Positions 1 through 64,000 of a stretch of 64,000 nucleotides of DNA are shown here, one piece after another. Numbering within the stretch: the first letter of the stretch is position 1; each line of letters begins with the position of its first letter. Position numbers and translations under genes: made by a program. The stretch is from contig JAJFLJ010000083.1 in the NCBI GenBank assembly GCA_021772755.1, forward strand, positions 1,416 through 65,415, written 5' to 3'. The DNA is from Candidatus Sumerlaeota bacterium. Lineage in GTDB: Bacteria > Sumerlaeota > Sumerlaeia > SLMS01 > JAHLLQ01. The notes below the pieces were generated by a model. It was not told where the DNA came from, did no database searches, and saw nothing but the letters and a program-made list of their open reading frames with translations.

Positions 1-1005
1 GGCGGCTACGAGTTCCACCAGGCGAGCTACGTCAAGCTGCCCCCGATCCAGACGTGGCGGACGAACTACGACGTGCGCGACGCCGCGACGGGCGAGCGCG
101 TCGCCGTGACGGACGCCTCGGAGGATACGCGGGTGCAGGTCGGCGACGAGAACCTCTTCCTGGAGGTCGACGGCGAGAATCCCGGCGCGCCCTGGCGCCT
201 GTACACGAGCGCGGCGCCGCAGACCCCCGTCGAGACGGGCACTCTGCTGCAAAAGGAAGGCACGCACGAGCTTCAGGTCGAAGTCATGCGCATCTTTCCC
301 GACTTCGGATTCGACGCGGAGGGCGGTCCCTTTACGCGCAGCAACGATCCGGTGAACATGGCGCTTCGCGTCGCCGTCGTCGTGGACGGGATGCCGGCGG
401 GACAGACGCTCGTGTTTCTCGACTCCGCGCTGAACGCGGCCATGCCGCCCGCCGCGGAGCGCTTTCGCATCGGTCTCAACGACATCCGCGTCATCGGCGG
501 GGCGCGCGAGGACTACAGCGAAGCCGACTGGGAGGACCCGGAGTTCAGCCGCTTTCTGCTGGGCATAAGCGACGAGGCGACCGGCCAGGTCCTCGGCGAG
601 GCGTTCGCGTCCCTCGGCCACCCCTCGGAGCCGATCGAATTCGCGTCCGCCGGTGGGGAGGAAACGCCGCCCCCCGGAGCGAAGTACGCCGTCTACCCGA
701 TGGGCCGCACGATCCGCCACGAGACCGTGCTCTCCGTCGTGAAGGAGCCCGTCGTGAACTACTACATGGCGGGCGTCGGGCTGATCGCCATCGGGGCGAT
801 GATGACGTTCTCGGGCCGCTACCGCGCGCTGTACGCGATGTGGGACGGCGAAGAGGAACTCCTGCACCTTGCCTATGTTCCGCGTTTCGGCAAGGGCCCA
901 GATCCCGAAGAATTCGAAGACCTGCTTCGCGAACTCTCCGGAGGCCAGGCGGGCGTTCCCGCCAGCGCCCCCGTTCGCGATGCACACCCCGTGGGAGCGG
1001 GCTGA
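1..1005 (+). CDS. 5'-truncated CDS (continues upstream of window); C-terminal part of a ResB/CcsB-like cytochrome c biogenesis protein (tentative)
   Basis: Frame 1 is open from base 1 (GGYEFHQASYVKLPP...). The product ends with a hydrophobic helix (YYMAGVGLIAIGAMMTF) and a short tail, and lies directly upstream of ccsA, which is the usual System II gene order. Assignment rests on context and topology only. Confidence 0.4.
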   Translation, partial: GGYEFHQASYVKLPPIQTWRTNYDVRDAATGERVAVTDASEDTRVQVGDENLFLEVDGENPGAPWRLYTSAAPQTPVETGTLLQKEGTHELQVEVMRIFPDFGFDAEGGPFTRSNDPVNMALRVAVVVDGMPAGQTLVFLDSALNAAMPPAAERFRIGLNDIRVIGGAREDYSEADWEDPEFSRFLLGISDEATGQVLGEAFASLGHPSEPIEFASAGGEETPPPGAKYAVYPMGRTIRHETVLSVVKEPVVNYYMAGVGLIAIGAMMTFSGRYRALYAMWDGEEELLHLAYVPRFGKGPDPEEFEDLLRELSGGQAGVPASAPVRDAHPVGAG

Positions 1006-1008
1006 CCC

Positions 1009-2865
1009 ATGCGCCGTTTGATTTCCATCCTCTTCGCCATCGCCATCGCCGCTCCTGCGCTCGCCGAACCGGCGAACTTTCTCCGGGACGATCCGACGAG
1101 CCGTCTCTCGACGGTTCCCCACGACGCGGAGATGGCGGCCGCCGTCGCCGACAGCGACATCGGCTCCATCGCGGTGCGCTATACCGGGTGGGACGAGACG
1201 ATGGAGACGTGGGCGCGCGTGAAGCTCGACGAGATCACCGGCCGCCAGCGCATCCACGGACAGGACCCCGTCTACACGGTCCTCTCCATGATCTACGAAC
1301 CGCACCAGTGGTGGGACGCGCGCATTCTCCCCGTCGAGCACCCCGATCTCCTGACCGAGATGGAACTCGACGGAAAGTGGATCAGCCCGAGGCAGGTCCT
1401 GGAAAGCCCGCACAAGATCGCGCTGCAGACGAAGCTGCTGGAGATGGAGGCGCGCCGCGACGAGTTGAAGCGGATCAAGGAACTGCACGGCTTCGTCTCC
1501 CAGGTCGTCCGCATCGGGCGCGACCGCCCCGGCGTCGTCGAGTCCGTCGTGAAGTCCCCGCAGGACGTGGAGACGGTGCGCATGCTGGTCGACGACCGCG
1601 ACGCGTGGAACGCGGCGGAACGCGGGCGCAGGGAACTGGACGCGCGGATCCGTCTCGAGAAGCCGTTCTTCGAGGCCGGCGCGAGGCTGCTCAACCGCTC
1701 GATGATCCTCTTCGAACTGCCGGCGGAGTTCCTCGTCGTTCCCGATCCGGAAACCGCGAGCGGCGACTGGATCGCCGCGAAGGACGCCCGCGCCCCGACC
1801 GGCGGACTTCGCATCGAGGCGGTGTCGCTGAACCCGAACGCGGGCCGCATCGACCTCGAAGCCGCCGCCGCCGCGCTGAACGCATCGCTTTCCGCCGCCT
1901 TCGCGAACGCCGACCCCTCCCTGGTTCCCGCGGCCGTCGATGCGTTCCTCGACCGCGTCGAGCCCTCCCGCTTCTATCCCGACCGCTCGCACCGCTCGCG
2001 CATGAACCTCTATTCCTCGCTGAATCCGATGCGCAAGGCCGCGTGGGTCTATGCGCTCTCGGTGATCCTCTTCGGCCTGCACCTCTTCTTCCGAAACGAC
2101 GGATGGCGATACGCCGCGACGGGCGCACTCGCGCTCGGCGTGCTGCTGCACACCTTCGGAGTGGTCATGCGCCTCGTCATCACCGAACGCATGCCGGTCT
2201 CCAACATGTACGAGTCCATCACCTTCGCGTCCTGGTGCGCGCTGAGTCTCGGCCTCGGCCTGGAACTCTGGAAGCGCCGCGGCATCGTCGGTCTGGCGGC
2301 CGCCATCGTCGGATTCCTGATGCTGATGGGCGTCAGTCTCATGCCGCTGCACGAGACGCGCATCCATCCCCTGCGGGCGGTGCTGAACAGCTACTGGCTG
2401 AACATCCACGTCACGGCGATGCTGGCGAGCTACGGCGCGTTCGCCGTCTCGGCGGTCTTCGGCGTCGCGCATCTCTGGCGCTCGGCGCTCTCCGCGGTCC
2501 TGGGCAGGGAAACGCTTCGCAGGGGCGTGGTGCCGTACATGACGCTGGAGCAGATCGAACTCTTCGCCTACCGCCTGATCCAGATCGCGTGGCCGGTTCT
2601 GACGGTCGGCGTCGCCCTGGGCGCGGTGTGGGCCGATACGGCATGGGGCCGCTTCTGGGGATGGGACCCGAAGGAGACCTGGGCCTTCATCACCTGGATC
2701 GTCTACACCATCTACCTGCATTCGCGCATGATCATGGGGATGAAGGGCGCCGCATCGGCCGCCGTCTGCGTCCTCGGCTTCGTGATGGTGATCATCACCT
2801 GGCTCGGCGTCAGCTACGTCAGCTGGTTCGCCGGCGGCCTGCACACCTACGCCTCGCCGGTCTAG
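1009..2865 (+). CDS. ccsA: Cytochrome c-type biogenesis protein CcsA/ResC (System II heme handling), with a ~330-aa N-terminal secreted extension
   Basis: WWD heme-handling motif WGRFWGWDPKETWAFITW, multiple TM helices and conserved His residues in the C-terminal half. N-terminal signal peptide MRRLISILFAIAIAAPALA. Confidence 0.8.
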   Translation: MRRLISILFAIAIAAPALAEPANFLRDDPTSRLSTVPHDAEMAAAVADSDIGSIAVRYTGWDETMETWARVKLDEITGRQRIHGQDPVYTVLSMIYEPHQWWDARILPVEHPDLLTEMELDGKWISPRQVLESPHKIALQTKLLEMEARRDELKRIKELHGFVSQVVRIGRDRPGVVESVVKSPQDVETVRMLVDDRDAWNAAERGRRELDARIRLEKPFFEAGARLLNRSMILFELPAEFLVVPDPETASGDWIAAKDARAPTGGLRIEAVSLNPNAGRIDLEAAAAALNASLSAAFANADPSLVPAAVDAFLDRVEPSRFYPDRSHRSRMNLYSSLNPMRKAAWVYALSVILFGLHLFFRNDGWRYAATGALALGVLLHTFGVVMRLVITERMPVSNMYESITFASWCALSLGLGLELWKRRGIVGLAAAIVGFLMLMGVSLMPLHETRIHPLRAVLNSYWLNIHVTAMLASYGAFAVSAVFGVAHLWRSALSAVLGRETLRRGVVPYMTLEQIELFAYRLIQIAWPVLTVGVALGAVWADTAWGRFWGWDPKETWAFITWIVYTIYLHSRMIMGMKGAASAAVCVLGFVMVIITWLGVSYVSWFAGGLHTYASPV

Positions 2866-2956
2866 TTCCTCCGGCGGCGAAGGCCGTTCCCCTCTTGCCA
2901 ACCATCCCTCCGGTCGGGATGATCGCGGCGAATAGCGACCGGAGGCGGAAGTTCCC

Positions 2957-4747
2957 ATGACATTTCGAACGATCCTGGCCACATGCGCGCTCGCGGGATT
3001 CGCGGCGGCGCTGTCGGCCCAGACGCTGACTTTCGATCTCGCCGACAAGGACCCCGACGCGGGCGACTACTTTCGCGCCTACGGCTTCAACAACGACGGC
3101 CGCTTCGGCGTTCCCGTCGCCGGCGGACACGACATGGACGGCGACGGCTTCGCCGATTCCGCCATCGCCTACATGCGCGCCTCCACCGGCCAGACGTCCA
3201 ACGCAGGACGCGTCGCGCTGGTGTTCGGGACGGGAACGCTGACCGGCGAAGTCGATACCGCGATGAAGTCGGAACGCGTGCTCCACATCGTCGGCGCGCA
3301 AACCGACGAAATCGCCGGCTCGGAAATCTGGATGGACGACGTGACGGGGGACGGGCTCGGCGACCTGCTCGTCTGCCGCCAGAACTACACGCCGGGCTGG
3401 CCCTCCGACGCGCGACTCGGCGCGGGAGCGCTCTCGGTCATCGTCGGGACCGAGAACCTGCGCGCCATCGCGACGGCGGAAGCGGACTACGAACTCGAAA
3501 GTCCCCCGCAGAACGTCGCGCAGGTGAACTTCCACGGCCCCGAAGAGCACAACCGTCTGGGCATCTGGATTCGCACCGGCGACGTCGATGGCGACGGCAT
3601 CTCCGACATCGCCGTCGGGATGGACCAGTCCGACGTGCGTGGCGAGCACAGCGGCGAAGTCTGGATCGTTCGCGGAGGCCCGCATCTCGCCGTGTCGCAG
3701 ACCATCGACCTGACGGACTTCGGCTCGACGGCTCTCGAAGGCCAGCTCGCCCGCATCATCCCGCCGTTCAATCCGGACTTTCCCGCCCAGCCGCAGCAGG
3801 GCGGCGAACGGCAGTCGGAATACCATCTCGGCTCGACGCTGCACGTCGGCGACATCGACGGCAACGGTCGCGCGGAGGTTCTCATGGCGGCCGGCGCGCT
3901 CAACCGCTCCGGCGCGTCGCTCCGCCCTTCCGGCGGCAGCGCACTCGACACCCACGCGTCTTCGCGCGACCGTCCCTCCGGCGCCCCCAACAATGTCGGC
4001 GACGGCACCATCTTCATCGCCTGGGACGACAACTTTCCCGCCGCACCGTGGCCGGACGGCTTCACCATCGACATGGCGAGTCCCACCGGCGGGCTGACCA
4101 CCATCGACGGTCCGTCGGGCTACAGTTCCTTCGGCGAGGAGATCGTCGTCTTCGATCTCGACGGAAACGGCGTGGGCGAGATCATGGGCTCCGACCTGAC
4201 GTTTCTGGGTAATCGCGGGCAGGCGTACGTGATCTACAATACGGACAACCTGAAGGGAATGGACCTGGACCTGGACGACCCCCAGGGCTTCCCCGCCGGA
4301 TTCCGCCAGACCATCGTCACCGGTCCCTCCGCCGGCTCCATCGGCACCGATACGGTGATGATCGGCGACTACGACGGGGACGGATTCGATGAACTCGCCG
4401 TCGGCAATCCCCAGGACAATCCCAACGGCCGGTTCCACGCGGGAACGATTCACGTTCTCTACGGAAAGCCGGCGGGCTGGCCTGCGGAGATCGATCTGGC
4501 CCCTGGACAGCTCCCCACGACCGAAGAGGTCCGCATCGCTCTGATCGAAGGGCGGTTCGAGAACGACATCCTCGCCTACAGCGCCTCCTATGGCGACATG
4601 GACGGGGATGGTCGAACCGACCTCATCGTCAACGAAATGACCGGCGACAACCCTCCGGCCGTAAACGTCGGCAACCTGGTTCTCATTTCCGGCGCCCAGC
4701 TGCTGGACCCGCCTCCGCCCACCCGCGACTTCCTCGTCATCGAGTGA
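2957..4747 (+). CDS. Secreted FG-GAP repeat protein (integrin-alpha-like beta-propeller repeats)
   Basis: Signal peptide, then at least seven Ca-binding-loop-like repeats D-x-D/N-G-D-G-x-x-D (GHDMDGDGFAD, DVTGDGLGD, GDVDGDGISD, GDIDGNGRAE, FDLDGNGVGE, GDYDGDGFDE, GDMDGDGRTD). Confidence 0.8.
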   Translation: MTFRTILATCALAGFAAALSAQTLTFDLADKDPDAGDYFRAYGFNNDGRFGVPVAGGHDMDGDGFADSAIAYMRASTGQTSNAGRVALVFGTGTLTGEVDTAMKSERVLHIVGAQTDEIAGSEIWMDDVTGDGLGDLLVCRQNYTPGWPSDARLGAGALSVIVGTENLRAIATAEADYELESPPQNVAQVNFHGPEEHNRLGIWIRTGDVDGDGISDIAVGMDQSDVRGEHSGEVWIVRGGPHLAVSQTIDLTDFGSTALEGQLARIIPPFNPDFPAQPQQGGERQSEYHLGSTLHVGDIDGNGRAEVLMAAGALNRSGASLRPSGGSALDTHASSRDRPSGAPNNVGDGTIFIAWDDNFPAAPWPDGFTIDMASPTGGLTTIDGPSGYSSFGEEIVVFDLDGNGVGEIMGSDLTFLGNRGQAYVIYNTDNLKGMDLDLDDPQGFPAGFRQTIVTGPSAGSIGTDTVMIGDYDGDGFDELAVGNPQDNPNGRFHAGTIHVLYGKPAGWPAEIDLAPGQLPTTEEVRIALIEGRFENDILAYSASYGDMDGDGRTDLIVNEMTGDNPPAVNVGNLVLISGAQLLDPPPPTRDFLVIE

Positions 4748-4755
4748 TTCCTCCG

Positions 4756-4788
4756 CGCCGCCCAATAACCGGGCGGCGTTCCTCGTTG
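4756..4788 (+). terminator. Candidate intrinsic terminator downstream of the FG-GAP gene
   Basis: 8-bp GC stem cgccgccc/gggcggcg with loop aataacc, followed by ttcctcgtt. Begins 9 nt after the stop codon. Confidence 0.35.
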
Positions 4789-4805
4789 GTTCCATAGAGA
4801 CGGCG

Positions 4806-5369
4806 ATGGACCAGACCGACGACGACCTTGTTCGCACCTGGCTGAGCGGCGGCGACATCGCCGCCTTCGGCGAACTGTACGACCGCCACGAGCGGCCGCT
4901 GCTTCGCTTTCTCATCTCCCTCGGCGAGGAACGCGAGGCCGCCGAGGACATCCTGCAGACGGTGTGGATCAAGATGCTGGAGCGCGCGGGCAGCTACGAG
5001 GCACGGGGCCGGTTCCGGTCATGGCTGTTTCGTCTCGCCTGGACCACGCGGATGGACGCGCGCAAGCAGGCCTGGGAGCGCCGCCGCGTGACGAGCGACG
5101 GCGACGCCGATCCCGGCTCCGCGACCGCATCGCCCGACCCCTCGCCCCGCGACCTTCTTCTCGCGCGCGAGCGCCGCAGTCTCGTCGATCTCGCTCTCGA
5201 TGAACTGCCCGACGCGATGCGCGAGACGCTGCTCCTGCGCATCGACGGCGAACTGACGTTTCGCGAGATCGCCGACGCGATGGAATGCCCCCTGGGTACG
5301 GCGCTCTGGCGCGCCAACGAAGCCGAGAAACGACTGAAGGCTATCGTCGGAGAACGGATGGAAGCATGA
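4806..5369 (+). CDS. ECF (sigma-24 family) RNA polymerase sigma factor
   Basis: Region 2 (LVRTWLSGGDIAAFGELYDRHERPLLRFL...DILQTVWIKMLER) and region 4 HTH (LPDAMRETLLLRIDGELTFREIADAMECPLGTALWRANEAEKRL). Confidence 0.9.
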   Translation: MDQTDDDLVRTWLSGGDIAAFGELYDRHERPLLRFLISLGEEREAAEDILQTVWIKMLERAGSYEARGRFRSWLFRLAWTTRMDARKQAWERRRVTSDGDADPGSATASPDPSPRDLLLARERRSLVDLALDELPDAMRETLLLRIDGELTFREIADAMECPLGTALWRANEAEKRLKAIVGERMEA

Positions 5370-5821
5370 ACGAAGAACGCGACACCGACCCCGAACTGGC
5401 CGGGATGATCGCCCGGCGCGAGATGCCGGAGGGAGCCCCGCAGGTTCGCGAAGCCGTTCTGCGCGAAGCCGCCGGGCGATCGAAGCCGGCGCCGGCAACG
5501 CGCACGCCGATCGTCGCGCTGTTCGCTGCGGCGGGACTGGCGGCGGCGGCCTGCGTCGCGCTGATCGCTCTTTCCGACGGCGGACCGGTCGCTCCGAACC
5601 CAACGCCGCGCGCCGTCCCGGCGGTCGTCACCACGACGCCCGACGACGACGCGGGCGAACGACTCGACGACCTGCGCGACCGCATCGACAGGATGCGCGC
5701 ACCATCCCAACCCTCCGGACTGGCAATGCCTCCGCCGGGCGAACTCCTGAAACGCGCCCGAAGACTCCGCATCGAAATCGCCGACGCCACCATGACCACC
5801 CCGAAGGAGACGAACCCATGA
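5366..5821 (+). CDS. Putative anti-sigma factor (single-pass membrane protein)
   Basis: ATG overlaps the sigma-factor stop (ATGA). Short cytoplasmic N-terminus, one TM helix (IVALFAAAGLAAAACVALIAL) and a periplasmic tail. Operon position is typical for an anti-sigma. Confidence 0.55.
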   Translation: MNEERDTDPELAGMIARREMPEGAPQVREAVLREAAGRSKPAPATRTPIVALFAAAGLAAAACVALIALSDGGPVAPNPTPRAVPAVVTTTPDDDAGERLDDLRDRIDRMRAPSQPSGLAMPPPGELLKRARRLRIEIADATMTTPKETNP

Positions 5822-6579
5822 AGCGTTCTTCCATCGCCGCCATCGCCGTGCTTGCCGCCATGACGGCAACCGCCCAGGACACCGAACAGAACGAAATGCG
5901 GGAGGAGATCGAGCTCTCGATCGAGAAGGAGATCGACGGGGAGATCGGAAAGAGGATCGAAGAGGAGATCGAGGTCGAATGGGGCGACCGAACAAGGGAG
6001 GCGAAGGCGAAAGAGGAAGCGGACAGGGAAGTCGTCCGGGAGTTCATCATTCGCAACGACGACGGGACCGGCGGCGGCTGGGGGTCCGTGCACGTCATTT
6101 CCCCGGACATGCAGAAGTTCATGCGGATCGAACTGCCGGAAGTCTTGGAGCAGATGGAGAAGATCCAGCTCGACGTCGAACGGAACTTCGACCCCAGGGA
6201 ACGCGCGCGCCTGGAGCGGGACCGCACCCGCCTGCTGAGCTTCGCGCGGGAGTTCCGGAACGTCAGCATCGAGGTGCCCGAGATCGCGGACGACGTGCGG
6301 AAGCGGCACGCCCTGGAGACCGAGGCGGACGAGCTTGCCCGCAAGTACGCCGAAAGCGGCGACAAGGCGGAAAAGGAGAGGCTGCGCACGGAGCTGCGCG
6401 AGACCCTCGACGAGGCCTTCGCGCTCTCGGTCAGGATCCGAGAACACGAGGCGGAACAGATCGAGAAGGAACTCGGGGAGATCAAGTCGCTCCTGGAGGA
6501 GCGCCGGCGAAACCGCGTGGCCATCGTCGAACGCCGCATGAGCGAGCTGCTGGACGGCGTCGATCCCTACGAGTGGTGA
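5818..6579 (+). CDS. Secreted, highly charged alpha-helical protein (Spy/CpxP-like periplasmic stress protein?)
   Basis: ATGA overlap with the anti-sigma gene. Signal peptide MKRSSIAAIAVLAAMTATA. E/K/R-rich helical repeats (EIELSIEKEIDGEIGKRIEEEIEVEW). Third gene of the ECF operon. Confidence 0.5.
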   Translation: MKRSSIAAIAVLAAMTATAQDTEQNEMREEIELSIEKEIDGEIGKRIEEEIEVEWGDRTREAKAKEEADREVVREFIIRNDDGTGGGWGSVHVISPDMQKFMRIELPEVLEQMEKIQLDVERNFDPRERARLERDRTRLLSFAREFRNVSIEVPEIADDVRKRHALETEADELARKYAESGDKAEKERLRTELRETLDEAFALSVRIREHEAEQIEKELGEIKSLLEERRRNRVAIVERRMSELLDGVDPYEW

Positions 6580-6646
6580 CGATCTAACCTCGACACGACC
6601 CGGCTGGTCCGCTTATCCGCATCGCATTTCCTGCGGGAGAGGACCC

Positions 6647-8371
6647 ATGAACCACCGGCCGTTTTCGAAGATTCTCGTCACAGGCGTTCTGGCCTGCTCC
6701 GCCCTCGCGGGCGCGGAGAACACCGACATCCTGCGGGGCCTGCCCGTTCGCGAGGTGACCGTCTTCAAGGACGGACACGCCTGGGTTCGGCACGAGGGCG
6801 AGGTCGTCCTCGACGCCCAGGGCCGCTCCAGTTTCGACGAGCTCCCGGCCGCCGTGCTCGGCACGTTCTGGGTCGCGTCGGAAACGGAGGGCGTCGAACT
6901 GCTTTCGGCGACTTCCGGCCGCGAGGAAACCCGTTCCGAACCGCAGCCCGCCCGCACCTTCGCGGAGCTCTTCGCCGCGAACACCGGCAAGCGCGTCCGC
7001 CTGGTGGAGCGCCCCTTCAACGACGCCACCGCCCCCAGAACCTGGGAGGGCAGCGTGCTCGCCGCGCCCGACGAGTCCCTCGGCCAGTACGTCCTTCTGT
7101 CGCACGCCGACGGCACCGCCGCCATTCCCATCGGCAATATCGTCTCCGCCGATTTCATCGGCGATTTCGACGACGAGTACACCACGAAGCTCGAGAAAGG
7201 AATGCTGACGCTGGACTTCGACGTCCCGAACGGCGAACTGCCGGACACGGCGCGCACGTCGGTCAGCTACGTCCAGCGCGGTCTGCGCTGGATTCCGGGC
7301 TACCGGATCGTTCTCGGCGATGGCGACACCGCGCACGTGGAGCTGCAGGCGACGATCGTCAACGACCTGGCGGACCTGAACGGAGTCTCCGCCGACCTGG
7401 TGATCGGCGTGCCCTCCTTCGAATTCGCCGGACAGCTCGACCCCATGTCGCTTCAGGAACATCTCGCCCGCGTGGATGCCGCCAGGGTCTCGGGAGTCCG
7501 CCGCATGGACCCTTCCTACCTGAGCAACAGCGCCATCATGGCCCAGACGTCCTTCTACGGGGACTACGACGCGCACGAATCCGAAGCCCCCGCACCCGAC
7601 GGCCCCGTCATCGGCGGCGGAGAGCGCAACGAGGACCTGTACGTCTTCAGCGTCGAGAATCTCTCGCTGAAGAAGGGCGACCGCATGGTCGTTCCGGTGA
7701 CGACGTTCGAAATCCCCGCCGACATCGTCTACAAACTGACCATCCCGTACGGCCCCCCTGCGGAGGCCCGTGCGACGTGGAACTCGCGCCATCACGACGA
7801 GTTCGAGCAGCGCCGGGGAAAGCCCGTCGCCAGGAGCGTCATCCGCCTGGAGAACACGGGAACCGCCCCCATCACCACGGCGCCGGCGCTGATCTTCAAC
7901 GGCGACCGCATCCTCGCCCAGGGCATGACGCGCTATACCCCCGTCGGCGGGGACCTGGACATCGAGATGACGGAGGCCGTGGACATTCGCGTCCGCAAGC
8001 GCGACGTCGAGACGAATCGCGTTCCGAACGACCTTACCTGGCGCAGCGAAAAGATGACGCGCATCGACATGGAGGGCACCGTCACGATCACCAACTACAA
8101 GGACGGACCGGTCTCCATCGACGTGCGGCGCGAGATTCTCGGCAGGATCGGGGAGGCCGGACCCGGCGGCGAGGCCGTCCAGCTCGGCGGCGACTGGGAC
8201 GACGACTTCGAGAGCTACACGGAAAAGCCCTACTGGTGGAACTGGTACTCGTGGCCCTGGTGGTGGCACGCCAACAACGGCACGGGGTTCTTCCAGTGGA
8301 AGGGGTTGGAGCTCCAGCCCGGGGAGTCGAAGACGCTGAACTACGACTGGAAGTACTACTGGTCGGGCTGA
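6647..8371 (+). CDS. Secreted DUF4140/DUF4139-type (MuiA-like) protein with a C-terminal Trp cluster
   Basis: Signal peptide; N-terminal pattern VREVTVFKDGHAWVRHEGEVVL resembles DUF4140; length 574 aa. C-terminus YWWNWYSWPWWWH. Family call is from memory of the domain pattern. Confidence 0.45.
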   Translation: MNHRPFSKILVTGVLACSALAGAENTDILRGLPVREVTVFKDGHAWVRHEGEVVLDAQGRSSFDELPAAVLGTFWVASETEGVELLSATSGREETRSEPQPARTFAELFAANTGKRVRLVERPFNDATAPRTWEGSVLAAPDESLGQYVLLSHADGTAAIPIGNIVSADFIGDFDDEYTTKLEKGMLTLDFDVPNGELPDTARTSVSYVQRGLRWIPGYRIVLGDGDTAHVELQATIVNDLADLNGVSADLVIGVPSFEFAGQLDPMSLQEHLARVDAARVSGVRRMDPSYLSNSAIMAQTSFYGDYDAHESEAPAPDGPVIGGGERNEDLYVFSVENLSLKKGDRMVVPVTTFEIPADIVYKLTIPYGPPAEARATWNSRHHDEFEQRRGKPVARSVIRLENTGTAPITTAPALIFNGDRILAQGMTRYTPVGGDLDIEMTEAVDIRVRKRDVETNRVPNDLTWRSEKMTRIDMEGTVTITNYKDGPVSIDVRREILGRIGEAGPGGEAVQLGGDWDDDFESYTEKPYWWNWYSWPWWWHANNGTGFFQWKGLELQPGESKTLNYDWKYYWSG

Positions 8372-8467
8372 CCGGCGGCGGAATCCGGGTGACATCCGCG
8401 ATTCGCGCATGAATCGTGCAGGCCACGTGTTGGCGCGGCACCCCCGCCCGACGGACGGCAGGACACG

Positions 8468-9646
8468 ATGGCACCACTGAAACGAATCGGACGCGGCATT
8501 CGGGAATACTACCGCGATCTGCTGGCCACCCGCCGGACCTACACGGTGACGCGCGAGGGCTGGCTCTTCGTCGTCGTCACGCTCGCCATCGGTCTCGCCG
8601 CGCTGAACACGGCGGCCCAGCTGCTCTTTCTGGTATTCGCGCTGATGTGTTCCTTCTGGACGCTTTCGGCGGTGCTCGCGACCGCCAGCATGCGCGGCCT
8701 CGGGATCGAGCGCAGCGCGCCGTGGCTCGCGACCGCCGCCGCTCCCGTCTCCGTCGATGTGACGATCCGGAACCGGAAGAAGTCCGCCGAAAGCCACTCG
8801 CTGCGGGTTTCCGACCGCCTGAAGGACAAGACCGCCGTCGGCGCGGCGTTCTTCGTCCGCATCGGACGGGCCGCGTCCGCGCGCACCGCATACCAGTGCG
8901 TCTTTCCCCTGCGCGGCCGCTACGAGTTCGGCGACCTCACCATCGCCACCCGCTTTCCCTTCGGCCTGATCGAGCGAACGCTCTCCAAGAGCCGCCCGCG
9001 CGAGATCGTCGTGCTGCCCCAGACGATCGACGTCGGACGGGTTCTGCGGTCGGCGCAGGTCGATCTCGGCGACCAGGAAGTCAACGTCAAGGGCCGCGGC
9101 GCGGGGCTCTTCGGCATTCGCGAATACGCTCCCGGCGAGTCCGCCCGCGACATTCACTGGCGGGTCTCGGCGCGGACCGGCACGCTGATGACGCGCGAGT
9201 ACGAAACCGAGGAAAAGCGCCGCGCCAGCATCCTGATCGACAACCGGCTTCCGCAGGACGCCGGCCCCGCGGAACGCGAGCGGTTCGAACACGCCATCGT
9301 GCTCGCCGGTTCCATCGCCAGGCACCTCGTCGACCAGGGCCACCAGGTCGAGCTTCTCACGGCGGACGGAAAGGTCGCGTTCGGCATGGGTCCCGCGCAT
9401 CTGCGGCGCTGCCTGCGGGCGCTCGCGCTTCTGGAGGCGCGCGTCGGTGGAGCGCACGGTCCGCTTTCCCACGAACCCGCCGCCGACAGCGTGCAGGTCG
9501 TCGTCTGCCACACGGGGCGCGAAGCCGTTTCGCCGGACGCCGTGGCGATTTCGGTGCGCGACCACGAAACGGAACTCGCCGCCGCGTTCGCCGCCGGGAC
9601 GCCCGGCGTCGCCGGCGAGCTTCCCGGCGTGGAGCAGCTCGCGTGA
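8468..9646 (+). CDS. DUF58 domain protein (usually partnered with MoxR ATPase and TgpA transglutaminase)
   Basis: Two N-terminal TM helices plus the DUF58 signature GRGAGLFGIREYAPGESARDIHWRVSARTGTLMTREYE. Confidence 0.8.
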   Translation: MAPLKRIGRGIREYYRDLLATRRTYTVTREGWLFVVVTLAIGLAALNTAAQLLFLVFALMCSFWTLSAVLATASMRGLGIERSAPWLATAAAPVSVDVTIRNRKKSAESHSLRVSDRLKDKTAVGAAFFVRIGRAASARTAYQCVFPLRGRYEFGDLTIATRFPFGLIERTLSKSRPREIVVLPQTIDVGRVLRSAQVDLGDQEVNVKGRGAGLFGIREYAPGESARDIHWRVSARTGTLMTREYETEEKRRASILIDNRLPQDAGPAERERFEHAIVLAGSIARHLVDQGHQVELLTADGKVAFGMGPAHLRRCLRALALLEARVGGAHGPLSHEPAADSVQVVVCHTGREAVSPDAVAISVRDHETELAAAFAAGTPGVAGELPGVEQLA

Positions 9647-12048
9647 ATCTTGGCGTCGCCTTCCGCCGTCTGACGTTCGCCACCGCATTGTGGGCGTTCC
9701 TGACGCTTTGTTCCACGGGACAGCTGCATCTGCCGGTGGCCGCCGGTTTCCTCGTCGTGCTGATCGCCGCGTGGCGCCATCCCCGGCTGGGCGAGAAACT
9801 GTCGCCGAAGGTCTGGACGCTCGTCAGTCTCGTCGCCCTGGCCGGCGCCCTCTTCGGATGGTTCTTCCTCTTCCAGCGCATGTACTCGGCGACCTATCTG
9901 TTCTTCTATCTCGAACTGAACCGCCTGCTTCTCGCCAGGACCAACCGCGACTGGGCTCAGGTCTACGCGCTGACGTTCTTCCACGTTCTCGCCGCGTCGG
10001 TTTCGACGGAGGCCGTGTTCATCGCGCCGATGATCGCCGTCTATATGCTGCTCGTCATTTCCGCGATGATGGTCTTCACGATCAAGCGCGACGCGGAAAC
10101 CGCCTTCGCTCCCGCGCCGCCGGCCGGTCGCGGACGAAAGGGGGAGCCCGCCGCGAACGCGCCCATGCGCGTCGCGGGCGCGGACACCGACCGCCTTCGC
10201 CAGGTCGCCCGCTACCACTGGCTGACGCGGCGCTTCGGATGGTCGCTGACCGCGATGACGGTGTTCGTTCTGCTGGGCGGAATGGGGCTCTTCTGGCTGA
10301 TTCCCCGTTCGGCGAACAAGGCGTTCTTCTCGCCCTTCGGCCCCGACAGCAACTCCGCCCGGATGAGCGGATTCGCCGACAACGTCGAGTTCGGCGGTGT
10401 CGGCGAAATCCAGACCGACCCCGCCATCGTGATGCGCGCGGAGCCTCTTCTGGACGTCGGCGGCCGCCGGCCGGCGTTTCTTCGCGTCCGCGGGACGGCG
10501 CTCGACGACTTCAGCGGCCGCAACTGGCGCAAGTCCCCCGCCGGCGCCAACCAGCGCTTCGAGTCCACCACGGACAACACGGTCGTCTTTCGCGACGCCG
10601 AACTCCATACCAGCATGAACCCCTCCGAACGCACGATGGACTTCCGGATGACCGTCGAGCCCGAACGGTCCGGCTACATCTTCGTTCCCGACCAGCCCGT
10701 GCGCATCGTCTTCGACCGCGATCAGACGCTGGCCGTGGATACCGCGCTCGTCAGCGCCCAGCTCATCGGGTCCCGCAACTCGCAGACCACGTACACGTCC
10801 CGCGCGTTTCTTCCGGCGGACCAGATGCCCGGCGCGTTGCGCTCCGGATTCGAACCGGCGAACGAGGGCCAGGGGCTGCCTGCGGCGGTCGGGCGCCTGG
10901 GAGAGCGGTTCGTCGACGACGCGCGCGCGCTCGTCGAACGCACCTCCGGCGACCGGTCGCGACGCGACGACGACCTCTCCCCGGTCTACCTCTCCATTCC
11001 CAACTACGAGGGGCGCGACGTCGTCGCCCGCACCGCCGCCGAGTGGGTCGCCGGCCGCAACGACCCCGCCGACATCGCCGAGGCGGTCGAGAACCGCTTC
11101 AAGACGCAGTTCGACTATTCCCTGAAGAGCGACTTCTCCAACCGCGAGGACCGTCTCGCCGTGTTCCTCGACGAGGCGAAGAGCGGCCACTGCGAATACT
11201 TCGCGACCGTGATGGCGCTGATGCTGCGCGAGCGGGGAATCCCCGCCCGCATCGTGAACGGCTATCTCACCGACGAATGGATGGAGTCCGCAGGCCGGTT
11301 CATCGTCCGCCAGGAACACGCGCACTCATGGGTCGAGGCCCGCGTCGACGACAGCGGTCTCTGGCGCACGTACGACCCCACGCCGGCGTCCGGCATCGGA
11401 GCCAACAGAACGGGCCAGTCCCTCTACCGGTGGTGGAGCCGCAGCATCGACGCCGCGAAGCTCTACTGGTACGAGTCCGTGATCGACTACAACATGGAGG
11501 ACCAGCGGAGCGGATTCCGCGCGGTGCTGGCGGGACTCGCGCGCGCCAGCGAGAAGACGCAGTTGGGTCTGCGGAACATGCGCCGGTGGTGGTCGGGGTC
11601 CGCGGAGGACGGGGAGAGCGGCGCGAAGTCGCTGATCCCGCGCATGGCTGCGGGCGCGCTCGGTCTTGCCGTTCTCGCGGGGCTGGTGTTTCTCGTTCGC
11701 CTGCGCCCCGGGCTCTTCGCGAGAAGGCGCAGAGACGACGATGCGCCCGTCGTTCGCGACGACCTGAAGCCGTACATCGAACTGCTACTCGAAGCCGAGC
11801 GGGTCTTTCCGCGCGCGCCGGCGGTCACGCCCCGCGCGTGGGCGCGAACCGTCGCGGCGGAACCCTCGCTCTCCGGGTTCGTTCCCCTCACCGACGCGTA
11901 CTATCGCGCGCGCTTCGAGGGCGTTCCCTTCGACGACGGCCTGCGGGAGACGATTCGCACGCTGCGGGACCAGGTTCGCGAACGGCGCGCATCCACCCGC
12001 CGCACGAGCCGTTCGGGCACCGTTCGCAAGCCGGACGCCGCGCAATGA
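9643..12048 (+). CDS. Transglutaminase-like membrane protein (TgpA/DUF3488 family)
   Basis: GTG start overlapping the DUF58 stop (GTGA). N-terminal multi-TM region. Transglutaminase core with Cys (AKSGHCEYFATVMALMLRERGIPARIVNGY) and downstream HAWVE...D. Confidence 0.8.
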   Translation: MNLGVAFRRLTFATALWAFLTLCSTGQLHLPVAAGFLVVLIAAWRHPRLGEKLSPKVWTLVSLVALAGALFGWFFLFQRMYSATYLFFYLELNRLLLARTNRDWAQVYALTFFHVLAASVSTEAVFIAPMIAVYMLLVISAMMVFTIKRDAETAFAPAPPAGRGRKGEPAANAPMRVAGADTDRLRQVARYHWLTRRFGWSLTAMTVFVLLGGMGLFWLIPRSANKAFFSPFGPDSNSARMSGFADNVEFGGVGEIQTDPAIVMRAEPLLDVGGRRPAFLRVRGTALDDFSGRNWRKSPAGANQRFESTTDNTVVFRDAELHTSMNPSERTMDFRMTVEPERSGYIFVPDQPVRIVFDRDQTLAVDTALVSAQLIGSRNSQTTYTSRAFLPADQMPGALRSGFEPANEGQGLPAAVGRLGERFVDDARALVERTSGDRSRRDDDLSPVYLSIPNYEGRDVVARTAAEWVAGRNDPADIAEAVENRFKTQFDYSLKSDFSNREDRLAVFLDEAKSGHCEYFATVMALMLRERGIPARIVNGYLTDEWMESAGRFIVRQEHAHSWVEARVDDSGLWRTYDPTPASGIGANRTGQSLYRWWSRSIDAAKLYWYESVIDYNMEDQRSGFRAVLAGLARASEKTQLGLRNMRRWWSGSAEDGESGAKSLIPRMAAGALGLAVLAGLVFLVRLRPGLFARRRRDDDAPVVRDDLKPYIELLLEAERVFPRAPAVTPRAWARTVAAEPSLSGFVPLTDAYYRARFEGVPFDDGLRETIRTLRDQVRERRASTRRTSRSGTVRKPDAAQ

Positions 12049-12108
12049 GACTTGCTGCCGCGCGCGGTCGCTGCTGATCTCGCCCCACCCGCCGCAAGGA
12101 TTCCGCCC

Positions 12109-12972
12109 ATGTCCGAGTTCAGCCTCCCCCAGCACCTGACGACCTGCCGCGAGTTCCGCATCGGCAACGTGCCCGTCGGCGGCGCGAACCCGATGGTGCT
12201 GATCGCCGGGCCCTGCGTGATCGAGAGCCTTGCCCACACGGTCGAAATCGCGGGACGCATCAAGGAGATCGCTCAGCGCACCGGCGTGCCGCTCGTCTTC
12301 AAGGCGTCCTACGACAAGGCCAACCGCAGTTCCAAGTCCTCCTATCGCGGTCCCGGTCTGGCGAAGGGGCTCGACATCCTGGGCGAAGCCGCCGAGGCGC
12401 ACGGCCTTCCGATCCTGACGGACGTTCACAGGGAGGAGGAGGCGTCGGCCGCCGCCGACGTCTGCGACATCCTCCAGATTCCCGCGTTTCTCTGCCGCCA
12501 GACGGACTTCGTCCAGGCCGTCGGCCGCGCCGGAAAACCCGTCAACGTGAAGAAGGCGCAGTTCATCGCGCCCGAGGACGTCGGCAACATCGTGGCGAAA
12601 CTGAACGAGGTCGGGTGCCACGACATTCTGCTCACCGAACGCGGAACGAGCTTCGGCTACCGCAACCTGGTGTCGGACTTTCGCGCGCTTCCGACGATGC
12701 AGAAGCTCACCGGCCTGCCGGTGTGCTTCGACGCGACCCACAGCGTGCAGCAGCCCGGCGGGCTCGGCGACGCCACCGGCGGAAAGCGCGAGTTCGTGCC
12801 GGTGCTTGCCCGCGCCGCCTGCGCCGTCGGCGTCAACGCGCTCTTCATGGAAGTGCACGAAGACCCCGCCAAGGCCCTCAGCGACGGCCCCAACGTCGTG
12901 CCGCTGGAGGAACTGGAATCGGTGCTCGGTGTCTGTGCCGCCATCGACCGCGCGCTGCGAAACGCCGGATAG
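12109..12972 (+). CDS. kdsA: 3-deoxy-8-phosphooctulonate synthase (KDO8P synthase)
   Basis: Near full-length match to the KdsA pattern (PCVIES, FKASYDKANRSS, LTDVH, QIPAFLCRQTD, FDATHSVQ). Confidence 0.9.
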   Translation: MSEFSLPQHLTTCREFRIGNVPVGGANPMVLIAGPCVIESLAHTVEIAGRIKEIAQRTGVPLVFKASYDKANRSSKSSYRGPGLAKGLDILGEAAEAHGLPILTDVHREEEASAAADVCDILQIPAFLCRQTDFVQAVGRAGKPVNVKKAQFIAPEDVGNIVAKLNEVGCHDILLTERGTSFGYRNLVSDFRALPTMQKLTGLPVCFDATHSVQQPGGLGDATGGKREFVPVLARAACAVGVNALFMEVHEDPAKALSDGPNVVPLEELESVLGVCAAIDRALRNAG

Positions 12973-12982
12973 AACGAAAGCC

Positions 12983-13690
12983 CTACGTCAGCTTCTCGCC
13001 CATGGCGGCCATGAAGTCCTCGAAGGACATCGTCTGGTCGAAGGGAACGTCGTGCTTGCGGGCGAGACTCGCCGCCGTGTGGTAGACTTCCATCGTCAGG
13101 TTCCAGTCGGCGCGAAGCGATTCCGGAGTCGGCTTCGACGCCTCGGAGGGGGGCGGGGGTTCCGGCGCCGGTGCCGCGACGGGTTCCTTCTCCAGGTCGT
13201 CGGCGGAGGGGATCGGAATCTCCTCTTCCGACGGATCGTTCAGGGCCGCGGCGCTGAACCGGCGGACCTTCATCAGAAGCGAGGGACGGTACGTCAGGCG
13301 GTTGCCGAACAGCAGGCGGTCGATCACGTCTCCGGCCTCGATGGCTTCGCGATAGTCGCGAAGCGCCTCGGCCTTGTCCCAGCGGTACGGGATCAGATTC
13401 GTCGCGCCTTCGCGCTGAAGGTTCTCCCACAACTGCCCGATCGGGCTCAGCAGCATGATGGCCCCGCCGTGCTGCTTGAGAAGCCGGTGGCACCAGAGCA
13501 GATCGACGACGGCCATGCGGTCGGGGAAGTCGGCGTTGGCGAGATCGAAGAGAACGTACAGGAGCTTCTGAGAGCGCGACTTCTCCAGGACGAACTGGCG
13601 AAAGGACTTCGCGGGACCGGGATCGGGGTCCGCCAGGGGATCGACTTCGAGAATGTCTATCTTGCCGTCGCGCGACCAGACGAGCTTCAT
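12983..13690 (-). CDS. STAS-domain-like protein (anti-sigma antagonist fold) with a Pro/Glu-rich C-terminal extension
   Basis: MKLVWSRDGKIDILEV...KLLYVLFDLANADFPDRMAVVDLLW...GGAIMLLSPIGQLWENL fits the STAS pattern. Start chosen at the internal ATG after the R-rich shadow region. Confidence 0.4.
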   Translation of the reverse strand: MKLVWSRDGKIDILEVDPLADPDPGPAKSFRQFVLEKSRSQKLLYVLFDLANADFPDRMAVVDLLWCHRLLKQHGGAIMLLSPIGQLWENLQREGATNLIPYRWDKAEALRDYREAIEAGDVIDRLLFGNRLTYRPSLLMKVRRFSAAALNDPSEEEIPIPSADDLEKEPVAAPAPEPPPPSEASKPTPESLRADWNLTMEVYHTAASLARKHDVPFDQTMSFEDFMAAMGEKLT

Positions 13691-13782
13691 GGGAAGGACT
13701 CCGCAGTGGGGGGGAACCGGGCGGCACCCTGGCGGCGGCGCCCGCAGCCGTCGAGTCCAATTCCCTCCGGCGGGTCGGCGCC

Positions 13783-13980
13783 TCACTTCACGACGATGTA
13801 GAATTCCACGGCGGCGGCCACCAGGGCGATGACGACGGCCGCGATCCAGGCGACGAGCCGGAGCCGGTTGTTGGCGGCCGTCTTCTCGTCCTGCTCGTCG
13901 CCGCCCCCGCTCATCGAGTAGACGATGAACAGAAAGAAGCCGATGAGAACGATGGAGCCGATGAAGAGAATGGGAAGCAA
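13783..13980 (-). CDS. Small two-helix membrane protein (65 aa), hypothetical
   Basis: Two clear hydrophobic helices and coding-like third-position GC. Sits upstream of the STAS gene in the same orientation. Confidence 0.35.
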   Translation of the reverse strand: MLPILFIGSIVLIGFFLFIVYSMSGGGDEQDEKTAANNRLRLVAWIAAVVIALVAAAVEFYIVVK

Positions 13981-14044
13981 CGCACGCGCCCTCCGGGGCG
14001 ATGCGAAAGCCTAGCCCCGGCCCGCCGGGCCGCAAGCGCGGATG

Positions 14045-14995
14045 TCACGCGCTCTCCCCGTCGGAGAGCCACGCCCCCGTTTCCGCGACCAGCGCGCGCC
14101 AGAACCGCCGAATCAGCCAGATTTCCAGCGGCACCACGATTCCGAACCAGACCGCGTTTCCCGTCAGAAGGTCCAGGGACGGGTTCATCGCAAAGCGGAA
14201 CAGAACGCGGTCGGGCAGGAGCATCGACGCGCCCGTCCACGCCCATCCTGCGGCGGCGATAGGAATTCCCACCAGCGCGACGCGGCCAAGACCGGCGAAG
14301 GTCGCGTGCAGCGCGTCGCGGCGAAACAGATACGCGCGCATGGCGATCAGCACCACCAGCGCGGAGTAGAGAAAGTCCTCCAGCAGTCCGAGCACCGCCA
14401 CGGGCAATGCGCTGGAAACGACGACCTGGCGCCCGTTCGGCGGCGGGGCCGGTCGCGCCGCGCGGTATGGCTGCGATACGGGAACGCCCTCTTCCGCGTC
14501 CTCGAACCCGAACTCGTGGAAGAACGACTCCGTATCGGCGGCGTCCGCCGGCGGTACCGGTTTCGGCGGCAGAAACGGAACGGTCGCGACGGTATGGAAC
14601 GTGGGATCGCGGACCAGCGCTCCGTAGCTGATCCACCAGCCGAGCACGTTCAAAGCCATCAGCACCGCGAGGGGCACCGCCACTTTGCCTGCGACGATCT
14701 CCGCAGGCGTCAGGAAGCGGACCGCCAGGTCCTCGCGCAGCCGGTGCCACTTCGTTTCGCCCGCGCTGCGACAGACCATGAAGAACGCGATGACCAGGTC
14801 GGCGCGCACGAGCATGTTCAGCGTGTCGAGAATCGCGATCTGCCAGAAGCCCATTCCGAACGTGGCGGCGGGAAACGCGCGCCGGGTCACCCAGGTCAGC
14901 GACGCCCAGACCAGAACGATCAGCGCCATCCAGACGGGCCACCGCCGGAGAAAGCGGATCCACTCTCTGCGCAGGATGGGGTTGTCCGCCAGCAT
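14045..14995 (-). CDS. Polytopic integral membrane protein, unknown function
   Basis: Start MLADNPILRREW at 14995 is in frame with the long ORF. At least six hydrophobic segments. Downstream of thiD on the same strand. Confidence 0.5.
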   Translation of the reverse strand: MLADNPILRREWIRFLRRWPVWMALIVLVWASLTWVTRRAFPAATFGMGFWQIAILDTLNMLVRADLVIAFFMVCRSAGETKWHRLREDLAVRFLTPAEIVAGKVAVPLAVLMALNVLGWWISYGALVRDPTFHTVATVPFLPPKPVPPADAADTESFFHEFGFEDAEEGVPVSQPYRAARPAPPPNGRQVVVSSALPVAVLGLLEDFLYSALVVLIAMRAYLFRRDALHATFAGLGRVALVGIPIAAAGWAWTGASMLLPDRVLFRFAMNPSLDLLTGNAVWFGIVVPLEIWLIRRFWRALVAETGAWLSDGESA

Positions 14996-15021
14996 TGCCC
15001 CGCCGGATCGAACGCGCGGCG

Positions 15022-15840
15022 CTATCCGTCCGCGCGCTCCCAGAGATGATTCACGGGACCGGTCCCGCCGCCGATTTCGAATGCGCACTCCATCGCGCGG
15101 CGCAGCCATTCGCGCGCGTCGCGCACCGCATCCACCAGCGAAAGACCGAGTCCCAGGTTCGACGCGATCGCCGCGCTCAGCGTGCAGCCCGTTCCGTGGG
15201 TGTGGCGCGCGTCCAGGCGCGCGCCGTCGAAGACCGTCAGCCCGCCCGGTTCCCAGAGCACGTCCACCGCGCGGTCGGTTTCGGAAAGGTGGCCCCCCTT
15301 TACGAGAACGGCGCGACTGCCGAGTCTGCCGAGCTCGCCCGCCGCCGCCTTCGCGTCCTCCACCGTCCGGACCTCCCGCCCAAGAAGAACCGCCGCCTCC
15401 TCCGCGTTGGGCGTGATCAGGCGCGCCATGGGAATCAGCCGCCTGGTCAGCGCGCCGATCGCGTCGTCGCGCAGCAGCTTGTGCCCGCTCTTCGAGACCA
15501 TCACGGGGTCGACCACGAGGTTCGGCACGGCGAAGACGGCGCACCGGTCCGCCACCGTCTCGATGGTGTCGGCGCGCGAGAGCATGCCCGTCTTCGCCGC
15601 GTCGCATCCGATGTCGGAGAGCACGGCGTCGAGCTGCGCGCGGACGAACTCCGCCGGCGCGTCGTGAATGGCCTGGACCCCGCGCGTGTTCTGGGCGGTG
15701 AGCGCCACGACGGCGCTCAGCCCGTAGCACCCGTGCGCCATGATGGTCTTCAGGTCCGCCTGAATGCCGGCGCCGCCGCCGGAATCGCTGCCGGCGATGG
15801 TGAGGATTCTGCGAATCGGTCTGGTCAAAGGGGATGCCAC
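15022..15840 (-). CDS. thiD: Hydroxymethylpyrimidine/phosphomethylpyrimidine kinase
   Basis: ILTIAGSDSGGGAGIQADLKT...VVDPVMVSKSG...LITPNAEEAAVL...VLVKGGH...HGTGCTLSAAIAS. GTG start. Confidence 0.9.
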   Translation of the reverse strand: MASPLTRPIRRILTIAGSDSGGGAGIQADLKTIMAHGCYGLSAVVALTAQNTRGVQAIHDAPAEFVRAQLDAVLSDIGCDAAKTGMLSRADTIETVADRCAVFAVPNLVVDPVMVSKSGHKLLRDDAIGALTRRLIPMARLITPNAEEAAVLLGREVRTVEDAKAAAGELGRLGSRAVLVKGGHLSETDRAVDVLWEPGGLTVFDGARLDARHTHGTGCTLSAAIASNLGLGLSLVDAVRDAREWLRRAMECAFEIGGGTGPVNHLWERADG

Positions 15841-15841
15841 G

Positions 15842-16681
15842 TCAGTGCGCGAGATCGGTCAGGTCGGCCGGCGGCGCGACCCGTTCGGGACGAACGCCGA
15901 ACTCCAGCCCGTCCCAGGCCAGTTCCATGCCGTCCGGCAGCATCGCGTTCGTCTCGTTGTGTTCCAGGTGGTGGGTCATGTGAACGAACCATGTGCGCTC
16001 TGCCGCGATTTCCCGCGCGACGGCGACCGCCTCCTCCACGTTGAAGTGCGTCGAGTGCTTCTTGTGCCGCAGGGCGTTGAGCACCAGCGTCCGCACCCCG
16101 CGCATCAGGTCCAGCGATTCCGGGGCGATGGCGCTCGCGTCGGTGACGTAGGCGAAATCTCCGAACCGGTAGCCCAGGATCGGCTGGCTGCCGTGCATGA
16201 CGGGAATGGGGACGATGCGCAGGCCGAGGAACTCGAAGGCGCCCTTCACCTCGATCAGGTCCAGCGACGCCACGCCCCCGCCCTCCGAAGGCGGGTCGAA
16301 GATATAGTCGAACCGGCGGCGGATATCGGCCAGCACCGCCGGCAGTCCGTACACGGGGAGCGAATGGCGCTGGCGGAAGTTGTAGAGTCGCAGATCGTCG
16401 ATGCCGCCGGTGTGGTCGTAGTGGGCGTGCGTCATGACGACGCCGTCGAGGCGGTCGATGCGGTGGGTGAGCGCCTGCTGGCGGTAGTCCGGTCCGCAAT
16501 CGACGACGAAGGCGCGGGCCGTTTCGGCGGGGCCCTCCTCCCGCAACAGCAGACCCGAGCGCAGGCGCGTGTTCTTCGGGTCGTCCGAGAGGCACGCCGC
16601 CTCCCTGCACCCGATCGGGGGAACGCCCGTCGAAGTGCCGGAGCCCAGAATGGTCGCGCGCCAGGGGAGTGGTTCGGTCAT
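15842..16681 (-). CDS. MBL-fold metallo-hydrolase (PhnP/RNase Z-like)
   Basis: HAHYDHTGG motif and downstream His/Asp ligands (VMHGSQPILGYRF, HMTHH). Confidence 0.8.
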   Translation of the reverse strand: MTEPLPWRATILGSGTSTGVPPIGCREAACLSDDPKNTRLRSGLLLREEGPAETARAFVVDCGPDYRQQALTHRIDRLDGVVMTHAHYDHTGGIDDLRLYNFRQRHSLPVYGLPAVLADIRRRFDYIFDPPSEGGGVASLDLIEVKGAFEFLGLRIVPIPVMHGSQPILGYRFGDFAYVTDASAIAPESLDLMRGVRTLVLNALRHKKHSTHFNVEEAVAVAREIAAERTWFVHMTHHLEHNETNAMLPDGMELAWDGLEFGVRPERVAPPADLTDLAH

Positions 16682-16774
16682 GGCGTCGGCATCGGGCCCG
16701 AGTCGGCGGATCGCGTAAAGTGGAAACAGGACAAGGAGCTTGCCACTGCGGCGGGCGCCCCGCAGCGTGGAGTC

Positions 16775-17551
16775 ATGTTCGTGCGCGCCTGGAAAACCGT
16801 CGAGAGTTCCTTCGAACGCCTCTTCACCGTCTGCGGGGGGGTCGTGATCTGTCTCGTGTGCGCGGTCGCGGCCTTTCGGCTGCGGGGAACGGACCTGCGC
16901 CGGCTTCTGCGCCAGATGGTCTTCATCGGCGTCCAGACCTTTCCCATCGCCATCGTGTTCGGACTGTTCACGGGCATGATCTTCTCCCTGAACCTGGGGC
17001 TTCCGCTGATGGACTTCGGCGTCGAGGACCGCATCGGCACGGCGCTCGGGGTCTCCCTGGTCCGCGAGCTCGCGCCGGTCTTCACCGCGTTCATCCTGGC
17101 GGCGAGGGTCGGCGCCTCCATCGCGGCGGAGCTCGGCACCATGTCCGTCTCCGAGGAGATCGACTCGCTGCGCGTGATGGGGATCGACCCGAACCGCTAT
17201 CTCGCCATGCCGCGCATCGTCGGGGCGATTCTGATCAGCCCGCTCCTGACGGTCTACTCCTGCGCCGCGGGAATGATCGGCGGACTGCTCCTCGCGCGCT
17301 CCTACTTCAACGTCGGCAGCACGATGTTCTGGACGCGCGTTCTGGAGTCCGTGGACATGAAGGAAATCTCCACGGGTCTTCTCAAGGCCGTCGTGTTCGC
17401 CGCCCTCTATTCCTCGATCTGCGTGTACTTCGGGATGACGACGCGCGGCGGTGCGGAGGGCGTCGGCCGCTCGACGACGCGCGCGGTCGTCGTGTCGCTC
17501 TCGGCGATTCTCGTCGCGGACTTCCTTCTGACGCGCGCGCTCTTCGGCTGA
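16775..17551 (+). CDS. mlaE: MlaE/YrbE-family ABC transporter permease
   Basis: 259 aa, with FIGVQTFPIAIVFGLFTGMIFSLNLG...VRELAPVFTAFILAARVGASIAAELGTMSVSEEIDSLRVMGIDP, diagnostic of MlaE. No adjacent mlaF or mlaD. Confidence 0.8.
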   Translation: MFVRAWKTVESSFERLFTVCGGVVICLVCAVAAFRLRGTDLRRLLRQMVFIGVQTFPIAIVFGLFTGMIFSLNLGLPLMDFGVEDRIGTALGVSLVRELAPVFTAFILAARVGASIAAELGTMSVSEEIDSLRVMGIDPNRYLAMPRIVGAILISPLLTVYSCAAGMIGGLLLARSYFNVGSTMFWTRVLESVDMKEISTGLLKAVVFAALYSSICVYFGMTTRGGAEGVGRSTTRAVVVSLSAILVADFLLTRALFG

Positions 17552-17785
17552 CCGGCAAGCCCCCGGGCAACACCGTCTTCACGATCCGCGCGCAGACCGG
17601 GCCACTGGATGCTGGCCATCGGGCAGTCGAACGGTCCTTGGAACCGGAACGCGCACCCGCGACGGGTGAACGTCGACGCTTCGGGGTCCACCCCGCGAGG
17701 ACCGTATCGATGAAGACGAAGATGAACGTCCGAGCTTTCGAACGAACAACGAGTAGCGCACGACTCGTCACTCGTCCGAATGGCG

Positions 17786-19273
<1,488 letters not shown>

Positions 19274-19291
19274 TTCGGCAGGGCCTCTTCG

Positions 19292-19783
19292 TCAGAAATG
19301 GGTCGGCGGTCGTCTGGCTCTCGTTTCGAGCGCCAGCAGCGTCCGCAGCACGGCGCCGAACGTCAGCCGCTCGCGGTTCGGCTCGCTGAACCATTCGGGG
19401 TCCTGGCCCAGACTCTCCATCAGCCAGGGCGAGTGGAAGTTTCCCGTCCACCGGTGGAGCGCCAGCTCCTCCATGTCGGCGAGGCGAAGCGAGACCACCC
19501 AGGACTCCAGGCTGAACAGCGGCAGCAGCGGGGAAGGGAAGAAATTGTAGTCGGAGAACTCCAGCGACTGGACGTCGGCGAAGCGGATCGTGCGCACGTT
19601 GCGCTGGAGGAAGAAGAACGTGTCCGCGATCTCGATGGTCTCGCTCTGCGGATCGATGCGCACGTTGCGGCGGGCAAGACCCAGCGTCATCGCCAGCTGG
19701 AGCATGGACGGCTGGGTGACCAGACATCCGTCCGCCGAATCCACGACGGGTCCAAAGCAGAGGTGGCGAAGAAGAGGCGGCAT
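19292..19783 (-). CDS. Hypothetical protein (164 aa) co-oriented upstream of the kinase
   Basis: In-frame ATG at 19783 after the R-rich shadow prefix. No recognisable motif. Confidence 0.35.
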   Translation of the reverse strand: MPPLLRHLCFGPVVDSADGCLVTQPSMLQLAMTLGLARRNVRIDPQSETIEIADTFFFLQRNVRTIRFADVQSLEFSDYNFFPSPLLPLFSLESWVVSLRLADMEELALHRWTGNFHSPWLMESLGQDPEWFSEPNRERLTFGAVLRTLLALETRARRPPTHF

Positions 19784-19785
19784 CC

Positions 19786-21297
19786 GTGGTCGTTTCGTAT
19801 GGCCACGACGGTCTCCGGCGGCGAAAGCTCTGTCAACAGAGAGGAGCGCCCGCCCCGTTGGACCGGATTCGACAGCTCGCCCGCGACCCCTTCGCCGTCG
19901 GCCTCGCCGCACTGCTTCTCCTGGCATTCGCCTGGTTCGAGTGGGTGACCTGGACCCAGTATCAGTCCAACCGCGTCTTTCTGGCGGACGCCGGGAAGTT
20001 CGACTTCATCTGCTCCGGCCTCCGCCACGGCAACTTTCTGCGCGAACCCCTCTACTGGAACCTGGACGTCAACTACTTCGCCGGCCACTTCCGGCCGGTG
20101 CTGCTGCTTCTGATGCCGCTGTACTTCCTCGCCGACGGCGCGATGACGTTCCTGACGGCCATGAACGCGGCGATCGTGCTGGGAGCCCTCCCCCTGACCC
20201 TCTTCGCCCGCGATCTGCTGCGGTCGCGCGCCCTCGCACTGGCCGTCGCCGCGGCGTACCTCTCCAACCACTTCACGGCGTCCCTCCATCTCGCCATCCA
20301 TCCCGAATCCCTCGCCCTTCCCGGCATGTTCGGGATGTTCCTGGCCGTCCAAAGACGCCGTCCCGTCCTGTACGGCGCCTGCATGGCGTGGGCGCTGCTG
20401 GCGAAGGAGGACTACGCCATCTGGACGGGTCTCTTCGGGCTCTCCCTGCTGGTGGAACCGCAGAGGGACCTGCGCCGCTGGGCGCTCGCGACGGTCGCCG
20501 CAGCCGTCGCCTGGTGGGTCATCGCCCATGCCGCGATGCACGCCTCCGGCGCGCCACTGCTGCGGTCCATCGGCGACCAGCCCCTCTCGCGTTTCGCCTC
20601 CATGGGAGACACCAAGGGCGAGGTCCTTCTCCACATGGCGACGCACCCCCTCGCGATGGCGGGCCGGCTGTTCGCCCCGGCGCTTCTGGCTGTACTCGCC
20701 TCGACGGCGTTTCTCGCGCTCGCCGACTGGCGCGCGTTCTGGCTGACCATCGCGTCCGCAGGAGTCTTCATCGTCACCGACGACCCGCTCGTCAGCGACC
20801 TCGCGTACTACTACAGCTACCCCGCCATCCCCTTTCTCTTCTACAACACCGTGCGCGGCATGGCGAACGTTTGCGCCGCCAGGCGCGTTCCCCCGGAAAC
20901 CGCCGCCCGCGTCCTGACCATTCTCTTCGCGCTTGTCGCCCTCGCGTCCGTTCCGCTCCGGACGCGAACGGACGGATATCGCCGTTTCGGGTTTCCCGTC
21001 ACCGACCACCACCGGCTTCTGCCGGAGGTCGCCGACAACATCCCCCCCGACGCACCCGTCGCCGTGCAGTACGACCTCTACGCGCGCGTCTCCAACCGCC
21101 CCGTCAAGCTCCCGCTGCGCCTGGCGTGGCTCGACGACGTGGAGTGGGTTCTGCTGGATGTGAACGGACGAATGTCGGATCTGGTCGGCGAGGAAAAGCG
21201 CGAAGAGCGCGAGGAGCTCTTTCGCCGGCTGGAATCCCCCGAGTTCGAGACGGTACTCGCGATCGACGGCTACGTCGTCCTCCGCCGCCCGGAGTAG
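19786..21297 (+). CDS. DUF2079-family polytopic membrane protein; start codon uncertain
   Basis: About 12 hydrophobic segments, including [15 protein letters not shown]. The ATG at 19786 is only 2 bp from the divergent start at 19783, so the true start is probably an internal GTG/TTG. Confidence 0.55.
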
Positions 21298-21370
21298 CCC
21301 AGGCGCGCGGACGTTTCCCTCGCCACGGGGCGCGAATCCTGCTTCCCTGGACGTCCGAGGTTTCCGCCCC

Positions 21371-23440
21371 ATGTCCGCCGTCCGACCGCCCCACCGCCCG
21401 CGCACGCTCGACCGCGAACCCGACTTCGATCTGCCGAAGCCCGACGACTCGCAGCCATTCCGCGTCGTCAGTTCCTATCGGCCCGCCGGCGACCAGCCGA
21501 AGGCCATCGAGGCCCTTGTGCGCGGGCTCCACAACGATCTCCCCGCGCAGACCCTGCTCGGTGCGACGGGTACCGGCAAGACCTTCACCATCGCCAACGT
21601 GATCGAGGCCGTGAACAAGCCGACGCTGGTGCTGGCACCCAACAAGACGCTCGCCGCGCAGCTCTATCGCGAATTCAAGGAGTACTTTCCCGACAACGCC
21701 GTCGAGTACTTCGTCTCCTACTACGACTACTACCAGCCGGAGGCGTATCTGCCGGCGACGAACACGTTCATCGAGAAGGACGCGTCGATCAACGACGAGC
21801 TGGACAAGCTGAGGCTGAGCGCGACGAAGTCGCTGCTGGAACGGCGCGACACCCTCGTCGTCGCCAGCGTGTCCTGCATCTACGGCATCGGGTCGCCCTC
21901 GGAGTTCCACTCGATGTGCGCGTTCCTGCGCGAGGGCGACACCGTCTCGCGCGACGAACTGCTGCGCCGCCTGGTGGACATCCAGTACCGCCGCAACGAC
22001 ACCGACTTCCACCGCGGCGTGTTTCGCGTCCGCGGCGACCGCATCGACATCTTTCCCGCCTACGAGGAGCGCAAGGCGCTCCGCGTCGAGCTCTTCGGCG
22101 ACGAGATCGACTCCATCGTCGAGTTCGACCCCTTCACCGGCGCGACGCTGCGCCGCATCCGCCGCGCCGCCGTCTATCCGACGAGCGTGTACGCGACGCG
22201 CAAGGACACGCTGCTCGCCGCCGTCGAACGCATCGAGGCGGAACTGGCGGAGCGGCTGCGGGAACTGGAGGACCAGGGCAAGCTGCTGGAACACCAGCGT
22301 CTGAAGGAGCGCACCGAACACGACCTGGAAATGATGCGCGAGATGGGAACGTGCCCCGGCATCGAGAACTACTCGCGCCATCTGGCCGGCCGCGCGGAGG
22401 GCGATCCTCCCTACACCCTCATGGACTACTTTCCCGACGACTATCTGATGGTGGTGGACGAGAGCCACATCGCCGTTCCGCAGATTGGCGCGATGTTCCA
22501 CGGCGACCGCAACCGCAAGCGGACGCTGGTGGACTTCGGGTTCCGTCTGCCCTCCGCCCAGGACAACCGCCCCCTGAAGTTCGAGGAGTGGGAGCGGCGC
22601 GTGAACCGGCTGATCTTCGTCAGCGCCACGCCGGCGGACTACGAACTGGAGCGCAGCGGCGGGGTCGTCGTGGAGCAGATCATCCGCCCCACGGGACTCG
22701 TCGATCCGCGGATCGACGTCCGCCCCGTCGAGGGCCAGGTGCAGGACCTGCTCGCCGAGGCCCGCCTTCGCACGGAACGCGGCGAACGCGTGCTGGTGAC
22801 GACGCTGACGAAGAAGTTCGCCGAGCAGCTGACGGAATACCTCGCCGAGGCCGGCATCAAGACGCGCTATCTCCACAGCGACATCAAGGTGCTCGAGCGC
22901 ATCGAGATCCTCCGCGAACTGCGCACCGGCCGCATCGACGTGCTGGTGGGAATCAATCTGCTGCGCGAGGGCCTGGACCTGCCGGAGGTCTCGCTGGTGT
23001 GCATCCTCGACGCCGACAAGGAGGGCTTCCTGCGCTCGGGCGTCTCGCTGATCCAGACGGTCGGTCGCGCGGCGCGAAACGTCGATGGCACCGTCATCCT
23101 CTATGGCGACAGAACGACCGACGCGATGCGGAGATGCATCGAGGAGACGGACCGTCGCCGCGCACGGCAGACCGCCTTCAACGAGGAGCATGGCATCACG
23201 CCGCAGACGATCCGCAAGGCGGTGAAGGACATCATCGAGGTCGAATACCGCGCGGGCGACGACATCGCGCTGATCGCGGCGGAACCGGGCGAAGAGTACC
23301 TGTCGAAGCGCGACGTGGAGAAGAAGATCGATTCGCTGCGCAAGGAGATGAAGGAGGCGGCGAAGCGACTGGACTTCGAACTCGCCGCGGAACTGCGCGA
23401 CCGCGTCTCCGCGTGGCAGAACCGACTGCTGGAGTTGTAA
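21371..23440 (+). CDS. uvrB: Excinuclease ABC subunit B
   Basis: [10 protein letters not shown] Walker [11 protein letters not shown], helicase motifs and the C-terminal UVR domain ([23 protein letters not shown]). Confidence 0.95.
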
Positions 23441-23441
23441 C

Positions 23442-23702
23442 ATGGGACACCCCGACCAGGGCGAAGACGTGAACGGCCCAGAGTCCGGCAACGGCCCGCG
23501 ACAGCGCACGGCGCTGAGTCTTCTCATCGAGGACGCCGTGCGTCGGGGCGTGGCCAGGGCGCTCGCCGAGCACAAACGCGCGGGGCGCAGCGTCGTCATC
23601 ATGCGCGACGGAGTCATCGTGGAACTCTCCCCCGACGAAATTCCCGACTACGACTTCGACAACGACCCGCAGCACGTCACGCACCGGCTTCGCGTGCTCT
23701 GA
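23442..23702 (+). CDS. Small hypothetical protein (86 aa) immediately after uvrB
   Basis: Starts 2 nt after the uvrB stop. Coding-like codon usage. No motif recognised. Confidence 0.4.
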   Translation: MGHPDQGEDVNGPESGNGPRQRTALSLLIEDAVRRGVARALAEHKRAGRSVVIMRDGVIVELSPDEIPDYDFDNDPQHVTHRLRVL

Positions 23703-23710
23703 CCCCGCCG

Positions 23711-25066
23711 CTATTCCTCCGGCGCCTCTCCGGTATTCCCGCTCCCCGTGATTTTCGCGCGCTCGATGGCTTCCTCGCGCGTGTCGCCATAGCATACCGT
23801 CTCTGGCTTCGACGGCATCTCCGCCACCCACCGGCCCGATTCGTCCTTCTTCGCGACGATGGGTGGTTCACTCTCGGCAACTGACGCGGGTGGAAGCGGC
23901 GGCGGCATCGGTGGAGACGACGCCCCCCCGGGCTGGCGCCGCGGCGGCGACTCCGCCTTCCAAGGCTTCATGCGGGCATCGCGCGTCCGGTGAATGCGGG
24001 CCAGTCCGTATCGCACGCCATCCGCGTCGTCCAGCACGGCGCTCGCCATGAAGTGGTCGAACGCCTGGTCCGCGCGCTCGAAGACCGCCTCGATCTTTCT
24101 GGAGAGATTCCTCCTCTGCCAGTTGCGGACGAGGCGCAGCACCATGGCGGCGATCAGGAACGCGGTCGCCAGCAGGACTGGCAGAGCATACTTCATGTTC
24201 GCGTCCATCTCGCTCAGTAGGGAGGCCGACAGGGAGATCGCGAAGATGGCACAGAACACGATCGCGACGCCGACGAGCAATCCCACGCAGCCCGTTCTCA
24301 GGCGCTCTGTCCCGATCTTGACGCCGGCCGATTTCCCCGATTCGGATTCCCAGACGAAGACCATCGGCTCGAGGGTCCGCGTCCGCACCTGGTGCCCGGC
24401 GGAGATCGTCCCGGCAAGCGTCGACTCGAACGTCAGCCACAGCGTCGCCACCGCGAGCGCGATTCCCGCAGCGTGGTACTGCCTGGCGGCGCCGAGGTAG
24501 AGGACCGCGAAGAGAATGTACAGAAACGACGCGACGAGGGACGCGGTCAGCAGCGCGTTCTCGCGCTTCTCCATGTAGACGGCCTCCACGATGTCGCGGC
24601 CCCGGGCGCCGGTCATCCAGAGATCGACCGCCGCGTCCGCGAAGAATCCGTTCCTGCCGAAAACCCTCGAGCACAGGCGCGGCATGAAGTGCTCCGTGTG
24701 CCGCTTGCGCTGGAACATCACCGAACCCGCCGCCCCCAGGGCGAAGAGGACCGGAAGTACCAGGCAGCCGAAGACCAGGAACAGTGCGACGATGACGATG
24801 AAAGCGAGAACGCCGAGCACCATCTGGCCCGGGTTCAGTCCCGCGCCGAAATGCCGAAACCGCCGCAGCAGCGAGCCGCGCGCGTGGACGAACCGCCGCA
24901 GGCAAAACGCCCGGTAGACGGCGTTGGTGTCCTCGCCGGCGACAAGCGGGTCCAGCCCGCGCATGAACGAGCCGAACCGCCGCAGCTCCCCCGTTGTGTC
25001 CCCCCGCTCGCCCATCGCTCTGCCCGCCTGGAGTTTCGATCCTGCGAGGATGGCCGCGACCCGCAA
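23711..25066 (-). CDS. Polytopic membrane protein with a C-terminal HicB/UPF0150-like domain; start uncertain
   Basis: Several TM helices, then a Pro-rich linker and ...KDESGRWVAEMPSKPETVCYGDTREEAIERAK, which matches the HicB-like pattern (KDEDGgwvAevPdlPGCvtqGDTlEEAlen). Confidence 0.5.
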   Translation of the reverse strand: MRVAAILAGSKLQAGRAMGERGDTTGELRRFGSFMRGLDPLVAGEDTNAVYRAFCLRRFVHARGSLLRRFRHFGAGLNPGQMVLGVLAFIVIVALFLVFGCLVLPVLFALGAAGSVMFQRKRHTEHFMPRLCSRVFGRNGFFADAAVDLWMTGARGRDIVEAVYMEKRENALLTASLVASFLYILFAVLYLGAARQYHAAGIALAVATLWLTFESTLAGTISAGHQVRTRTLEPMVFVWESESGKSAGVKIGTERLRTGCVGLLVGVAIVFCAIFAISLSASLLSEMDANMKYALPVLLATAFLIAAMVLRLVRNWQRRNLSRKIEAVFERADQAFDHFMASAVLDDADGVRYGLARIHRTRDARMKPWKAESPPRRQPGGASSPPMPPPLPPASVAESEPPIVAKKDESGRWVAEMPSKPETVCYGDTREEAIERAKITGSGNTGEAPEE

Positions 25067-25182
25067 CGGCGCAAGCGGACTTCCGCCCGCCCGCCGTCCT
25101 TTCCCTTGTCCGCCCCCCCCCGCGCTCCGTTGACTGGCCGCCCTTGCGCCGCGCGGCGCCAGACCCCTCCAGGCATCGCACC

Positions 25183-26628
25183 ATGACCCTTCGATTCACC
25201 AACACCCTGACCGGCAAGAAGGAGGACTTCGTCCCCCTCGACCCCGAAGGCCGGAAGGTCACCTGGTACGCCTGCGGGCCGACGGTCTACGGCCCCATCC
25301 ATATCGGCAACGCCCGCACGTTCGTCGTCACCGACACGATTCGCCGCTGGGTCGAACATCTCGGGTACGACCTGCGATTCGTCCAGAACATCACCGACGT
25401 GGACGACAAGATCATCCGCCGCGCCGCCGAGGAAGGCATCGCGCCGGAGGAGGTCGCCGAGAAATACGCGAAGATGTTCCTCGCCCACATCGAACTGCTC
25501 GGCGTTCGCCCCGCCAGCGCCCACCCGCGCTGCACCCAGGTCATCCCCGAGATGATCGACTTCATCGGGAAGCTGATCGAGAAGGGCCACGCCTACGCGT
25601 CGCCGGACGGCAGCGTCTGGTTCTCCGTGCGGTCCTTCGACGGATACGGCAAGCTCTCGCGCAAGAATCTGGACGACATGCGGGAGGGCGAACGCGTCGA
25701 CCCCGAACAGCAGAAGCTGAAGCGCGACGCCATGGACTTCTCCCTCTGGAAGGCCGCGAAGCCCGGCGAGCCGTCCTGGGACGCCCCCTGGGGCCAGGGC
25801 CGGCCGGGCTGGCACCTGGAGTGCTCCTGCATGTCGATGCGGTTTCTCGAAAGCGAGACGATCGACATCCACAGCGGCGGCGTGGACCTGGTCTTTCCCC
25901 ACCACGAGAACGAGATCGCGCAGAGCGAGGCCCTCACCGGCAAGCCCTTCGCCCGCTACTGGCTCCACCAGGCGATGCTGAACATCCGCGGCGACAAGAT
26001 GTCGAAGTCCCTCGGCAACTTCCTCTACATCGACAAACTGCTGGAGCGCTTCGACGCGCTGACGCTGCGCCACTTTCTCGTCAGCGCCCACTACCGCACC
26101 GAACTCGACTTCACCGACGACAACCTGGAGCTGGCGCGCAAGTCGTCGCGCCGCTATGCCGACGCATGGCACGAAGCCGTCGCCGTCCTCGGCGCCGAGC
26201 CGGACGCCGGCGCGTGGAAGACCTCCCCCGCCTGCGCGGAACTCGAAGAGCGCTTCGCCGAATCCATGAACGACGACTTCAACACGGCCCGCGCCCTCGC
26301 CGTGCTCTTCGACGTCGTCACGCGCCTGAACACGGCGCGCGCGAACGCCGAAAAGGGCGCCGGAGACACGGTGGAACTCGCCGCCCTCGCGTCGCTGCTC
26401 GATTTCTTTCGCAACCTGCTGGGCGTCTCGCGCAGTCTGGAGGCCGCACAGACCACCGGCATGGAGGACCTCAGCGGGCGTCTTCTCGACCTGCTGATCG
26501 AAGTCCGCAACGACGCGCGCAAGCTCAAGCAGTTCGCCCTCTCCGACAGGATTCGCGACCGGCTCGCCGAGAACGGCATCGTCCTCGAAGACCGCGCCGA
26601 CGGCACCCGCTGGAAGCGCGAAAGCTGA
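25183..26628 (+). CDS. cysS: Cysteine--tRNA ligase
   Basis: HIGNAR (HIGH motif), KMSKS, and CGPTVYG Zn-binding N-terminus. Confidence 0.95.
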   Translation: MTLRFTNTLTGKKEDFVPLDPEGRKVTWYACGPTVYGPIHIGNARTFVVTDTIRRWVEHLGYDLRFVQNITDVDDKIIRRAAEEGIAPEEVAEKYAKMFLAHIELLGVRPASAHPRCTQVIPEMIDFIGKLIEKGHAYASPDGSVWFSVRSFDGYGKLSRKNLDDMREGERVDPEQQKLKRDAMDFSLWKAAKPGEPSWDAPWGQGRPGWHLECSCMSMRFLESETIDIHSGGVDLVFPHHENEIAQSEALTGKPFARYWLHQAMLNIRGDKMSKSLGNFLYIDKLLERFDALTLRHFLVSAHYRTELDFTDDNLELARKSSRRYADAWHEAVAVLGAEPDAGAWKTSPACAELEERFAESMNDDFNTARALAVLFDVVTRLNTARANAEKGAGDTVELAALASLLDFFRNLLGVSRSLEAAQTTGMEDLSGRLLDLLIEVRNDARKLKQFALSDRIRDRLAENGIVLEDRADGTRWKRES

Positions 26629-26676
26629 CCGGCGGCGCCCGCACACGCGATGCGGACGCCGCCACCACTGCCCGCC

Positions 26677-27336
26677 CTAGTTCAGGAACGAGGGGTCGTG
26701 CGCCAGCGAGGGATCGTCGTAGATCCTCTTTCCGGCGTCGTAGGTCTGCTTGTACTGCTTGATCGGACTGAGGCCCTTGCGCGACGACCACTCGTTGGGC
26801 AGCGGAATCGGGAAGAACAGGATATAGAGATTCCGCTTGATAGTGATCTCCGTGGCGCCGCGCCCCGTCTGCACGAAGTAGTCCGAGCCGTCCAGACTGA
26901 ACACGGCGACCTCGACGTCGTAGGTGTAGACCTTCTCGCGCCACTCGTAGAAGAGCGAGGTCTTCACGATGTCGTTCACGCCGCCGTACCGGACCATGAT
27001 GTTCGCCTTGTAGTCCGGCGGGTCGCGCTCCCAGTCGACCTCGCTGCGCGCGCCGGCCTTGGCCAGCTCCAGCTGCGTCCGCGCCCGCATGTAGTCCGCC
27101 ACGTCGCCGTCGACGTACACCCCCAGAACCTCGACATCCACCAACTTGTTGCCGAGGCGCGAGAAGTCCATCGTGTAGAACGCGTCGTCGATCGCTTCGG
27201 CCATGAACTGCTGCTGGAAAGCGACGGGCGGGGTCAGACTGGATTCCGAGTCCGGAACCCATTTCGTTGCGCAGCCGAGGATCGGAAGCGCGGCCAGCGC
27301 GGTCAGCGCGGCGAGGAATGCTCGTGCGTGTTTCAT
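26677..27336 (-). CDS. Lipoprotein C (219 aa), third of three tandem lipoprotein genes
   Basis: Lipobox LAALPILGC. ATG overlaps the stop of the upstream lipoprotein gene (ATGA). No confident family match. Confidence 0.7.
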   Translation of the reverse strand: MKHARAFLAALTALAALPILGCATKWVPDSESSLTPPVAFQQQFMAEAIDDAFYTMDFSRLGNKLVDVEVLGVYVDGDVADYMRARTQLELAKAGARSEVDWERDPPDYKANIMVRYGGVNDIVKTSLFYEWREKVYTYDVEVAVFSLDGSDYFVQTGRGATEITIKRNLYILFFPIPLPNEWSSRKGLSPIKQYKQTYDAGKRIYDDPSLAHDPSFLN

Positions 27337-28088
27337 GGCGTGTCGGTCTCCTGACGGTGGTTTCGTACGTCCTGAATCAGCGATTCGAGGGCCTTGCGGT
27401 ATTCCATGGCAAGATGGTCGAGGACCCTCTGCTCGGCCTCGAGTTTCCGGTACCATCCGTCGGTTCGGCTGTCGCCGACCGACAACGTGCGGGTCGCAGG
27501 CGGACTTCCGTCGTCGCCGGCGATCGCGAGATCGATCCGTCCGGCAAGAGTCGTCCGCCCCGTCGGAGCCCCCAGCGCGTGCGCGAGAAACGCCAGCGGT
27601 CCCAGACCATAGCGGTAGTCGCGTCGAACGAGCTGCAGTTCGTCGACTCGCACCTTCAGAACCCGAAGCGGCCGGTCGTCCGGACTCCACGCGCCCACCT
27701 CCGAGCGCGCCCCGAACACGGGGCCGAACGCGCCCGACGCCGCCAGTTGCAAACGCGCCGCCTCGTGCAGCGACGACGTCGCCGTGAACTGCATGTCGTC
27801 CCGCGGAGCGGATCCGAACCGCGAGCCGTTCTCGAGAAGCGCCAGGTCGAACATGGCGTCCCGCTCCGTCGTCCAAAGCACCAGCGGAAGATACCGCAGC
27901 AGTCCGGGCCCCTCGTTCCGCGCCGGCCGCGCGTCCTCGACCGGCAGAACCAGACCGACCATCGACGGAACCGTGTCGCTCCTCGGGCCCTGGTCGTACC
28001 TCCACCGAACCGGAGGCTTCATGCATGCGCACACCGATGCGACGCACACGAGAAGGGCCGCGATGCGGAGGCGCGTCACCATGTCCAT
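27333..28088 (-). CDS. Lipoprotein B (251 aa)
   Basis: Signal peptide with lipobox VASVCAC. 13-nt overlap with the upstream lipoprotein A gene. Confidence 0.65.
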   Translation of the reverse strand: MDMVTRLRIAALLVCVASVCACMKPPVRWRYDQGPRSDTVPSMVGLVLPVEDARPARNEGPGLLRYLPLVLWTTERDAMFDLALLENGSRFGSAPRDDMQFTATSSLHEAARLQLAASGAFGPVFGARSEVGAWSPDDRPLRVLKVRVDELQLVRRDYRYGLGPLAFLAHALGAPTGRTTLAGRIDLAIAGDDGSPPATRTLSVGDSRTDGWYRKLEAEQRVLDHLAMEYRKALESLIQDVRNHRQETDTP

Positions 28089-28840
28089 GCCTCTTCCTCC
28101 GTGCCCTCGCCGGTTTCGGGGACGGGCGGCGTTTCCGCGGCAGCGGAGGGGGCTTCCGCAGAACGCGCGAACGCGTCGCGGTATTCCTCGCGAACCAGCG
28201 AGATCTCCGGAACGCCCTCCGCGCGAAACTCCTCGACGGTGGACTCCAGCAGCTTCGTCAGCAGCGAAGAGAGGCCCCGGCGGCTGAAGAACCCGACGCC
28301 GGGCGGCACGAGTTCGTCCGTCGGCCGGTACGTATCGACCTTTCCGACGAACTGCCGCTGAAAGAGCATCGTGCCGTTCAGGTCGAACACGACTCCGCGG
28401 ATCTTGCAGACGCCGTAGACGTGGTCGGCCATCAGGTGCGCCTGCGGGTGACGGCTGAGCGTCAGGTCCTGAAGCTCCAGCCGGAGGTGCAGCGGCGGCG
28501 CCCCGGACGCGGCAGCGCCGATCCTTCGGGCCTTCGACGCGCCGGGATACTCCGCGCAGTCGAAACCGCTCCGTTCCAGACTCTGCACCACTTCCGCCTC
28601 GAAGTAGTCGTGAAGGGAATCCGTCAGCAGAATCCTGTACTGGCCGCCCCAGATCCTGTTGCCGGCGCTTCCGATGGGATTCGCCCGGTCGATGAGATCG
28701 ACGGTCTCCACCATGAAGTCCGAACGCTGGCCGGCCTCGCGCAACTGCGCGGGACGGTGGTCAGGCGCCGAGACGCGAAACGCCGTGCATCCTCCGAGAA
28801 GGAGTGCCCACAGGCACGCCAGGAACAAGGGTCGTATCAT
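28076..28840 (-). CDS. Lipoprotein A (254 aa)
   Basis: Lipobox LLLGGC. Begins 8 nt after the stop of the 1244-aa protein gene on the same strand. Confidence 0.7.
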   Translation of the reverse strand: MIRPLFLACLWALLLGGCTAFRVSAPDHRPAQLREAGQRSDFMVETVDLIDRANPIGSAGNRIWGGQYRILLTDSLHDYFEAEVVQSLERSGFDCAEYPGASKARRIGAAASGAPPLHLRLELQDLTLSRHPQAHLMADHVYGVCKIRGVVFDLNGTMLFQRQFVGKVDTYRPTDELVPPGVGFFSRRGLSSLLTKLLESTVEEFRAEGVPEISLVREEYRDAFARSAEAPSAAAETPPVPETGEGTEEEAWTW

Positions 28841-28847
28841 CGCCGTC

Positions 28848-31800
28848 TCAGTTCCCGTACATCAGATCGTAGAATCCGCTCCGCCGGATCCGCCGCTCCA
28901 CTGCGGCGCTGCGGCTCTGCAGACCCCCCATGATCCGCTGCGTTTCCGACAGCTTCTCCTGGAGAGTCCCCTGATCCATCTGCTGCATGCTCGCGGGATC
29001 GGAGAGCACCTTCATCCCCTCCAGCGCCGTCGCCATGTCGCCGAAGAACTCGCGGTCCTCGTTCGTCAGCATGTCGCAGTTCCGCAGGTTCGCCGCCCAG
29101 CGGTTCACCCGAATCGAATCGTCGAAGTACGAGGCGGACTGGCTTTGGATCTCGCCGATGTCGCGGCGGTTGATCGCGCCCATCATCGGATTGTTCGCGC
29201 CCGACAACCGCGCGATCCGCTGGAGAGCCGTCCGAACCGCCGACGGGGGATCGCAGTCGGAATCAGTCGCATCCGCCACTTCGTCCGCAGGCTTCAGGTC
29301 CACCCAGTCGCCGGCCACGCCGATCCCGCGCGGTCCCACCATCGCCGCCCAGAGATACTGACGCCGGGAGTCGGTTCGCTTCGTCTCGAGAAAGAGCTTC
29401 GCCGTTCCGCCGGTGTACTCCACGTCGATGTTCGGGGACACGAGCACGCCGCCCCGGCGAACGTTGCCGACCCGTTCGGTGCCGCGCAGTTCCAGCGGCG
29501 CACGCGTTCCCAGCGGAATCCCCGTGTCGCGGAATTCCATTCGCGAAACCACGGAAGCGAGATCGATGCGCGCCTCCGCACCCTCCGAATCGAGGATGTC
29601 CACGACGGGCGGCCGCTCGAGTTCGCCGAGATTCAGCTCCCCCTTCATCATCAGGGAACCCATCGATTCCTGGTACGCCCCCATTTCCAGCGCGCCCCGG
29701 GGGGTCTGGCGCCGAATGCGGAACGGCGGCTCGAAGTCGCGGTGCGCCCGAAACAGGAGAGTCACCGTGCCCTTCGACTCGTCGAGCCCCTCCTCGGAAA
29801 CGCGCGACTCGATCATCGTCAGATCGACGTTGCAGGAGAACTTGATCGGATAGTCGGTCCCGTCGTGTTGCAGGACGAACATCGCCGTCTGCTGTCCCGA
29901 GAGCCGCGGCCGGAAGAACACGACGCCCCGGTCCAGCCTGAAATCCGATCCCTTGTACGTTCCCAGGCCGTGAATGTCCCCTTCGGCCAGATCGCCGGTC
30001 GAGAAGGGGAGTCCGTCGATCATCAGCGGCGTCGACTGTCCCGTCGTCAGCGCCCCGGCCCAGCTTACGCGCGCGCTGGAGAACTCCGAGTCCGGCGGAA
30101 CGTCCTCGGGCGGCAACAGTTCGAACCGTCCCCGCGCCGGAACCGTTCCCGCGACCGACACGACCTGCGCCTCGATCTCGTACGTGCCCAATGCCGCGCG
30201 CTCCGAGAACCGGATGTCGTTGACATAGCCGTTCGCTCCCGCCGTGCGCTCCGTTCCATTGTCCCGCGATGGCACGCGACGGCCTCCGGGCATCGTCATG
30301 AACCAGTCCACGCGCTCGACGCCCAACGACGAGTCCGGCGCCGGCGCGAGTTCGGCGAGTCCCGGCACCATGAGACGAAGAACGCCCTCTTCCCCCGAGT
30401 CGCTCTTTACCGTGACGGAAAGTTCGCCGGAATACTCCGCGTCGAAATTCAGCACCGCGCTCTCGAAAGGCTTTCCGCCGTAGATGACCGCCATCCTCGC
30501 CTTGTACGGCCCGACCCGCGGCGGACCGTCGAACCGAATGACTCCCGACTCCGCGCCGGCGGCGCTGACCAGGTCGCGGCGATACTCCACGTCGTGCTCG
30601 GCCCCCGCGGAATCGAGAACCTTGATGGCGAGATCGTGCTTCTTTCCCGGGGGAACGGAGTAGGAATAGCGCAGCGCCAGCGGCTTCAGGATCTCGACCC
30701 GTCCGCCACCTTCGACGGCCAGTTCCAGCGCTTCAGGCAATGACGCGCGCCCGCCCCGTTCCAGACGAACCGTCGTGACCGATCCTTCCGGGCCCACGCG
30801 AATCGAATCGGCGAGTGAACGAAATCCGACCGCCGCGACTTCGACCTTCGTCAGAGCATCGGGTACGACCGCCAGCGACACGCCGCCCTCGGGATCGGAA
30901 ACGCCATTGTCCCGGTGATTGCCGGAATCGACCCGAACCGTCGCGCCGGCGACGGGATCGCCGCTCCCCGCGTCGAGGACGATGACCTTCAGATCGCCGA
31001 CTGCGGAACCCGCTTCCGGCTCCAGTTCGATGCGCTCCAGCACGGGCTCCTCGTGCAGCTGAACCCCCCAGTCGCTCACCGGCTGGTAGCCCGGAGCCTC
31101 CACCGCCATCACGACGTACATTCCGTCGGGAAAGTCGCGCCACGCGAATCCCTCGTCGTCCGTCTCCCCGTTCGCCGTTCTCTCCTCGAACCAGTAGTCG
31201 ATCTTGGCGCCCTGGATCGGCTTGTCCGAACGGCGGTCCACGACCTGTACGGTCAGTCCGTGCGGCGCGTGGGGCTGAAGATGCGCGGTGATTTCCGGGC
31301 CGGGGTCCTTGTCCGGATAGAACGCGTCCTCCGAATCGCGGTAGCGGTACTTCCAGATGCGGAAATTCAGCTTCGGCGTCATCCGGGGGGCGTTGATCGT
31401 TCCCGTTCCGTCGGCGGCCGTTTCGAACTCGCCGCGCTCGTTCTGCCACATCGTGTACCACGCGACGCGCGCCCCCGCGACCGGGTCGCCGGACGACGAA
31501 TCGACGACCCGCACCGTCCAGTCCCTGCGCTCCGTCAGCCGCCGCAACTCCGCGTTCAGCCGCTGCTCCCGCGCCCGAATCTCGTTGAGGATGCGGCCCT
31601 CGAACAGGTCGCGCCGCTCCTCGAGAATCATCCGCATTCCCGTGACCAGATGGTTTCGCACGAGCCGGCCGCGAAACGCGTCCTTCATCCTCGCGTTCGC
31701 CAGCGCCGAACGGTACGTGAACGGCGGTCGGCGCCCCTCCACTTCGGTGAAGTAGTAGTCGAAGATCTCCGCCGTGGTCGTCGCCGCCCCGCCGGGCAGG

Positions 31801-32582
31801 CGAAAGCGTTCGGGATCGTCCCAGAACGAATCGAGGTACGTGACGTAGTCCTCGCCCTCTCCCCCCGCCCAGGCCGGCTCGAACAGGTCCGCCCAGTCCT
31901 GCATCCCCATCTTTCCCGGACCCTGCAGGAAGAACCACTGGTACGCGTCGTACCAGGCCTCCTCGTAGCTCGTCAGCGACTCCTCCAGCACCTTCGTCAG
32001 GGCGTAGTCCACGAACGCCAGATTGAACGCCCACGCCGCCGACGCCGCGTTCATCGGAAACCGGTTCATGTAGTACAGCATCCCGGTCCGGACGTAGCCC
32101 CACATGTCCTCGTCCTTGAAGTTCTGGTCCACGTACAGCGCCTTGAAGAGCTGGTACGTCGCCAGAAACGCCCCGAGGTCCGTCAGGATGTTGTTCACCT
32201 CGCCCAAGCTGCGCGAGAACGCCGCGTCCGGCGAGATCGCCGACGCGGCGACGCTCGAACCCGTTACGCCGATCGCGCCGGCATTCACCACGCCTGGATT
32301 GGAAGAGAGTTCCTCGATGGAGGCGAGCACGAGGCCCGCCACCGCCTCGTTCCCCTGGTCGCGCGCCATCTGCGCGACCATCCGCGCGACGAGCTGCGTC
32401 GAGCGGCGTTCCCGCTCCTTCGTGTCCTCGATCGACCAGAGCGCGTCGAACTCCTCCGCCCACTCGACCGCGTTCAGGTCTCCGAGATCATCCGCCGCCG
32501 CCACACCCGGCAGCGCGAACAGCGCCGCCAGGGCGAGCAAACCAATGAATGCGCCAAGGGCGCGGCGAACCCGACAAGACAA
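28848..32582 (-). CDS. Giant secreted protein (1244 aa) with three carboxypeptidase-regulatory-like (CarbopepD_reg) beta-sandwich repeats
   Basis: Signal peptide MSCRVRRALGAFIGLLALAALFALPGVAAA. Repeated VRVVDSSSGDPVAGARVAW / TVQVVDRRSDKPIQGAKIDY / KVIVLDAGSGDPVAGATVRV modules flanked by acidic segments. About 330 aa helical N-domain and ~600 aa beta-rich C-region. Confidence 0.75.
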   Translation of the reverse strand: MSCRVRRALGAFIGLLALAALFALPGVAAADDLGDLNAVEWAEEFDALWSIEDTKERERRSTQLVARMVAQMARDQGNEAVAGLVLASIEELSSNPGVVNAGAIGVTGSSVAASAISPDAAFSRSLGEVNNILTDLGAFLATYQLFKALYVDQNFKDEDMWGYVRTGMLYYMNRFPMNAASAAWAFNLAFVDYALTKVLEESLTSYEEAWYDAYQWFFLQGPGKMGMQDWADLFEPAWAGGEGEDYVTYLDSFWDDPERFRLPGGAATTTAEIFDYYFTEVEGRRPPFTYRSALANARMKDAFRGRLVRNHLVTGMRMILEERRDLFEGRILNEIRAREQRLNAELRRLTERRDWTVRVVDSSSGDPVAGARVAWYTMWQNERGEFETAADGTGTINAPRMTPKLNFRIWKYRYRDSEDAFYPDKDPGPEITAHLQPHAPHGLTVQVVDRRSDKPIQGAKIDYWFEERTANGETDDEGFAWRDFPDGMYVVMAVEAPGYQPVSDWGVQLHEEPVLERIELEPEAGSAVGDLKVIVLDAGSGDPVAGATVRVDSGNHRDNGVSDPEGGVSLAVVPDALTKVEVAAVGFRSLADSIRVGPEGSVTTVRLERGGRASLPEALELAVEGGGRVEILKPLALRYSYSVPPGKKHDLAIKVLDSAGAEHDVEYRRDLVSAAGAESGVIRFDGPPRVGPYKARMAVIYGGKPFESAVLNFDAEYSGELSVTVKSDSGEEGVLRLMVPGLAELAPAPDSSLGVERVDWFMTMPGGRRVPSRDNGTERTAGANGYVNDIRFSERAALGTYEIEAQVVSVAGTVPARGRFELLPPEDVPPDSEFSSARVSWAGALTTGQSTPLMIDGLPFSTGDLAEGDIHGLGTYKGSDFRLDRGVVFFRPRLSGQQTAMFVLQHDGTDYPIKFSCNVDLTMIESRVSEEGLDESKGTVTLLFRAHRDFEPPFRIRRQTPRGALEMGAYQESMGSLMMKGELNLGELERPPVVDILDSEGAEARIDLASVVSRMEFRDTGIPLGTRAPLELRGTERVGNVRRGGVLVSPNIDVEYTGGTAKLFLETKRTDSRRQYLWAAMVGPRGIGVAGDWVDLKPADEVADATDSDCDPPSAVRTALQRIARLSGANNPMMGAINRRDIGEIQSQSASYFDDSIRVNRWAANLRNCDMLTNEDREFFGDMATALEGMKVLSDPASMQQMDQGTLQEKLSETQRIMGGLQSRSAAVERRIRRSGFYDLMYGN

Positions 32583-32683
32583 CGAGCCACTCCGAGAGTA
32601 TCGTACCGCAACGACTCGTCGGCGCTCTGCGAATCGTCAACCGGAAAGGCCCCCGGCGGCGGCCAGCGTGAAGAAGCGAACCC

Positions 32684-33325
32684 CTACGCCCCGCCCCGAA
32701 CCAGCTCCTTCACCCACTCGATGCCGCCCTCGATTCCCGCAGCCCCCAGGAAGAACACCGCATAGAGAGCCACCGCGTACACGCCCACCGACAACACCCC
32801 CACCAGCAGCGCCAGCGCCACGAACACGCCGTCCTTCTCCGTCAGGCCGATGCCGATCAGAAAGATCGCCCCCGCAGGAATCGTGTTCGTTCCCGGAATC
32901 GGCAGCGTCATCAGCGCCGCCATCGCCAGCACCAGCAGACTCATCCCCGCCATCGCCCACCGGCTGCCCACCCACTGGAACCGCGGCCGGATGAAGCGCT
33001 CCAGCTTCGACGTCACCTTCACCGCGAAACCCATCATCGCGCCGCCAAGCCGCTTCGGAATGCGTCGCCGGCGAATCCAGCCCGGCAACGCCGGCACCCG
33101 CCGCCCCATCAGCATCTGCATGCCCAGGATGAAGAGCGCGATCCCGAACGGCGTGCTGTAGCCCGCCGCCGGAACCGGCAGCGCCGACGGCAGCGACAGC
33201 ACCACCAGCAGCAGCCCGAACCCCTTCTCCCCCACATTGTCGAGAATCTCGCCGATCGTGATGCCCTCGGGATGATCGCCGGAGAGAACGTCGGCGAGAC
33301 TTTCGGAAAGACTGCGGGCGGTCAT
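32684..33325 (-). CDS. exoD: Exopolysaccharide synthesis protein ExoD family (inner-membrane)
   Basis: N-terminal pattern LSESLADVLSGDHPEGITIGEILDNVGEKGFGLLLVVLSLPSALPV...GIALFILGMQMLMGRRVPALPGWI is characteristic of ExoD. About 213 aa. Confidence 0.75.
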   Translation of the reverse strand: MTARSLSESLADVLSGDHPEGITIGEILDNVGEKGFGLLLVVLSLPSALPVPAAGYSTPFGIALFILGMQMLMGRRVPALPGWIRRRRIPKRLGGAMMGFAVKVTSKLERFIRPRFQWVGSRWAMAGMSLLVLAMAALMTLPIPGTNTIPAGAIFLIGIGLTEKDGVFVALALLVGVLSVGVYAVALYAVFFLGAAGIEGGIEWVKELVRGGA

Positions 33326-33500
33326 GGACGAAGGGCTCCGGAGCGGGCTGGCGAACAGGCGCGAACGGTTCGGTTCCCCCCCGCGCGGGCGCAACGGAAA
33401 GCCGGACCGCCCCGCCGACCGCTCCGCCCCCCGCGAGACCCGCGATTCCGTCCCCCGCCGACCTCCTCCGAACGCCCCCGCCCGGCCCTGCGGAGTGCCC

Positions 33501-33529
33501 TTGACAGCGCACCGACCTGCGGACAGCCT
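33501..33529 (+). promoter_or_regulatory. Possible tRNA-Ala promoter (TTGACA-N17-CAGCCT)
   Basis: Consensus -35 TTGACA at 33501-33506. Weak -10 candidate 17 bp downstream, about 18 nt before the mature tRNA 5' end. Confidence 0.2.
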
Positions 33530-33546
33530 TCGCGTCCCTCGCAAGT

Positions 33547-33622
33547 GGGGCTATAGCTCAGCTGGTAGAGCGCTGCGTTCGCAATGCAGAGGTCAGGGGT
33601 TCGACTCCCCTTAGCTCCACCA
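33547..33622 (+). tRNA. tRNA-Ala (anticodon CGC), 76 nt including encoded CCA
   Basis: Cloverleaf checked by hand: acceptor GGGGCUA/UAGCUCC with the G3:U70 Ala identity pair; D-stem GCUC/GAGC; anticodon loop UUCGCAA; T-arm AGGGG-UUCGACU-CCCCU. Confidence 0.9.
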
Positions 33623-33789
33623 CTCAAACCCAACGAAATCAACAGCCAGGAAGAAGGCGTCCGAGCGGCGCCAAGCCGGTTCGCGTGTCTCGGGTCTCCT
33701 CCGCGTCACGGGTGTTTGGGACTATCGTCAGGCACGGTGAAGTACGGAACTCTCGTTGAATACGCGGGGGTTCTCACCGTACCATTCTG

Positions 33790-34818
33790 TTGTTGCTTGA
33801 TAGCGCCAGCCACAAGGATCCCGGTATGCTCGAAAGAATCCGAAACCACCCATTCGTTGCTGGGATCATTATTTCCTCTGTTGTCTGGCTAACTTTGGGC
33901 GGCGTAATCGGACGCGCTTTCTTGGTGGTGACAGGCAAGAATGAGACCTATTTGAATGGAAGAATCACCGAACTTGGGGAGGCTCGCCGGTCTCTTGATG
34001 ATCGCGCCAAGGGAATCGCCACACTGGAAACAAGCAATCAGCTGCTGGAGTATAAACTGGGGGAGTCCCGTACCCAATTAGCCAGCCTGGAGGAGCAGAT
34101 TGCAAAATACAGGGAATTGCAGTTGGAGGACAAGTATGCCGCAGAACGCGCCAGAGTTCGCTCATTGTCCGCTCAGGTGGAAGATCTAAAACTCAGTAAG
34201 GATCAAGAGACTGATAGACTGAGGCGTAGAAACGATGACTTGAGAAAAGAAGTATCGGCACTCCGGGCAGAACTGGCGAGGCTACCTGCGTTGCAGGAGG
34301 AGGGGATCTCAGGTTCCTTGGCCGCTGTTGATACGCTTGTTGCCGAGAAGTTGGACCTTCAACAGAAGGTTGAGGGACTCGTGGGGGAGTTGGAATCCTG
34401 CAAGGATAGCCGGATGGAACAGGAACACCAGTTGTCTCTAACCAAGAATGAGTTGCGGGAAGTACGCCTAATCGTTTCGGGAATCAAGCCAAGTGAGATA
34501 GAGGAGTTTGGTGAACGGAGCCAAGCCTTGGAGTCATTGATGGTAGCCCTACGTGGACTGAGCAACGATGTTGAAGCGGGAAACACTCTGCTGCGAAATA
34601 TTGGAAAGGTGAAGGGAGGAGTCACACCAGAAGAGTGGATTGCTCTGCTCCGAGCTGCCAATATTAGTGATGACTACTGCTACGCACAAGTCATAGCAAA
34701 AAGCGTGAAACATGTTAGTGAGAAGCCAAGCCCAAAGCAGATCCAGACCATATTGAGCAGTATGCACAACGATTCGTACGAGTCCCAAGTCTATGGGTTC
34801 TTACAGGGAATAGACTGA
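33790..34818 (+). CDS. Low-GC (about 50%) membrane-anchored coiled-coil protein; horizontally acquired cargo next to the tRNA
   Basis: N-terminal TM helix (FVAGIIISSVVWLTLGGVIG) followed by ~280 aa of heptad-like coiled coil. GC content drops sharply compared with flanking DNA. Confidence 0.6.
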   Translation: MLLDSASHKDPGMLERIRNHPFVAGIIISSVVWLTLGGVIGRAFLVVTGKNETYLNGRITELGEARRSLDDRAKGIATLETSNQLLEYKLGESRTQLASLEEQIAKYRELQLEDKYAAERARVRSLSAQVEDLKLSKDQETDRLRRRNDDLRKEVSALRAELARLPALQEEGISGSLAAVDTLVAEKLDLQQKVEGLVGELESCKDSRMEQEHQLSLTKNELREVRLIVSGIKPSEIEEFGERSQALESLMVALRGLSNDVEAGNTLLRNIGKVKGGVTPEEWIALLRAANISDDYCYAQVIAKSVKHVSEKPSPKQIQTILSSMHNDSYESQVYGFLQGID

Positions 34819-34835
34819 GGGCATCGGCCAACCGA

Positions 34836-35063
34836 TTATAGCGCAATCGCCCTGACCCTCGCCTCCACGGGCTCCAGTTCCGGCATCGCCAACGTCCCGT
34901 CAGCCCCTTCGTCCGGGTAGAAGCGCAGGTAGTGCAGTTCGGTCGTCTCCGTCGTGCTGTGTCCGAGCACCTTTGACAGCTTGAGGATCGGGTCGCCCTC
35001 GCGGGCCAGCGTCGCGGCAAACGTGTGCCGCAGGGTGTGGAGTGTCAGCGGACGGCGCAGCAT
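34836..35063 (-). pseudogene. Tyrosine recombinase (phage-type integrase) C-terminal remnant
   Basis: Catalytic C-terminus LHTLRHTFAATLAREG...LGHSTTETTELHYL (H-x-x-R ... H ... Y). Upstream in-frame sequence is unrelated and overlaps a repeat, so the gene is truncated. Confidence 0.65.
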
Positions 35064-35215
35064 CGCGCGTCCGGAGCGGCTGACGTTCGCTTGGGCGGGA
35101 CGCCCAAGCCACCCTTTGCGATTCTTCGCGCTCTCCGCGACTTTGCGTTGTGCTCTTTCTCCGCGAACTCTCGCCGTCCTCGGCGTCTCTGCGTACCGCT
35201 CTTTCCCACCGCCGC
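35060..35215. repeat. ~160-bp repeat, copy A (about 85% identical to 51875-52027)
   Basis: gcatcgcgcgtccggagcggctgacgttcgcttgggcgggacgcccaagccaccc...ctctgcgtaccgctctttccc aligns to copy B in the same orientation. A partial third copy (gggcggcccaagccgccct) lies at ~35247-35270. Confidence 0.6.
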
Positions 35216-35342
35216 AGAACACGGTTTCAGCGCCGAGGCCACACGCCGGGCGGCCCAAGCCGCCCTCTTCCCCGTTGCGGCCCCAGGCCGGTCCTGCGAT
35301 TTTGCGCCGTCTTCAATCCTCTCCGTTCTGAAAGGACGCGGC

Positions 35343-36290
35343 ATGACGACGGCTCGGCCCTATCGCGACGACGATCTCGCCGGTGTCGTCTCCGCCTGGC
35401 GGCGCGCGCTGCCCCGGGACGCGGTGACGGAGGACGACTTCGTCCGCCGCGTCCTGCTGGACCGCAACCTGGAGCCCGACGGTCTGCTGGTGGCCGATGG
35501 CGCCGACGGCACCGTCGCCGGGTTCGCCCTCTGTCTGGTGCTGCGCCATCCCATCGAGAACGTCGGGCTGATGGAACACCGCGGTTTCGTCACCGCCTTC
35601 GGCGTCGCGCCGGAGCACCGCGGGCGCGGCGCCGGCGGCGCGCTGCTGAACGAGGCCGAGGCGTTCTTTCGCGAGCGCGGGCGGACGGAAATCGCCATCG
35701 CCCCCTATCCGCCGAACTACTTCGTGCCGGGGGTCGACCGCGTCGCGTACGCCGACGGGCTCGCCTGGCTGGAGAAGCGCGGCTTCGCCGAGTTCAGCGA
35801 GGGCATCGCCATGGACGCGATGATCGGCACGTTCGACCTGGCCGACGACGTGCGGGCGAAGGAGGAGGCGCTCGCCCGCGAGGGCCTGGTCGTCCGTCCT
35901 CTCTCGCGCGACCGCATCGCAGCGTTTCTCGCCTTCATGTCGGCGACGATGCCGGGCGACTGGGTGACCGACGCGCGCGAGCTGCTGAAGTCCGTCGCCG
36001 CCGGCGCCGCGCCGCGCGATTCGATCATGGTGGCGATGGACGGCGGCGAGATCGTCGGCTACTGCAAGTTTCGCGGCGAGCACTTCGGCCCCTTCGGCGT
36101 GGCGGACACGCACCAGGGGCGCGGCATCGGATCGGTGCTGCTGGCGCGGACACTGCTGCAGATGCGCCTGGAGGGGCACCACGCGGCGTTCGTCCTCTGG
36201 ACGGGCGAGCGCGCCGCGCGCGGCGTCTACGCGCGGCTGGGCTTTGCGGTGTCGCGGCGCTTCGCGATTCTCCGGAAACCGCTCGTCTGA
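35343..36290 (+). CDS. GNAT-family N-acetyltransferase with tandem acetyltransferase domains
   Basis: Two acetyl-CoA-binding motifs (HRGRGAGGALL; HQGRGIGSVLL). Confidence 0.8.
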   Translation: MTTARPYRDDDLAGVVSAWRRALPRDAVTEDDFVRRVLLDRNLEPDGLLVADGADGTVAGFALCLVLRHPIENVGLMEHRGFVTAFGVAPEHRGRGAGGALLNEAEAFFRERGRTEIAIAPYPPNYFVPGVDRVAYADGLAWLEKRGFAEFSEGIAMDAMIGTFDLADDVRAKEEALAREGLVVRPLSRDRIAAFLAFMSATMPGDWVTDARELLKSVAAGAAPRDSIMVAMDGGEIVGYCKFRGEHFGPFGVADTHQGRGIGSVLLARTLLQMRLEGHHAAFVLWTGERAARGVYARLGFAVSRRFAILRKPLV

Positions 36291-37669
36291 TGCGCGGAGT
36301 CGTTCGCGCGATGGCCTTCGCGATGGCGCTGGTGCCGCTTTCCTGCACGGCGCCGGGCGCGCCGGAGGGCAAGACGCTCGTCGAGTTCTGGGACTATCCG
36401 CGCCTGCCGGCGGTTTCGGAGTACGTGCGGAACGGCATCGCGGAGTTCGAACGCCTGAATCCCGACGTGCACGTCGAGTTCACGCGGCTGAGCTGGGCCA
36501 AGGGGGGCGAACGGCTCGACATCGCGGCGTTCGCGGGGCGGCCGCCGGACCTGGCCGGGGCGACGCTGACGCTGAAGTACGTCGAGGCGGGGCTGCTCGA
36601 ACCGCTCGACGCGTACCTCGACGAGGAGATTCCCGACATGCCGGGCACGACCTGGCGCGAGGACATCCATCCGGAAATCCTGCGCGCCGTGCAGTGGGAG
36701 GACCGCACGTGGGCGATGCCCTGGTACAAGGAGGGCTTCGTCATTCTGCTGAATCTGGACATCCTGGCGGAGCGCGGCGTCGAGCCTCCCGCGAACGGGC
36801 GATGGACCTGGGACGAATTCCTCGCCGCCATGCGCGAACTGACGTTCGACCGCGATGGCGACGGCAGGACCGACGTCTACGGCATCGGGTTCAGCACCGG
36901 AAAGGAGAAATGGGAGGCGTATCCCTTTCTCTTCGCGGAGGGCATGACCATCATGAGCGAGGACGGTCGGCGCATGACGATCGATTCCGGCGCGACGCGG
37001 CGCGGCATCGAACGGCTGATAGACATGGAGTACGGGGAACGCATCAGCCTGCCCGGCGCCGGCGGAATCACCGACGACACGACGTGGACGGCGTTCTCGG
37101 GCCGCGAGCGCCGTCTCGCCGCGACGTGCCAGGGTCTCTGGGCGATCAACGCCGTCGCGATCCAGAACCGCCGCCTCGACGAATCGCGCGAGCAGCACGC
37201 GAACGCGGCGGACCTGCCGGACCCGTTGAACGTCGCCGTCGTCGCCTTTCCACGAATGCCCGGCCAGCCCCAGGTCATGGCGTCCTACGGCGTCGGTTCC
37301 TACACGGTGTTCAAGCGCCCCACCGATCCGAAGCGCACGGAGGCTGCGGCGCGGCTCGCGCGGTTTCTGACGCTCGAACACGGCCAGGAGATCAACCGCG
37401 AGGCGGGTCTGCTGCCGAGCCGCGCGTCGAAGACCGGCGTTCTCGCCGGCGATCCGCGCTTCGAGAACGTCCTCGACATGATTCCCTCCGCCATTTCGCC
37501 GCCGACGCATCCCGCGTGGCAGCAGCTCGACCAGGTCATCGGCGAGCAGTTGCAGCTCGCCCTGCTGCGGCGCGTCGATATCGACACCGCCGTGCGCAAC
37601 ATGCAGGAACGCGGGCAGATGGTGCTCGACGACTACTGGAAGAGCCGCGACGCCGCGGCCGGGGACTGA
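36290..37669 (+). CDS. ABC transporter substrate-binding lipoprotein (family 1 sugar/oligosaccharide SBP)
   Basis: Lipobox LVPLSC. ATG overlaps the GNAT stop (TGATG). Typical family-1 SBP pattern (TLVEFWDY...AMPWYKEGFVILLN...). Confidence 0.85.
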   Translation: MRGVVRAMAFAMALVPLSCTAPGAPEGKTLVEFWDYPRLPAVSEYVRNGIAEFERLNPDVHVEFTRLSWAKGGERLDIAAFAGRPPDLAGATLTLKYVEAGLLEPLDAYLDEEIPDMPGTTWREDIHPEILRAVQWEDRTWAMPWYKEGFVILLNLDILAERGVEPPANGRWTWDEFLAAMRELTFDRDGDGRTDVYGIGFSTGKEKWEAYPFLFAEGMTIMSEDGRRMTIDSGATRRGIERLIDMEYGERISLPGAGGITDDTTWTAFSGRERRLAATCQGLWAINAVAIQNRRLDESREQHANAADLPDPLNVAVVAFPRMPGQPQVMASYGVGSYTVFKRPTDPKRTEAAARLARFLTLEHGQEINREAGLLPSRASKTGVLAGDPRFENVLDMIPSAISPPTHPAWQQLDQVIGEQLQLALLRRVDIDTAVRNMQERGQMVLDDYWKSRDAAAGD

Positions 37670-37679
37670 ACCGCCCGCC

Positions 37680-39590
37680 GTGACGAATCGCTCCGCCCGC
37701 CGCCAGTCCCTCGCCGCCTGGACGATGCTCGCGCCCTCGGTGCTGCTCTTCGCCGTGTTCGTCGGACTGCCGATGGTGCTGGCGTTCGCCATCGCGTTCA
37801 AGCGCATCGACCTCGCCGAGGGCATCGCCGGCAGCCCCTGGGTCGGGCTGCAGAACTTCCGCGACCTGTTCGGCAACGTCCTCGTCGCGGAACGCGTGCG
37901 GCGCGCGTTCTCCAACACGCTGCTCTTCACGGTGTGCTTCGTGCCGCTGAATCTGCTCGCCTCCATCGTCATCGCAACGCTCGTCCACGCGGTGAAGGGG
38001 CGCGGCAGGGCGTTCTACCGCGCGGCGTTCTACCTGCCGACGGTCACGTCCGCGATCGTCTTCGCGATGATCTGGAAATGGCTGTACGACGCGAACTTCG
38101 GACTGCTGAACCACGTTCTCGGTCTCGCCGGAATCGACCCGATCAACTGGACCGGCGACCCGCAGTGGGCCATCTGGGCGGTCATCGTCGCGGCGCTCGG
38201 CGCGGGGCCCGGCGGCAACGTTCTGATCTATCTCGCCGCGCTCGGTTCCGTTCCCGAGGACACGGTGGAGGCCGCGAAGGTCGATGGCGCGAACGCGCTG
38301 CTGCGATGGTGGACGGTGGTGGTGCCGGCGCTCAAGCCGGTGACGCTCTATCTCGTCGTGCTGAACACGATCGGGTCCTTCCAGGTCTTCGAGCTCGTCT
38401 TCGTGCTCACCAACGGCGGCCCCGCCGGATCGTCGACGGTGCTGGTGTACGAGATCTACAGCCTCGCCTTCGTGCAGGGGCGCTACGGAATCGCGGGTGC
38501 GCTCTCGCTGATTCTGCTCGGCATCGTCACGGTGTTCACGGCGCTGCAATTCCTCGTCTTCGGCAAGGACTCCACCCGCAGCGGAGAGCGGGGAATGGCG
38601 GAACGCGCGCTCGAATCCGTCGGCGAGGCCATCGGCGCCGTTCTGAACGTCGTCGGCGGCTGGGCCGAGGCCGTCGGTGCGCGAATCGCCCGTGCGACGC
38701 GCCATCTGCGCAAGCCGCGCGATCCCGCCAGGGGTCCGTCGCTCCTGCGCACCGCCTCGCGCGAGGCTCCGTTGCACGTTCTTCTTCTGCCACTGGCGCT
38801 CCTGTTTCTCTTTCCGATGGTGTGGATGTTCCTCTCGGCGCTGACGCCGCGCATCTATCTGCAGTCCAACCCGCCGCAGGTCTCGCCGGCCAACTTCTCG
38901 CTGGAGAACTACGCGCGCCTGTTCGAGAGCGCCCCCGCCGTCGGACGCTGGTTCTGGAACAGTACGTATCTCTCGCTGACGACAATGGCCGTGCAGGTCA
39001 TGCTGAGCTGTCTCGCCGGATACGTGTTCGCGCGGCTGGTCTTTCCCGGCCGACGGCTACTCTTCGCCGCGTTCATCTCCTCGATCATTCTGCCGGGCCA
39101 GGCGCTCGTGATCCCGCTCTTCATCGTCATCTCCAGCGGCATCCGCAATGTGTTCGGCGTCGATCTGCTGAACACGCACTGGGCGCTGATCCTCCCGGGG
39201 CTCTGCTCCCCCGTCGGCGTGTTTCTCATGCGCCAGTACATCGAGGGGCTGCCGAAGGAACTCGACGAGGCCGCGCGCATCGACGGCTGCGGCGAGTTCG
39301 CCATCTGGTGGCGCGTGGTCCTGCCGCTCTGCCGTCCCGTCATCGCCGCGTGGGGCATCCTCACCTTCACCGGCGTGTGGAAGAGCTTCTTCTGGCCCTT
39401 CGTCGTCCTCGGGTCGGAACAGCTCTTCACGCTCGAAGTCGGCCTCCAGACCCTGCAGCAACAGAACGTCGCCGACTTCGGCCTCATCATGGCCGGCGCC
39501 ACCACCAGCGCCATTCCCATGATCGTCCTCTTCTTCGTCTTCCAGAAGCAGATCGTCGCCGGGCTCGCCTTCGGCGCCGTGAAGGGATAG
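37680..39590 (+). CDS. Fused ABC sugar-transporter permease (MalF/UgpA-like and MalG/UgpE-like domains in one 636-aa polypeptide)
   Basis: Two EAA loops (EAAKVDGANALLRWWTVVVP and EAARIDGCGEFAIWWRVVLP) in one uninterrupted ORF, with about 12 TM helices. Confidence 0.8.
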   Translation: MTNRSARRQSLAAWTMLAPSVLLFAVFVGLPMVLAFAIAFKRIDLAEGIAGSPWVGLQNFRDLFGNVLVAERVRRAFSNTLLFTVCFVPLNLLASIVIATLVHAVKGRGRAFYRAAFYLPTVTSAIVFAMIWKWLYDANFGLLNHVLGLAGIDPINWTGDPQWAIWAVIVAALGAGPGGNVLIYLAALGSVPEDTVEAAKVDGANALLRWWTVVVPALKPVTLYLVVLNTIGSFQVFELVFVLTNGGPAGSSTVLVYEIYSLAFVQGRYGIAGALSLILLGIVTVFTALQFLVFGKDSTRSGERGMAERALESVGEAIGAVLNVVGGWAEAVGARIARATRHLRKPRDPARGPSLLRTASREAPLHVLLLPLALLFLFPMVWMFLSALTPRIYLQSNPPQVSPANFSLENYARLFESAPAVGRWFWNSTYLSLTTMAVQVMLSCLAGYVFARLVFPGRRLLFAAFISSIILPGQALVIPLFIVISSGIRNVFGVDLLNTHWALILPGLCSPVGVFLMRQYIEGLPKELDEAARIDGCGEFAIWWRVVLPLCRPVIAAWGILTFTGVWKSFFWPFVVLGSEQLFTLEVGLQTLQQQNVADFGLIMAGATTSAIPMIVLFFVFQKQIVAGLAFGAVKG

Positions 39591-39594
39591 ACCG

Positions 39595-40314
39595 ATGGAC
39601 CCACGTTTCTCGTACGCCCACGGCGGCGTCGTTCGCGGACCACGCGGAGAGAAGCGCCTCGCGCTCGTCTTCACCGGCGGCGACTTCGGCGAGGGAACCG
39701 GCGTCGTGCTCGACACGCTCGCGGAGCACGGCGTGCGCGGCTCCTTCTACCTGACCGGCGGGTATCTTCGCGCAGCCGCGAACCGCGACGCCATCGTGCG
39801 CGCTGTCGCGGAAGGCCACGTCCTCGGTCCGCATTCCGACGAGCACCTTCTCTACTGTCCGTGGGACGATCGCGCGAAGACCCTCGTTACGCGCGAACAG
39901 TTCCTCCGCGACCTCGAAGCCAACACGCGCCTGCTGTCGGAGTTCGGCGTCCCCGCCGAAACGATGCGCTGGTGGATTCCCCCCTACGAATGGTACAACG
40001 AGGACATCGTCCGCTGGTCCAAAGAGGCGGGCCACCGGCTCTTCTGCTTCACGCCTGGAACGCTCTCGCACACGGATTACACCGAGGACGACGCGCCGAA
40101 CTGGCGGTCGAACGAGACGATCTGGAGCTCCATCGCGACCCACGAGGAACGCGAACCGGACGGGCTGAGCGGGTTTCTGCTGCTGACCCATGTGGGCGCC
40201 GGTCCGCGAAGGACCGAGAAGTTCTTCGACCGGCTCGGCGCCCTGATCGATTTTCTGAAGGATCGCGGGTACTCCTTCGCCACGGTACCGGAGCTTCTGG
40301 CGGGGGCGGAGTAG
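39595..40314 (+). CDS. Polysaccharide deacetylase (NodB-homology) family protein
   Basis: LVFTGGDFGEG...GVRGSFYLTG...HSDEHL...CFTPGTLSHTDY match NodB motifs. Confidence 0.8.
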   Translation: MDPRFSYAHGGVVRGPRGEKRLALVFTGGDFGEGTGVVLDTLAEHGVRGSFYLTGGYLRAAANRDAIVRAVAEGHVLGPHSDEHLLYCPWDDRAKTLVTREQFLRDLEANTRLLSEFGVPAETMRWWIPPYEWYNEDIVRWSKEAGHRLFCFTPGTLSHTDYTEDDAPNWRSNETIWSSIATHEEREPDGLSGFLLLTHVGAGPRRTEKFFDRLGALIDFLKDRGYSFATVPELLAGAE

Positions 40315-40363
40315 CGGGCTGCTGGCGGCGAAGAATTGGGCTTGATGGGGGCCGGGGCCATGT

Positions 40364-40384
40364 GAATGAGAATCATTCTCATTC
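40364..40384. promoter_or_regulatory. Zur-box-like operator: perfect 10-1-10 AT-rich palindrome GAATGAGAAT-C-ATTCTCATTC
   Basis: A 21-bp perfect inverted repeat, AT-rich in a 68% GC genome, ends 15 bp before the znuA start codon. Confidence 0.6.
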
Positions 40385-40399
40385 TGGAGGCCGCTCGCC

Positions 40400-41296
40400 A
40401 TGCTCCCCATCCCGCTCCTTCGACTGCTGATTCTCGCCCTCGTGGCGACCGCCGCCCTCGGCAGCGCCCCCGCCCAGGACGCCCCCGCGCCGATCTCCGT
40501 CTTCGTCAGCATCCCGCCCCAGCGCGAATTCGTCGAGCGCATCGGCGGCGACCGCGTACAGGTCGAGGTCCTGGTGGAGTCCGGCCAGAACCCCCACGCC
40601 TACGACCCCGCTCCCCGGCAGATCGCCCGTCTGGCGCGCGCGCGCCTCTACTTCCGGATCGGCGTTCCGTTCGAGGACGCGCTTCTTCGGCGGGTCGGCG
40701 AGTCCATGCCCCGGCTTCGCATCGTCGACACGACCGCCGGGATTCCCCTCCGCCCCATGGAGGATCACGACGACGCCCACGACGGTCACGCCCACGACGG
40801 CGCGGAGGGCATGGACCCGCACATCTGGCTCAGCCCCCGGCTCGTCATGATGCAGGCGCTGACGATCCACGACGCGCTGGTGGCGACCGATCCCGCCGGC
40901 GCGGCGGTCTATCGCGAGAACCTCGCGGGATATCTGGCGGACCTTGGCCGCCTGCACGGCGAACTCGAAGTCGCCCTCGCCCCCGTTCGCGGAAAGACGT
41001 TCCTCGTCTATCATCCCGCCTTCGGATACTTCGCGGACGAGTACGGACTGAAGCAGCACGCCGTGGAAACGGACGGACGCGAACCGGGCGCGAAGTCTCT
41101 CGCGCAGCTGATCGACCGCGCGCGCCGTGAGAACGTCCGCGTCGTTTTCGTGCAGAAGCAGTTCGGCTCGGCCAACGCGCAGGTCATCGCCAATGCGATC
41201 GGCGGCGCCGTCGTTGCGATCGATCCCCTGGCGGACGACTATCTGGAAAGCATGCGGGCGCTGGCGAACGCCGTTCGCGAAGGACTCGGCGGATGA
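40400..41296 (+). CDS. znuA: Zinc ABC transporter substrate-binding protein
   Basis: Signal peptide; His/Asp-rich loop EDHDDAHDGHAHDGAEGMDPHIW typical of ZnuA; cluster-9 SBP motifs. Confidence 0.85.
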   Translation: MLPIPLLRLLILALVATAALGSAPAQDAPAPISVFVSIPPQREFVERIGGDRVQVEVLVESGQNPHAYDPAPRQIARLARARLYFRIGVPFEDALLRRVGESMPRLRIVDTTAGIPLRPMEDHDDAHDGHAHDGAEGMDPHIWLSPRLVMMQALTIHDALVATDPAGAAVYRENLAGYLADLGRLHGELEVALAPVRGKTFLVYHPAFGYFADEYGLKQHAVETDGREPGAKSLAQLIDRARRENVRVVFVQKQFGSANAQVIANAIGGAVVAIDPLADDYLESMRALANAVREGLGG

Positions 41297-42078
41297 CACG
41301 GCCCGTCCTCGAATTCGAGAACGTCGCGTTTTCCTACGGGCCGACGCCCGTGCTGCGGGACGTCGATCTTTCGGTGTGCGAGGGAGACTACCTCGCCATC
41401 GTCGGCCCCAACGGCGGCGGCAAGTCGACGCTGCTGAAGCTCGCGCTGGGCATCGCCCGCCCCGACAGCGGCACGGTGCGCGTGTTCGGCCAGCCGCCCC
41501 GCGGCGTCGTTCCCCGCGTGGGATACGTGCCGCAGCATCTCAGTTTCGACGCGCGCTATCCCATCACCGTGGACCACGTGGTGATGATGGGAATGCTGGA
41601 CCGGTTGCGCGCCGGCCCCTTCGGCCGCGCGGCGCGGATACGCGCCCGCGAGATGCTGGAGCGGGTCGGACTCGGCCACGCGGCGGGACGGCTCTTTCGC
41701 GAGCTGTCCGGCGGGGAGCGCCAGCGCGTTCTGCTGGCCCGTGCGCTGGTCTGCGATCCCGCGATGCTGCTGCTGGACGAACCGACGGCCAACATGGACC
41801 GCGAGCACGAGTCGCGCATGTACGCGATGCTGGGCGACCTCTGCGCGGGCATGACCATCTGCGTCGTGTCGCACAACGTGAACATCGTGACGCGCCACGC
41901 GTCCAAGCTCGCGTGCGTGAACCGGTCGTGTTCGCTTCATCCGCTCGAAGGCGTCGGCGACGGCCACATCCACGAGATCGTCGGCAGCGCGTTTCTGCGC
42001 ATTCACCACGACAGCGAGTGCGACGTCTTCGAACCCCACGCGCACGGTCACGCGCACACGCACGGCGGCGGCGAATGA
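41293..42078 (+). CDS. znuC: Zinc ABC transporter ATP-binding protein
   Basis: Walker A GPNGGGKST, LSGGERQR signature, Walker B LLLDEP. His-rich C-terminal tail HAHGHAHTHGGGE. ATGA overlap with znuA. Confidence 0.9.
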   Translation: MTRPVLEFENVAFSYGPTPVLRDVDLSVCEGDYLAIVGPNGGGKSTLLKLALGIARPDSGTVRVFGQPPRGVVPRVGYVPQHLSFDARYPITVDHVVMMGMLDRLRAGPFGRAARIRAREMLERVGLGHAAGRLFRELSGGERQRVLLARALVCDPAMLLLDEPTANMDREHESRMYAMLGDLCAGMTICVVSHNVNIVTRHASKLACVNRSCSLHPLEGVGDGHIHEIVGSAFLRIHHDSECDVFEPHAHGHAHTHGGGE

Positions 42079-42923
42079 CCGACTTCCTCCGCGCCCTGGG
42101 CGAGCACGCGTTCCTGCAGTACGCCGTGCTGGCGGCGCTCCTGGCGTCGCTGGCGTGCGGCGTCGTGGGCAGCTTCGTCGTCGTCCGCCGCATGACGTAC
42201 GTCGCCGGAGCCATCGCGCACTCGGTCCTGGGAGGCCTCGGCGCGACGGTCTGGCTGAATCGCGTTCACGGCATCGATTTCATCTCGCCGCTGGCGGGAG
42301 CGGCGGTCGGGGCCGTCGCCGCCGCCCTGGTCGCCGCGTGGCTGACGTATCGCGGGCGCGAGCGCGAGGACACCGTCCTGAGCGCCGTGTGGGCGGTCGG
42401 CATGGCGCTGGGGCTGGCGTTCATCGCCGCGTCGCCGGGATACCAGACCGACCTGATGAGCTATCTGTTCGGCAACATTCTGCTGGTGGGAAAGACGGAC
42501 CTCCTGGTCATCGCCGTTCTCGACGTGGCGGTCATCGCGCTGACGGTTCTCTTCCAGGAGAAGCTGCTGGCGATCGGTTTCGACGAGGAGTTCGCGCGTC
42601 TTCGCGGCGTGCGCGTGGAGGTCTACCGGCTGATGCTGCTGGTCATGACGGCGCTGACCGTCGTGATGCTGGTGCGTGTCGTGGGCATCGTGCTGGCGAT
42701 CGCGCTGCTGACGCTGCCGTCGGCGACGGCGCTGCATCTGTTCAAGCGCTTCAACGCGGCGATGATCGCGGCGGTCGCGATCTGCATGGCGACGACGGTC
42801 GGAGGGCTGGCTCTCAGCTACGGGCCGGACTGGCCGGCGGGGGCGACGATCGTGCTGCTCGCCGCCGGAGTCTACATCGCCGTGCGCACGGGAGCGGCCG
42901 TCGTCGCGCGGGCGCGGGCCTGA
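42075..42923 (+). CDS. znuB: Zinc ABC transporter permease
   Basis: ATGA overlap with znuC. About 8 TM helices with the family pattern (YLFGNILLVGKTDL...). Confidence 0.85.
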   Translation: MTDFLRALGEHAFLQYAVLAALLASLACGVVGSFVVVRRMTYVAGAIAHSVLGGLGATVWLNRVHGIDFISPLAGAAVGAVAAALVAAWLTYRGREREDTVLSAVWAVGMALGLAFIAASPGYQTDLMSYLFGNILLVGKTDLLVIAVLDVAVIALTVLFQEKLLAIGFDEEFARLRGVRVEVYRLMLLVMTALTVVMLVRVVGIVLAIALLTLPSATALHLFKRFNAAMIAAVAICMATTVGGLALSYGPDWPAGATIVLLAAGVYIAVRTGAAVVARARA

Positions 42924-42930
42924 GAGCGGG

Positions 42931-43302
42931 CTACTTCGCCTCCACGGCGTGGGCCTTCAGGTCCTTGAGCGACACGAACTCCAGCGCCGCCGCGTGCGTC
43001 GCCTCCAGCACCACCTGCGGCGCGACGCCGGCTTCGAGAGCCTCCACCCATCGCGACATGCAAAGGCACCAGCGGTCGCCGGGCACGAGACCGGGAAAGG
43101 CGAACTGCGGCATCGGCGTGCTCAGATCGTTTCCCCGCGACCGCGAAAACGCCAGGAAGTCCGCCGTCGCGACGATGCACACGATGTGCACGCCCATGTC
43201 ATCGCTTCCGGTGTCGCAGCATCCGTTGCGGTAGAACCCCGTCATGGGGTCCTGCGAACAGGACTTCAGATCCGTTCCAAGCACGTTCTTCGGGCGTCCC
43301 AT
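42931..43302 (-). CDS. DUF2237-family small protein (123 aa)
   Basis: MGRPKNVLGTDLKSCSQDPMTGFYRNGCCDTG...HIVCIVATADFLAF... matches the conserved-Cys DUF2237 pattern. Confidence 0.55.
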   Translation of the reverse strand: MGRPKNVLGTDLKSCSQDPMTGFYRNGCCDTGSDDMGVHIVCIVATADFLAFSRSRGNDLSTPMPQFAFPGLVPGDRWCLCMSRWVEALEAGVAPQVVLEATHAAALEFVSLKDLKAHAVEAK

Positions 43303-43418
43303 CGTCGACCTCTTCTCTCGAGCCTTCGCAAGACCGTAGTGCGAATCGCGTTCCGCGGCAATCCGAAACCGAAGGCCCGGCCAGGCTGATGCCGGAATCT
43401 GGTCGGCCTGTGTTCGCC

Positions 43419-43447
43419 GGCTGGCTGTCGGCTGGCTGTCGGCTGTC
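43419..43447. repeat. Short tandem repeat (ggctggctgtc x2 + ggctgtc)
   Basis: Direct 11-bp unit repeated about 2.6 times in an intergenic region. Confidence 0.3.
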
Positions 43448-43500
43448 GGGGGTTTCCGAAGGCGCGGCGCGCGCCTTGTTCCTTCAAGCGCAGCGCGCTT

Positions 43501-43670
43501 GGAGATGGTAGCCTTTGGTTGCCGCAGGCAACCAAAGGAACCCGAACACCACGGAACGAACCGCAGGGCGGTTCGACGATCTTCCCGACCCGGCCTGTCG
43601 AACCGCTCTGCGGTTCGGATCGTTGCCTGCACAACCTGCGGTAGCCGCTTGCGCGGCAACCGCAGGCTAT
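43501..43670. repeat. Cluster of four GC-rich hairpins (REP-like or structured RNA)
   Basis: cctttggttgc-CGCAG-gcaaccaaagg (11-bp stem); cgaaccgc-agg-gcggttcg; cgaaccgc-tct-gcggttcg; cctgcggt...accgcagg. The first unit, with flanks, recurs at 62277-62318. Confidence 0.45.
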
Positions 43671-43847
43671 CGACTCCAGGCGCGCTGCGCCTGTCTTGCG
43701 GACGAACGTCCGCGTGCATGGGAAGAGCGCCTGCGGCGTGCTCCCGACGCGGGAGCCGGGCCCCGCACACGACCGCTCGCAGCCGTCACGCGCGCCGACA
43801 CCGAAGGATGGCTCCGGGCAGGCGACTGAGGTACGCCAGAAGACGCG

Positions 43848-44309
43848 CTAGCCCTCCGAGCGCCACTGGCGGAACGTCCTGCGAAGTAGGTCCGCGCATT
43901 CCTCCGCGCGAACGCCCTCCACGACTTCCATCCGGTGGTTGAACCGCGGATGGCGAACGAGGTCCAGGTCACCGCTGCACGCCCCCCAGCGGGGATTTCG
44001 CGCGCCGAACACGAGCCGCGCGATGCGCGCGTGGACCAGGGCGCCCGCGCACATGGGGCAGGGCTCCAGCGTTACGTAGAGATCGGCCCCGTCCAGGCGC
44101 CAGTCGCCGGTCCGGTGCGCCGCCTGGCGCAGGGCGAGAATCTCGGCGTGCGCAGTGGGGTCCTTGAAGAGTTCCTTCCCGTCGTGGGCGCTTCCCAGAA
44201 CTTCGCCCTCCCGCACGATCAAGCAGCCGATGGGAACTTCGCCGCGTTCGGCGGCGAGCCGCGCCTGCCCGAGCGCCCGATCCATCCAATAGCCATCGTC
44301 CGGCGTCAT
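43848..44309 (-). CDS. tadA: tRNA-specific adenosine deaminase
   Basis: HAEILAL...LYVTLEPCPMCAGAL zinc-binding deaminase motifs. 153 aa. Confidence 0.9.
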   Translation of the reverse strand: MTPDDGYWMDRALGQARLAAERGEVPIGCLIVREGEVLGSAHDGKELFKDPTAHAEILALRQAAHRTGDWRLDGADLYVTLEPCPMCAGALVHARIARLVFGARNPRWGACSGDLDLVRHPRFNHRMEVVEGVRAEECADLLRRTFRQWRSEG

Positions 44310-45184
44310 GACCCGCCGCGCCGGTTCACCAGGTCGGCAAGAAGCCCGACGGCAATCAGCTGAATACCGCCCATCAGCAGGACGACCGTCGTCGCCACGC
44401 CGAAGGGATTCTCGATGAATGCGCGGGCGACCAGCAAAACCACTCCCAGGCCCATCAGCGCCAGCCCCGCCGGACCGAAGATCTTCAGCGGACTGTAGGC
44501 CATGCTCATGCGGGCGATCAGCAAGAGGAACCCGGCCATGTCGCGCACGGGCCGGATTTTCGACCGACCGACGCGCTCGCGATAGCGGATCGGCAGAAAG
44601 ACCACCGTCTCGCCATCGCCGATCAGGTTCATCGTCATGGTGGTGGTGAAGGAAAAGCCGTCCGGCAGCATGCGCCAGTGACGGCGGGCGTGTTCGCGGC
44701 GAAAGACCCGCAGGCCGCTGTTGAGATCGGGGATCCGTTCGCCGGCCAGCCACGACGCCAGCGCGTTGAGGAACCATTTCGCCGGCCGCCGGATGGCCGG
44801 CTGGTGACGCAGGCTTCGTGCGCCCACCGCCATCGCGGCACCGGCGTCGATGCGGTCCAGCAGCTTCGGGAGAGCCTCCAGCGGATAGGTCCCGTCGGCG
44901 TCGGCGATGGCGATCAAGTCGTTCCCGGCGGCGGAAATACCGGTCTTCAGGGCGGCGCCATAGCCCCGGTTCCGGGGGTGCTCCAGAAGCCGGATGCCGG
45001 GGGCGGCGGCCTCGTTCGCCTGGCGGGCCAGCAAATCGCCGGAGCCGTCCGTCGAGCCGTCGTTCACCAGCAGGGCCTCGCTGCCTTCCGGCAACCGCGC
45101 GAGGAGTTTCGCCAGGCGTCGGACGAGGGAGTCCACTCCGCGCGCTTCGTTGTAGACCGGGATTACGATGCTGACAGCGTCCAT
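44306..45184 (-). CDS. GT2-family glycosyltransferase (polyprenyl-phosphate sugar synthase, DPM1/GtrB-like) with a C-terminal TM region
   Basis: VSIVIPVYNE...LLVNDGSTDGS...IAIADADGTY...GLRVF motifs, plus two C-terminal TM helices. Its stop overlaps the tadA start (ATGA). Confidence 0.85.
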   Translation of the reverse strand: MDAVSIVIPVYNEARGVDSLVRRLAKLLARLPEGSEALLVNDGSTDGSGDLLARQANEAAAPGIRLLEHPRNRGYGAALKTGISAAGNDLIAIADADGTYPLEALPKLLDRIDAGAAMAVGARSLRHQPAIRRPAKWFLNALASWLAGERIPDLNSGLRVFRREHARRHWRMLPDGFSFTTTMTMNLIGDGETVVFLPIRYRERVGRSKIRPVRDMAGFLLLIARMSMAYSPLKIFGPAGLALMGLGVVLLVARAFIENPFGVATTVVLLMGGIQLIAVGLLADLVNRRGGS

Positions 45185-45315
45185 GCGGTTCTTGTCGGCG
45201 TCCGGCGAAGGCGAAGGCCACCAAAATCCGCGCCGCGCACGACCGCCGGAAACCGCTTGCAGACCCGGAAGAGGCCGCTCTTGCTCTCCGAAGCCCGAAT
45301 CGCGGGGATCGTCAG

Positions 45316-46239
45316 GTGTCCAAAAAGAAGAATCCGCTGGTCGAAAAGATCGAGGAGAAGATCGCGCTCGCCAACACCCGGCGGGAATTCGACGAGTGCG
45401 TGAAGCGGCAGGAGGACGTCTCCCACATCCGCACGGTGTGCATGGTCCTCGGGCCCTACCGCAACCTGACGACGCTGACCGCGGCCATCATGTTCTTCCA
45501 CCCCAACGTCCAGGTGCTGAACCACGCGGCCGTCCGCATTCTTCCCATCAAGGGCGCCAATTTCTTCGAGGGCTATACGGACCGCAAGTTCGACGACTTC
45601 GTCCGCTTCGCCCTCCACCTCTCGGAGGGCGGCGAGCGCGGCCGCCAGGGCGGTTCCATCCTGCACGCCCACGCCTTCGCCAACGACGACGCCATGCGCA
45701 AGGCGTACGAGGACCGCTTCGGCACGGCAGGCGCCAAGGACGACCCGCGCTGCCTCTTCTGGAAGGAGTCCATGCGGGTCTCCAACATCCTGCACGATTC
45801 CGCGAAGCTTTCCGGGCTGATCGGCGAAAACTCCCGGCTTCGCTTCATCATGCCGGTCCGCAACCCCATCGACTGCGCGATCTCAAACATTCGCGTGAAG
45901 CACGTCCAGTACTTCGAGGGGCTGGAGGACAGGTCCCTGGAGACGGTGATCGACTTCATCCTGAAGGAACTCGCCTGGTTCCTCGACCGCGAGCGCGAGC
46001 ACCCCGGCCGCTTCTTCCACTTCACGCAGAACGAGATGTCGCGCGAGACGCTCTCTCGCCTGGCCGCGTTCCTCGACCTGCCCGCGGACGAACGCTGGAT
46101 CGACGACACCCTGGCACAGTGGAACCTGAAGGCGAGCTACGATGTGGAGCCCGCCGTCAGGAAGCACTACGAATCCAGCGTCCGGTCGATTCTCGCCGAC
46201 CACCCCGAAACGATGCGGCGTCTGCTGGAAATGGTCTGA
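45316..46239 (+). CDS. Hypothetical protein; possible sulfotransferase-like fold
   Basis: GTG start. A weak PAPS-loop-like segment (VCMVLGPYRNLTTLTAAIMF) only. Very low confidence in the function. Confidence 0.35.
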   Translation: MSKKKNPLVEKIEEKIALANTRREFDECVKRQEDVSHIRTVCMVLGPYRNLTTLTAAIMFFHPNVQVLNHAAVRILPIKGANFFEGYTDRKFDDFVRFALHLSEGGERGRQGGSILHAHAFANDDAMRKAYEDRFGTAGAKDDPRCLFWKESMRVSNILHDSAKLSGLIGENSRLRFIMPVRNPIDCAISNIRVKHVQYFEGLEDRSLETVIDFILKELAWFLDREREHPGRFFHFTQNEMSRETLSRLAAFLDLPADERWIDDTLAQWNLKASYDVEPAVRKHYESSVRSILADHPETMRRLLEMV

Positions 46240-46257
46240 CAAGGCGGACTTCCCTTC

Positions 46258-47388
46258 ATGTTCAAGCACGTTCTCGTCACCGGCGGCGCCGGATTCATCG
46301 GTTCCCACACCGTCGACCGGCTTCTGGAAAGAGGCTGCCGCGTTCGCGTCTTCGACAACCTGGACCCCCAGGTCCACGGCGGGACGGACTCGCCGCCGGA
46401 GTATCTTTCGAAGGACGCCGAGTTCGTCCGCGGCGACATGCGCGACCGCGACGCGCTGGAGAGGGCGCTGGACGGAATCGACGCCGTCGTCCACGACGCC
46501 GCGATGGTGGGCGTCGGCCAGTCCCAGTACCGCATCGATCCCTACATCGACGTCAACGTGCGCGGCACCGCCGTTCTTCTCGACCTGATCGCCAACGGAA
46601 AGACGAAGGTCGATCGCCTTCTCGTCGCCAGCTCCATGAGCATCTACGGCGAGGGGCTCTACGCGCGCGCCAGCGACGGCGCGCGGGTGACGCCGCAGCT
46701 TCGGCCCGACAGCCAGCTCGACGCCGGCGACTTCGAAATGCGCGATCCCGAGACCGGCGAAGCGCTCGACCCGCTCCCCACCCCCGAGTCGAAACCGCTC
46801 TTCTGCAACTCGGTCTACGCCCAGACGAAGAAGGACCAGGAGGAATACTGCCTGATCGTCGGGCGCGCCCACGACCTGCCGACCGTCGCGTGCCGGTTCT
46901 TCAACGTCTACGGACCGCGCCAGAGTCTCAGCAACCCGTACACCGGCGTCGCGGCGATCTTCTCCGCACGCATCAAGAACGGGAACCCGCCGCTGGTCTA
47001 CGAGGACGGCGAGCAGATGCGCGACTTCACCTCCGTCCACGACCTGGTGCGCGCCAAGCTGCTGCTGCTGGAGGACGAGCGCGCCAAAAACGACGTCTAC
47101 AACATCGGCGCGGAACGGCCGGCGAGCATTCTGGAGATCGCGCGCCATCTCGCCGCGCTCTACGGCCGCCCCGAGCTCGAACCGCGCGTCGTCCGCAAGT
47201 TCCGATCGGGCGACATCCGCCACTGTTTCGCGGACACGGCGAAGCTCAAGGCATTGGGATTCCAGCCGCAGGTCGCCCTGGAGGACGGGCTTCGCGAACT
47301 CGTCGAGTGGGGCGAGTCGCAGGAAGCCGTCGACGCCACCGACAAGGCGCACGCGGAACTCGTCCGCCACGGACTCGTCCGGGAATGA
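46258..47388 (+). CDS. NAD-dependent epimerase/dehydratase (extended SDR; UDP-sugar epimerase-like)
   Basis: VTGGAGFIGSH Rossmann motif, catalytic YAQTK, and an insertion in the substrate domain. Confidence 0.85.
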   Translation: MFKHVLVTGGAGFIGSHTVDRLLERGCRVRVFDNLDPQVHGGTDSPPEYLSKDAEFVRGDMRDRDALERALDGIDAVVHDAAMVGVGQSQYRIDPYIDVNVRGTAVLLDLIANGKTKVDRLLVASSMSIYGEGLYARASDGARVTPQLRPDSQLDAGDFEMRDPETGEALDPLPTPESKPLFCNSVYAQTKKDQEEYCLIVGRAHDLPTVACRFFNVYGPRQSLSNPYTGVAAIFSARIKNGNPPLVYEDGEQMRDFTSVHDLVRAKLLLLEDERAKNDVYNIGAERPASILEIARHLAALYGRPELEPRVVRKFRSGDIRHCFADTAKLKALGFQPQVALEDGLRELVEWGESQEAVDATDKAHAELVRHGLVRE

Positions 47389-48365
47389 GCCCCGCCGGCG
47401 CATCGGCCCCATTCGACGGCCTGGTCAGCGTCATCGTGCCCGTTCACGACGAGGCCGGCAACGTCGCGAAGCTCGTCGGCAGGCTCGAGACCGTGCTCGC
47501 CGGGTGCTGCGCGAAGCGCGAGATCGTTCTCGTCGACGACGGCAGCACGGACGGATCGACCGACATTCTGCGCGACCTGGCCCGGCGCCTTCCCTCGGTG
47601 CGGTGCGTGATCCTGCGCGGCAACTTCGGCAAGTCGGCGGCCCTCGCCGCGGGCTTTCGCGAGTCCCGCGGCGAAGTCGTCGTCACGATGGACGCCGACT
47701 TGCAGGACGATCCGCGCGAGATTCCGCGCTTTCTGGCCATGATCGGGGAGGGGTACGACCTAGTTTCCGGATGGAAGCACGTCCGCAACGACCCGATCTC
47801 CAAGCGCGTTCCCTCGCGCGTGTTCAATCTCGTCACCCGCACGCTGCTCGGCACGAAGCTCCACGACATGAATTGCGGCTTCAAGTGCTACCGCCGCGAG
47901 GTCATCGACACCATCGACGTCTACGGCGAACTGCACCGCTACATTCCCGCCTTCGCCCACGCGCACCGGTTCCGCATCGGCGAGCTCCGCGTGCGCCACC
48001 ACGCGCGCACCTGGGGAAGGTCGAAGTACGGCGGCGAGCGCTATCTGCGCGGCCTGTTCGATCTGCTGACGGTTCTGATCCTGACGCGTTTCTCCTTCAG
48101 CCCGCTCTACTTCTTCGGCGTCGTCGGGCTCGCCGGATTCGTTCCGGGCTTTCTGATCCTGCTCTACCTGACGGTTCTCTGGTTCCTCGGCGAGCCCATC
48201 GGACACCGCCCGCTGCTGTCGCTCGGCATTCTGCTCTGCCTGACGGGCGTACAGGTCGTCTCGGTCGGCCTGATCGCCGAGATGATCTCGAACCTCCGTC
48301 TTCGCCCCTCGGCGCGGAATCCCGTGCGCGAGGTCGTCGGCGGCGAGGCCGGTGCGGATTCATGA
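47385..48365 (+). CDS. GT2-family polyprenyl-phosphate glycosyltransferase (GtrB/ArnC/DPM1-like)
   Basis: ATGA overlap with the epimerase gene. [10 protein letters not shown]...[11 protein letters not shown]...[12 protein letters not shown]... and two C-terminal TM helices. Confidence 0.85.
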
Positions 48366-48982
48366 GCGATACCGGCGCCGGCGAACCGCGCCTCGAAACG
48401 ACCAACCTCGAGAAGTACCGCACCCGCAACCCGCTCGTCCGGCGCATGTTCGACGGGTTCTTCGCCCAGGTGGCGGAATGCGTTCGCGCGACCGGCGCGC
48501 GAACGATGCTCGATGCCGGCTGCGGCGAGGGCGAGACCCTCGAACGCCTCGCCGACCTGCTGCCCCCCGACGTTCTCGGCATCGACATCAATCCGCAGTG
48601 CGTCGAATTCTGCCGCCGGCGCATTCCCTCGCGCCGCTTCGAAACCGGAAGCGTTGTCGACATCGACGCGGAAGACGGCCGCTTCGACCTCGTCACCTGT
48701 CTCGAAGTCCTCGAACATCTCGACCGCCCCGACGATGCTCTCGCGGAACTCGCCCGCGTGTCGCGCCGCGACATCGTCGTCTCCGTTCCCCACGAACCCT
48801 GGTTCCGCCTGGGAAGTCTCGCGCGCGGAAAGTACGTTTCCACGTTCGGAAACCATCCGGAACACGTCCAGCACTGGAATCCCCGCAGCTTCGGCGCGTT
48901 TCTGCGGCGGCGCGTGGACATCGTTTCGCTGTCGACGGCGTTTCCCTGGATCGTCGCGCACTGTCGAAAGCGAATCCCGTGA
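48362..48982 (+). CDS. Class I SAM-dependent methyltransferase
   Basis: ATGA overlap. Motif [11 protein letters not shown], acidic motif II, and LEVLEHL. Confidence 0.8.
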
Positions 48983-49389
48983 TCCGTCATCGCATGGCAT
49001 TGGTGCGCTACGGTGCGGCATCCGCCCTCAGCCTCGCGTCCATCTACGCCGGGTCGGCGGGTCTGCACGAGATCGCGGGGTGGAGCGAAGAGGCCGCGTA
49101 CGGCACGACGCTCGTCGCGGTGTTCTTCGTCAACTTCCTGGTGCTGCGCCACTGGGTGTACGGCGACACGAAGTCCGGCGGAAAGGCCGCGCGCCAGCTC
49201 GTCCACACGGCTGCGGCGTCGGCGGGGTTTCGCGGCGTCGAGTACGCGCTGTTCCTGCTGCTGCACGCGGCGCTGGGACTGAACTACCTGGTTGCCATCG
49301 GAGTCGTCGCCGTGCTGCTCTTCTTCGGCAAGTTCGTCTACTACAGGAAGATGGTCTTCGCCGCCGACGAATCCGAGACGCCCGCATAG
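48979..49389 (+). CDS. GtrA-family small membrane protein (polyprenyl-linked sugar flippase-like)
   Basis: GTGA overlap with the methyltransferase gene (alternative ATG at 48994). Four TM helices, ~130 aa, [15 protein letters not shown]...[12 protein letters not shown] are typical of GtrA. Confidence 0.7.
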
Positions 49390-49432
49390 ATCGCGCGCGA
49401 ATCGCCGCACGAACCCCACGGACAAGACGAGC

Positions 49433-50506
49433 ATGGCCAGAATCTTCTTCAGCATGTCGGGCGAGGGGCGCGGCCACGCGACCAGGGCGCGCTCCCTCGT
49501 CGAGCAGCTGCTGCGCGACGGCCACGAAATCCGCCTCTTCTGTCCCGGCGACGCGTACGACCTGCTGGCTCCCGTCTACGCCGACGGCCCGGTCCGCGTC
49601 GACCGCATCCCGGGCCTCGTCTTCCACTACAGCGCAAGCAAGCGGCTCGACACGGTTCGCACGGTGATCGGCGCGGCGAAGTACATCCTCGGAATGCCGG
49701 CCCTGATGCGGCGCCTCGGCGGCGTCTTTCGCTCCCGCCGCCCCGACCTGGTCGTCACCGACTTCGAACCGTCGCTGCCGCGTACCGCAAAGCGCCACGG
49801 CGTTCCCTTCATCAGCGTCAACCACCAGCACTTTCTCCTCGCCAACGACCTCTCCTCGCTCCCCTGGCGGCTGCGGCTCCACGCGTGGATCATGAGTCTC
49901 GTCGTCCGCCGCTACTACAGCGGCCAGGCCGCGACGGTGATCTCGCAGTTCTACTTTCCGCCGGTGAAGCCGCGATGGAAGGCGCGCACCACGCAGGCCG
50001 GCGTGCTCATGCGTCCCGAGATTCTCGGCGCGACGCCCGCGACCGGCGACCACATCGTCGTCTACGTGCGCAAGTTCGCGTCGGCGAACCTGATGCGCGC
50101 TCTCGCCGGCTGCGGACGCGAGGTGCGCATCTATGGCCTCGGCAAGCGCGACGACAGCGACAATCTCCGGTTTCGCGAAATCGACGACAGCGGATTCCTG
50201 CGCGACCTTGCCTCGGCGCAGGCACTGGTCTGTACCGCAGGGAACCAGCTCGTCGGCGAGGCGCTCTTCCTCGGCAAACCCGTCTTCGCCATGCCCGAAC
50301 CCGGCAACCACGAGCAGTACATCAACGCCCACTACCTGGCGGAGAGCGGAGCCGGCGAATGGGCCGACCTGGAGTTCGTCACGCCGGCGCAACTGCGCAG
50401 GTTCCTCGACCGCCTGGACGATTACCGCGGCCGCATCGACACCGCCCGCATGAACGGCAACGACGCTGCGCTGAAAGTCATCCGTGACTTCCTGGCGAAG
50501 ACGTAG
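49433..50506 (+). CDS. GT-B fold glycosyltransferase (MurG/GT28/MGT-like)
   Basis: N-terminal [22 protein letters not shown] (GxGH acceptor-domain motif) and C-terminal nucleotide-sugar domain ([22 protein letters not shown]). Confidence 0.75.
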
Positions 50507-50558
50507 GCGCGGATCGGAAGAAGAGAGGAAGAGCAAGAGAACGGTACGCAGAGGCGCG

Positions 50559-50609
50559 CCGGAGCTCCCCCGAGAAGGATTCAACGCAAAGACGCGGAGA
50601 ATCGCAAAG
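50559..50609. repeat. 51-bp direct repeat core, left copy (ccggagctcccccgagaaggattcaacgcaaagacgcggagaatcgcaaag)
   Basis: Near-identical copy at 51781-51831. Preceded by gaacggtacgcagaggcgcg, the inverse of the ctctgcgtaccg motif found at 35196, 51768 and 51996. Confidence 0.6.
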
Positions 50610-50625
50610 GTTCGCAAAGAACAGC

Positions 50626-51606
50626 TTGGAGCGTCCCAGCAACTCTACAAAGGGCAAGCCCTCCAAACGGGTATGCGAATTCCTCTGGACACTACCCCAT
50701 CGAAGGTGCGCTCCACTCTTGGGTATGTCTCCCATACCGAGCGCGATCCGATCCCTGACCGCTGTTTTTGCCGGCAAGCATCACCCGTCAACGTGGAAGG
50801 TGGTCGGATTCGGTTGGAAGCCGTATGTCTTTGGGCCTCTGGTTTGCGGCCTGGCGATCCCGATCATACAACAAATCCCTGCGCTGCCGCCACTTCCTTC
50901 GATCTGGGCGTCTCCCCGATTCACGCCGAACTCCTTCTTGGACTGGAAAGTATTCGTCGTCATTGGTGTGGGGCTGATGACCCGAAGGCGACTCGAAGCG
51001 CTCCGCTCGTCGGAAGTGCGGGTCCTCCCGGTCTGCCGAGCACAGATCACATTGGCGATTCTTCTCCAGCTGTCCCTGGCGTTTCTCCTCGCCGGGTTCG
51101 TAGCCCTGGTTGCCGACTGCGTTTCGAAATCCAACGCGCTATGGGCTCGTGACATTCCGTGGTGGAGACTCCCTCAGCGGTCTATGGCCTGCGTTCTTCT
51201 GGAGTCGCATAAGGGAAGCATGTCCATCTTTCAGGTACTTGCTGTGGCGTGTATCGAGATCGTCACGCAGCTCTGCCTCTTGATGGGCACTATGGGACTT
51301 CTGATACTTGGCTACGTCCTTCTTCAGACAGCAAGGAACCATTCCCTGGGTCTGGTCTACGTATTCGCGGCTTGCTTCGTATCGCTGTATGGCTGGGCAC
51401 GATTCCCCCTCCTGTTCCATCGCTCCGCCCGTATTCTCTATGACTACACCGGGGTGAACCCGTATGGATACTGGTACTACGCGTCCACCGACCTGCTGGT
51501 TCGGATGATACTGGCCACCCTTCACTGCCTGGCGGCATGGTATGCATGTCGTCATATGCACAAATGGATCTGGGCGGACAGACTTGGCGCTGCGCCAGGA
51601 CGGTGA
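50626..51606 (+). CDS. Low-GC polytopic membrane protein (326 aa; start may be internal), horizontally acquired
   Basis: GC about 55% versus about 68% nearby. At least eight hydrophobic helices. Bracketed by the direct and inverted repeat set. Confidence 0.5.
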   Translation: MERPSNSTKGKPSKRVCEFLWTLPHRRCAPLLGMSPIPSAIRSLTAVFAGKHHPSTWKVVGFGWKPYVFGPLVCGLAIPIIQQIPALPPLPSIWASPRFTPNSFLDWKVFVVIGVGLMTRRRLEALRSSEVRVLPVCRAQITLAILLQLSLAFLLAGFVALVADCVSKSNALWARDIPWWRLPQRSMACVLLESHKGSMSIFQVLAVACIEIVTQLCLLMGTMGLLILGYVLLQTARNHSLGLVYVFAACFVSLYGWARFPLLFHRSARILYDYTGVNPYGYWYYASTDLLVRMILATLHCLAAWYACRHMHKWIWADRLGAAPGR

Positions 51607-51780
51607 GGCGCGGTTCCGAGACATGATTGCGCGAGGTGGCGAGTGGATAAGGGGAGAGAGCGAGCAGGAAGGAAAAACCGGGTTCTTCTTCGCGAACCTT
51701 TGCGTGCTTGGCGCCTCTGCGTTTAGCTCTTTCTCTGCGACCTCCGCACCCTCAGCGCCTCTGCGTACCGCTTTTCCCTC

Positions 51781-51831
51781 CCGGAGCTCCCCTGAGAAGG
51801 ATTCAACGCAAAGACGCAGAGAATCGCAAAG
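51781..51831. repeat. 51-bp direct repeat core, right copy
   Basis: Matches 50559-50609 with 2 mismatches and 1 indel. The preceding 51680-51700 (cgcgaacctttgcg) is the inverse of 50600-50620 (cgcaaaggttcgcaaag). Confidence 0.6.
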
Positions 51832-51874
51832 AGCGCGTAGTGGACGAGCAGCGTGGCGTTGGCGTCTCGCCGAA

Positions 51875-52027
51875 GCATCGCGCGTCCGGAGCGGCTGACG
51901 TTCGCCTGGGCGGGGACGCCCAAGCCACCCTTCGCGCGCTTCGCGACTTCGCGTTGTGCTCATTCTCTGCGAGCTCTCGCCGTTCCTTTGCGCCTCTGCG
52001 TACCGCTTTTTCCGATCGCCGCTCCTC
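51875..52027. repeat. ~160-bp repeat, copy B (homologous to 35060-35215)
   Basis: Sits directly between the right 51-bp core and the 3' end of the PhzF gene. Confidence 0.6.
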
Positions 52028-52844
52028 ATGCAGTCTGCGCTGCGCTCTTCAGCGCGCCTTCCCAGACGGTGACGACCTGGCCGGCGACTTCGACGCGGTC
52101 GCCCCGCAGGCCCACGCGCACGATTCCGCCCCGGGTCGAAACCTGGTGGCCGGTCATGTCGCGTTTGCCGAGCCGCCCGGCCCAGTACGGCGCGAGCCCG
52201 CAATGGGCCGATCCGGTGACGGGGTCCTCGTCGATCCCGTCGGCTGGGGCGAAGAAGCGCGAAACGAAGTCGATGTCGGGGGAATCGGCGCGGGCGGTCA
52301 GCATGAAGTTGGTGCGGGAGAATCCTCCGGCGAGAAGCCGCCGAAAGTCGGGGGTCGCCTGGCGCACGTCGGTTTCGCTGGCGACTTCCGCGATGAGGTC
52401 GCGCCCGTTGGCTTCGAGCGCCGCGATGGCCGACACGCCGAGGGCCTCCGCCAAGCCCTCCTCCGGCGGGGCGGGGCGGGGGACCATCGCGGGAAAGTCC
52501 ATGACGATCCAGTCGCCGGAGCGGCGACAGGTCAGCGTCCCGCTGCGGGTCTCGAAGAGGGCCGGTTCCCCAGGCCCCAGCCGTCCGGTCTCCCAGAGGC
52601 GGTGGGCCGAGGCGAGAGTCGCGTGGCCGCAGAGGTCCACCTCGGTGGCGGGCGTGAACCACCGGAGGTGCCAGCGGCCGTCGGGCTGGGGCACGACGCA
52701 GGCGGTTTCGGAGAGATTCATCTCGGCGGCCAGGCTCTGAAGCCACCCGTCGGCGGGCCAGGATTCGAGGATGCAGACGGCGGCGGGATTGCCGGTGAAG
52801 GGCCGGGCGGCGAAGGCATCGACGACGGCGATGGCGGTGCTCAT
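52026..52844 (-). CDS. PhzF-family phenazine-biosynthesis-like isomerase
   Basis: MSTAIAVVDAFAARPFTGNPAAV N-terminus; catalytic-region matches (CGHATLA, GSAHC). 272 aa. Confidence 0.85.
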   Translation of the reverse strand: MSTAIAVVDAFAARPFTGNPAAVCILESWPADGWLQSLAAEMNLSETACVVPQPDGRWHLRWFTPATEVDLCGHATLASAHRLWETGRLGPGEPALFETRSGTLTCRRSGDWIVMDFPAMVPRPAPPEEGLAEALGVSAIAALEANGRDLIAEVASETDVRQATPDFRRLLAGGFSRTNFMLTARADSPDIDFVSRFFAPADGIDEDPVTGSAHCGLAPYWAGRLGKRDMTGHQVSTRGGIVRVGLRGDRVEVAGQVVTVWEGALKSAAQTA

Positions 52845-53122
52845 GGGGCGGGCCTTTGCAGGGAGGTGGGCCGCAGTGCGCGCCCTTGCGGGGCAACGCT
52901 CAAGGGCCAATCCACTGCTCGCGGAAAAAGTCCGCCGACTGCCCCCGGCGGGCGCCCGGAGGGGCCGGGGTGTTAGCAGTTGCGCACCCAGAGGGGGTAT
53001 GGATTGCTCCCGCAGGGAAACTCCCGGAGCTATCGTTACCGGGCCCCCGGCACTGGGTGGCCGGAATGCAGGAGCGGCGCCTTGGGCTCCGCCGTCAGAG
53101 CATACCAGGAAACCGCGCGACT

Positions 53123-54493
53123 ATGGCCGTGATCGTCGTCAAGCTTGGAGACAATGTCGTCCAACGCTACAGGATCGAGAAGGACGTCGTCTCCATCGGG
53201 CGGGCCCGCGACAACGATATCGTCGTGGAGAACCTCTCCGTCTCGCGCAACCACGCCCGAATCCGGCTGGAGAACTCCAGCTACGTCCTGACGGACCTGA
53301 ATTCGGCGAACGGCTGCTTCGTGAACGGGGTCAAGCTGACGAAGGCGGAGCTGGCCCACGACGACCTGATCTCCATCGGCAAGCACAAGCTGCACTTCGC
53401 GCTGGAGGACACCGACGCGCCGGGCTCCCCGGCCGCCGCGAGCGCCGCGCCGCCGGCCGCCTCCGGCCATGCCCCCGCCGCGCCGCCGGCCGGTTCCGTC
53501 GTGTCCGAGGGGGAGGTCGCGGTACTGATCGTGACCCGCGGCAAGCAGGCCAACGCGGTCTTCCAGATCGACAAGCCGGTAGTCACCATCGGCCGTTCCA
53601 ACGAGAACGATATCCGGCTGTACGACTGGCACGTTTCGAAGTGCCACGCGGCGATCTACCGCGAAGACGACAGATTTCGCCTGAAGGACCTCGGCTCCTG
53701 GCGCGGATCGACGGTCAATAACGTCGCGACCTCCGAGATTCTTCTGACCGAAGACGACGAGATCATCTTCGGCACCACCGTCATGACGTTCAAGATCGGA
53801 CCGGCCGGCTCCTTCGCGGAGCAGGCGACGATGGATTCCGAGAACATTCGCTTCGACACGGATTTCGCCGAGGGCCAGACCGGCATGGAAGACGGCGAAG
53901 TGCCGGACTCCGCGAGCGTGCCGCTCGCATCGGAGACACCCGGAGGCGACGCCATTCTGCCGGATTCGCCGGACGATTCCTTCGACGTGGCGACGGACGA
54001 CGAATTCGCGCCGATGACCGACGAGGAGCTCGAAGCGCTCGAACAGGAGGACGGCGAGGCCTACGACGTCGATCCCGAGCTCGCCCGCCAGGCGGAGTTC
54101 GAGCAGATGGAAGCCGACAAGCTGCTCGCCGAGGGCGGCGGATGGGAATCCATGCCGGGCGGTCTGGTGGACGCGAAGGCGGAAGACGCGGCTGCGGACG
54201 GCGGAATCGAACTCGCGGAGGACGTGCATTCCGAGGAAGACGACGATTCCGGGGCGGTCGACGAAGAGGAAGAGCAGGCGCTGTTCGGAGGGCCGGTGAC
54301 GGATTCGGAGGCGGGAGTCGCGTCGGGAACCGCCGCGGCGGAACCCCAGGTCCCGGAAGGTGTTGACCCCGAGCAGGTGCGAATCTGGACTCGCGCACTG
54401 CGCAACCGCAGCAAGGTGGTGCGCCGCGAAGCGGCGCGGAAACTCAAGGAACTCACCGGTATGGAATATGACTGGGAATCAGAACCAGAGTAG
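53123..54493 (+). CDS. Tandem-FHA-domain protein with an acidic C-terminal tail
   Basis: Two FHA cores (VSIGRARDNDIVVENLSVSRNHARI...ANGCFVNG and VTIGRSNENDIRLYDWHVSKCHAAI...GSTVNN), then a ~170-aa D/E-rich low-complexity region. Confidence 0.85.
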   Translation: MAVIVVKLGDNVVQRYRIEKDVVSIGRARDNDIVVENLSVSRNHARIRLENSSYVLTDLNSANGCFVNGVKLTKAELAHDDLISIGKHKLHFALEDTDAPGSPAAASAAPPAASGHAPAAPPAGSVVSEGEVAVLIVTRGKQANAVFQIDKPVVTIGRSNENDIRLYDWHVSKCHAAIYREDDRFRLKDLGSWRGSTVNNVATSEILLTEDDEIIFGTTVMTFKIGPAGSFAEQATMDSENIRFDTDFAEGQTGMEDGEVPDSASVPLASETPGGDAILPDSPDDSFDVATDDEFAPMTDEELEALEQEDGEAYDVDPELARQAEFEQMEADKLLAEGGGWESMPGGLVDAKAEDAAADGGIELAEDVHSEEDDDSGAVDEEEEQALFGGPVTDSEAGVASGTAAAEPQVPEGVDPEQVRIWTRALRNRSKVVRREAARKLKELTGMEYDWESEPE

Positions 54494-55244
54494 CACGCTG
54501 ACATCGTCCGCGAAACGCATCGGAATCCTGTCGGACATCCACGGGAACTTCCATGCGATGGAGGCGGTGCTGGAGGCTCTCGACGGCGAGAACGTGGACA
54601 TGATGGTCTGCTGCGGCGACGTGGTGGGCTACGGCGCACGGCCGAACGAGTGCGTCGAGGCCGTCCGCGAGCGCGGGATTCCCGTCATCGCCGGCAACCA
54701 CGACCACGCGTGTCTTCTGCTGACCGACATCACGAACTTCAACGACATCGCGAAGGCCGCCGTGATCTGGACGAAGGAGGTCCTCACAGAGGACAACATC
54801 TCCTTCCTGCGCAACATGCCGCTGACGATCAAGGACGAGGCCAACAACCTGTTCTACGTCCATGCGTCGCCCAAGGACCCGGGCGAGTGGAACTACATCC
54901 TCACCATGGGCGAGGCCCGCACGAACTTCAACTACTACACCGAGCAGATCTGCTTCATCGGCCACAGCCACCAGCCCTTCATCATCGAGAACGAGTCGGG
55001 CAACCTGGCGTGCCCCTCGAAGCCGGAGATCGACATCCGGCCCAACCGCCGCTACCTCGTCAACGTCGGCTCCGTGGGCCAGCCCCGCGACCACAACCCC
55101 GACGCGTGCTACGTGATCTGCGACCTGGAGGCGAACCGGCTGGAGATCAAGCGCCTGAAATACGACATCCAGGCCGCCCAGAAGGCCATCATCGACGCGG
55201 GCCTCCCCCGCGAACTCGCCGAGCGCCTCGCTCACGGGATGTGA
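54468..55244 (+). CDS. Calcineurin-like metallophosphoesterase (MPP superfamily, YfcE/MJ0936-like)
   Basis: ILSDIHGN, CCGDVVGYG, AGNHD and GHSHQ metal-ligand motifs. Its first 26 nt overlap the FHA gene's 3' end. Confidence 0.8.
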   Translation: MTGNQNQSSTLTSSAKRIGILSDIHGNFHAMEAVLEALDGENVDMMVCCGDVVGYGARPNECVEAVRERGIPVIAGNHDHACLLLTDITNFNDIAKAAVIWTKEVLTEDNISFLRNMPLTIKDEANNLFYVHASPKDPGEWNYILTMGEARTNFNYYTEQICFIGHSHQPFIIENESGNLACPSKPEIDIRPNRRYLVNVGSVGQPRDHNPDACYVICDLEANRLEIKRLKYDIQAAQKAIIDAGLPRELAERLAHGM

Positions 55245-55273
55245 ACCCCACCGACAGCGACGATCGCCGCCAC

Positions 55274-56407
55274 ATGACCCGCGCGCTGGAGCTCGCGCGC
55301 AGGGCGGAGGGGCGCACGCGTCCGAATCCGCTGGTGGGTTGCGTGGTCGTTCGCGACGGACGCGTCGTCGGCGAGGGCTTTCACGCGCAGGCCGGCGGTC
55401 CGCACGCCGAGCGCGAGGCGCTCGCATCGTGTTCCGAAGACCCGCGCGGCGCCACGATGTACGTCACGCTCGAACCGTGCAGTCACACCGGTCGCACGCC
55501 GCCATGCGCGGACGCCGTGATCGGGTCAGGCGTGGCGCGGCTCGTCATCGCGCAACGCGACCCGAACCCCCAGGCCGGCGGCGGCATCGAGCGAATCCGC
55601 GCGGCCGGCATTCAGGTCGAAACGGACGTGTGCGCGGAAGAGACGATGCTTCTCAACCCGGCGTTCAACACGTATCATATGCTGGGAAGGCCGCTGGTCA
55701 CGCTGAAGTGGGCGGCGAGCGCCGACGGCTGCACGTCCTGCGAGGGCGGCGATTCGCGGTGGATCAGCGACGCGTCGTCGCGCCGCCGCGTTCACGAGAT
55801 GCGCGCGCGCGCGGACGCGGTTCTCGTCGGGATCGAAACGGCGTTGCGGGACGATGCGAAGCTGACCGTTCGCGATGCGGAAGTCCCGCCCGGCCCGAAG
55901 CTCAGACGCATGGTTCTCGACGCGGAGCTTCGTCTGCCGCCGGATCATCCGCTGGTCGTCGCGGACCCCGAAACGGCGGTCGTGTGGTGCACGGAGGACG
56001 CGTCGCCGGAGCGCGAAGCGGCGCTTGCGAACGCCGGCGCGACGGTTCGGCGGATTCGCCGGCGCGAACGCGGGGGCGTGTCCGTCGCGGAACTTGTCGC
56101 TGCGCTGCACGGCGAGGGCGTTCAGTCGCTGCTCGTCGAAGGCGGCCGCCGCGTCGCCGGTTCGTTCCTGGCGGAAGGACTCGCGGACCGCGTGGCCGTC
56201 ATCACGTCACCGGTGCTGATCGGTTCGGGCGGGAACGCCCTCTCGGCGCTGGTCGTCCGGGAACCGGTCACGCGCATGGATCGGGCGGTTCGCCTTCACC
56301 ATACGCGTGTCGAAACCATCGGGGACGATGTGCTGCTGGAGGGATGGCTGACGGGCCATCTGTTCGGGGCGGCGGATCAGCCCGGAGCCTGCATCGTCGG
56401 GCCATAG
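55274..56407 (+). CDS. ribD: Bifunctional riboflavin biosynthesis deaminase/reductase
   Basis: Deaminase zinc motifs HAEREAL...LEPCSHTGRTPPC, then a reductase domain. An alternative GTG start at 55241 overlaps the upstream stop (GTGA). Confidence 0.9.
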   Translation: MTRALELARRAEGRTRPNPLVGCVVVRDGRVVGEGFHAQAGGPHAEREALASCSEDPRGATMYVTLEPCSHTGRTPPCADAVIGSGVARLVIAQRDPNPQAGGGIERIRAAGIQVETDVCAEETMLLNPAFNTYHMLGRPLVTLKWAASADGCTSCEGGDSRWISDASSRRRVHEMRARADAVLVGIETALRDDAKLTVRDAEVPPGPKLRRMVLDAELRLPPDHPLVVADPETAVVWCTEDASPEREAALANAGATVRRIRRRERGGVSVAELVAALHGEGVQSLLVEGGRRVAGSFLAEGLADRVAVITSPVLIGSGGNALSALVVREPVTRMDRAVRLHHTRVETIGDDVLLEGWLTGHLFGAADQPGACIVGP

Positions 56408-56829
56408 AGGTAGTCTTGCAGCATTCGAATCTCCACCTGGCTTTCGCGCGACGAGTTCGCCATGATGTCGCCCTGCGTCAGGATGCCGACGAGGTTTCCC
56501 TCCTCGACGACGGGAAGATGGCGGATGCGCTGCTGCGTCATGACGGTCTGGCAGTCGAGCAGCGGGTCGTCGGGTTTGCAGACGAGACAGGGCGTCGTCA
56601 TGACCTCGCCTACGGTGGTCGTCTTCGGATCGCGGAGTTCCGCCACCACGCGCGTCATCACGTCGCGTTCGGTGAAGATCCCCACGACACGTTCGCCGTT
56701 GAGAACGACGAGCGATCCGATGCGGCGCTGGTTCATCAGACACGCCGCGTTGAGAACGGAATCCTTGTGGCCGACGGACGCGACCTCGCGCCCGGCATGT
56801 CTCTGGAGAGCGTCGCGAACAGTGCTCAT
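56377..56829 (-). CDS. CBS-domain pair protein
   Basis: Two CBS motifs (VVLNGERVVGIFTERDV; VVEEGNLVGILTQGDI). Its 3' end overlaps ribD by about 30 bp, convergently. Confidence 0.75.
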   Translation of the reverse strand: MSTVRDALQRHAGREVASVGHKDSVLNAACLMNQRRIGSLVVLNGERVVGIFTERDVMTRVVAELRDPKTTTVGEVMTTPCLVCKPDDPLLDCQTVMTQQRIRHLPVVEEGNLVGILTQGDIMANSSRESQVEIRMLQDYLYGPTMQAPG

Positions 56830-57014
56830 GGGGTGCTCCTTTCGGGGAGGAAGTCCACACACCTGTCATGGTTGGGATCGTCGGCGCTTTCCGGCAAGAC
56901 GAATCTCGCCATTGGCGGCGCCGGGAGTGGTTTTTCGTGACTTACCGCGAACCGAAACCGGTTTCCGATCTGAGAATTATTTCACAATCTCCAGACTGCC
57001 GCGCCTTGTTCGTC

Positions 57015-57668
57015 ATGGCCACCGACACGGACGTCGGCAAGACGGTCGTGTCCCGCGCGCTGATTCGCGCATGGCGCGCCGACGGACAGCGCGTTTGCGC
57101 GATAAAGCCGGTTTCGACGGGATGCAGGCGCACGCGCGGCGGATGGAGCGGCGGCGACGCGCCGTCGCTGCACGAAGCCGCCGACGACGAATGCGATGCG
57201 TTGTTGCTGCGCCATGGCATCCGTCCCGGCGAAGCGATGGTCTCCTTTCGCAACCCGATGGGTCCGGTGAGCGCGGCGCGCGCCGAGGGCCGGCGCATCC
57301 CGACGGCTTCCATCGGGCGCAGGCTTCGCAAACTCGCCGACGACTGCGAGCGCCACGACGTTCGCCTGGTGATCGAGGGCGTCGGCGGGCCGATGGTGCC
57401 GCTGGGTGCACGGACGACGTTCGCCGATCTGGCCGCGCGCACGGAACTTCCCTGCGTTCTGGCGACTCGAACGACGCTGGGGACGATCAGCCAAACGCTG
57501 ATGGCGGCGGAATGCCTGGCGACCCGCGGCATTCGCATCGCCGCCATCGTCGCCAGCCGCGACCGCCCCGGCCCCCTGACGGCGGTGGAGCGGGCGGGCC
57601 TTCGGGAGATCGACGAGAACACGCCAGGGATTCCTCTCGTCGTTCTTCGCCACCTGCGAAGCCCCTGA
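57015..57668 (+). CDS. bioD: Dethiobiotin synthetase
   Basis: N-terminal P-loop ALFVMATDTDVGKTVVSRAL plus an EGVGG motif. Start uncertain; the ORF is open from 56868. Confidence 0.75.
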   Translation: MATDTDVGKTVVSRALIRAWRADGQRVCAIKPVSTGCRRTRGGWSGGDAPSLHEAADDECDALLLRHGIRPGEAMVSFRNPMGPVSAARAEGRRIPTASIGRRLRKLADDCERHDVRLVIEGVGGPMVPLGARTTFADLAARTELPCVLATRTTLGTISQTLMAAECLATRGIRIAAIVASRDRPGPLTAVERAGLREIDENTPGIPLVVLRHLRSP

Positions 57669-57751
57669 CGTCAGCGGCGCCCAATCCGCTCTTGCGCTGG
57701 ATCGGAGGCGGCGCCGACTCTCCCCCTCTCCGGGCGGCCGGTGTTCCGACT

Positions 57752-58573
57752 ATGAAACAACGCATCATCGTGGCCACGCTTCTGCTGGCGATCGTCCTGC
57801 CGGGATTCCTGTTCCCGCCGCTGATGTTCCTGTCCGTCGGCTTCCTCGTCGCTCTGGGACTCGCGGCGGTTCATGAACTCGCGACGATGTTTCGCCCGCA
57901 TGGGACGCACGTCGCCCGACGGGTGGCGGGCGCGACGCTCGTCGTGCTCGTCCTTGCGGCGCTTCGCGGCCGCTCCGATCTGTTCGGTCTGCTGCTGGGG
58001 CTCTCCGTGTGCGCGGCGTTTCTCTGGCGCATGACGCGCGACGACATCGCGAACGCGTGGACGGACGTCGCCGCGACGGTCGGCGCCGGCGTCTACATCG
58101 GTCTTCCCACGGCGCTGCTGGCGGGTCTGTTCGTCGGCAGCGGCGAGTCCCGCCTCTGGCTGCTGCTGTTGCTGCTGGTCGTCTGGTCGACCGACAGCAT
58201 CGCCTACTTCTCCGGCAAGACCTTCGGAACGGCGAAGATCTTTCCGCGTCTCAGTCCCGGCAAGACGTGGGAGGGCTGTCTCGGCGGCGTGGCCGGTTCG
58301 ATGCTGCCGGCGCCGGTGCTGCTGGCGCTCTTTCCATCGGTCTTCGGCGGCGTTGCCGCGTTCGAACTCGTTCTCGTCTGTCTTGTGACGGGACTGTTCG
58401 TGCAGGCCGGCGATCTGGCGGAGTCGCTGCTCAAGCGCGCCGCCGGCGTGAAGGACAGCGGAACCCTTCTCGCCTCCCACGGCGGCGCGCTCGACCGTCT
58501 CGACTCGCTTCTCTTCGCCGCCATTCCCTTCTGCCTCTACCTGCAGACCGCGCGTCCCGCGGCGTTCCTCTGA
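57752..58573 (+). CDS. cdsA: Phosphatidate cytidylyltransferase
   Basis: Eight TM helices and the C-terminal signature SLLKRAAGVKDSGTLLASHGGALDRLDSLLF. Confidence 0.85.
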   Translation: MKQRIIVATLLLAIVLPGFLFPPLMFLSVGFLVALGLAAVHELATMFRPHGTHVARRVAGATLVVLVLAALRGRSDLFGLLLGLSVCAAFLWRMTRDDIANAWTDVAATVGAGVYIGLPTALLAGLFVGSGESRLWLLLLLLVVWSTDSIAYFSGKTFGTAKIFPRLSPGKTWEGCLGGVAGSMLPAPVLLALFPSVFGGVAAFELVLVCLVTGLFVQAGDLAESLLKRAAGVKDSGTLLASHGGALDRLDSLLFAAIPFCLYLQTARPAAFL

Positions 58574-58576
58574 CCC

Positions 58577-59653
58577 ATGACCACGAAAAAGAAAATCACG
58601 ACGGCCGTCGCCGCGATCGTCAGCATCGCGTTCCTGATCCTGATCTTCCGGAGCATCGACTTCGCCGCGCTCGTCCGCTCCTTCAAGAGCATCGAGTGGA
58701 TCTGGCTGCTGCCCTTCACGCTGATGACATGGCTCGTGTTCTACTGGCGCGCGATCCGGTGGAAGCTGCTGCTGCTTCCGTCGAAGGAACTGACCGTCTG
58801 GCAGTGCTTCGGCCCGACGATGGTGGGCTTCGGGTTCAACTCGATCCTGCCGGCGCGGGCCGGCGAGTTCGCCCGGCCTCTCGCGCTGGGCAAGTCCTGC
58901 GGCGTTCCCTACGGCACGGGGCTCTCGACGGTCGTCGTCGAGCGCATCCTCGACGCGCTGATGCTGGTGGGTCTCTTCGCGCTGCTCCCCTTCTTCTTCG
59001 AGTTCCAGGGCGATTTCCAGTACGAGTTCAAGGGCATCGTCATCACGCCCGACCTGTTGACGCGGCTCGCGCGCAAGACGTCCTACCTGGTCGCGGTGCT
59101 CTTCGCGGGTTCCGTGGCGATGCTCTCGATTCGCTTCCAGCGGTTCGTGCTTCGGATCGTGAACGCGATGCCGCTGATTCCGCGCGGCATCCGCCAGAAG
59201 CTCAACGACCTCTTTCTCTCGGCGGCCGAGGGCTTTCTCGCGCTGCGCAATCCCAGACTGCTCGTCTTGATTCTGATCCACACCGTCGGTATCTGGTGGC
59301 TGAACGCGGCGTCCTTCCAGGTGATGAGCTTCGGCGTGCCCGGCGCGCAGCTCACCGTCGCACAGTCCTTCGTCTTCCTCGTCGTGACGGCGATGCTCGT
59401 CGCGCTGCCTTCGGTGCCGGGCTACTGGGGCCTGTACGAAGTCGGCGGATGGATGGCGCTGGTGCTCTGCGGAATCGTGGACAACACGCCGGAAGGCTAC
59501 AGCCTCGCGCTCTCCCTCACGCTCGTCGTGCACTTCGTGCAGTGGATTCTTCCGACGGCCATTGGGCTGTACTATGCCGGACGCATCCACGTCTCCGTCA
59601 GCGAGACGGAAGCGGCGGCGGCGAAGGACGTTCCGCCCGTCACTTCCCCCTGA
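58577..59653 (+). CDS. UPF0104 / lysylphosphatidylglycerol-synthase-TM-region-like membrane protein (flippase-like)
   Basis: LPARAGEFARP motif and about eight TM helices, typical of this family. Directly downstream of cdsA. Confidence 0.7.
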   Translation: MTTKKKITTAVAAIVSIAFLILIFRSIDFAALVRSFKSIEWIWLLPFTLMTWLVFYWRAIRWKLLLLPSKELTVWQCFGPTMVGFGFNSILPARAGEFARPLALGKSCGVPYGTGLSTVVVERILDALMLVGLFALLPFFFEFQGDFQYEFKGIVITPDLLTRLARKTSYLVAVLFAGSVAMLSIRFQRFVLRIVNAMPLIPRGIRQKLNDLFLSAAEGFLALRNPRLLVLILIHTVGIWWLNAASFQVMSFGVPGAQLTVAQSFVFLVVTAMLVALPSVPGYWGLYEVGGWMALVLCGIVDNTPEGYSLALSLTLVVHFVQWILPTAIGLYYAGRIHVSVSETEAAAAKDVPPVTSP

Positions 59654-61076
59654 TGGCGTCGAACGCGGCGAGCGCTTCGGCGCGCGCCTCCTTGTGATCG
59701 ACGACCGGCCCCGGATACGTCTCCCCCAGCGAGACGCCCGCGTCCTTCAACGCCGCGCGCGGCGCTTCCCACGGCGCGAAGAGCCACTTGACCGGCAGGC
59801 GCCCCAGTTCCGGCACCCACTTGCGCACGTAGTCCCCCTTCGGATCGAACTTCGCCCCCTGGAGCATCGGGTTAAAGATGCGAAAGTACGGCGCCGCGTC
59901 CGCGCCGCATCCCGCCGACCACTGCCAGCCCATCGTGTTGCTGGCGAGGTCCGCGTCCACCAGCGTGTCCCAGAACCACCGCGCTCCGCGAAGCCAGTGC
60001 AGCCGCAGGTGCTTGACGAGGAACGACGCGACGATCATCCGCACGCGGTTGTGCATCCATCCCGTCGCCCAGAGCTCGCGCATGCCGGCATCGACGATGG
60101 GGTATCCCGTTCTCCCCCGCTGCCACGCGCGCAGCAGCGCGTCGTCGGTTCGCCACGGAAAATCCAGGAACGTTTCGCGCAGCGGGTTCTCCGTAGTGTG
60201 CGGAAAGTGGAAGAGAAGATGGTGGCCGAACTCGCGCCATCCGATTTCGGCGAGGAAGGTCTGCGCCCCGGACTTCGACTTCGCGGCATCGTCGCGGCGT
60301 CGTGTCTCGTGCCAGACCTGGCGGGGCGTAATCTCGCCGAAGTGCAGATGGGGCGAGAGTCGCGAGGTTCCCGCCATGTCGGGCCGGTCGCGGTCCTCGT
60401 CATAGCCGGCAACGGCGTTCTTCAGAAACGCGCGGAGGTTCGCGTGCGCGCCCTTCTCGCCCGGCGACCAGGCGTCGGCGAATCCGCGATACCAGGGAAT
60501 CGCCGGCAGCAGAGCGAGATCGCGGAGCGGCAAGGATTCCGGCCACGCTTCCGGAGCGGGAATGCGGCGCGGCGCCGGCAGCGGTTCCGGCGGTTCGAAC
60601 TCGCGCGTGCAGTGTCTCCAGTAGGGCGTGAAGACCTGGAACGTTCCGCCGCTCTTCTTCTCGATGGCCCACGGTTCGAAGAGGAGCGCGCCGTTGAACG
60701 AAGCCGCTTCGGTGCCGTCGGTCTTCAGTGCGACGGCGACGGCTTCGTCGCGGGCGAGCCCCGCCGGTTCATACAGCCGGTTCCAGAAGACTGCACCCGC
60801 ACCGGTCTCGCGGACGAGCGCGCGGAGACACTCCGGCGAGTCGCCCGTGCGAACGATCAGACGCGATCCGCGATTCCGCAGTGCCGCGTCGAGTTCCGCC
60901 AGCGACCGGTCCAACCACCATCGCGACGCGCCGCCGGGTTGCCAGGGTTCCTCTTCGCGGGGCGCGTGAACGTAGACGGGAACGACGGGTCCGCCGCGCG
61001 CGACGGCTTCGCGCAGCGCCGCATTGTCGGCGATGCGCAGGTCGCGCCGAAACCAGACGATGGAGGGAGAGGGCAT
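59640..61076 (-). CDS. phr: Deoxyribodipyrimidine photolyase / cryptochrome family
   Basis: N-terminal alpha/beta domain (IVWFRRDLRIADNAAL), FAD-binding TSRLSPHLHFGEI, WREF, and C-terminal GWMHNRVRMIVASFL...WQW. Confidence 0.9.
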   Translation of the reverse strand: MPSPSIVWFRRDLRIADNAALREAVARGGPVVPVYVHAPREEEPWQPGGASRWWLDRSLAELDAALRNRGSRLIVRTGDSPECLRALVRETGAGAVFWNRLYEPAGLARDEAVAVALKTDGTEAASFNGALLFEPWAIEKKSGGTFQVFTPYWRHCTREFEPPEPLPAPRRIPAPEAWPESLPLRDLALLPAIPWYRGFADAWSPGEKGAHANLRAFLKNAVAGYDEDRDRPDMAGTSRLSPHLHFGEITPRQVWHETRRRDDAAKSKSGAQTFLAEIGWREFGHHLLFHFPHTTENPLRETFLDFPWRTDDALLRAWQRGRTGYPIVDAGMRELWATGWMHNRVRMIVASFLVKHLRLHWLRGARWFWDTLVDADLASNTMGWQWSAGCGADAAPYFRIFNPMLQGAKFDPKGDYVRKWVPELGRLPVKWLFAPWEAPRAALKDAGVSLGETYPGPVVDHKEARAEALAAFDAIRGK

Positions 61077-61120
61077 GACCCGCGATGTGCAAATCATGTG
61101 CCGCGCGGTCTTCGGGCGGG

Positions 61121-61158
61121 CGAAAAAGGAACGGGCCCGGAATCCTCCGGGCCCGTTC
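61121..61158 (-). terminator. Intrinsic terminator for the secreted-protein gene (minus strand)
   Basis: 12-bp GC stem gaacgggcccgg/ccgggcccgttc with a 6-nt loop, followed on the minus strand by CUUUUUC. 29 nt beyond the stop codon. Confidence 0.45.
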
Positions 61159-61186
61159 GGGAACAGCGATTCGAGCGGTCGTGCGA

Positions 61187-61918
61187 TCAGTACATTTCCC
61201 ACTCGCCGACCGTGGAGTTCAGGGGCGTGTGCTGCGTGCCGGAATGAATGTCGTCGAGGAAGAGGTTCACGTTCGTCAGGGTCGCGGTGGTTCCAAGGAT
61301 CGGGCGCAGGAAGACGCCCTCGTAGGCCGCCGCATCGCCGACGTCGCCGCCGTCGTACACGCCGTCGCCCAGCGCGATGCTAATGGCCCAGCTCGTAGAG
61401 GCGTTCGAATCGGTCTCGGTCGCGAAGTCCCAGTAGAGATACTGCCAATTCGGGCCTCCGGAGATCGTCTTCCAGACCATGTTCTCGTAGACTTCGTTGT
61501 CGCCGCTGCTGGTGGGGTCTTCGCGAAGACCGATGTTGATCTCCATGTCGCCGGCGGCGCCGTCATACAAGTAGTACAGACCAACACCGCCGGTGTCGGC
61601 GGGATCGGAGAGCAGATGGCGGTCGGAGAAATCGGTCATACGGATGAAGCTGGTCGCCGGGTCGTCAGTCGACCACTGGAAGACGATTTCCTGGGACTGG
61701 GTCCCCTGCGTACCGTCGCCCGGGCTGAGCTGATCGTTGGACTGGGTTGCGGAGGGGGCGCCGCTGGATCCCGCTTCGATACCGATGGTCGATCCGGAAA
61801 AACCAGGGCCGTTCAGGAGGTTCGTGTCGGCTGCTTCGAAGCTCAGATCGACGGCTGCGAAGCCCGATCCCGCGATGGAGGCGCAAAGCGCCGCCGCAAA
61901 AAGATTTTTGACTTTCAT
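61187..61918 (-). CDS. Secreted Gly/Ser/Thr/Asp-rich protein (243 aa), unknown function
   Basis: Signal peptide MKVKNLFAAALCASIAGSGFA. Low-complexity G/S/T/D-rich mature region. Slightly lower GC than surroundings. Confidence 0.55.
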   Translation of the reverse strand: MKVKNLFAAALCASIAGSGFAAVDLSFEAADTNLLNGPGFSGSTIGIEAGSSGAPSATQSNDQLSPGDGTQGTQSQEIVFQWSTDDPATSFIRMTDFSDRHLLSDPADTGGVGLYYLYDGAAGDMEINIGLREDPTSSGDNEVYENMVWKTISGGPNWQYLYWDFATETDSNASTSWAISIALGDGVYDGGDVGDAAAYEGVFLRPILGTTATLTNVNLFLDDIHSGTQHTPLNSTVGEWEMY

Positions 61919-62276
61919 GAGAGTGCTCCTTCTTGGGTGAGTGTAGCCTTGGGTTTCACCCTGCCGGTAGATCGGTCCACGCGCAAGCCCGAAGTTCCCA
62001 TTTCTAACGGAAATCTGTCCTTGTTCTCGCATTTCGCGGAAAGCGGGTGGCGCACCCTGAATCCCGAACGAATCGACGCGTGATCAACTGAAAACAGTGG
62101 ACTTGGACGGTTTCGGTCCTGGGCCGCGACCGGCGCCATCTGGTGGCGGAGGACGGGAGTTTCGCGCAGAGAGGCGAAGACGCGGAGAAGAGACGGGAGG
62201 CGGAGAGGGCGCGAAGGGGCGAGGATGTCGGCTGCGAGCGGGATCGGGGCGAGTATCCCTCCGGCGCATCGCGCCT

Positions 62277-62318
62277 GGAGATGTCAGCCTTGTGTTGCCG
62301 CAGGCAACCCGGGGAACC
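62277..62318. repeat. Second copy of the 42-bp palindromic element ggagatgNNagcctNgNgttgccgcaggcaaccNNgggaacc
   Basis: Matches 43501-43542 in 36 of 42 positions, including the core palindrome gttgcc-gca-ggcaac. Sits in the same position relative to flanking minus-strand genes. Confidence 0.5.
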
Positions 62319-62418
62319 GGATGTGTTGGAAAGAACAGCGTCGCTGTTCGACAAGCCTCTCGCGGACAACGACCAACGAAGAACGGTCAACCGCTCTTCC
62401 CGGGAGCGCCACGGACCG

Positions 62419-64000
62419 CTATTTGGCCTTCTTCTTCGCAGCCTTCTTGGCGGAGGACTTCTTCGCGGCCTTCTTGACGGATTTCTTGACCGCCTTCTTG
62501 GCGGCCTTCTTCCGTCCGCCGCCGGACTTCGCCTTGGCGGCGATCAGTTCCTTCGCCTGCTCCAGCGTGATGCTCTCCGGCGCTGTGTCCTTGGGCAGCG
62601 TGGCGTTGGTGTCGCCATCTGTGACATAGGGGCCGTATCGCCCGTCGAGCACCTGGATGGACTCGCCGAGGTCCTTGAGGACGGCCTTCTTCGCGGCGGC
62701 CCGGCGGCCCTGCTTGGGCTGGGCGAGGAGTTCCAGGGCGCGCTCCAGCGTGATCGTATAGGGGCTGTCCGGTTCCTTGATGGAGCGGAAATCGCGGTCC
62801 ATCTGGACGTAGGGGCCGTAGCGACCGTTGTTGGCGAGGATCGGGGTGCCGGTCTCGGGATGGGTGCCGAGTTCGCGGGGGAGGGAGAGCAGATGCAGGG
62901 CGGTTTCGAGATCGACGTCGTCCTCGGCCATGTCCTTTTCGAGCGAGGCGCGGCGGGGCTTCTCCTTGGAGTCGCCGGTTTCTCCGAGCTGGACGTAGGG
63001 CCCGAAGCGGCCCCGGGCGGCGTAGACGGTCAGGCCGGACTTCGGGTCGGTTCCGACGGCGCGGGGGCCTTCGGCCTTGCGGCGGATCATCTGTGCGGCG
63101 TCTTCGACGGTCAGATCGGCGGGAGCGATGTCGGGCGGCACGTTGGCGCGGTTGCCGTCGCCGCCCTCTCCGCGAACCAGGTAGGGGCCGTAGCGGCCGA
63201 TGCGCAGAACGATGGGCTCGGCGGTCTCGGGGTCTTCGCCCAGGGCGGTGTCGGGAAAGCCGATGCGCTCGACCTCGCGCTCGATGCGGCTGGCCAGACC
63301 GGTGCTGTCGGCTGCGGTGGCTCCGCTGGCGCCGTAGTAGAACTGGCGGACGTGATCGACCCAGTCGCGGGCGCCGTCGGCGATTTCGTCGAGTTCCTCT
63401 TCCATGCGCGCGGTGAACTTCAGATCGACGTAGTCGGCGAAGTGGCTGCGCATCAGGTTCGTCACGGCCATGGCGGTGAAGGTGGGCACCAGGGCGCCGC
63501 CGCTCTTGGCGCTGTTGGCATAGCCGCGGTTCTGGATGGTGGTGATGATGGAGGCGTACGTGGAGGGGCGGCCGATGCCCTCCTCTTCGAGCTTCTTGAC
63601 CAGAGCGGCTTCGGTGTAGCGGGCCGGCGGCATGGTGACGTGCTGGTTGGCCTTTACGTCGCCGAAAGTGGCCGGACCCGGTTCGCGGCCGATGGTCTGG
63701 CCTTCTCTGAGATCGGGAAGGATCGTTTCCTTGTCGCCGAGTTCCGCGGCGGGATCGTCGCTGCCCTCGACATAGGCGCGCAGGTACCCGGGGAAGAGGA
63801 TCTTCTTGCCGCTGACGGAGAACACCGCCGGGCCGCGCCGACAGGGGGCGGTGATTTCGATGGTGGTGCGAAGGACGTCGGCTTCGGGCATCTGGCTGGC
63901 GAGGGTGCGCTTCCAGATCAGCTCGTAGACGCGGGCCTCCTCCTTCGAGAGGTAGCGCTCGATGTCCTGGGGGCGGCGTCCGAACTGCGTCGGGCGGATC
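62419..64000 (-). CDS. topA: DNA topoisomerase I, 3' portion (gene continues beyond the window end)
   Basis: Repeated Zn-ribbon-like GRYGPYV/GRFGPYV modules and a Lys-rich C-terminal tail. In-frame continuation to base 64000 encodes ...ELIWKRTLASQMPEA, which is TopA core sequence. Confidence 0.9.
   Translation of the reverse strand, partial: IRPTQFGRRPQDIERYLSKEEARVYELIWKRTLASQMPEADVLRTTIEITAPCRRGPAVFSVSGKKILFPGYLRAYVEGSDDPAAELGDKETILPDLREGQTIGREPGPATFGDVKANQHVTMPPARYTEAALVKKLEEEGIGRPSTYASIITTIQNRGYANSAKSGGALVPTFTAMAVTNLMRSHFADYVDLKFTARMEEELDEIADGARDWVDHVRQFYYGASGATAADSTGLASRIEREVERIGFPDTALGEDPETAEPIVLRIGRYGPYLVRGEGGDGNRANVPPDIAPADLTVEDAAQMIRRKAEGPRAVGTDPKSGLTVYAARGRFGPYVQLGETGDSKEKPRRASLEKDMAEDDVDLETALHLLSLPRELGTHPETGTPILANNGRYGPYVQMDRDFRSIKEPDSPYTITLERALELLAQPKQGRRAAAKKAVLKDLGESIQVLDGRYGPYVTDGDTNATLPKDTAPESITLEQAKELIAAKAKSGGGRKKAAKKAVKKSVKKAAKKSSAKKAAKKKAK

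Follow-up and report, generated by a model that had tools for sequence, protein, structure and literature searches.

A rare cassette of three lipoprotein genes linked to a conserved C-terminal module of large secreted proteins in uncultured bacteria

Three short lipoprotein genes that run into one another, next to the gene for a 1244-aa secreted protein, raise the question of whether their products form an undescribed machine of the cell envelope, and whether an adjoining exoD gene belongs to it. The genes lie in a 64,000-nt stretch of a Candidatus Sumerlaeota contig (the window), and a first-pass annotation made from the sequence had read them as encoding an envelope complex, possibly associated with exopolysaccharide. 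We analysed the gene structure of this locus, its occurrence elsewhere and the families and folds of its proteins.

Genes and proteins of the cassette

All five ORFs (exoD, BIG, LipoA, LipoB and LipoC) were found on the minus strand, as the first-pass annotation had placed them:

26677-27336, minus strand: LipoC, 219 aa, lipobox ILGC, Cys22
27333-28088, minus strand: LipoB, 251 aa, lipobox VCAC, Cys22 followed by an invariant M-x-P-P motif
28076-28840, minus strand: LipoA, 254 aa, lipobox LGGC, Cys18
28848-32582, minus strand: BIG, 1244 aa, TTG start, Sec-type signal peptide
32496-32582, minus strand: start and Sec signal peptide of BIG, aa 1-29, ending ALPGVAAA/DD (read from the sequence)
31518-32495, minus strand: N-terminal domain of BIG, aa 30-355, lineage-specific
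30768-31517, minus strand: three CarboxypepD_reg (Ig-like beta-sandwich) modules of BIG, aa ~356-605, Pfam PF13620
28851-30452, minus strand: conserved C-terminal module of BIG (C-module), aa ~711-1243, from the partner-family HMM
32684-33325, minus strand: exoD, Pfam ExoD match, coordinates from the ATG used in the first-pass annotation

Read off the sequence, BIG and LipoA are separated by 7 nt, not the 8 nt given before, LipoA and LipoB overlap by 13 nt and LipoB and LipoC by ATGA, both overlaps being as first reported. BIG starts 101 nt from exoD. A GGAG lies 7 nt 5' of the TTG start of BIG, and a Shine-Dalgarno sequence, GGAGGAAGAGG, precedes LipoB. With a GC3 of 0.81-0.86 the ORFs of BIG, LipoA, LipoB and exoD scored as coding; these are the four that the filter listed, the 219-aa ORF of LipoC being embedded in a longer ORF call. 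A promoter and terminator scan, which is uninformative for this phylum, found no sigma-70-like promoter and a single, intragenic terminator-like hairpin, with more such hairpins in shuffled sequence.

The three CarboxypepD_reg-like modules proposed earlier were borne out by Pfam, where PF13620 matches BIG in three stretches (E=2e-18, 67 bits against a gathering threshold of 32.3). The N-terminal domain has no Pfam match, and its sole match is the L001 orthologue. Past aa 605 neither Pfam nor NCBIfam gave a match, type IX C-terminal sorting domain included, no Pfam match covers the region of the C-module, and a profile search of PDB sequences with BIG returned nothing usable. Beta-rich repeats make up the first part of the C-module, and a terminal domain of ~150 aa completes it. 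This domain contains a conserved cysteine pair, C1110 and C1169, which are two of only three cysteines in mature BIG. An alignment of the partner proteins further revealed a conserved (K/R)xGF motif ~10 residues before the C-terminus. The suspicion that BIG is a fusion artefact of a frameshifted assembly was dispelled by a collinear 1242-aa orthologue, 70% identical, in another genome.

LipoA, LipoB and LipoC each have a signal peptide ending at the lipobox cysteine, which is invariant or nearly so in the alignments of all three families. LipoC is the best conserved of the trio and LipoB the least. LipoA is marked by a long helix at the C-terminus and by an acidic tail with an aromatic end (WTW); the acidic run with a terminal aromatic residue is present in 26 of the 27 LipoA proteins. 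The earlier statement that the lipoproteins belong to no recognised family still stands, as none of them matched Pfam or NCBIfam at E<=1, or PDB sequences in profile searches. No source searched holds a name for any cassette protein, and the literature on Sumerlaeota lipoproteins and envelope yielded nothing relevant. The families are small, about 10-27 clusters each among billions of proteins (for LipoB, only 10 representative clusters among 1.84 billion). Profile-profile comparison by hhalign gave a probability of 78% for LipoA with LipoC, but in a region that takes in the signal peptides, and of 2-9% for LipoB with LipoA. LipoB and LipoC gave 93%, but in columns that lie beyond the window protein; the source is one 337-aa sequence (P0060) bearing the last ~80 residues of a LipoC, which we read as a deletion or assembly artefact rather than clean evidence of a LipoB-LipoC fusion.

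AlphaFold models suggest a class for two of the three. Members of the PqiC/LptE/PelC/CsgG/LpoB fold class act as rings or plugs and dock a large partner. The models of LipoA and LipoC both find their fold matches in this class, CsgG, PelC, LpoB and LptE among them, at 6-16% identity and Z no higher than 10.5; the class spans proteins with very different jobs, and the matches are to be read at class level only. Both proteins combine a lipobox with the alpha/beta core that is common to the PqiC/LptE/PelC/CsgG class of outer-membrane lipoproteins (PMC13631591). Judging by these models, LipoA and LipoC belong to the class at the level of fold.

Occurrence and conservation in other genomes

We count ~14 independent loci in which the cassette recurs; they belong to Ca. 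Sumerlaeota, to Lentisphaeria and to metagenomes without assignment. The cassette is real but very rare: among billions of proteins it turns up a few dozen times, and only in a few uncultured bacterial lineages; pattern scans for LipoC in genomes and in metagenomes added only three loci each. The linked four-gene arrangement that the first-pass annotation had suggested looking for is conserved: L001 agrees with the window in gene order and in the 13-nt and 4-nt overlaps, and the trio occurs in the order A-B-C in all related loci except one, its genes overlapping or lying no more than 33 nt apart wherever gene calls are intact.

A word-indexed search with full-length BIG returned only BIG itself and one orthologue, the repeats having crowded the candidate list, and it took gene neighbourhoods and a local HMM to recover the wider partner family. 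This HMM of the C-module, built on 8 partner proteins, matches the window ORF (E=4e-144) and, at the other loci, each large protein next to the cassette. BLASTP supports the relationship pairwise (BIG against L009_646, 2e-26; L010_1101, 3.5e-13; L002_1010, 4e-11), and a 1689-aa protein from Lentisphaeria aligns with BIG in three collinear HSPs. Of the 14 informative loci, 12 have a C-module protein beside the trio, and the gene of this protein may lie upstream on the same strand, divergently or convergently. Because the partner adjoins the trio whatever its orientation, the linkage appears to be functional and not merely transcriptional. In all sequence examined the C-module was seen only beside the trio, with one copy in the 64-kb window.

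All partner proteins begin with a signal peptide, and their N-terminal parts differ widely. Elsewhere they carry a caspase/legumain-like domain with PASTA repeats (the repeats in L002 at E=7e-31 and in L010 at E=5e-22) or long CarboxypepD_reg arrays, those of L011_1486 and L015_1334 resembling the array of BIG; the partners in L008 and L009 have a borderline match to the PT-TG pre-toxin domain (23.6 bits against 23.5). In L009 and L017 the C-module is a separate secreted protein. From these comparisons, the conserved core of the system is the trio together with the C-terminal ~40% of BIG (~450-530 aa), and the N-terminal part is interchangeable, a point absent from the first-pass annotation. 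Not every trio has a neighbouring partner. In L004 and L005 none lies within 10 kb, the partner gene of L011 is missing from the otherwise syntenic L004, and L003 has LipoB and LipoC only. It may be, then, that the trio does not need the large protein, or that it uses one encoded elsewhere.

A putative docking platform and its alternatives

What could such a cassette do? We give an even chance to the possibility that the trio is a hetero-oligomeric outer-membrane docking platform for the C-module of its partner; BIG probably docks onto the three lipoproteins. The cassette would then encode an envelope complex of a diderm bacterium, in which lipid anchors would hold LipoA, LipoB and LipoC at the outer membrane, most likely in its inner leaflet. 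The three would be produced in fixed proportions through their overlapping genes and assembled as a hetero-oligomeric platform. This platform would bind the C-module of the Sec-exported protein, with its beta-sandwich repeats and a terminal domain that would be disulfide-stabilised and ends in the (K/R)xGF tail, and would thereby keep the swappable N-terminal 'working end' attached to the outer membrane. In the window the working end would be the domain without recognisable relatives plus the three CarboxypepD_reg modules. Stoichiometric co-expression and complex formation, both already proposed in the first-pass annotation, would be expected of such a platform.

We infer the outer-membrane location, the assembly of A, B and C, the binding of the C-module and a periplasmic rather than surface orientation from several lines of evidence. 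The window encodes KdsA (392 bits against a cutoff of 242), which shows the LPS capacity of the host and speaks for a diderm. The signal peptides of the partners and their conserved cysteine pair are consistent with an extracytoplasmic location. Conservation of the trio and its linkage to C-module proteins support this reading. The exchange of N-termini on a shared C-module, which even stands alone in L009 and L017, favours docking, as do the conserved tails on both sides, (K/R)xGF in the partner and the acidic-aromatic end in LipoA. By analogy, a precedent exists in PqiC-like rings, which hold the C-terminal tail of a large periplasmic partner in a hydrophobic groove (PMC13631591). The PASTA repeats of the L002 and L010 partners hint at contact with peptidoglycan, hence at the periplasm; since BIG itself has no PASTA domain, its own periplasmic orientation is extrapolated from these relatives.

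It is also possible, though we think it unlikely, that the trio builds or gates a conduit in the outer membrane, comparable to a CsgG pore or to a PelC funnel below a porin. The conduit would recognise the C-module as a signal for sorting and anchoring, and the large protein would be translocated to the cell surface and stay attached there as an adhesin, an S-layer-like coat or a surface enzyme. A variable N-terminal part on a conserved C-terminal module is the logic of surface-display cargo, surface proteins often contain CarboxypepD_reg and Big_1 arrays, BIG is acidic (pI 4.8) and poor in cysteine, and a partner gene that is present in L011 yet missing from the otherwise syntenic L004 is a pattern typical of surface proteins that vary. 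The fold matches of LipoA as well as those of LipoC include CsgG and PelC, and the beta-strands of the LipoC model are unusually long, 18-19 residues. However, by eye these strands lack a membrane-type alternating pattern, and the low-confidence loops of the monomer models (LipoA 174-183, LipoC 174-187), 10-14 residues long and with no detached hairpins, appear too short for CsgG-type transmembrane hairpins. The cassette has no beta-barrel gene, and the PASTA repeats point to the periplasm. BIG does match an anammox S-layer protein (the Kustd1514-type glycoprotein, NF052345), but only locally, over one Ig-like domain, at 22.6 bits against a cutoff of 1400, and NCBIfam detects no type IX C-terminal signal. 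A more specific form of surface export, in which a hetero-oligomeric ring of the trio would recognise the ~450-530-aa module as the outer-membrane part of an undescribed export and surface-anchoring route, seems to us decidedly unlikely; it would span Sumerlaeota, Lentisphaeria and related lineages and would display proteases, peptidoglycan binders and Ig-like stalks on or in the envelope.

The loci with no adjacent partner (L004 and L005) or with LipoB and LipoC only (L003), together with LpoB and LptE as fold relatives, would also fit a trio that acts by itself as an LptE- or LpoB-like factor of outer-membrane biogenesis or peptidoglycan regulation, with large proteins that are co-regulated or co-inherited and do not bind it. 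We regard this as very unlikely, because the C-module neighbour is kept in 12 of the 14 informative loci, in three orientations and in at least two phyla, which is hard to account for unless the two are functionally tied, and the C-module is found beside the trio only in all sequence examined. The proposal of the first-pass annotation, an exopolysaccharide-associated machine acting with ExoD, fared worst and is extremely improbable. The exoD product is a genuine family member (PF06055, E=1.1e-55, profile positions 1-179 of 180), its gene lies directly upstream on the same strand, and the fold matches include PelC, a lipoprotein of exopolysaccharide export. The 101-nt gap before BIG, however, speaks against it, and no other locus with sufficient flank has exoD beside the cassette, not even L001, the nearest such relative, so that the link to exopolysaccharide is unsupported. 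No cassette has glycosyltransferase, polymerase or Wza/PelB-like genes. By these comparisons, exoD is a neighbour in this genome only and lies outside the conserved cassette.

Several major envelope machines end, at the outer membrane, in lipoproteins of the PqiC/LptE/PelC/CsgG class, and, to our knowledge, the characterised members are all homo-oligomers or single plugs. A conserved cassette in which three distinct lipoproteins, two or more sharing this fold class, are tied to a new C-module on interchangeable large proteins would represent a new use of the fold, and would offer a first way into the envelope architecture of phyla that have few cultured members or none. The practical weight of the cassette is limited by its great rarity and by an N-terminal domain of BIG that has no assigned function.

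Comparison with known systems

The first-pass annotation had also considered a similarity to CsgG/DUF799/DUF4810-type trios or LpoB. This holds at the level of fold for LipoA and LipoC but fails as family membership, since none of the three lipoproteins matches HMMs of CsgG (PF03783), DUF799 (GNA1162), DUF4810 or LpoB at E<=1. The known CsgG-like trio includes a DUF4810 member of ~120 aa, whereas the proteins here have 254, 251 and 219 aa and are tied to a large partner. CsgG forms a 36-strand pore in the outer membrane, to which each subunit contributes two extended amphipathic hairpins; no such hairpins are evident in the monomer models of LipoA and LipoC. LpoB activates a penicillin-binding protein, binding PBP1B through its UB2H domain. 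PelC is a dodecameric funnel under PelB, and LptE is a plug in LptD. The cassette has neither pel nor lpt genes, nor a beta-barrel partner, and its lipoproteins do not belong to these sequence families; its assembly would be hetero-oligomeric, in contrast to the homo-oligomeric or monomeric PelC and LptE.

PqiC-like proteins (DUF330/ABC_trans_aux), with the MCE partners PqiB and PA3213, show a sequence identity of 10-16% in this comparison. The trio, however, has no match to PF03886, and neither the window cassette nor any related locus contains MCE or PqiA/LetA-type genes. PqiC is a homo-octamer with a helical needle as its partner, whereas here there are three different lipoproteins and the conserved part of the partner is a beta-rich module of ~450-530 aa. 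The cargo of type IX secretion differs in its C-terminal domain (~80 aa against ~450-530 aa here, with no NCBIfam or Pfam match to it), in its genes, none of which were found, and in its host phyla, but shares with the partner proteins a swappable functional N-terminal part joined to a conserved C-terminal one.

The cassette in the window and its relatives

Five open reading frames lie on the minus strand, at exactly the positions given by the first-pass annotation:

32684-33325, minus strand: exoD, 213 aa (Pfam ExoD, E=1.1e-55)
28848-32582, minus strand: BIG, the large secreted protein, 1244 aa; TTG start codon, 7 nt downstream of GGAG; signal peptide with AAA/DD at its end
28076-28840, minus strand: LipoA, lipoprotein, 254 aa; lipobox LGGC
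27333-28088, minus strand: LipoB, lipoprotein, 251 aa; lipobox VCAC
26677-27336, minus strand: LipoC, lipoprotein, 219 aa; lipobox ILGC

The 13-nt and ATGA overlaps described earlier are present, but the gap between BIG and LipoA is 7 nt rather than 8. Coding is supported by a GC3 of 0.81-0.86 for the filter-listed ORFs (BIG, LipoA, LipoB and exoD), and the three CarboxypepD_reg modules proposed for BIG are recovered by Pfam, above its threshold. We found a BIG orthologue in another Ca. Sumerlaeota MAG (locus L001, GCA_964580585.1; L numbers denote fetched related loci) that is 1242 aa long, 70% identical and collinear over the whole length. It is followed by orthologues of LipoA (64%), LipoB (55%) and LipoC (79%), with a gap of 9 nt and with 13-nt and 4-nt overlaps identical to those of the window. 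This full-length orthologue with its matching trio in another genome rules out that BIG is a fusion or frameshift artefact. A second Sumerlaeia contig (L006) has the same arrangement, at 72-83% identity.

As the first-pass annotation suspected, the lipoproteins belong to no described family: none matched Pfam, NCBIfam or PDB sequences, and none has a name in any source searched. The cassette is very rare and confined to uncultured lineages. The LipoC family has 23 full-length members (52-83% identity) among 5.8 billion proteins, LipoA has 27, on the same contigs as those of LipoC, and LipoB has 10 representative clusters in an exhaustive HMMER read of 1.84 billion proteins; reference-genome matches fall in Sumerlaeota, plus a single Lentisphaeria MAG. 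Each family alignment has an invariant or almost invariant lipobox cysteine. Every ORF in about 14 distinct loci was searched with HMMs for the three lipoproteins and the BIG C-terminus. All loci but L003, which has B and C only, keep the trio in A-B-C order, with genes overlapping or at most 33 nt apart where gene calls are intact. On the long-read-style contig L016 (5579-11427), a PASTA-type partner and LipoB are split into several short gene calls, probably by assembly frameshifts, so gene counts from this locus are unreliable. A 337-aa LipoB relative in the representative library, P0060, consists of a full LipoB and, after it, the C-terminal ~80 residues of a LipoC (starting at 'GKDYFVQSGKG'); it arose either by a deletion that joined B to C or as an assembly artefact, and the 93% hhalign match that it produced is misleading. 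Profile-profile tests for paralogy among the three were not significant or were confounded.

The adjacency of exoD had suggested an exopolysaccharide-associated machine. However, exoD adjoins the cassette only in the window and in no other locus with enough flank, so this link is not supported and the reading is disfavoured. At 33547-35260, a tRNA-Ala(CGC) gene (33547-33622, plus strand) is followed by a low-GC stretch (0.53-0.54 versus 0.66-0.69 around it), which holds a 342-aa ORF without a Pfam match (33790-34818) and, on the minus strand at 34836-35258, part of a tyrosine recombinase, truncated to the last 50 profile positions (PF00589, E=1.8e-8). The region resembles what is left of an element that inserted at the tRNA gene, directly upstream of exoD. 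Elsewhere in the window, a 451-aa minus-strand ORF between uvrB and cysS (23711-25066; GC3 0.87) contains multiple hydrophobic segments but matches no Pfam family, and its start overlaps the annotated cysS start region.

A shared C-terminal module on variable partners

A word-indexed search detected a single orthologue of full-length BIG. Its C-terminal ~40%, however, is common to every large protein encoded beside a trio (the partner). BLASTP linked BIG to L009_646 (E=2e-26), L010_1101 (E=3.5e-13), L002_1010 (E=4e-11) and L011_1486 (E=1e-9), names giving locus and protein length, and a Lentisphaeria 1689-aa protein aligned in three collinear HSPs. The HMM of this C-module spans BIG residues ~711-1243. 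A C-module protein adjoins the trio in 12 of 14 informative loci. It lies upstream on the same strand in the window, L001, L002, L006, L010, L015 and L017, is divergent in L008 and L009, and convergent in L011. All partners carry signal peptides; L009 and L017 encode the module by itself, as a secreted protein of 644-646 aa. The module alignment shows repeated beta-type motifs and then a terminal ~150-aa domain with a conserved cysteine pair (C1110 and C1169, two of only three cysteines in mature BIG) and a (K/R)xGF motif ~10 residues before the end. In L015, the 366-aa protein encoded at 8904-10004, between LipoA and the 1334-aa partner, is likewise a lipoprotein, with an N-terminus (GCAMFKVNAPP) similar to that of LipoA (GCTAFRVSAP) and a body that matches C-module HMM positions 109-419. 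Perhaps it represents a version of the docking module with its own lipid anchor.

The N-terminal parts differ between loci and are interchangeable. BIG has a domain without relatives and the three CarboxypepD_reg modules; the L002 and L010 partners have a caspase/legumain-like domain and PASTA repeats (three or four copies; E=7e-31 and 5e-22, respectively); that of L011 has seven CarboxypepD_reg domains and one Big_1 domain. In L008 (3226-8295) and L009 (6736-9702) the N-terminal sequences are long, with a borderline PT-TG pre-toxin match as their sole hit (23.6-23.7 bits versus a cutoff of 23.5); this domain otherwise occurs in polymorphic toxins. A small secreted TPR-containing protein (392 aa at L002 3305-4483 and 172 aa at L010 6163-6681, with 37% identity between the two over 128 aa), missing from the window's cassette, precedes the caspase/PASTA-type partners.

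Fold class and a proposed docking platform

The AlphaFold model of LipoA (pLDDT 84.5, pTM 0.78) matched, by Z score, HpaA (10.5), DUF330 XCC0632 (10.3), PqiC, a flagellar LPHT-ring protein and CT253 (9.6 each), PelC (9.4), CsgG (9.3), the TolB N-domain (8.9), LptE (8.3-8.9), LpoB (7.2) and GNA1162 (7.1). That of LipoC (pLDDT 74.9; confident core 38-170) matched LpoB (7.6), Cj1090c and CsgG (7.0 each), PelC and GNA1162 (6.4 each) and LptE (5.6); Foldseek matches were weak (E at least 2e-3, TM 0.28-0.46), the credible ones being the same proteins. These class-level matches, at 6-16% identity, and the description of the class (PMC13631591) place the modelled LipoA and LipoC in the PqiC/LptE/PelC/CsgG structural class. 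The likeness to CsgG, DUF799 or LpoB that the first-pass annotation considered holds for the fold of A and C, but neither is a member of any sequence family of this class. In PqiC-like rings, a hydrophobic groove binds the C-terminal tail of their large partner protein in the periplasm (PMC13631591).

The best-supported reading is that A, B and C would form a hetero-oligomeric lipoprotein platform at the outer membrane, which would dock the partner's C-module and so tether its variable N-terminal end within the envelope. KdsA (3-deoxy-8-phosphooctulonate synthase), encoded at 12052-12972 (NCBIfam equivalog, 392 bits versus a cutoff of 242), indicates Kdo synthesis and hence, very probably, LPS and a diderm envelope with an outer membrane. 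The residue at +2 is not Asp in any of the three lipoproteins, but sorting may follow other rules here than in E. coli. Candidate interface elements are two conserved loops of low model confidence, LipoA 174-183 ('TDELVPPGVG') and LipoC 174-187 ('FFPIPLPNEWS'), and the LipoA tail, an acidic run with F or W at its end in 26 of 27 members.

Alternatively, the trio could export the partner or display it on the cell surface, as the cargo-like domain logic of the partners and the presence of CsgG and PelC among the fold matches would allow; however, this is weakened by the lack of a barrel gene in the cassette and of evident CsgG-type hairpins in the monomer models, and the PASTA repeats in some partners speak for a position in the periplasm, in contact with peptidoglycan. 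L003 and L004 hint that the trio could act on its own; the 12 of 14 loci with a partner, in three orientations, outweigh this. The L004 and L011 contigs are otherwise syntenic (dnaG-rpoD-...-gatCA-trio-369 aa-URO-D) and differ by the 1486-aa partner gene, which lies convergent to the trio in L011 (8975-13435) and is missing from L004 (10667-10788).

Neither the fold class nor the principle of docking is new, whereas the putatively heterotrimeric cassette, its three sequence families and the C-terminal module have not been described before and make up a clean, conserved and previously unannotated candidate envelope system.

What the first reader, a model, noticed from the sequence alone, without database searches (positions are those of the whole stretch)
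33547..35215. tRNA-Ala-flanked low-GC islet with an integrase remnant
Immediately 3' of tRNA-Ala(CGC), GC drops from about 68% to about 50% across a gene for a TM-anchored coiled-coil protein. This is followed by the catalytic C-terminus of a tyrosine integrase (HxLRHTFA...LGHS...Y) whose N-terminal two-thirds has been replaced by a ~160-bp repeat. tRNA 3' ends are classic attB sites, so this looks like the decayed remnant of an integrative element. The coiled-coil cargo gene is intact and presumably retained for a reason.
Basis: seen in the sequence. Interest (0 to 1): 0.6.

Follow-up and report, generated by a model that had tools for sequence, protein, structure and literature searches.

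The report
Decayed tRNA-Ala genomic islet, orphan cargo
Next to a tRNA-Ala gene in a high-GC Sumerlaeota-like genome lies the stump of an integrated mobile element: one intact foreign gene of unknown function plus the last fifth of an integrase gene. This is an ordinary kind of relic, with a mildly interesting cargo position.

Summary
tRNA-Ala(CGC) lies at 33547-33622. A 1.13-kb low-GC block (33715-34847, 51% against 68-70%) holds one intact gene for a membrane-anchored coiled-coil protein. On the minus strand, 34836-35063 encodes the last ~75 residues of a tyrosine integrase (Pfam PF00589, above threshold). Its upstream part is replaced by a 163-nt repeat that recurs near 51.9 kb.

The decayed-islet interpretation holds. 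Full-length distant relatives of this integrase end 29-108 nt from a convergent tRNA gene, the same orientation as here. No attR copy of the tRNA end survives, and no empty site could be found.

New points:
- The integrase stump has host-like codon composition (GC3 0.84) and the cargo does not (0.55), so the cargo sits in a slot between the tRNA and the integrase stop codon.
- The three closest integrase relatives are also stumps, each followed by convergent low-GC cargo. One cargo is a type IX retron reverse transcriptase and one is Lamassu-LmuA-like.
- The same repeat brackets a second low-GC single-gene islet at 50.6-51.6 kb.

The cargo protein belongs to a tiny uncharacterised family, and a defence role is only inferred. 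Verdict: a new member of a known kind, of modest interest.

The parts
33547..33622 (+). tRNA-Ala(CGC), presumed attB/attL side of the islet
   Evidence: ARAGORN. Rfam RF00005, 69.5 bits.
33623..33714 (.). 93-nt spacer of host-like or intermediate GC between the tRNA and the low-GC block. Its length is comparable to the 29-108 nt between tRNA and integrase stop codon in intact relatives.
   Evidence: Segmentation. Relatives.
33715..34847 (.). Low-GC foreign block (GC 0.51)
33826..34818 (+). Intact cargo gene, 330 aa: N-terminal transmembrane helix, about 200 aa of coiled coil, and a C-terminal ~100-aa six-helix domain. There is an alternative TTG start at 33790, and an AAGGA motif 7 nt upstream of the ATG.
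   Evidence: ORF. It is identical to the NCBI-annotated protein P0001. Five full-length distant homologues exist. AlphaFold2 models.
34836..35063 (-). 3' fragment of a tyrosine integrase gene (75-aa annotated ORF; HxxR, LGH and Y present). Homology may run on to about 35084.
   Evidence: Pfam PF00589, 34.8 bits. PHROG integrase families. NCBIfam. tblastn with full-length relatives covers 34884-35084.
35053..35215 (+). Copy A of a dispersed GC-rich modular repeat that replaces the integrase N-terminal part. It lies within a 261-nt block (35051-35311) bracketed by 24-nt imperfect inverted repeats.
50507..50621 (-). Repeat copy D, inverted, on the left flank of the second low-GC islet
50725..51606 (+). 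Second low-GC single-gene islet (GC 0.58, GC3 0.67): a polytopic membrane protein with no family match
51686..52022 (+). Repeat copies C (51686-51831) and B (51868-52022). On the minus strand B shares with A the 47-nt core that translates to PAQANVSRSGRAMLRR.

Best explanation
This is the degraded left end of an integrative element (a prophage or genomic island) that once inserted at the 3' end of tRNA-Ala(CGC).

In this integrase family the int gene lies at the very edge of the element and reads outward, so its stop codon ends a few dozen bases from the tRNA. In this lineage a short piece of foreign, lower-GC DNA carrying one convergent gene occupies the gap between the tRNA spacer and the integrase stop codon. 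I call this position a cargo slot.

Later a deletion or rearrangement removed the N-terminal ~300 codons of int and the rest of the element, including attR. Its break point now lies in a dispersed GC-rich repeat. What remains is tRNA, cargo gene, integrase stump and repeat, next to the host GNAT gene. The stump cannot recombine DNA, so the islet is fixed in place.

The cargo protein is a membrane-anchored coiled coil with a small helical-repeat C-terminal domain. By analogy with the cargo found at the same position next to the closest integrase relatives, its most likely role is an accessory envelope or phage-exclusion function. That role is inferred, not shown.

Shown: the anatomy, the composition, the integrase homology, the layout in relatives, and the absence of attR. 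Inferred: the order of events, the cargo-slot idea and the cargo function.
For: Anatomy and composition:
- tRNA, GC break and ORFs.
- Integrase homology.

Layout in relatives:
- int and tRNA are convergent and 29-108 nt apart in L014, L035 and L057, and 39 nt apart in L009/L010.
- Proviral relatives sit at contig ends reading outward.

Cargo slot:
- The low-GC block ends within 11 nt of the integrase stop codon and begins 93 nt after the tRNA.
- GC3 of the integrase stump is 0.84 (host-like) and of the cargo 0.55.

Closest integrase relatives:
- P0003 (76% identical), P0015 (68%) and P0016 (57%) are each followed, within 25 nt of the stop codon, by a sharp GC drop and convergent unrelated genes.
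- Two of these cargoes match defence models: PADLOC RT_IX at E 4.6e-137, and the LmuA C-terminus at E 1.4e-15.

Loss of the rest of the element:
- No other integrase-like sequence is present in the window.
- The host GNAT gene and its conserved downstream synteny begin 290 nt beyond the stump.
Against: - There is no attR or any partial duplicate of the tRNA 3' end, so integration at this tRNA is inferred from layout only.
- No empty-site genome was available.
- The cargo protein has no significant match to any defence, phage or plasmid protein. PADLOC hits are weak, coiled-coil-type matches of 16 bits or less, and phages and plasmids gave nothing.
- The closest integrase relatives lie on contigs of 3 kb or less with no tRNA in view, so the cargo slot next to a tRNA is directly seen only in this window.
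- Contiguity across the islet rests on one assembly. An independent assembly of run SRR15505512 breaks at 33592 and 35086.
Confidence: 0.72

Rival explanations
1. Two separate events (tandem accretion). The integrase belonged to an older element at tRNA-Ala. The low-GC gene arrived later as an independent insertion at the tRNA/attL side and was never cargo of the integrase's element.
For: The compositional histories differ sharply: GC3 is 0.55 for the cargo and 0.84 for the integrase stump. The GC boundary falls exactly at the integrase stop codon.
Against: No second att-like repeat of the tRNA end lies between cargo and integrase. The gap is only 17 nt and unrelated to the tRNA. The islet has no recombinase or transposase of its own. 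The same tight integrase-stop/cargo-stop junction recurs in three related loci with different cargo, which suggests a recurrent slot rather than a one-off event.
Confidence: 0.15
2. The dispersed repeat, not the integrase, defines the islets. Foreign single genes are captured at or moved by a MITE-like or hairpin repeat, and the integrase stump is incidental.
For: Both low-GC islets in the 64-kb window abut the same repeat family. Islet 2 is bracketed by a 19-nt, 95%-complementary inverted repeat and by 16-nt perfect inverted repeats. Block A is bracketed by 24-nt inverted repeats and folds slightly better than shuffles, z = -2.7.
Against: Islet 1 has the repeat on one side only. The spacer after the tRNA has no significant similarity to the repeat. 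No transposase and no target-site duplication were seen. Repeats and foreign genes may simply both accumulate in dispensable intergenic space. The repeat was not found in the three related Sumerlaeota loci.
Confidence: 0.08
3. Assembly chimera. The segment between the tRNA and the repeat was wrongly joined into this metagenome-assembled contig at conserved or repeated sequences.
For: Contigs of an independent assembly, identical to the window, stop at 33592 (inside the tRNA) and start at 35086 (inside the repeat). The cargo gene is not on record in that assembly.
Against: The integrase stump is continuous with repeat copy A, whose core is 94% identical to copy B on the same contig. The integrase stump has host-like GC3. 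The same integrase-stump plus low-GC-cargo layout occurs in three unrelated metagenome contigs. Breaks at repeats and tRNAs are expected in short-read graph assemblies.
Confidence: 0.05

Closest known systems
tRNA-associated genomic islands and prophage remnants with tyrosine integrases (lambda/P4-type layout, 'tycheposon'-like cargo elements). Named from my own knowledge of the field.
   Same: It lies at the 3' end of a tRNA gene, has a phage-type tyrosine integrase at the island edge reading towards the tRNA, carries compositionally foreign cargo, and has decayed by deletion.
   Different: No attL/attR direct repeats survive. Only about 20% of the integrase and a single cargo gene remain. 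The cargo lies between the tRNA and the integrase stop codon instead of inside the element.
Defence-gene hotspots in integrated mobile elements. Examples are E. coli defence islands at integrase-associated hotspots (PMC10121019) and defence systems pervasive in chromosomally integrated mobile elements (PMC10201445). Only titles and abstracts were seen.
   Same: In the closest integrase relatives the position next to the integrase stop codon holds variable low-GC genes, including a type IX retron reverse transcriptase and an LmuA-like protein.
   Different: The window's own cargo matches no known defence family. The hotspot idea rests on four loci, three of them on contigs of 3 kb or less.
DUF4476 (PF14771) helical-repeat domain
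   Same: The C-terminal domain model (pLDDT 93.8) superposes on giant-virus proteins at TM 0.60-0.77, one of them annotated DUF4476. It carries a three-fold S-x-D...I helix motif.
   Different: The Pfam match is marginal, E 0.11 for one of ten family members. No solved structure matches. The function of DUF4476 is itself unknown.

Membership tests
Tyrosine recombinase / phage integrase (PF00589) | Catalytic-domain profile match above the curated threshold | tested here: met
   34.8 bits against a gathering score of 27.1, profile positions 117-167 of 172. PHROG integrase families at about 1e-10.
Tyrosine recombinase / phage integrase (PF00589) | Complete catalytic set (Arg-I, Lys, His-x-x-Arg, His/Trp, Tyr) and an N-terminal core-binding (SAM-like) domain, i.e. 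a functional enzyme | tested here: not met
   Only HxxR, LGH and Y are present. tblastn with three full-length relatives finds nothing else in the window. The relatives are 370-381 aa and carry Phage_int_SAM_3.
tRNA-integrated genomic island / prophage remnant | Adjacent to the 3' end of a tRNA gene, with the integrase at the island edge | tested here: met
   Relatives show the same orientation 29-108 nt from tRNAs.
tRNA-integrated genomic island / prophage remnant | Direct repeat of the tRNA 3' end (attR) at the distal border | tested here: not met
   There is no shared 12-mer or longer, and no 21-25-nt match with up to 3 mismatches, anywhere in the window.
tRNA-integrated genomic island / prophage remnant | Atypical base composition or codon usage | tested here: met
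   GC 0.51 against 0.68-0.70, log-likelihood ratio 59. GC3 0.55 against 0.85-0.92.
tRNA-integrated genomic island / prophage remnant | Absent from the same site in related genomes (empty attB) | tested here: inconclusive
   Three Sumerlaeota genomes share only the GNAT-downstream synteny and have no tRNA nearby.
Integron (considered) | Cassettes adjacent to the 5' end of intI at attI, with attC sites | tested here: not met
   The cargo lies at the 3' end of the integrase fragment and is convergent with it. No attC-like inverted repeat lies in the 17-nt gap. The region that would hold the IntI-specific domain is deleted, so that feature cannot be tested.
SSV-type split integrase (attP inside int; considered) | The truncated 5' end of int(C) abuts the att/tRNA junction, and an int(N) fragment lies at the other border | tested here: not met
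   The truncated end abuts the repeat, not the tRNA. No N-terminal integrase fragment exists in the window.
Known anti-phage defence systems (PADLOC-DB 2.0) | Significant profile match of the cargo protein | tested here: not met
   The best hit is LmuB at E 6e-4 and 16 bits, over the coiled coil only.
DUF4476 (PF14771) | Profile match of the C-terminal domain | tested here: inconclusive
   E 0.11 for one of ten members. Structural similarity TM 0.60 to a protein annotated DUF4476.

The most novel reading that the evidence does not exclude
In one clade of tRNA-targeting integrative elements of soil and sediment bacteria, the few bases between the integrase stop codon and the att site act as an exchange slot for small low-GC defence modules. 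The membrane-anchored coiled-coil protein with a DUF4476-like domain would then be an undescribed single-gene phage-exclusion system. A linked possibility is that 'repeat plus integrase stump plus cargo' is a non-autonomous unit that has been copied within the genome, since both islets share the order cargo, integrase-like remnant, repeat.
Probability: 0.12. Interest if true: 0.55.

Novelty: new member of a known kind. Interest (0 to 1): 0.3.

Why it matters
This is a textbook-type relic: a mobile element that integrated at a tRNA gene, decayed, and left one foreign gene behind. Its value is local. It marks a horizontally acquired, intact gene of a very rare protein family (about six clusters among 1.84 billion representatives) in a poorly known phylum. 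It also hints that the position between integrase stop codon and att site is a cargo slot that elsewhere carries retron and Lamassu-like defence genes. If that holds, the cargo gene is a reasonable candidate for testing as a phage-exclusion factor.

Tried and rejected
- attR search. I looked for a direct repeat of the tRNA 3' end or spacer with k-mers of 10-14 nt and with 21-25-nt patterns allowing 3 mismatches. None was found.
- Spacer against repeat. The similarity between the post-tRNA spacer and the repeat is not above shuffled controls: score 24, null maximum 27.
- Empty-site comparison. Three Sumerlaeota loci were fetched through the GNAT gene, but synteny is lost upstream and no tRNA is present.
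- Close full-length integrase relatives. None was found. The protein search lists only hits of 172 aa or less for a 98-aa query, which may be a length bias of the tool. tblastn-type scans of JGI metagenomes and IMG/VR gave at most 44% identity over matches of about 70 residues or more; higher values (up to 63%) only over 35-50 residues.
- Cargo function. Pfam, PHROGs, PADLOC and NCBIfam gave only coiled-coil noise. PDB sequence and fold searches gave nothing. Phages and plasmids gave nothing. Neighbours of the five homologues are not conserved.
- Other RNA features. Rfam finds only the tRNA in the whole window.
- Alternative architectures. Integron and SSV-type split-integrase readings were rejected on orientation and on the missing N-terminal fragment.

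Full report
**Observation**

ARAGORN and Rfam place tRNA-Ala(CGC) at 33547-33622 on the + strand. It is the only tRNA and the only Rfam match in the window.

GC content falls from 0.67-0.76 to 0.47-0.55 downstream of the tRNA. A three-segment maximum-likelihood fit puts the low-GC block at 33715-34847. Its GC is 0.51, against 0.68 on the left and 0.70 on the right, with a log-likelihood ratio of 59.

The block holds one ORF, 33826-34818 (+), of 330 aa. It is identical to a protein annotated on an 80,495-nt NCBI contig. Its GC3 is 0.55, against 0.85-0.92 in the flanking genes, and it lies 10 sd below the 1-kb GC background.

Seventeen bases after its stop codon, on the other strand, an ORF ends at 34836. 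The last ~75 residues of that ORF (MLRRPLTLHTLRHTFA...LGHS...HY...) match several integrase models:
- Pfam Phage_integrase at 34.8 bits (gathering score 27.1), profile positions 117-167 of 172.
- PHROG integrase families at about 1e-10.
- Xer/integrase NCBIfam models, all below their cut-offs, as expected for a fragment.

Upstream of the fragment, 35053-35215 is a repeat. It matches 51874-52022 at 84% over 159 nt (E 4e-26), and a 47-nt core is 94% identical. All elements of the finding are therefore real. Two corrections apply: about four-fifths of the integrase is missing, and the GC drop starts 93 nt after the tRNA.

**Organism and neighbourhood**

The GNAT gene at 35343-36290 has 72-76% identical relatives in three Candidatus Sumerlaeota/Sumerlaeia genomes. 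Gene order downstream of GNAT is conserved in them. Nothing upstream is conserved, and none has a tRNA nearby. No empty-site comparison was therefore possible.

On the other side of the tRNA lie an ExoD-family gene and a large secreted protein, both with host composition.

**The integrase**

tblastn with three full-length distant relatives finds only one integrase-like stretch in the window, 34884-35084. The N-terminal ~300 codons are therefore gone, not displaced.

Those full-length relatives are 370-381 aa and carry Phage_int_SAM_3 plus Phage_integrase. Their stop codons lie close to the 3' end of a convergent tRNA gene:

| Locus | Distance from integrase stop to tRNA | tRNA |
|---|---|---|
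| L014 | 29 nt | tRNA-Arg |
| L035 | 42 nt | tRNA-Glu |
| L057 | 108 nt | tRNA-Ser |

A 52%-identical fragment (P0017) lies 39 nt from tRNA-Gly and is cut upstream by an IS630-type transposase gene. Relatives in IMG/VR typically sit within about 30 nt of a proviral contig end and read outward.

The canonical layout of this integrase family is therefore tRNA and int convergent at the element's edge. That is the orientation in the window.

Against it, no copy of the tRNA 3' end or of the spacer exists elsewhere in the 64 kb. The distal border must have been lost together with the rest of the element.

**A cargo slot**

The integrase stump has host-like GC3 (0.84) and the cargo does not (0.55). 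The low-GC block ends within 11 nt of the integrase stop codon. Removing the block would leave the tRNA about 93 nt from that stop codon, within the 29-108 nt range of the intact relatives. The foreign gene therefore appears to occupy the gap between the att/tRNA side and the integrase.

The three closest relatives of the stump show the same arrangement. All are on contigs of 3 kb or less:

| Relative | Identity to the stump | Locus | GC of integrase remnant | GC of downstream DNA |
|---|---|---|---|---|
| P0003 | 76% | L002 | 63% | ~45% |
| P0015 | 68% | L007 | 63% | ~35% |
| P0016 | 57% | L008 | 68% | ~48% |

In each, the remnant is followed within 25 nt of its stop codon by the GC drop and by convergent, mutually unrelated genes.

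- In L007 the cargo is a type IX retron reverse transcriptase (PADLOC RT_IX, E 4.6e-137; Pfam RVT_1).
- In L008 the C-terminus of a 494-aa protein matches Lamassu LmuA at E 1.4e-15.
- In L008 a host DUF72 gene abuts the stump.
- In L002 a truncated Cas_NE0113-like ORF abuts the stump, and L007 has an internally deleted integrase.

Pairwise dN/dS among the window, L002 and L007 fragments is about 0.1, with dS of 1-1.6. P0015 has lost the catalytic Tyr. The fragments therefore diverged as working genes and were truncated independently.

One caution applies. All 120 listed protein hits were 172 aa or shorter for a 98-aa query. The search may simply not show full-length proteins, so 'all close relatives are stumps' may be an ascertainment effect. 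Length-independent scans of JGI metagenomes and IMG/VR found nothing above 44% identity over matches of about 70 residues or more; higher values (up to 63%) occur only over 35-50 residues.

**The cargo protein**

An exhaustive HMMER search of 1.84 billion representatives found only five full-length relatives. They are 317-353 aa, 22-27% identical, with E-values from 5e-16 to 3e-5. A few other proteins share only the C-terminal ~90 residues.

Family members share three features:
- an N-terminal hydrophobic helix;
- a long coiled coil;
- a C-terminal domain with a three-fold S-x-D...I motif.

AlphaFold2 gives pLDDT 78 for the whole protein and 93.8 (pTM 0.85) for the C-terminal domain, a six-helix bundle. 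Foldseek finds giant-virus proteins of unknown function at TM 0.60-0.77, one of them annotated DUF4476. PDB searches find nothing.

Pfam, PHROGs, PADLOC and NCBIfam give only coiled-coil-type noise, plus a marginal DUF4476 hit. There is no match in phage or plasmid collections.

The homologues lie in 34-50% GC contigs next to unrelated genes: an AAA_15-like ATPase fragment, an IS4-type transposase, and other membrane or coiled-coil proteins. No partner gene is conserved.

The gene is intact and clearly horizontally acquired from a lower-GC source. Its function is unknown. An envelope-associated exclusion or defence role is an inference from position only.

**The repeat and a second islet**

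The repeat family has copies only at 35053-35215 (A), 50507-50621 (D, inverted), 51686-51831 (C) and 51868-52022 (B). It is absent from the three Sumerlaeota loci.

Copies D and C/B bracket the only other low-GC stretch of the window, at about 50620-51610. Its GC is 0.58 and its GC3 0.67. It holds one gene for a polytopic membrane protein with no family match.

Integrase homology in the window appears to run about 30 nt into the A/B shared core. Copy B may therefore contain a ~10-codon integrase remnant. Both islets would then share the order cargo (+), integrase remnant (-), repeat. This is suggestive, but it rests on too few residues to test.

**Independent assembly**

Contigs from run SRR15505512 are 100% identical to the window, but they end at 33592 (inside the tRNA) and begin at 35086 (inside the repeat). 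The cargo gene is not on record there. This fits graph breaks at repeated sequence, or population heterogeneity at the islet. It is also the main reason to keep a small probability for misassembly.

**Verdict**

This is a decayed, immobile islet at tRNA-Ala with an integrase stump and one intact foreign gene.

It is a new member of a well-known kind. The added points are of modest interest and need larger-scale comparison to establish: cargo inserted between the att side and the integrase stop codon, defence genes at that position in relatives, and a shared repeat at a second islet.

Noticed in passing
window 50507-52022: A second low-GC single-gene islet (GC 0.58). It holds an ORF at 50725-51606 for a polytopic membrane protein with no family hits. 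It fits exactly between the stop codons of a glycosyltransferase gene and a PhzF-family gene. It is bracketed by inverted copies of the repeat that truncates the integrase at 35053.
   Followed up: partly
window 35053-35099 and 51868-51914: A 47-nt core shared at 94% identity. On the minus strand it translates to PAQANVSRSGRAMLRR in both copies. Integrase profile and tblastn alignments extend about 30 nt into it, so copy B may be a second, tiny integrase remnant.
   Followed up: partly
L002, L007, L008 (metagenome contigs): The closest relatives of the integrase fragment are also C-terminal stumps, each followed immediately by convergent low-GC genes. L007 carries a type IX retron reverse transcriptase and L008 an LmuA-like protein. 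dN/dS among the stumps is about 0.1. The recurrence may be partly an ascertainment effect of the protein search.
   Followed up: partly
L178 (= window 32572-33592) and L001 (= window 35086-36424): Contigs from run SRR15505512, assembled independently, are identical to the window but break inside the tRNA and inside the repeat, exactly flanking the islet. This could reflect repeats or strain heterogeneity at this site.
   Followed up: partly
window 43480-43545 and 62256-62321: A 66-nt direct repeat (80% identical) contains a perfect palindrome, GGTTGCCGCAGGCAACC. It is a different dispersed repeat family from the one at the islets.
   Followed up: no
window 62809-63231: Three 51-nt copies spaced 186 nt apart (63-73% identical), probably a repeated protein domain in a coding region.
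   Followed up: no
L010 47-1117: An IS630-type (DDE_3) transposase gene is inserted directly upstream of a 52%-identical integrase fragment that lies 39 nt from tRNA-Gly. This is another route to the same kind of integrase stump.
   Followed up: no

Follow-up and report, generated by a model that had tools for sequence, protein, structure and literature searches.

The GC-rich hairpins between tadA and the DUF2237 gene belong to a real, well-defined element of a familiar kind in a little-studied lineage. Three diverged copies (U1, U2 and U3) of one unit of about 100 nt, made of three hairpins, were found at two loci of the window, i.e., the whole 64-kb stretch of DNA that was analysed, and the structure of this unit is conserved despite sequence divergence, through compensatory changes. 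We interpret the units as a family of repetitive extragenic palindromes of the REP/REPIN (BIME) type, known here from these three units at two loci, and we give this interpretation an even chance of being correct. Three readings of this region had been proposed from the sequence only, with the hairpins as a REP family, as a structured RNA or as the binding site of a protein. The REP type is the best fit, in line with the extragenic position of the palindromes, their arrangement as one inverted dimer and one singlet, the NYAG tag and the compensatory stems; a curated structured RNA found no support, with no Rfam match.

Genomic setting and anatomy of the units

The G+C content of the window is 66.8%, and the best named relatives of its TopA protein are Sumerlaeota/Sumerlaeia bins, with an identity of 67% at most. 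Proteins identical to its DUF2237 and TopA proteins were found in a single NCBI contig only, and the DUF2237 protein also in the Logan assemblies of run SRR15505512, so that the collections searched contain no close sequenced relative of this organism. Locus 1 is the tadA-DUF2237 spacer (43303-43847), which measures 545 bp, in agreement with the 540 bp or so initially given. Locus 2 is the spacer between topA and a gene for a secreted protein (61919-62418, 500 bp). The flanking genes are:

43848-44309, minus strand: tadA (NCBIfam TadA equivalog, 167 bits for a cut-off of 150, plus Pfam deaminase domains), transcriptionally upstream of the dimer
42931-43302, minus strand: DUF2237 gene (PF09996), downstream of the dimer, its start 179 nt from U1
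62419-63999, minus strand: 3' part of topA, the gene upstream of U2
61187-61918, minus strand: gene for a secreted protein of 243 aa, with no Pfam or NCBIfam match, downstream of U2, its start 339 nt from U2

The DUF2237 gene is convergent with znuABC, and the gene for the 243-aa protein has a good ribosome-binding site. Both loci are thus spacers between co-directional minus-strand genes, extragenic and close to gene 3' ends, and it had been rightly seen that both copies follow the 3' end of one minus-strand gene (tadA, topA) and precede the start of the next. The distance to the upstream stop codon is 61 nt for U2 (topA) and 151 nt for U3 (tadA), and the units are found in both orientations with respect to transcription. 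These two spacers are unusually long, and the hairpin units would explain this length. The units and their parts are located as follows:

43482-43582, plus strand: U1, comprising hairpins A, B and C, as the left dimer arm; covariance model score 120.9 bits (as a training sequence); three-hairpin fold, z -6.2
43485-43501, plus strand: U1 hairpin A, CAAGCGC-AGC-GCGCTTG, extendable to 10 bp (43482-43504) with one G-T pair
43508-43511, plus strand: U1 tag GTAG (REP-like), directly 5' of hairpin B
43512-43538, plus strand: U1 hairpin B, perfect 12-bp stem with a GCA loop
43557-43575, plus strand: U1 hairpin C, 8-bp stem with an AGG loop
43592-43696, minus strand: U3, inverted right arm of the dimer; full-length match to a model built without U3 (66.7 bits, E 5.2e-15); fold, z -5.0
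43599-43617, minus strand: U3 hairpin C, 8 bp, with an alternative pairing with U1 hairpin C as 21-nt arms
43635-43666, minus strand: U3 hairpin B; on the unit strand, a stem of 14 bp interrupted by one T-T mismatch, with the loop GCAA; ATAG (43670-43667) lies 5' of the stem
43677-43693, minus strand: U3 hairpin A, which reads CAGGCGC-AGC-GCGCCTG on the unit strand and forms a 17-bp closing stem with U1 hairpin A when the whole dimer is folded
62258-62357, plus strand: U2, the solo copy, which follows the topA stop codon at a distance of 61 nt
62261-62277, plus strand: U2 hairpin A
62284-62287, plus strand: U2 tag TCAG
62288-62314, plus strand: U2 hairpin B, with two G-T pairs and one mismatch
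62333-62349, plus strand: U2 hairpin C
43459-43477: extra hairpin left of the dimer, 8 bp, with no homology to the unit
43698-43713: extra hairpin right of the dimer, GCGGACG-AA-CGTCCGC, with no homology to the unit

From 5' to 3', each unit is composed of hairpin A, a GGAG linker with a terminal NYAG tag, hairpin B, 17-18 nt, and hairpin C. Hairpin A has a GC-rich core of 7 bp (up to 10 bp in U1) and a 3-nt loop. The A-B linker begins with a conserved TGGAG, followed by five bases that end in the tetranucleotide GTAG (U1), TCAG (U2) or ATAG (U3), so that the exact GTAG tag is present in one unit out of three; no further strong hairpin with this tag was found in the window besides U1. The tag stands directly 5' of hairpin B, and what is invariant at this place is the final AG together with the CC/GG foot of the stem. 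Hairpin B starts right after this AG with CC...GG and has a stem of 12 bp with a GCA loop in U1 and U2, and of 14 bp with a GCAA loop in U3. In all three units it is a short stem-loop palindrome as REPs are, 27-32 nt long with a loop of 3-4 nt. The poorly conserved B-C spacer (17-18 nt) is followed by hairpin C, with a stem of 7-8 bp and a 3-nt loop, and then by AC. The spacing between hairpins is constant to within 1 nt among units.

At locus 1, U1 and U3 face each other via their C hairpins, with their tags outward and 96 nt between their B hairpins, and form a dimer of about 215 bp in total. The four perfect or near-perfect GC-rich hairpins described from the letters (43512-43538, 43557-43575, 43599-43617 and 43635-43666) are all present, but a fifth and a sixth, A (43485-43501) and A' (43677-43693), had been overlooked.

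Kinship, copy number and conserved pairing

Recurrence of the first hairpin 19 kb away is real. It had been reported as 36 identical positions of 42, and the ungapped comparison of 43501-43542 with 62277-62318 gives 35. The extent of 42 bp was also too short: U1 and U2 align over 66 nt at 80% identity (blastn E 2.9e-12 within the window), and over about 100 nt once structure is included. Likewise, the hairpins of the supposed array do exist, but they make up one unit repeated in inverted orientation, with a blastn E-value of 7.8e-7 between U1 and U3. A covariance model trained on U1 and U2 indeed recovered U3 from the 64-kb window (66.7 bits, E 5.2e-15). Elsewhere in the window, this model gave nothing above 11 bits except reverse-strand echoes of the palindromes, and its best score in 751 kb of unrelated genomic loci was 14.8 bits. 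Searches of the window with nhmmer at maximum sensitivity, with sub-motifs allowing mismatches and with the covariance model with filters off returned these three units only. Pairwise identity between units is about 72% (63-71% in a stricter end-to-end alignment). The units are old and diverged, not recent copies.

Run SRR15505512 yielded two Logan contigs that match the window at 100% identity. The first stops at 43510, 1 nt short of hairpin B of U1, and the second passes uninterrupted through U2, a continuity which argues against near-identical copies of U2 elsewhere. The flanks of loci 1 and 2 are mutually unrelated, their alignment being no better than that of shuffled sequences, and on this ground the suspected trace of a partner unit next to U2 was discarded. 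The second repeat family of the window shows only a weak compositional resemblance to the unit.

Perfect hairpins of at least 8 bp number about 19 in 64 kb, and four of them lie within 43459-43617. The dimer folds either as six local hairpins or as one long arm-to-arm structure closed by the 17-bp A:A' stem, with a z-score of -8.9 for RNA on either strand, and with -84.4 kcal/mol (z -11.9) for DNA. Folded singly, U1 and U3 reached z-scores of -4.5 to -6.2, and U2 reached -1.7 (plus strand) and -2.8 (minus strand). This weak fold of U2 is due to the lower part of its B stem, which contains two G-T pairs and a mismatch.

Covariation across copies, which the sequence-only reading had suggested as a check, was indeed observed. 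In a model-based alignment of the three units, hence fitted to the structure and limited to three sequences, 95.1% of stem cells are standard pairs and 4 of the 27 pairs are changed on both sides, a number reached by 2 of 500 column shuffles. Such two-sided changes can also be imitated by intrastrand templating in palindromic DNA. Compensatory changes are present in all three stems, and sliding the partner by 1-3 columns reduced pairing to 27-43%, with 0-1 two-sided pairs. RNAalifold, applied to an independent MAFFT alignment, predicted the identical three helices. Differences between units cluster in the loops and in the B-C spacer, with preservation of the stems, of the TGGAG...AGCC linker and of the distances between hairpins.

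Alternative explanations for the units

Such conservation of pairing may also be expected of a cis-acting RNA structure that is not mobile and is selected by the host (as a stabiliser, attenuator or insulator in the 3' UTR between adjacent co-directional genes), derived from a local or segmental duplication and maintained because its folding is selected. We regard this explanation as rather unlikely, although it is the one that survives best among the alternatives. It would account for compensatory changes that maintain all three stems at about 72% identity, for the position of both loci between co-directional genes, 61 and 151 nt past a stop codon, and for units that are old and diverged rather than recently copied. 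The central hairpin of an outside candidate (L121, see below) also resembles a bidirectional terminator, with T-runs on both sides. By contrast, an RNA acting in cis is difficult to reconcile with units in both orientations relative to transcription, and with the lower B stem of U2, which in the mRNA sense would hold A-C mismatches in place of G-U pairs.

Termination and conservation downstream of topA also bear on this explanation. Rho-independent terminators are, as the units are, GC-rich stem-loops shortly after stop codons, but the units differ from them by the lack of a T-run. The type does occur in the window, where a canonical minus-strand terminator (61129-61158, then TTTTT) stands in contrast with the units, none of whose hairpins is followed by a U-tract. 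No hairpin plus T-run site was detected in 43200-43950, and the scan of 61850-62500 gave one weak 5-bp site, which is the expected chance rate. The units were consequently rejected as intrinsic terminators, with no T-run after any hairpin. Conservation in related genomes, the other check envisaged initially, was not found in the orthologous spacers of the nearest available relatives. The topA spacers of three of them (TopA 67%, 66% and 63% identical) were examined and the unit was absent from all three, which speaks against a cis-acting RNA. In GCA_964580585.1 (TopA 67% identical, GC 53%), a classical terminator follows topA; in the two relatives with 71% GC (TopA 66% and 63% identical), other, unrelated GC-rich hairpins do.

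A MITE with terminal inverted repeats is unlikely. The 215-bp dimer would then be a whole element moved by the DDE transposase of a related insertion sequence, and U2 the remnant of a half-element. The outer 36 nt of the dimer arms could indeed serve as terminal inverted repeats, its length, about 215 bp, is usual for MITEs, and the sequence flanking the dimer is unrelated. However, the two arms are no more alike (about 72%) than U1 and the distant U2 are (about 72%), which indicates that the dimer consists of two old units and not of one palindromic element. Moreover, no recognisable target-site duplication or direct repeat borders the dimer, and the window yielded neither a transposase nor an insertion sequence that carries ends of this kind: among its approximately 40 ORFs scanned with Pfam, there was no Y1/HUH transposase (PF01797-type) nor any other transposase.

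Wider collections yielded one lead. No blastn match to the unit was obtained in plasmid and phage collections, and viral contigs gave chance matches only. A 16-base pattern had at least 108 matches in genome contigs, and among those listed all were chance; a 22-base consensus had none in JGI metagenome contigs. A 19-base pattern of the B core, AGCC-N4-GTTGCCGCAGGCAAC, was found at 13 loci of metagenome contigs, of which 12 are plainly chance and one, L121, is of uncertain homology. This soil metagenome contig was assigned to Pyrinomonadaceae (Acidobacteriota) by kinase homologues that are 89-91% identical. The B-core pattern is located at 669-691; a full-length model match of 38.7 bits lies at 545-649, where it does not overlap the pattern, and a match of 28.1 bits at 616-718 on the other strand. 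Together, 545-718 forms an inverted dimer A-B-C-B'-A' with a single, shared central C hairpin, which is flanked by T-runs on both sides and located between convergent ORFs. Stem B' has 12 bp, closes a GCA loop and shares the AG|CC foot of the window units, and the A loops are GAA.

L121 and the window units share hairpin order, sizes and spacing, and the core AG|CC...GTTGCC-GCA-GGCAAC...GG. When the two L121 units were added to the alignment, 95.5% of stem cells paired and 14 of 27 pairs showed double changes. Outside hairpin B, the primary sequence of L121 is not significantly similar to that of U1-U3 (z of 2.5 at most), a sequence profile of the L121 units did not recover the window units, and a search of about 75 kb of DNA from related Pyrinomonadaceae revealed no additional copy. 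At the loci orthologous to L121, synteny is lost 15 nt before the element. We consider L121 as a lead, of uncertain homology, and not as evidence for a family. It is improbable that the A-B-C module constitutes an undescribed family of structured elements across phyla (the Sumerlaeota-like genome and the Pyrinomonadaceae contig), which might be either a new REPtron-like mobile system with its own group of HUH transposases or a selected RNA or DNA module, e.g., a bidirectional terminator-insulator.

With only three copies, of low identity, and nothing conserved in relatives, the units could also be the relic of an old duplication or of templated repair of a palindrome, devoid of present function or mobility. 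Palindromes can self-correct by intrastrand templating and so mimic compensatory change, which counts in favor of such a relic. We nevertheless hold this explanation to be distinctly unlikely, in view of differences strongly clustered in the loops and the B-C spacer, with stems and GGAG...AGCC linker kept, and of an inter-hairpin spacing conserved to within 1 nt.

A family of genes for small trans-acting RNAs, read from the unit-forward strand, which in the case of U1 and U2 is antisense to the genes on either side, is very unlikely. This strand contains four G-T (G-U) pairs for one A-C, which hints that it may be the folding strand, but the 4:1 count is not significant; the GCAA loop of U3 hairpin B is of the GNRA type and would suit an RNA. 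No site resembling a promoter or a terminator adjoins any unit, and no sigma-70-like consensus above chance was seen beside them. A convergent, near-abutting pair of sRNA genes would moreover be unusual. The absence of an Rfam match points in the same direction: at gathering score, Rfam 15 identified only a tRNA in the window, and a search of 43300-43850 with E-values up to 10 gave nothing near any gathering score. An identity as a curated structured RNA has no support in these results.

Lastly, operator sites of a dimeric DNA-binding protein regulating the downstream genes (half-sites GTTGCC-N3-GGCAAC and CGAACCGC-N3-GCGGTTCG) are highly improbable, since the invariant palindrome cores and the location of U1 and U2 upstream of the next start codons, by 179 and 339 nt, have to be set against these long distances, a conserved region of about 100 nt and outer stem positions which covary rather than stay conserved, a covariation indicative of base pairing rather than of sequence read-out.

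A protein-coding nature was rejected as well. The presumption that the R-rich ORFs predicted here are artefacts is supported: ORFs that cross the units have a GC3 of 0.54-0.70, vs 0.84-0.88 in the neighboring, real genes, and the 147-aa ORF across the dimer had no match in an exhaustive HMMER search of 1.84 billion representative proteins. Other candidates were set aside by inference from anatomy only, namely a retron ncRNA (no reverse transcriptase nearby), an integron attC site (the core sites do not fit), a CRISPR array and a riboswitch or leader.

The REP/REPIN reading and known repeat systems

We thus return to repetitive extragenic palindromes of the REP/REPIN type as the preferred reading. 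Its core element would be hairpin B with the NYAG tag, and A and C may be accessory hairpins in a composite unit of about 100 nt. REPs are often paired in inverse orientation as BIMEs, and the last two positions of the tag matter most in the RAYT systems that were tested (PMC8266576). By analogy with this literature and with REP/BIME elements in general, hairpin B and its tag would be read by a RAYT-type transposase. The units may have spread, in the past or at present, as single-stranded DNA hairpins, via an HUH tyrosine transposase of the RAYT/TnpA-REP type, presumably encoded elsewhere in the genome. They would be transcribed within the tadA and topA 3' regions, where stable stem-loops might protect mRNA 3' ends and damp read-through into the DUF2237 and secreted protein genes, as do REP/BIME elements elsewhere.

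According to Bertels and Rainey, the inverted doublet, or REPIN, is the replicative unit, and singlets are its decayed remnants (PMC3116915). Locus 1 fits an HH dimer, or REPIN, with a structured spacer, and U2 a decayed singlet. In line with the prediction of the REPIN model, the fold of the singlet U2 is weak (z -1.7/-2.8, vs -5 to -6 for the dimer arms; PMC3116915). The inverted dimer folds into one long structure (-84.4 kcal/mol, z -11.9), and there is no competing identity, with neither coding signal nor Rfam family, which also favors the REP/REPIN reading. Against it, the defining property of REPs is a high copy number (tens to hundreds, dispersed through the genome), and the family is documented here by three units at two loci. 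Their identity of about 72% is also low if the family were still spreading, and a unit of about 100 nt with three hairpins is longer than the classical REP, of 20-50 nt with one hairpin. GTAG, found in one of three units, is a further difference from the GTAG-tagged REPs. The contig that passes through U2 likewise counts against this reading, as do the failure to find a Y1/HUH transposase among the approximately 40 ORFs scanned, although REPs usually have a cognate RAYT gene, often flanked by the repeats, and the absence of the unit from the orthologous spacers of the nearest available relatives, from plasmids and phages and, apart from the ambiguous L121, from the JGI metagenome scans.

If the whole genome confirms this reading, the range of REP/REPIN-type elements would come to include a candidate phylum (Sumerlaeota/BRC1-like) that is represented almost exclusively by metagenome bins, and a composite three-hairpin format would be added to REP architectures. 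No long-standing open question is touched. More practically, recognition of the unit would remove spurious R-rich ORFs from gene calls. Such repeats are also candidate break points of assemblies, as illustrated by the short-read contig that ends 1 nt before hairpin B, and the units mark sites where read-through from tadA to DUF2237 and from topA to the secreted protein gene may be modulated.

Correia/NEMIS, ERIC/IRU, the pneumococcal BOX and RUP are palindromic, MITE-like repeats of about 100-200 bp. The elements described here resemble them in their size (100-215 bp), in their modular sub-elements, comparable to boxA-B-C, in the long hairpin formed when transcribed and in their intergenic location. 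They differ from them by a unit devoid of target-site duplication, by the absence of sequence similarity and by their occurrence in other phyla.

Closer counterparts are found among the GTAG families of Di Nocera et al. (2013), which have stems of 6-13 bp, loops of 2-4 nt, degenerate tags, G-T pairs and alternative complementary stem residues (PMC3733652). These families comprise singletons and dimers, the HH dimers having their tags outward and spacers of 20-100 bp, some with their own stem-loops, and they favor the spacers of co-directional or convergent genes (PMC3733652). Also known are composite repeats that combine a degenerate GTAG unit and an unrelated stem-loop (PMC3733652). Like these composite repeats and the "double palindromic" TIR families near RAYT/TIRYT genes (Di Nocera et al., 2013), our units combine a REP-like hairpin with an extra stem-loop outside the tag, and such repeats likewise form dimers or clusters; unlike our units, they were defined beside transposase genes and in hundreds of copies, and they share no sequence similarity with the unit. 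With the GTAG-tagged REP/BIME/REPIN elements, our units have in common a GC-rich palindrome that is extragenic and has a loop of very few bases, a tag with a final AG immediately 5' of the stem, the occurrence both as a singlet and as an inverted dimer whose tags point outward on either side of a structured spacer (96 nt here, within the 20-100 bp of those elements), alternative complementary stem residues, G-T pairs and a location in the spacers of co-directional genes.

Interval between topA and the photolyase gene

The window interval 61187-62418, between topA and the photolyase gene, holds a 500-bp spacer with U2 (the solo copy of the three-hairpin A-B-C unit) and a gene for a secreted protein of no family, whose GC3 is lower. 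By contrast, in a relative with 72% GC and a TopA 66% identical to that of the window (locus L127, 2146-2230), topA is followed by the photolyase gene after only 85 nt, and the comparison of the two loci suggests that the extra segment of the window is an insertion. The following feature lies beside this interval:

61129-61158, minus strand: canonical intrinsic terminator, a 13-bp GC-rich stem followed by TTTTT, after the secreted protein gene just named (243 aa)

Classical terminators are thus in use in this organism, and this one is unlike the hairpins of the three units (U1-U3). Immediately upstream of U2, the plus strand carries a long purine-rich tract with GAGA and GGAG words (62140-62235), which weakly resembles the second repeat family described below (z about 3.7). 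The C-terminus of TopA is a Lys/Ala-rich tail (…KKAAKKAVKKSVKKAAKKSSAKKAAKKKAK), encoded at 62419-62520 (minus strand) and common to the Sumerlaeota-like relatives.

Two Logan short-read contigs, both from run SRR15505512, match the window with 100% identity:

41699-43510: contig L001, which stops 1 nt short of U1 hairpin B
60960-63717: contig L126, crossing U2 intact

The tadA-DUF2237 spacer, which contains U1, also holds an 11-nt tandem repeat 35 nt upstream of this unit (CGGCTGGCTGT x 2.5, 43418-43445, 100% matches).

A second repeat family and a recombinase remnant

A second family, unrelated to the U1-U3 units, is built on words such as CGCAAAG, CGCAGAG and GCGGAGA:

35053-35215, 50520-50620 and 51690-52022: second-family repeats
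34839-35050, minus strand: truncated tyrosine recombinase C-terminus (…RPLTLHTLRHTFAATLAREG…)
33547-33622: tRNA-Ala(CGC), close to the recombinase remnant

Copies 35053-35215 and 51868-52022, in direct orientation with 16.8 kb between them, are 85-94% identical, and 50559-50609 matches 51781-51831 at 96% identity. Related tracts (50520-50620 and 51690-51830) bracket an ORF of low GC3 (50488-51603), for which no Pfam match was found. The truncated recombinase directly adjoins a copy of this family, and the two together look like the scar of an element integrated near a tRNA gene.

Comparison with Pyrinomonadaceae loci

In L121, a Pyrinomonadaceae metagenome contig, and in L129-L134, together covering three Pyrinomonadaceae lineages, synteny is lost at the identical base, after GGTTTAATCCC, 40 nt past the stop of a Ser/Thr kinase-TPR gene that is 89-91% identical. 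Integrase fragments lie past this break in L129, and the site has the appearance of a hot spot for recombination or attachment. L121 also carries an inverted dimer:

L121 (JGI Ga0137403_10054836), 545-718: inverted dimer between convergent ORFs, with a terminator-like central hairpin

This dimer shows a likeness, rather than an established homology, to the window units, with which it shares the A-B-C hairpin order, the spacing and the core of hairpin B.

What the first reader, a model, noticed from the sequence alone, without database searches (positions are those of the whole stretch)
50520..52027. Second low-GC insertion bracketed by a composite direct/inverted repeat family shared with the integrase-remnant locus
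A 326-aa low-GC membrane-protein gene is flanked by a 51-bp direct repeat (50559-50609 and 51781-51831, 2 mismatches and 1 indel). Inverted sub-motifs sit beside it: acggtacgcagaggcgcg versus gcgcctctgcgtaccg, and cgcaaaggttcgcaaag versus cgcgaacctttgcg. On the right it is followed by a ~160-bp element that is about 85% identical to the sequence abutting the integrase remnant at 35060-35215. The same element therefore marks two independent junctions between acquired and native DNA. This suggests a small mobile or site-specific-recombination-associated repeat (MITE-like or att-scar) that has not been described.
Basis: seen in the sequence. Interest (0 to 1): 0.65.

Follow-up and report, generated by a model that had tools for sequence, protein, structure and literature searches.

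The report
Heptamer-array repeat bordering acquired DNA
A previously undescribed ~165-bp repeat, built from six evenly spaced 7-base motifs plus an invariant 16-base end motif, sits at the borders of the only two patches of foreign-looking DNA in this 64-kb bacterial chromosome segment; it looks like the recombinase-binding end of a decayed small mobile element, but mobility could not be shown.

Summary
The 51-nt direct repeat is 49/51 identical with no indel, both inverted sub-motifs exist, and 35053-35215 matches 51868-52022 at 84-88%.

These pieces belong to one oriented, non-palindromic module of about 165 bp. From inner to outer end it has a 55-nt "L" part with a 9-bp hairpin, six CTYYGCG heptamers at a ~9-bp period, an invariant GCGYCTCTGCGTACCG, and a pyrimidine tail.

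The window holds four copies and one 51-nt fragment, all at two loci: A(+), B1(-), B2(+) and B3(+). Those loci are the only low-GC patches in the window.

- **Site B:** B1 and B3 are inverted and abut the stop codons of both flanking genes. They enclose an orphan membrane-protein gene with no homolog among 1.84 billion representative proteins.
- **Site A:** copy A starts where a tyrosine-integrase gene of a decayed tRNA-Ala island is cut off.

I found no target-site duplication, transposase, stable fold or Rfam match. I found no copy in GTDB species genomes, JGI metagenomes, IMG/VR, plasmids or phages.

The best reading, at about 0.4 confidence, is terminal recombinase-binding regions of a decayed, lineage-restricted, cargo-carrying mobile element family. 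A resident repeat acting as a recombination hotspot is a close rival. Strict MITE, REP/BIME and attC membership all fail. Genome-wide copy number could not be tested.

The parts
33547..33622 (+). tRNA-Ala(CGC), the probable original integration target of the site-A island
   Evidence: ARAGORN and Rfam tRNA at 69.5 bits. A 58%-identical integrase homolog in another genome lies convergent with a tRNA-Ala(GGC) gene.
33790..34818 (+). Low-GC (51%) coiled-coil ORF of 342 aa, cargo of the site-A island
   Evidence: ORF list. GC by codon position is 0.58/0.38/0.56. Only weak coiled-coil-type matches in Pfam, PHROGs, PADLOC and NCBIfam.
34836..35056 (-). Tyrosine-integrase remnant: the C-terminal ~73 aa only (HxLRH ... 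LGH ... Y), with native-like GC3 of 0.84
   Evidence: Pfam PF00589 positions 117-167 of 172, E 1.8e-8. PHROG integrase families. DNA homology to the closest relative L067 stops at window position 35051.
35057..35218 (+). Copy A of the repeat: L module 35057-35113 (hairpin GCTTGGGCG-GGA-CGCCCAAGC) and heptamer unit 35114-35218
   Evidence: Alignments, nhmmer at 139.7 bits, heptamers at 35114/24/33/41/59/87. GC 66%.
35343..36290 (+). Native double-GNAT acetyltransferase gene flanking site A, 124 nt beyond the outer end of copy A
   Evidence: Pfam. GC3 0.92.
49433..50506 (+). Native glycosyltransferase (PF13528) with an intact C-terminus. Its stop codon is directly followed by the outer end of B1.
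   Evidence: Pfam and alignment with five homologs. Three relatives have a radical-SAM/SPASM gene next instead.
50507..50676 (-). Copy B1, a full but diverged L+unit in inverted orientation, 58% GC. It contains copy 1 of the 51-nt direct repeat (50559-50609).
   Evidence: L-module similarity has shuffle p about 0.005. nhmmer 111 bits. GC.
50725..51606 (+). Orphan gene for a 293-aa helical membrane protein (58% GC), the cargo between B1 and B2
   Evidence: Only itself among 1.84 billion representative proteins. No Pfam, PHROGs, PADLOC or NCBIfam family. Coding-like GC profile and hydrophobic segments. The AlphaFold model is all-helical but low confidence, pLDDT 49.7.
51686..51790 (+). Copy B2: heptamer unit without the L module, 62% GC. 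It is the inverted partner of B1, with matches at both the inner and the outer ends.
   Evidence: nhmmer 132 bits.
51781..51831 (-). 51-nt fragment of a (-) unit, which is copy 2 of the direct repeat. It is 96% identical to B1 50559-50609 and lacks both the 16-mer and the inner heptamer.
   Evidence: (D16). nhmmer 29 bits on the minus strand.
51872..52025 (+). Copy B3: L module 51872-51923 and unit 51924-52025, 67% GC. Its outer end lies 3 nt from the PhzF stop codon.
52026..52844 (-). Native PhzF-family gene, convergent with the glycosyltransferase, flanking site B
   Evidence: Pfam PF02567, E 1.6e-57. Public gene call of 272 aa.

Best explanation
The repeats are copies of one oriented, non-palindromic module of about 165 bp. 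I read it as the terminal, recombinase-binding region of a decayed family of small cargo-carrying mobile elements confined to this poorly sampled lineage.

**Shown**
- The module runs, inner to outer: an L part with a 9-bp hairpin; six CTYYGCG heptamers in direct orientation at a ~9-bp period; an invariant GCGYCTCTGCGTACCG; and a pyrimidine-rich tail.
- The heptamers and the 16-mer are the conserved columns.
- At site B, two lower-GC copies (B1 and B2) lie in inverted orientation with the 16-mer outermost. They flank an orphan membrane-protein gene of the same low GC.
- Together with the native-GC copy B3, they fill the whole space between two convergent native genes.
- At site A, a single copy starts where an integrase gene is cut off.

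**Inferred**
- The heptamer array is a platform for cooperative binding of a recombinase or transposase. Known parallels are the phased subterminal repeats of IS607-family ends and the arm-type sites of heterobivalent integrases.
- The invariant 16-mer near the outer end marks the region of strand exchange.
- B1-ORF-B2 is a non-autonomous, MIC-like cassette. It landed in an older inverted pair (a (-) fragment plus B3) by recombination within a unit, which left the 96%-identical 51-nt direct repeat.
- Copy A is an old solo end whose inner boundary was the endpoint of a deletion that removed the 5' part of the integrase gene and the rest of the tRNA-Ala island.
- The cognate recombinase acts in trans and is not in this window.
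For: - Four copies and one fragment, and nothing else in 64 kb (profile search; heptamer clusters only at these four places, 5-8 per 150 nt against a background of 0.38).
- Both loci coincide with the only low-GC patches of the window.
- The 16-mer is invariant apart from one Y in all four copies.
- Heptamer columns are invariant in 25 of 35 cases, other columns in 23 of 63 (Fisher p 0.0014).
- The best-fit heptamer period is 8.85-9.35 bp in every copy (R 0.89-0.96).
- B1(-) and B2(+) match at both the inner end (CGCAAAGGTTCGCRAAGAA) and the outer end. B1 and B3 outer tails abut both stop codons.
- B1, B2 and the fragment share the low GC of the cargo (55-62%), whereas A and B3 are native-like (66-67%). 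This fits newer incoming and older resident members of one family.
- A, B3 and, more weakly, B1 share the same inner boundary at GCATCGCG. This argues for a discrete element rather than a random deletion endpoint.
- Integrase homology stops within about 5 nt of that boundary.
- The conserved glycosyltransferase / radical-SAM linkage seen in three relatives is broken exactly at the B1 outer end.
- Precedent for phased subterminal direct repeats without TIRs or TSDs: IS607/IS1535 (PMC6188088). Precedent for cassettes flanked by IS-type inverted repeats: MICs (PMC4337579 and PMC5444012, title and abstract level only).
Against: - There is no transposase or intact recombinase in the window.
- There is no target-site duplication at any candidate boundary.
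- No second end was found at site A.
- No related copy turned up in 185,579 GTDB species genomes, JGI metagenomes, IMG/VR, PLSDB plasmids or INPHARED phages.
- No called protein resembles any translation of the unit.
- The copies are only 71-86% identical. Assembly breakpoints in the source sample show no other near-identical copy of B1, B2 or B3. Any activity is therefore old.
- A 9-bp period is not the 10.5-bp helical repeat. It could simply reflect a decayed 9-mer tandem repeat.
- With only two loci, the link to acquired DNA rests on a rough 1-in-66 argument.
Confidence: 0.4

Rival explanations
1. The module is a resident, genome-specific dispersed intergenic repeat, analogous in role to BIMEs. 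It is not itself mobile DNA but acts as a hotspot or landing pad. Foreign DNA and deletions end at it because it is recombinogenic or is targeted by other elements, as REPs are by some insertion sequences.
For: - A and B3 have native GC (66-67%) and sit directly next to native genes.
- The orientation pattern at site B is (-)(+)(-)(+), as in BIME clusters.
- The 51-nt direct repeat shows that the ORF-bearing segment is inserted within a unit.
- The window also contains an unrelated, strongly palindromic intergenic repeat family, so this genome is rich in intergenic repeats.
- REPs are documented insertion targets (PMC1525189).
- A Logan contig break at 35086 hints at a further close copy of the A-type L module in the sample.
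Against: - About a dozen other sizeable intergenic regions in the window lack the unit.
- B1 and B2 have the foreign GC of the cargo and flank it as an inverted pair, so they look like parts of the incoming DNA.
- The units are not palindromic.
- No copy occurs in any GTDB species genome, including relatives at 65-75% glycosyltransferase identity, as far as their loci were read.
Confidence: 0.3
2. The modules are att-site remnants. The heptamers would be arm-type binding sites of the tyrosine integrase whose remnant lies at site A. Site B would be a second, more decayed island of the same family, with the 51-nt direct repeat as its attL/attR core.
For: - Copy A lies on the 5' side of the integrase remnant, where attP arms lie in many integrative elements.
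- Direct 7-nt repeats in contiguous arrays resemble arm-type sites.
- Site A is next to tRNA-Ala, and a homologous integrase elsewhere is also next to a tRNA-Ala gene.
- A 1.17-kb low-GC insert is flanked by a 51-nt direct repeat.
Against: - There is no duplicate of the tRNA-Ala 3' end anywhere near copy A.
- The integrase is truncated by the element rather than preceded by it.
- The inner boundary is shared by A, B3 and B1, which a random deletion endpoint would not give.
- Site B has no tRNA and no integrase trace.
- B1 and B3 are inverted, not direct.
Confidence: 0.15
3. The module is a regulatory or RNA element, such as a promoter or 5' leader cassette, a small RNA, or a terminator, duplicated at several genes.
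For: - In two of three full copies (A, B1) the purine-rich strand reads into a downstream ORF, the integrase remnant and the orphan gene respectively.
- The outer end carries a tiny hairpin followed by a T-rich tail, which the scan lists as terminator-like.
Against: - No Rfam match even at E up to 5.
- No significant folding on either strand.
- No sigma-70-like promoter.
- B3 and B2 have no downstream gene in the matching orientation.
- The L hairpin difference between A and B3 is not compensatory.
Confidence: 0.05
4. The similarities are chance or low-complexity matches in GC-rich DNA.
For: The units are built from a short degenerate motif, so some cross-matching between them is expected.
Against: - Shuffle controls give 0 expected matches for the 19- to 31-nt patterns and for the composite pattern found four times.
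- BLAST E-values run from 1e-8 to 1e-39.
- nhmmer scores are 111-140 bits.
Confidence: 0.01

Closest known systems
Mobile insertion cassettes (MICs, e.g. MIC231 of Bacillus cereus; Tn3-type MICs of Xanthomonas, PMC4337579)
   Same: A passenger gene without a transposase is bracketed by inverted copies of an element end (B1/B2 or B1/B3 around the orphan gene). Mobilisation in trans is presumed.
   Different: - The ends here are 100-170 bp long and only 71-76% identical.
- They are built from direct heptamers rather than a short terminal inverted repeat.
- There is no target-site duplication.
- No cognate insertion sequence is known.
IS607-family transposon ends (IS607, IS1535; PMC6188088)
   Same: The ends lack terminal inverted repeats and target duplications. 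They carry several short, directly repeated, regularly spaced subterminal motifs that nucleate a recombinase filament.
   Different: - IS607 motifs are 9 bp long, spaced 10-11 bp apart, and lie 20-60 bp from the terminus.
- Here the heptamers have a ~9-bp period and lie about 25-105 bp from the outer end.
- No serine recombinase TnpA or TnpB is present.
- GG termini were not identifiable.
Arm-type sites of heterobivalent tyrosine integrases (lambda P'1-3, L5, Tn916 DR2). This comparison rests on textbook knowledge; the papers found were not read in depth.
   Same: Contiguous direct repeats of 7-11 bp lie within about 150 bp of an element end and next to an integrase gene. At site B a direct repeat flanks the inserted DNA.
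   Different: - There is no intact integrase.
- There is no tRNA-derived core repeat at site A.
- The copies at site B are inverted and not at a tRNA.
REP/BIME elements (PMC3333891, PMC2817692)
   Same: Clustered intergenic repeats lie in alternating orientation immediately after stop codons, with a modular or mosaic make-up. They may act as insertion targets.
   Different: - Each REP is a 20-40-nt imperfect palindrome; these units do not fold.
- Copy number here is unknown.
- No RAYT gene was seen.
BOX elements of Streptococcus pneumoniae (from my own knowledge, not checked here)
   Same: A modular, non-coding intergenic repeat made of distinct sub-modules, with partial copies that lack a module.
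   Different: BOX elements are predicted to form stable structures and are abundant. There is no sequence relation.

Membership tests
MITE | A short non-coding element ending in terminal inverted repeats, so that it folds as a hairpin | tested here: not met
   Single units have no TIR. Fold z-scores run from -1.47 to +0.89 on either strand. Only the composite B1...B2 or B1...B3 has inverted ends, and it is 1.2-1.5 kb long and carries a gene.
MITE | Target-site duplication flanking the element | tested here: not met
   The flanks of A, B1...B2 and B1...B3 share no direct repeat of 4 nt or more at the boundaries.
MITE | Many dispersed copies in the genome and a related autonomous insertion sequence | not testable with these tools
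   The source genome cannot be reached. There are 4 copies plus a fragment at 2 loci in 64 kb. The window has no transposase. Public collections gave no copies.
attL/attR of a tRNA-targeting tyrosine-integrase island | A direct repeat of the tRNA 3' end at the distal island border | tested here: not met
   Word-7 BLAST of 33560-33700 against the window finds nothing near 35050-35340.
attL/attR of a tRNA-targeting tyrosine-integrase island | A functional integrase gene within the element | tested here: not met
   Only the last ~73 codons remain at site A. Site B has none.
attL/attR of a tRNA-targeting tyrosine-integrase island | Arm-type sites bound by the integrase N-terminal domain | tested here: inconclusive
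   Phased direct heptamers are present. Binding cannot be tested, and the integrase N-terminal domain is deleted.
REP/BIME | Unit is an imperfect palindrome of 20-40 nt | tested here: not met
   Folding is no better than for shuffled sequence. The palindromic family at 43488-43690 in the same window gives z = -10.5.
REP/BIME | High copy number and an associated RAYT (Y1 transposase) | not testable with these tools
   The genome is not available. No RAYT-like protein was found among the window ORFs scanned.
Integron gene cassette / attC | An attC site with an imperfect palindrome (R''-L''...L'-R', GTTRRRY core) and all sites in one orientation | tested here: not met
   There is no palindromic fold. 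The units flanking the ORF are inverted relative to each other.
Mobile insertion cassette (MIC) | Passenger gene or genes, without a transposase, between inverted copies of IS-type ends | tested here: met
   B1(-) and B2(+) are 76% identical over ~90 nt, with the 16-mer outermost, and flank the orphan gene. The interval has no transposase domain.
Mobile insertion cassette (MIC) | Target-site duplication and a cognate insertion sequence with the same ends | tested here: not met
   There is no TSD. No cognate insertion sequence is in the window, and the rest of the genome cannot be tested.
IS607-family element | A serine-recombinase TnpA gene, usually with tnpB, between the ends | tested here: not met
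   No such domain appears in the interval or in the window ORFs scanned.
Known RNA family (Rfam 15) | A covariance-model match | tested here: not met
   Only the tRNA passes the gathering threshold over the whole window. There are no matches at E up to 5 in 50400-52150.

The most novel reading that the evidence does not exclude
The module defines a new kind of gene-capture or junction element. It would be a TIR-less, TSD-less, non-palindromic recombination site, made of a phased heptamer array and an invariant 16-mer, recognised by an unidentified recombinase. Single orphan genes would be inserted at it, next to resident copies. This would be functionally analogous to integron cassettes or pdif modules but with unrelated site architecture, and it would operate in a barely sampled bacterial lineage related to Sumerlaeota.
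Probability: 0.1. Interest if true: 0.7.

Novelty: new variant of a known kind. Interest (0 to 1): 0.32.

Why it matters
If the module is a recombination site, it would mark how orphan genes enter the genomes of an uncultured, poorly sampled lineage. The nearest named relatives are Sumerlaeota, at about 57% identity for a housekeeping glycosyltransferase. It would also add a new end architecture, a direct heptamer array without inverted repeats or target duplications, to the catalogue of bacterial mobile DNA.

Practically, the four-copy profile is a ready probe for finding island borders and the missing recombinase once the full genome is in hand. If the module is only a resident repeat, it is an ordinary lineage-specific intergenic repeat, of interest mainly for assembly and annotation.

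Tried and rejected
**Searches for further copies: none found**
- Rfam at the gathering threshold and at E up to 5: nothing except the tRNA.
- Exact 18-mer GCGYCTCTGCGTACCGYT in GTDB species genomes: 48 single hits in unrelated taxa. The two inspected were in coding DNA, and BLAST and nhmmer extend essentially none beyond the seed.
- Composite pattern in JGI metagenomes: 13 chance hits. The best, L065, lies inside an ABC permease gene.
- IMG/VR with three patterns: 1 chance hit, then 0 and 0.
- blastn against PLSDB plasmids and INPHARED phages: no match.
- A chimeric six-frame translation of the units, used as a protein query to catch spurious ORF calls over other copies: no hit at E up to 10.
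- Loci of three relatives and two integrase homologs: no units and no heptamer clusters.

**Hypotheses tested and dropped**
- Similarity between the tRNA-proximal end of the site-A island and the unit (a missing left end): not above shuffles.
- Apparent extension of the A/B1 alignment into the integrase remnant and the orphan gene's 5' region: not significant, score 14 against a shuffle mean of 11.2 and maximum of 19.
- Region 62150-62230 as a fifth copy: the motif style is similar, but the profile does not detect it.
- attC, REP, omega-RNA or bridge-RNA-like structure: rejected because the units do not fold.
- Intrinsic terminator role for the flanking genes: the orientation is wrong and the stems are weak.

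**Characterising the cargo and the source**
- Structure prediction of the orphan protein: pLDDT 49.7, too poor for a fold search.
- Organism names through the cluster look-up: none recorded.
Full report
**1. Context**

The window is a 66.8% GC chromosomal segment full of housekeeping genes: uvrB, cysS, topA, DAHP synthase, photolyase, ABC transporters and others. Its proteins are found on an 80,495-bp NCBI MAG contig and on short Logan contigs of run SRR15505512.

The closest relatives of the glycosyltransferase at 49433-50506 are unnamed MAGs at 75%, 73%, 70% and 65% identity. The nearest named ones are Sumerlaeia/Sumerlaeota at 56-57%. The lineage is therefore poorly sampled.

Only two stretches depart from the native composition: 34001-35000 at 53% GC, and 50001-52000 at 60-62% GC.

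**2.

- The 51-nt direct repeat (50559-50609 and 51781-51831) is 49/51 identical with no indel. Identity stops abruptly on both sides.
- The two inverted sub-motifs are real, with none expected by chance.
- The ~160-bp similarity between 35053-35215 and 51868-52022 is 84-88%, with a 32-nt exact core and a 10-nt indel.

**3. What the pieces are**

Sensitive self-comparison shows that all of them belong to one unit, present four times:

| Copy | Coordinates | Strand | GC | Notes |
|---|---|---|---|---|
| A | 35057-35218 | + | 66% | full L + unit |
| B3 | 51872-52025 | + | 67% | full L + unit |
| B2 | 51686-51790 | + | 62% | unit only, no L module |
| B1 | 50507-50676 | - | 58% | full but diverged L + unit |
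| fragment | 51781-51831 | - | 55% | second copy of the 51-nt direct repeat |

Pairwise identities are A-B3 86%, A-B2 77%, B2-B3 75%, and B1 against the others 67-76%. The fragment is 96% identical to the matching part of B1. A profile built from the four copies finds nothing else in the window.

Read in the (+) orientation, the full module has four parts:

- **(i) L part.** 55 nt, GCATCGCGCGTCCGGAGCGGCTGACGTTCGC followed by the hairpin GCTTGGGCG-GGA-CGCCCAAGC.
- **(ii) Heptamers.** Six CTYYGCG heptamers in direct orientation at offsets 0, 10, 19, 27, 45 and 73.
- **(iii) 16-mer.** The last heptamer is embedded in GCGYCTCTGCGTACCG, which is invariant apart from one Y.
- **(iv) Tail.** A pyrimidine-rich tail, CTYTTTCC..CCGCCGC.

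Several measurements characterise the unit:

- Heptamer clusters of 5-8 per 150 nt occur only at these four places, against a background of 0.38.
- Heptamer columns are much better conserved than the spacers: 25 of 35 invariant against 23 of 63 (p = 0.0014). The aligner may favour matching repeated motifs, so this has some circularity.
- The heptamers fit a period of 8.85-9.35 bp in every copy. This is shorter than the 10.5-bp helical repeat.
- The units do not fold. Z-scores run from -1.47 to +0.89 on both strands. An unrelated palindromic repeat in the same window gives z = -10.5.
- No Rfam family matches.

**4. Site B anatomy**

- The glycosyltransferase gene is complete at its C-terminus. 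Its stop codon at 50504-50506 is followed immediately by the outer tail of B1.
- B3 ends 3 nt before the stop codon of the convergent PhzF gene. B1(-) and B3(+) therefore bracket the entire 1.5-kb interval as an inverted pair with similar outer tails.
- Inside, B1(-) and B2(+) form a tighter inverted pair around the ORF at 50725-51606. They match at both the inner and the outer ends.
- After B2 come the 51-nt (-) fragment, a 40-nt GC-rich spacer, and then L+B3. The orientation pattern is (-) cargo (+)(-) spacer (+).
- The ORF is very probably a real gene. It is an open frame of 326 codons in 58% GC DNA, which I estimate at about 1e-5 by chance per frame. Its GC by codon position is coding-like, and it has several hydrophobic helices.
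- It has no homolog at E up to 0.001 among 1.84 billion representative proteins. It has no family in Pfam, PHROGs, PADLOC or NCBIfam.
- B1, B2 and the fragment share the cargo's low GC, whereas B3 and the spacer are native-like.
- In three relatives the glycosyltransferase is followed directly by a radical-SAM/SPASM gene. That gene is absent from the whole window. Synteny therefore breaks exactly at the B1 outer end. Because those relatives are distant, this is only modest evidence.

**5. Site A anatomy**

- The order is tRNA-Ala(CGC) at 33547-33622, a 51% GC coiled-coil ORF at 33790-34818, and then the C-terminal ~73 codons of a tyrosine integrase on the minus strand at 34836-35056.
- DNA and protein comparison with the closest homologs shows that integrase homology ends at about 35051-35056. 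Similarity of A to B3 begins at 35053-35059, and similarity to B1 at 35060.
- Copy A thus replaces the 5' two-thirds of the integrase gene. Three copies share the same inner boundary.
- No integrase N-terminus lies beyond copy A. There are 124 nt and then a native GNAT gene.
- There is no duplicate of the tRNA 3' end, and no second unit at the tRNA-proximal end.
- A 58%-identical integrase in GCA_964401435.1 lies convergent with a tRNA-Ala(GGC) gene. This integrase family probably targets tRNA-Ala, and site A is a decayed island of that type.

**6. Distribution**

- No related copy was found in the GTDB species genomes, JGI metagenomes, IMG/VR, plasmids or phages, nor among called proteins.
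- The loci of relatives contain no units.
- Logan contigs of the source run end at 51903 and 51876. This is exactly what the single 32-nt stretch shared by A and B3 predicts with k = 31. It means no other copy shares a 31-mer with B1, B2 or B3.
- The contig to the right of A starts at 35086 rather than the expected 35061. That implies a further sequence in the sample sharing 35086-35115. It could be a third close copy or a strain variant, and it remains unresolved.
- Whole-genome copy number could not be determined.

**7. Interpretation**

The features point to a protein-recognised recombination module rather than a structured RNA or a palindromic repeat:

- conserved heptamers at a regular ~9-bp spacing and an invariant end motif;
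- a discrete inner boundary;
- an inverted pair around low-GC cargo;
- a solo copy at a deletion endpoint in an integrase gene;
- exclusive association with the two atypical-GC patches.

The closest functional precedents are three:

- the phased subterminal direct repeats of IS607-family ends, which also lack TIRs and TSDs (PMC6188088);
- arm-type sites of heterobivalent integrases;
- mobile insertion cassettes, for the arrangement around cargo.

My preferred model, at about 0.4 confidence, has three parts. B1-cargo-B2 is a non-autonomous cassette of a lineage-restricted element family. It recombined into an older inverted pair (the fragment plus B3), leaving the 51-nt repeat. Copy A is an old solo end at which an adjacent deletion removed most of the tRNA-Ala island.

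All mechanistic steps are inferred: the binding protein, the strand-exchange site and the order of events. Only the anatomy is shown.

The main rival, at about 0.3, is a resident dispersed repeat that serves as a recombination hotspot or insertion target, as REPs do (PMC1525189). An att-arm remnant (about 0.15) fits the integrase adjacency. It fails on the missing tRNA core repeat, the truncation geometry, and the non-tRNA, inverted arrangement at site B.

**8. Classification**

Strict membership in MITE, REP/BIME, integron attC, att site or IS607 fails on at least one tested defining feature each. The MIC arrangement is met in form, but without a TSD or a known cognate insertion sequence.

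The element is best described as a new variant of terminal or dispersed repeats of mobile DNA. It is genuine but ancient. Only four copies are known and mobility is untested, so the interest is moderate to low until the full genome is examined.

Noticed in passing
window 43480-43700 and 62256-62321: An unrelated, strongly palindromic intergenic repeat. The arms 43485-43525 and 43653-43693 are 83% complementary and enclose nested perfect hairpins (GGTTGCC-GCAG-GCAACC, CGAACCGC-AGGG-CGGTTCG). The DNA fold is -84.7 kcal/mol, z = -10.5. A third copy, 80% identical, lies at 62256-62321. It looks like a true MITE- or REP-like family and has no Rfam match at the gathering threshold.
   Followed up: partly
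window 62150-62230: A purine-rich intergenic stretch with CGCAGAG, GCGAAG and CGCGGAG motifs. GCGAAGACGCGGAGAA matches B1 at 15 of 16 positions. It could be a very degenerate fifth copy of the heptamer unit, but the four-copy nhmmer profile does not detect it.
   Followed up: yes
window 35086 (start of Logan contig L001): The Logan contig to the right of copy A starts 25 nt later than the A/B3 shared 32-mer predicts. This implies another sequence in sample SRR15505512 sharing 35086-35115, either a third near-identical L module or a strain variant.
   Followed up: partly
window 50506/50507; L052 3215-4435, L069 1888-2970, L070 1634-2644: In three relatives the orthologous glycosyltransferase is followed, in the same direction, by a radical-SAM/SPASM gene. 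That gene is absent from the whole 64-kb window, so the conserved pair is broken exactly where B1 begins.
   Followed up: yes
L068 103-797 (GCA_964401435.1): The 58%-identical integrase homolog ends inside a convergent tRNA-Ala(GGC) gene. This suggests the integrase family targets tRNA-Ala genes, as at window site A.
   Followed up: partly
L067 1-641 (ENA farmland metagenome contig): The closest integrase homolog (78% identity) is also only a C-terminal fragment of 98 aa. It is preceded by an unrelated ORF whose N-terminus (KHILLAVAGTT...VTEAIYGL) reminded me of CRISPR-associated NE0113-type proteins. I did not test that resemblance.
   Followed up: no
window 47389-49432: About 2 kb separates the epimerase gene (46258-47385) from the glycosyltransferase here, whereas the two are adjacent in relative L052. 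From reading ORF translations the interval seems to hold a GtrA-like membrane protein. No family search was run on that frame.
   Followed up: no
window 62627-63231: Direct repeats spaced at 183-186 nt inside the topA fragment correspond to the Toprim_C_rpt protein repeats. This is an ordinary coding repeat.
   Followed up: yes
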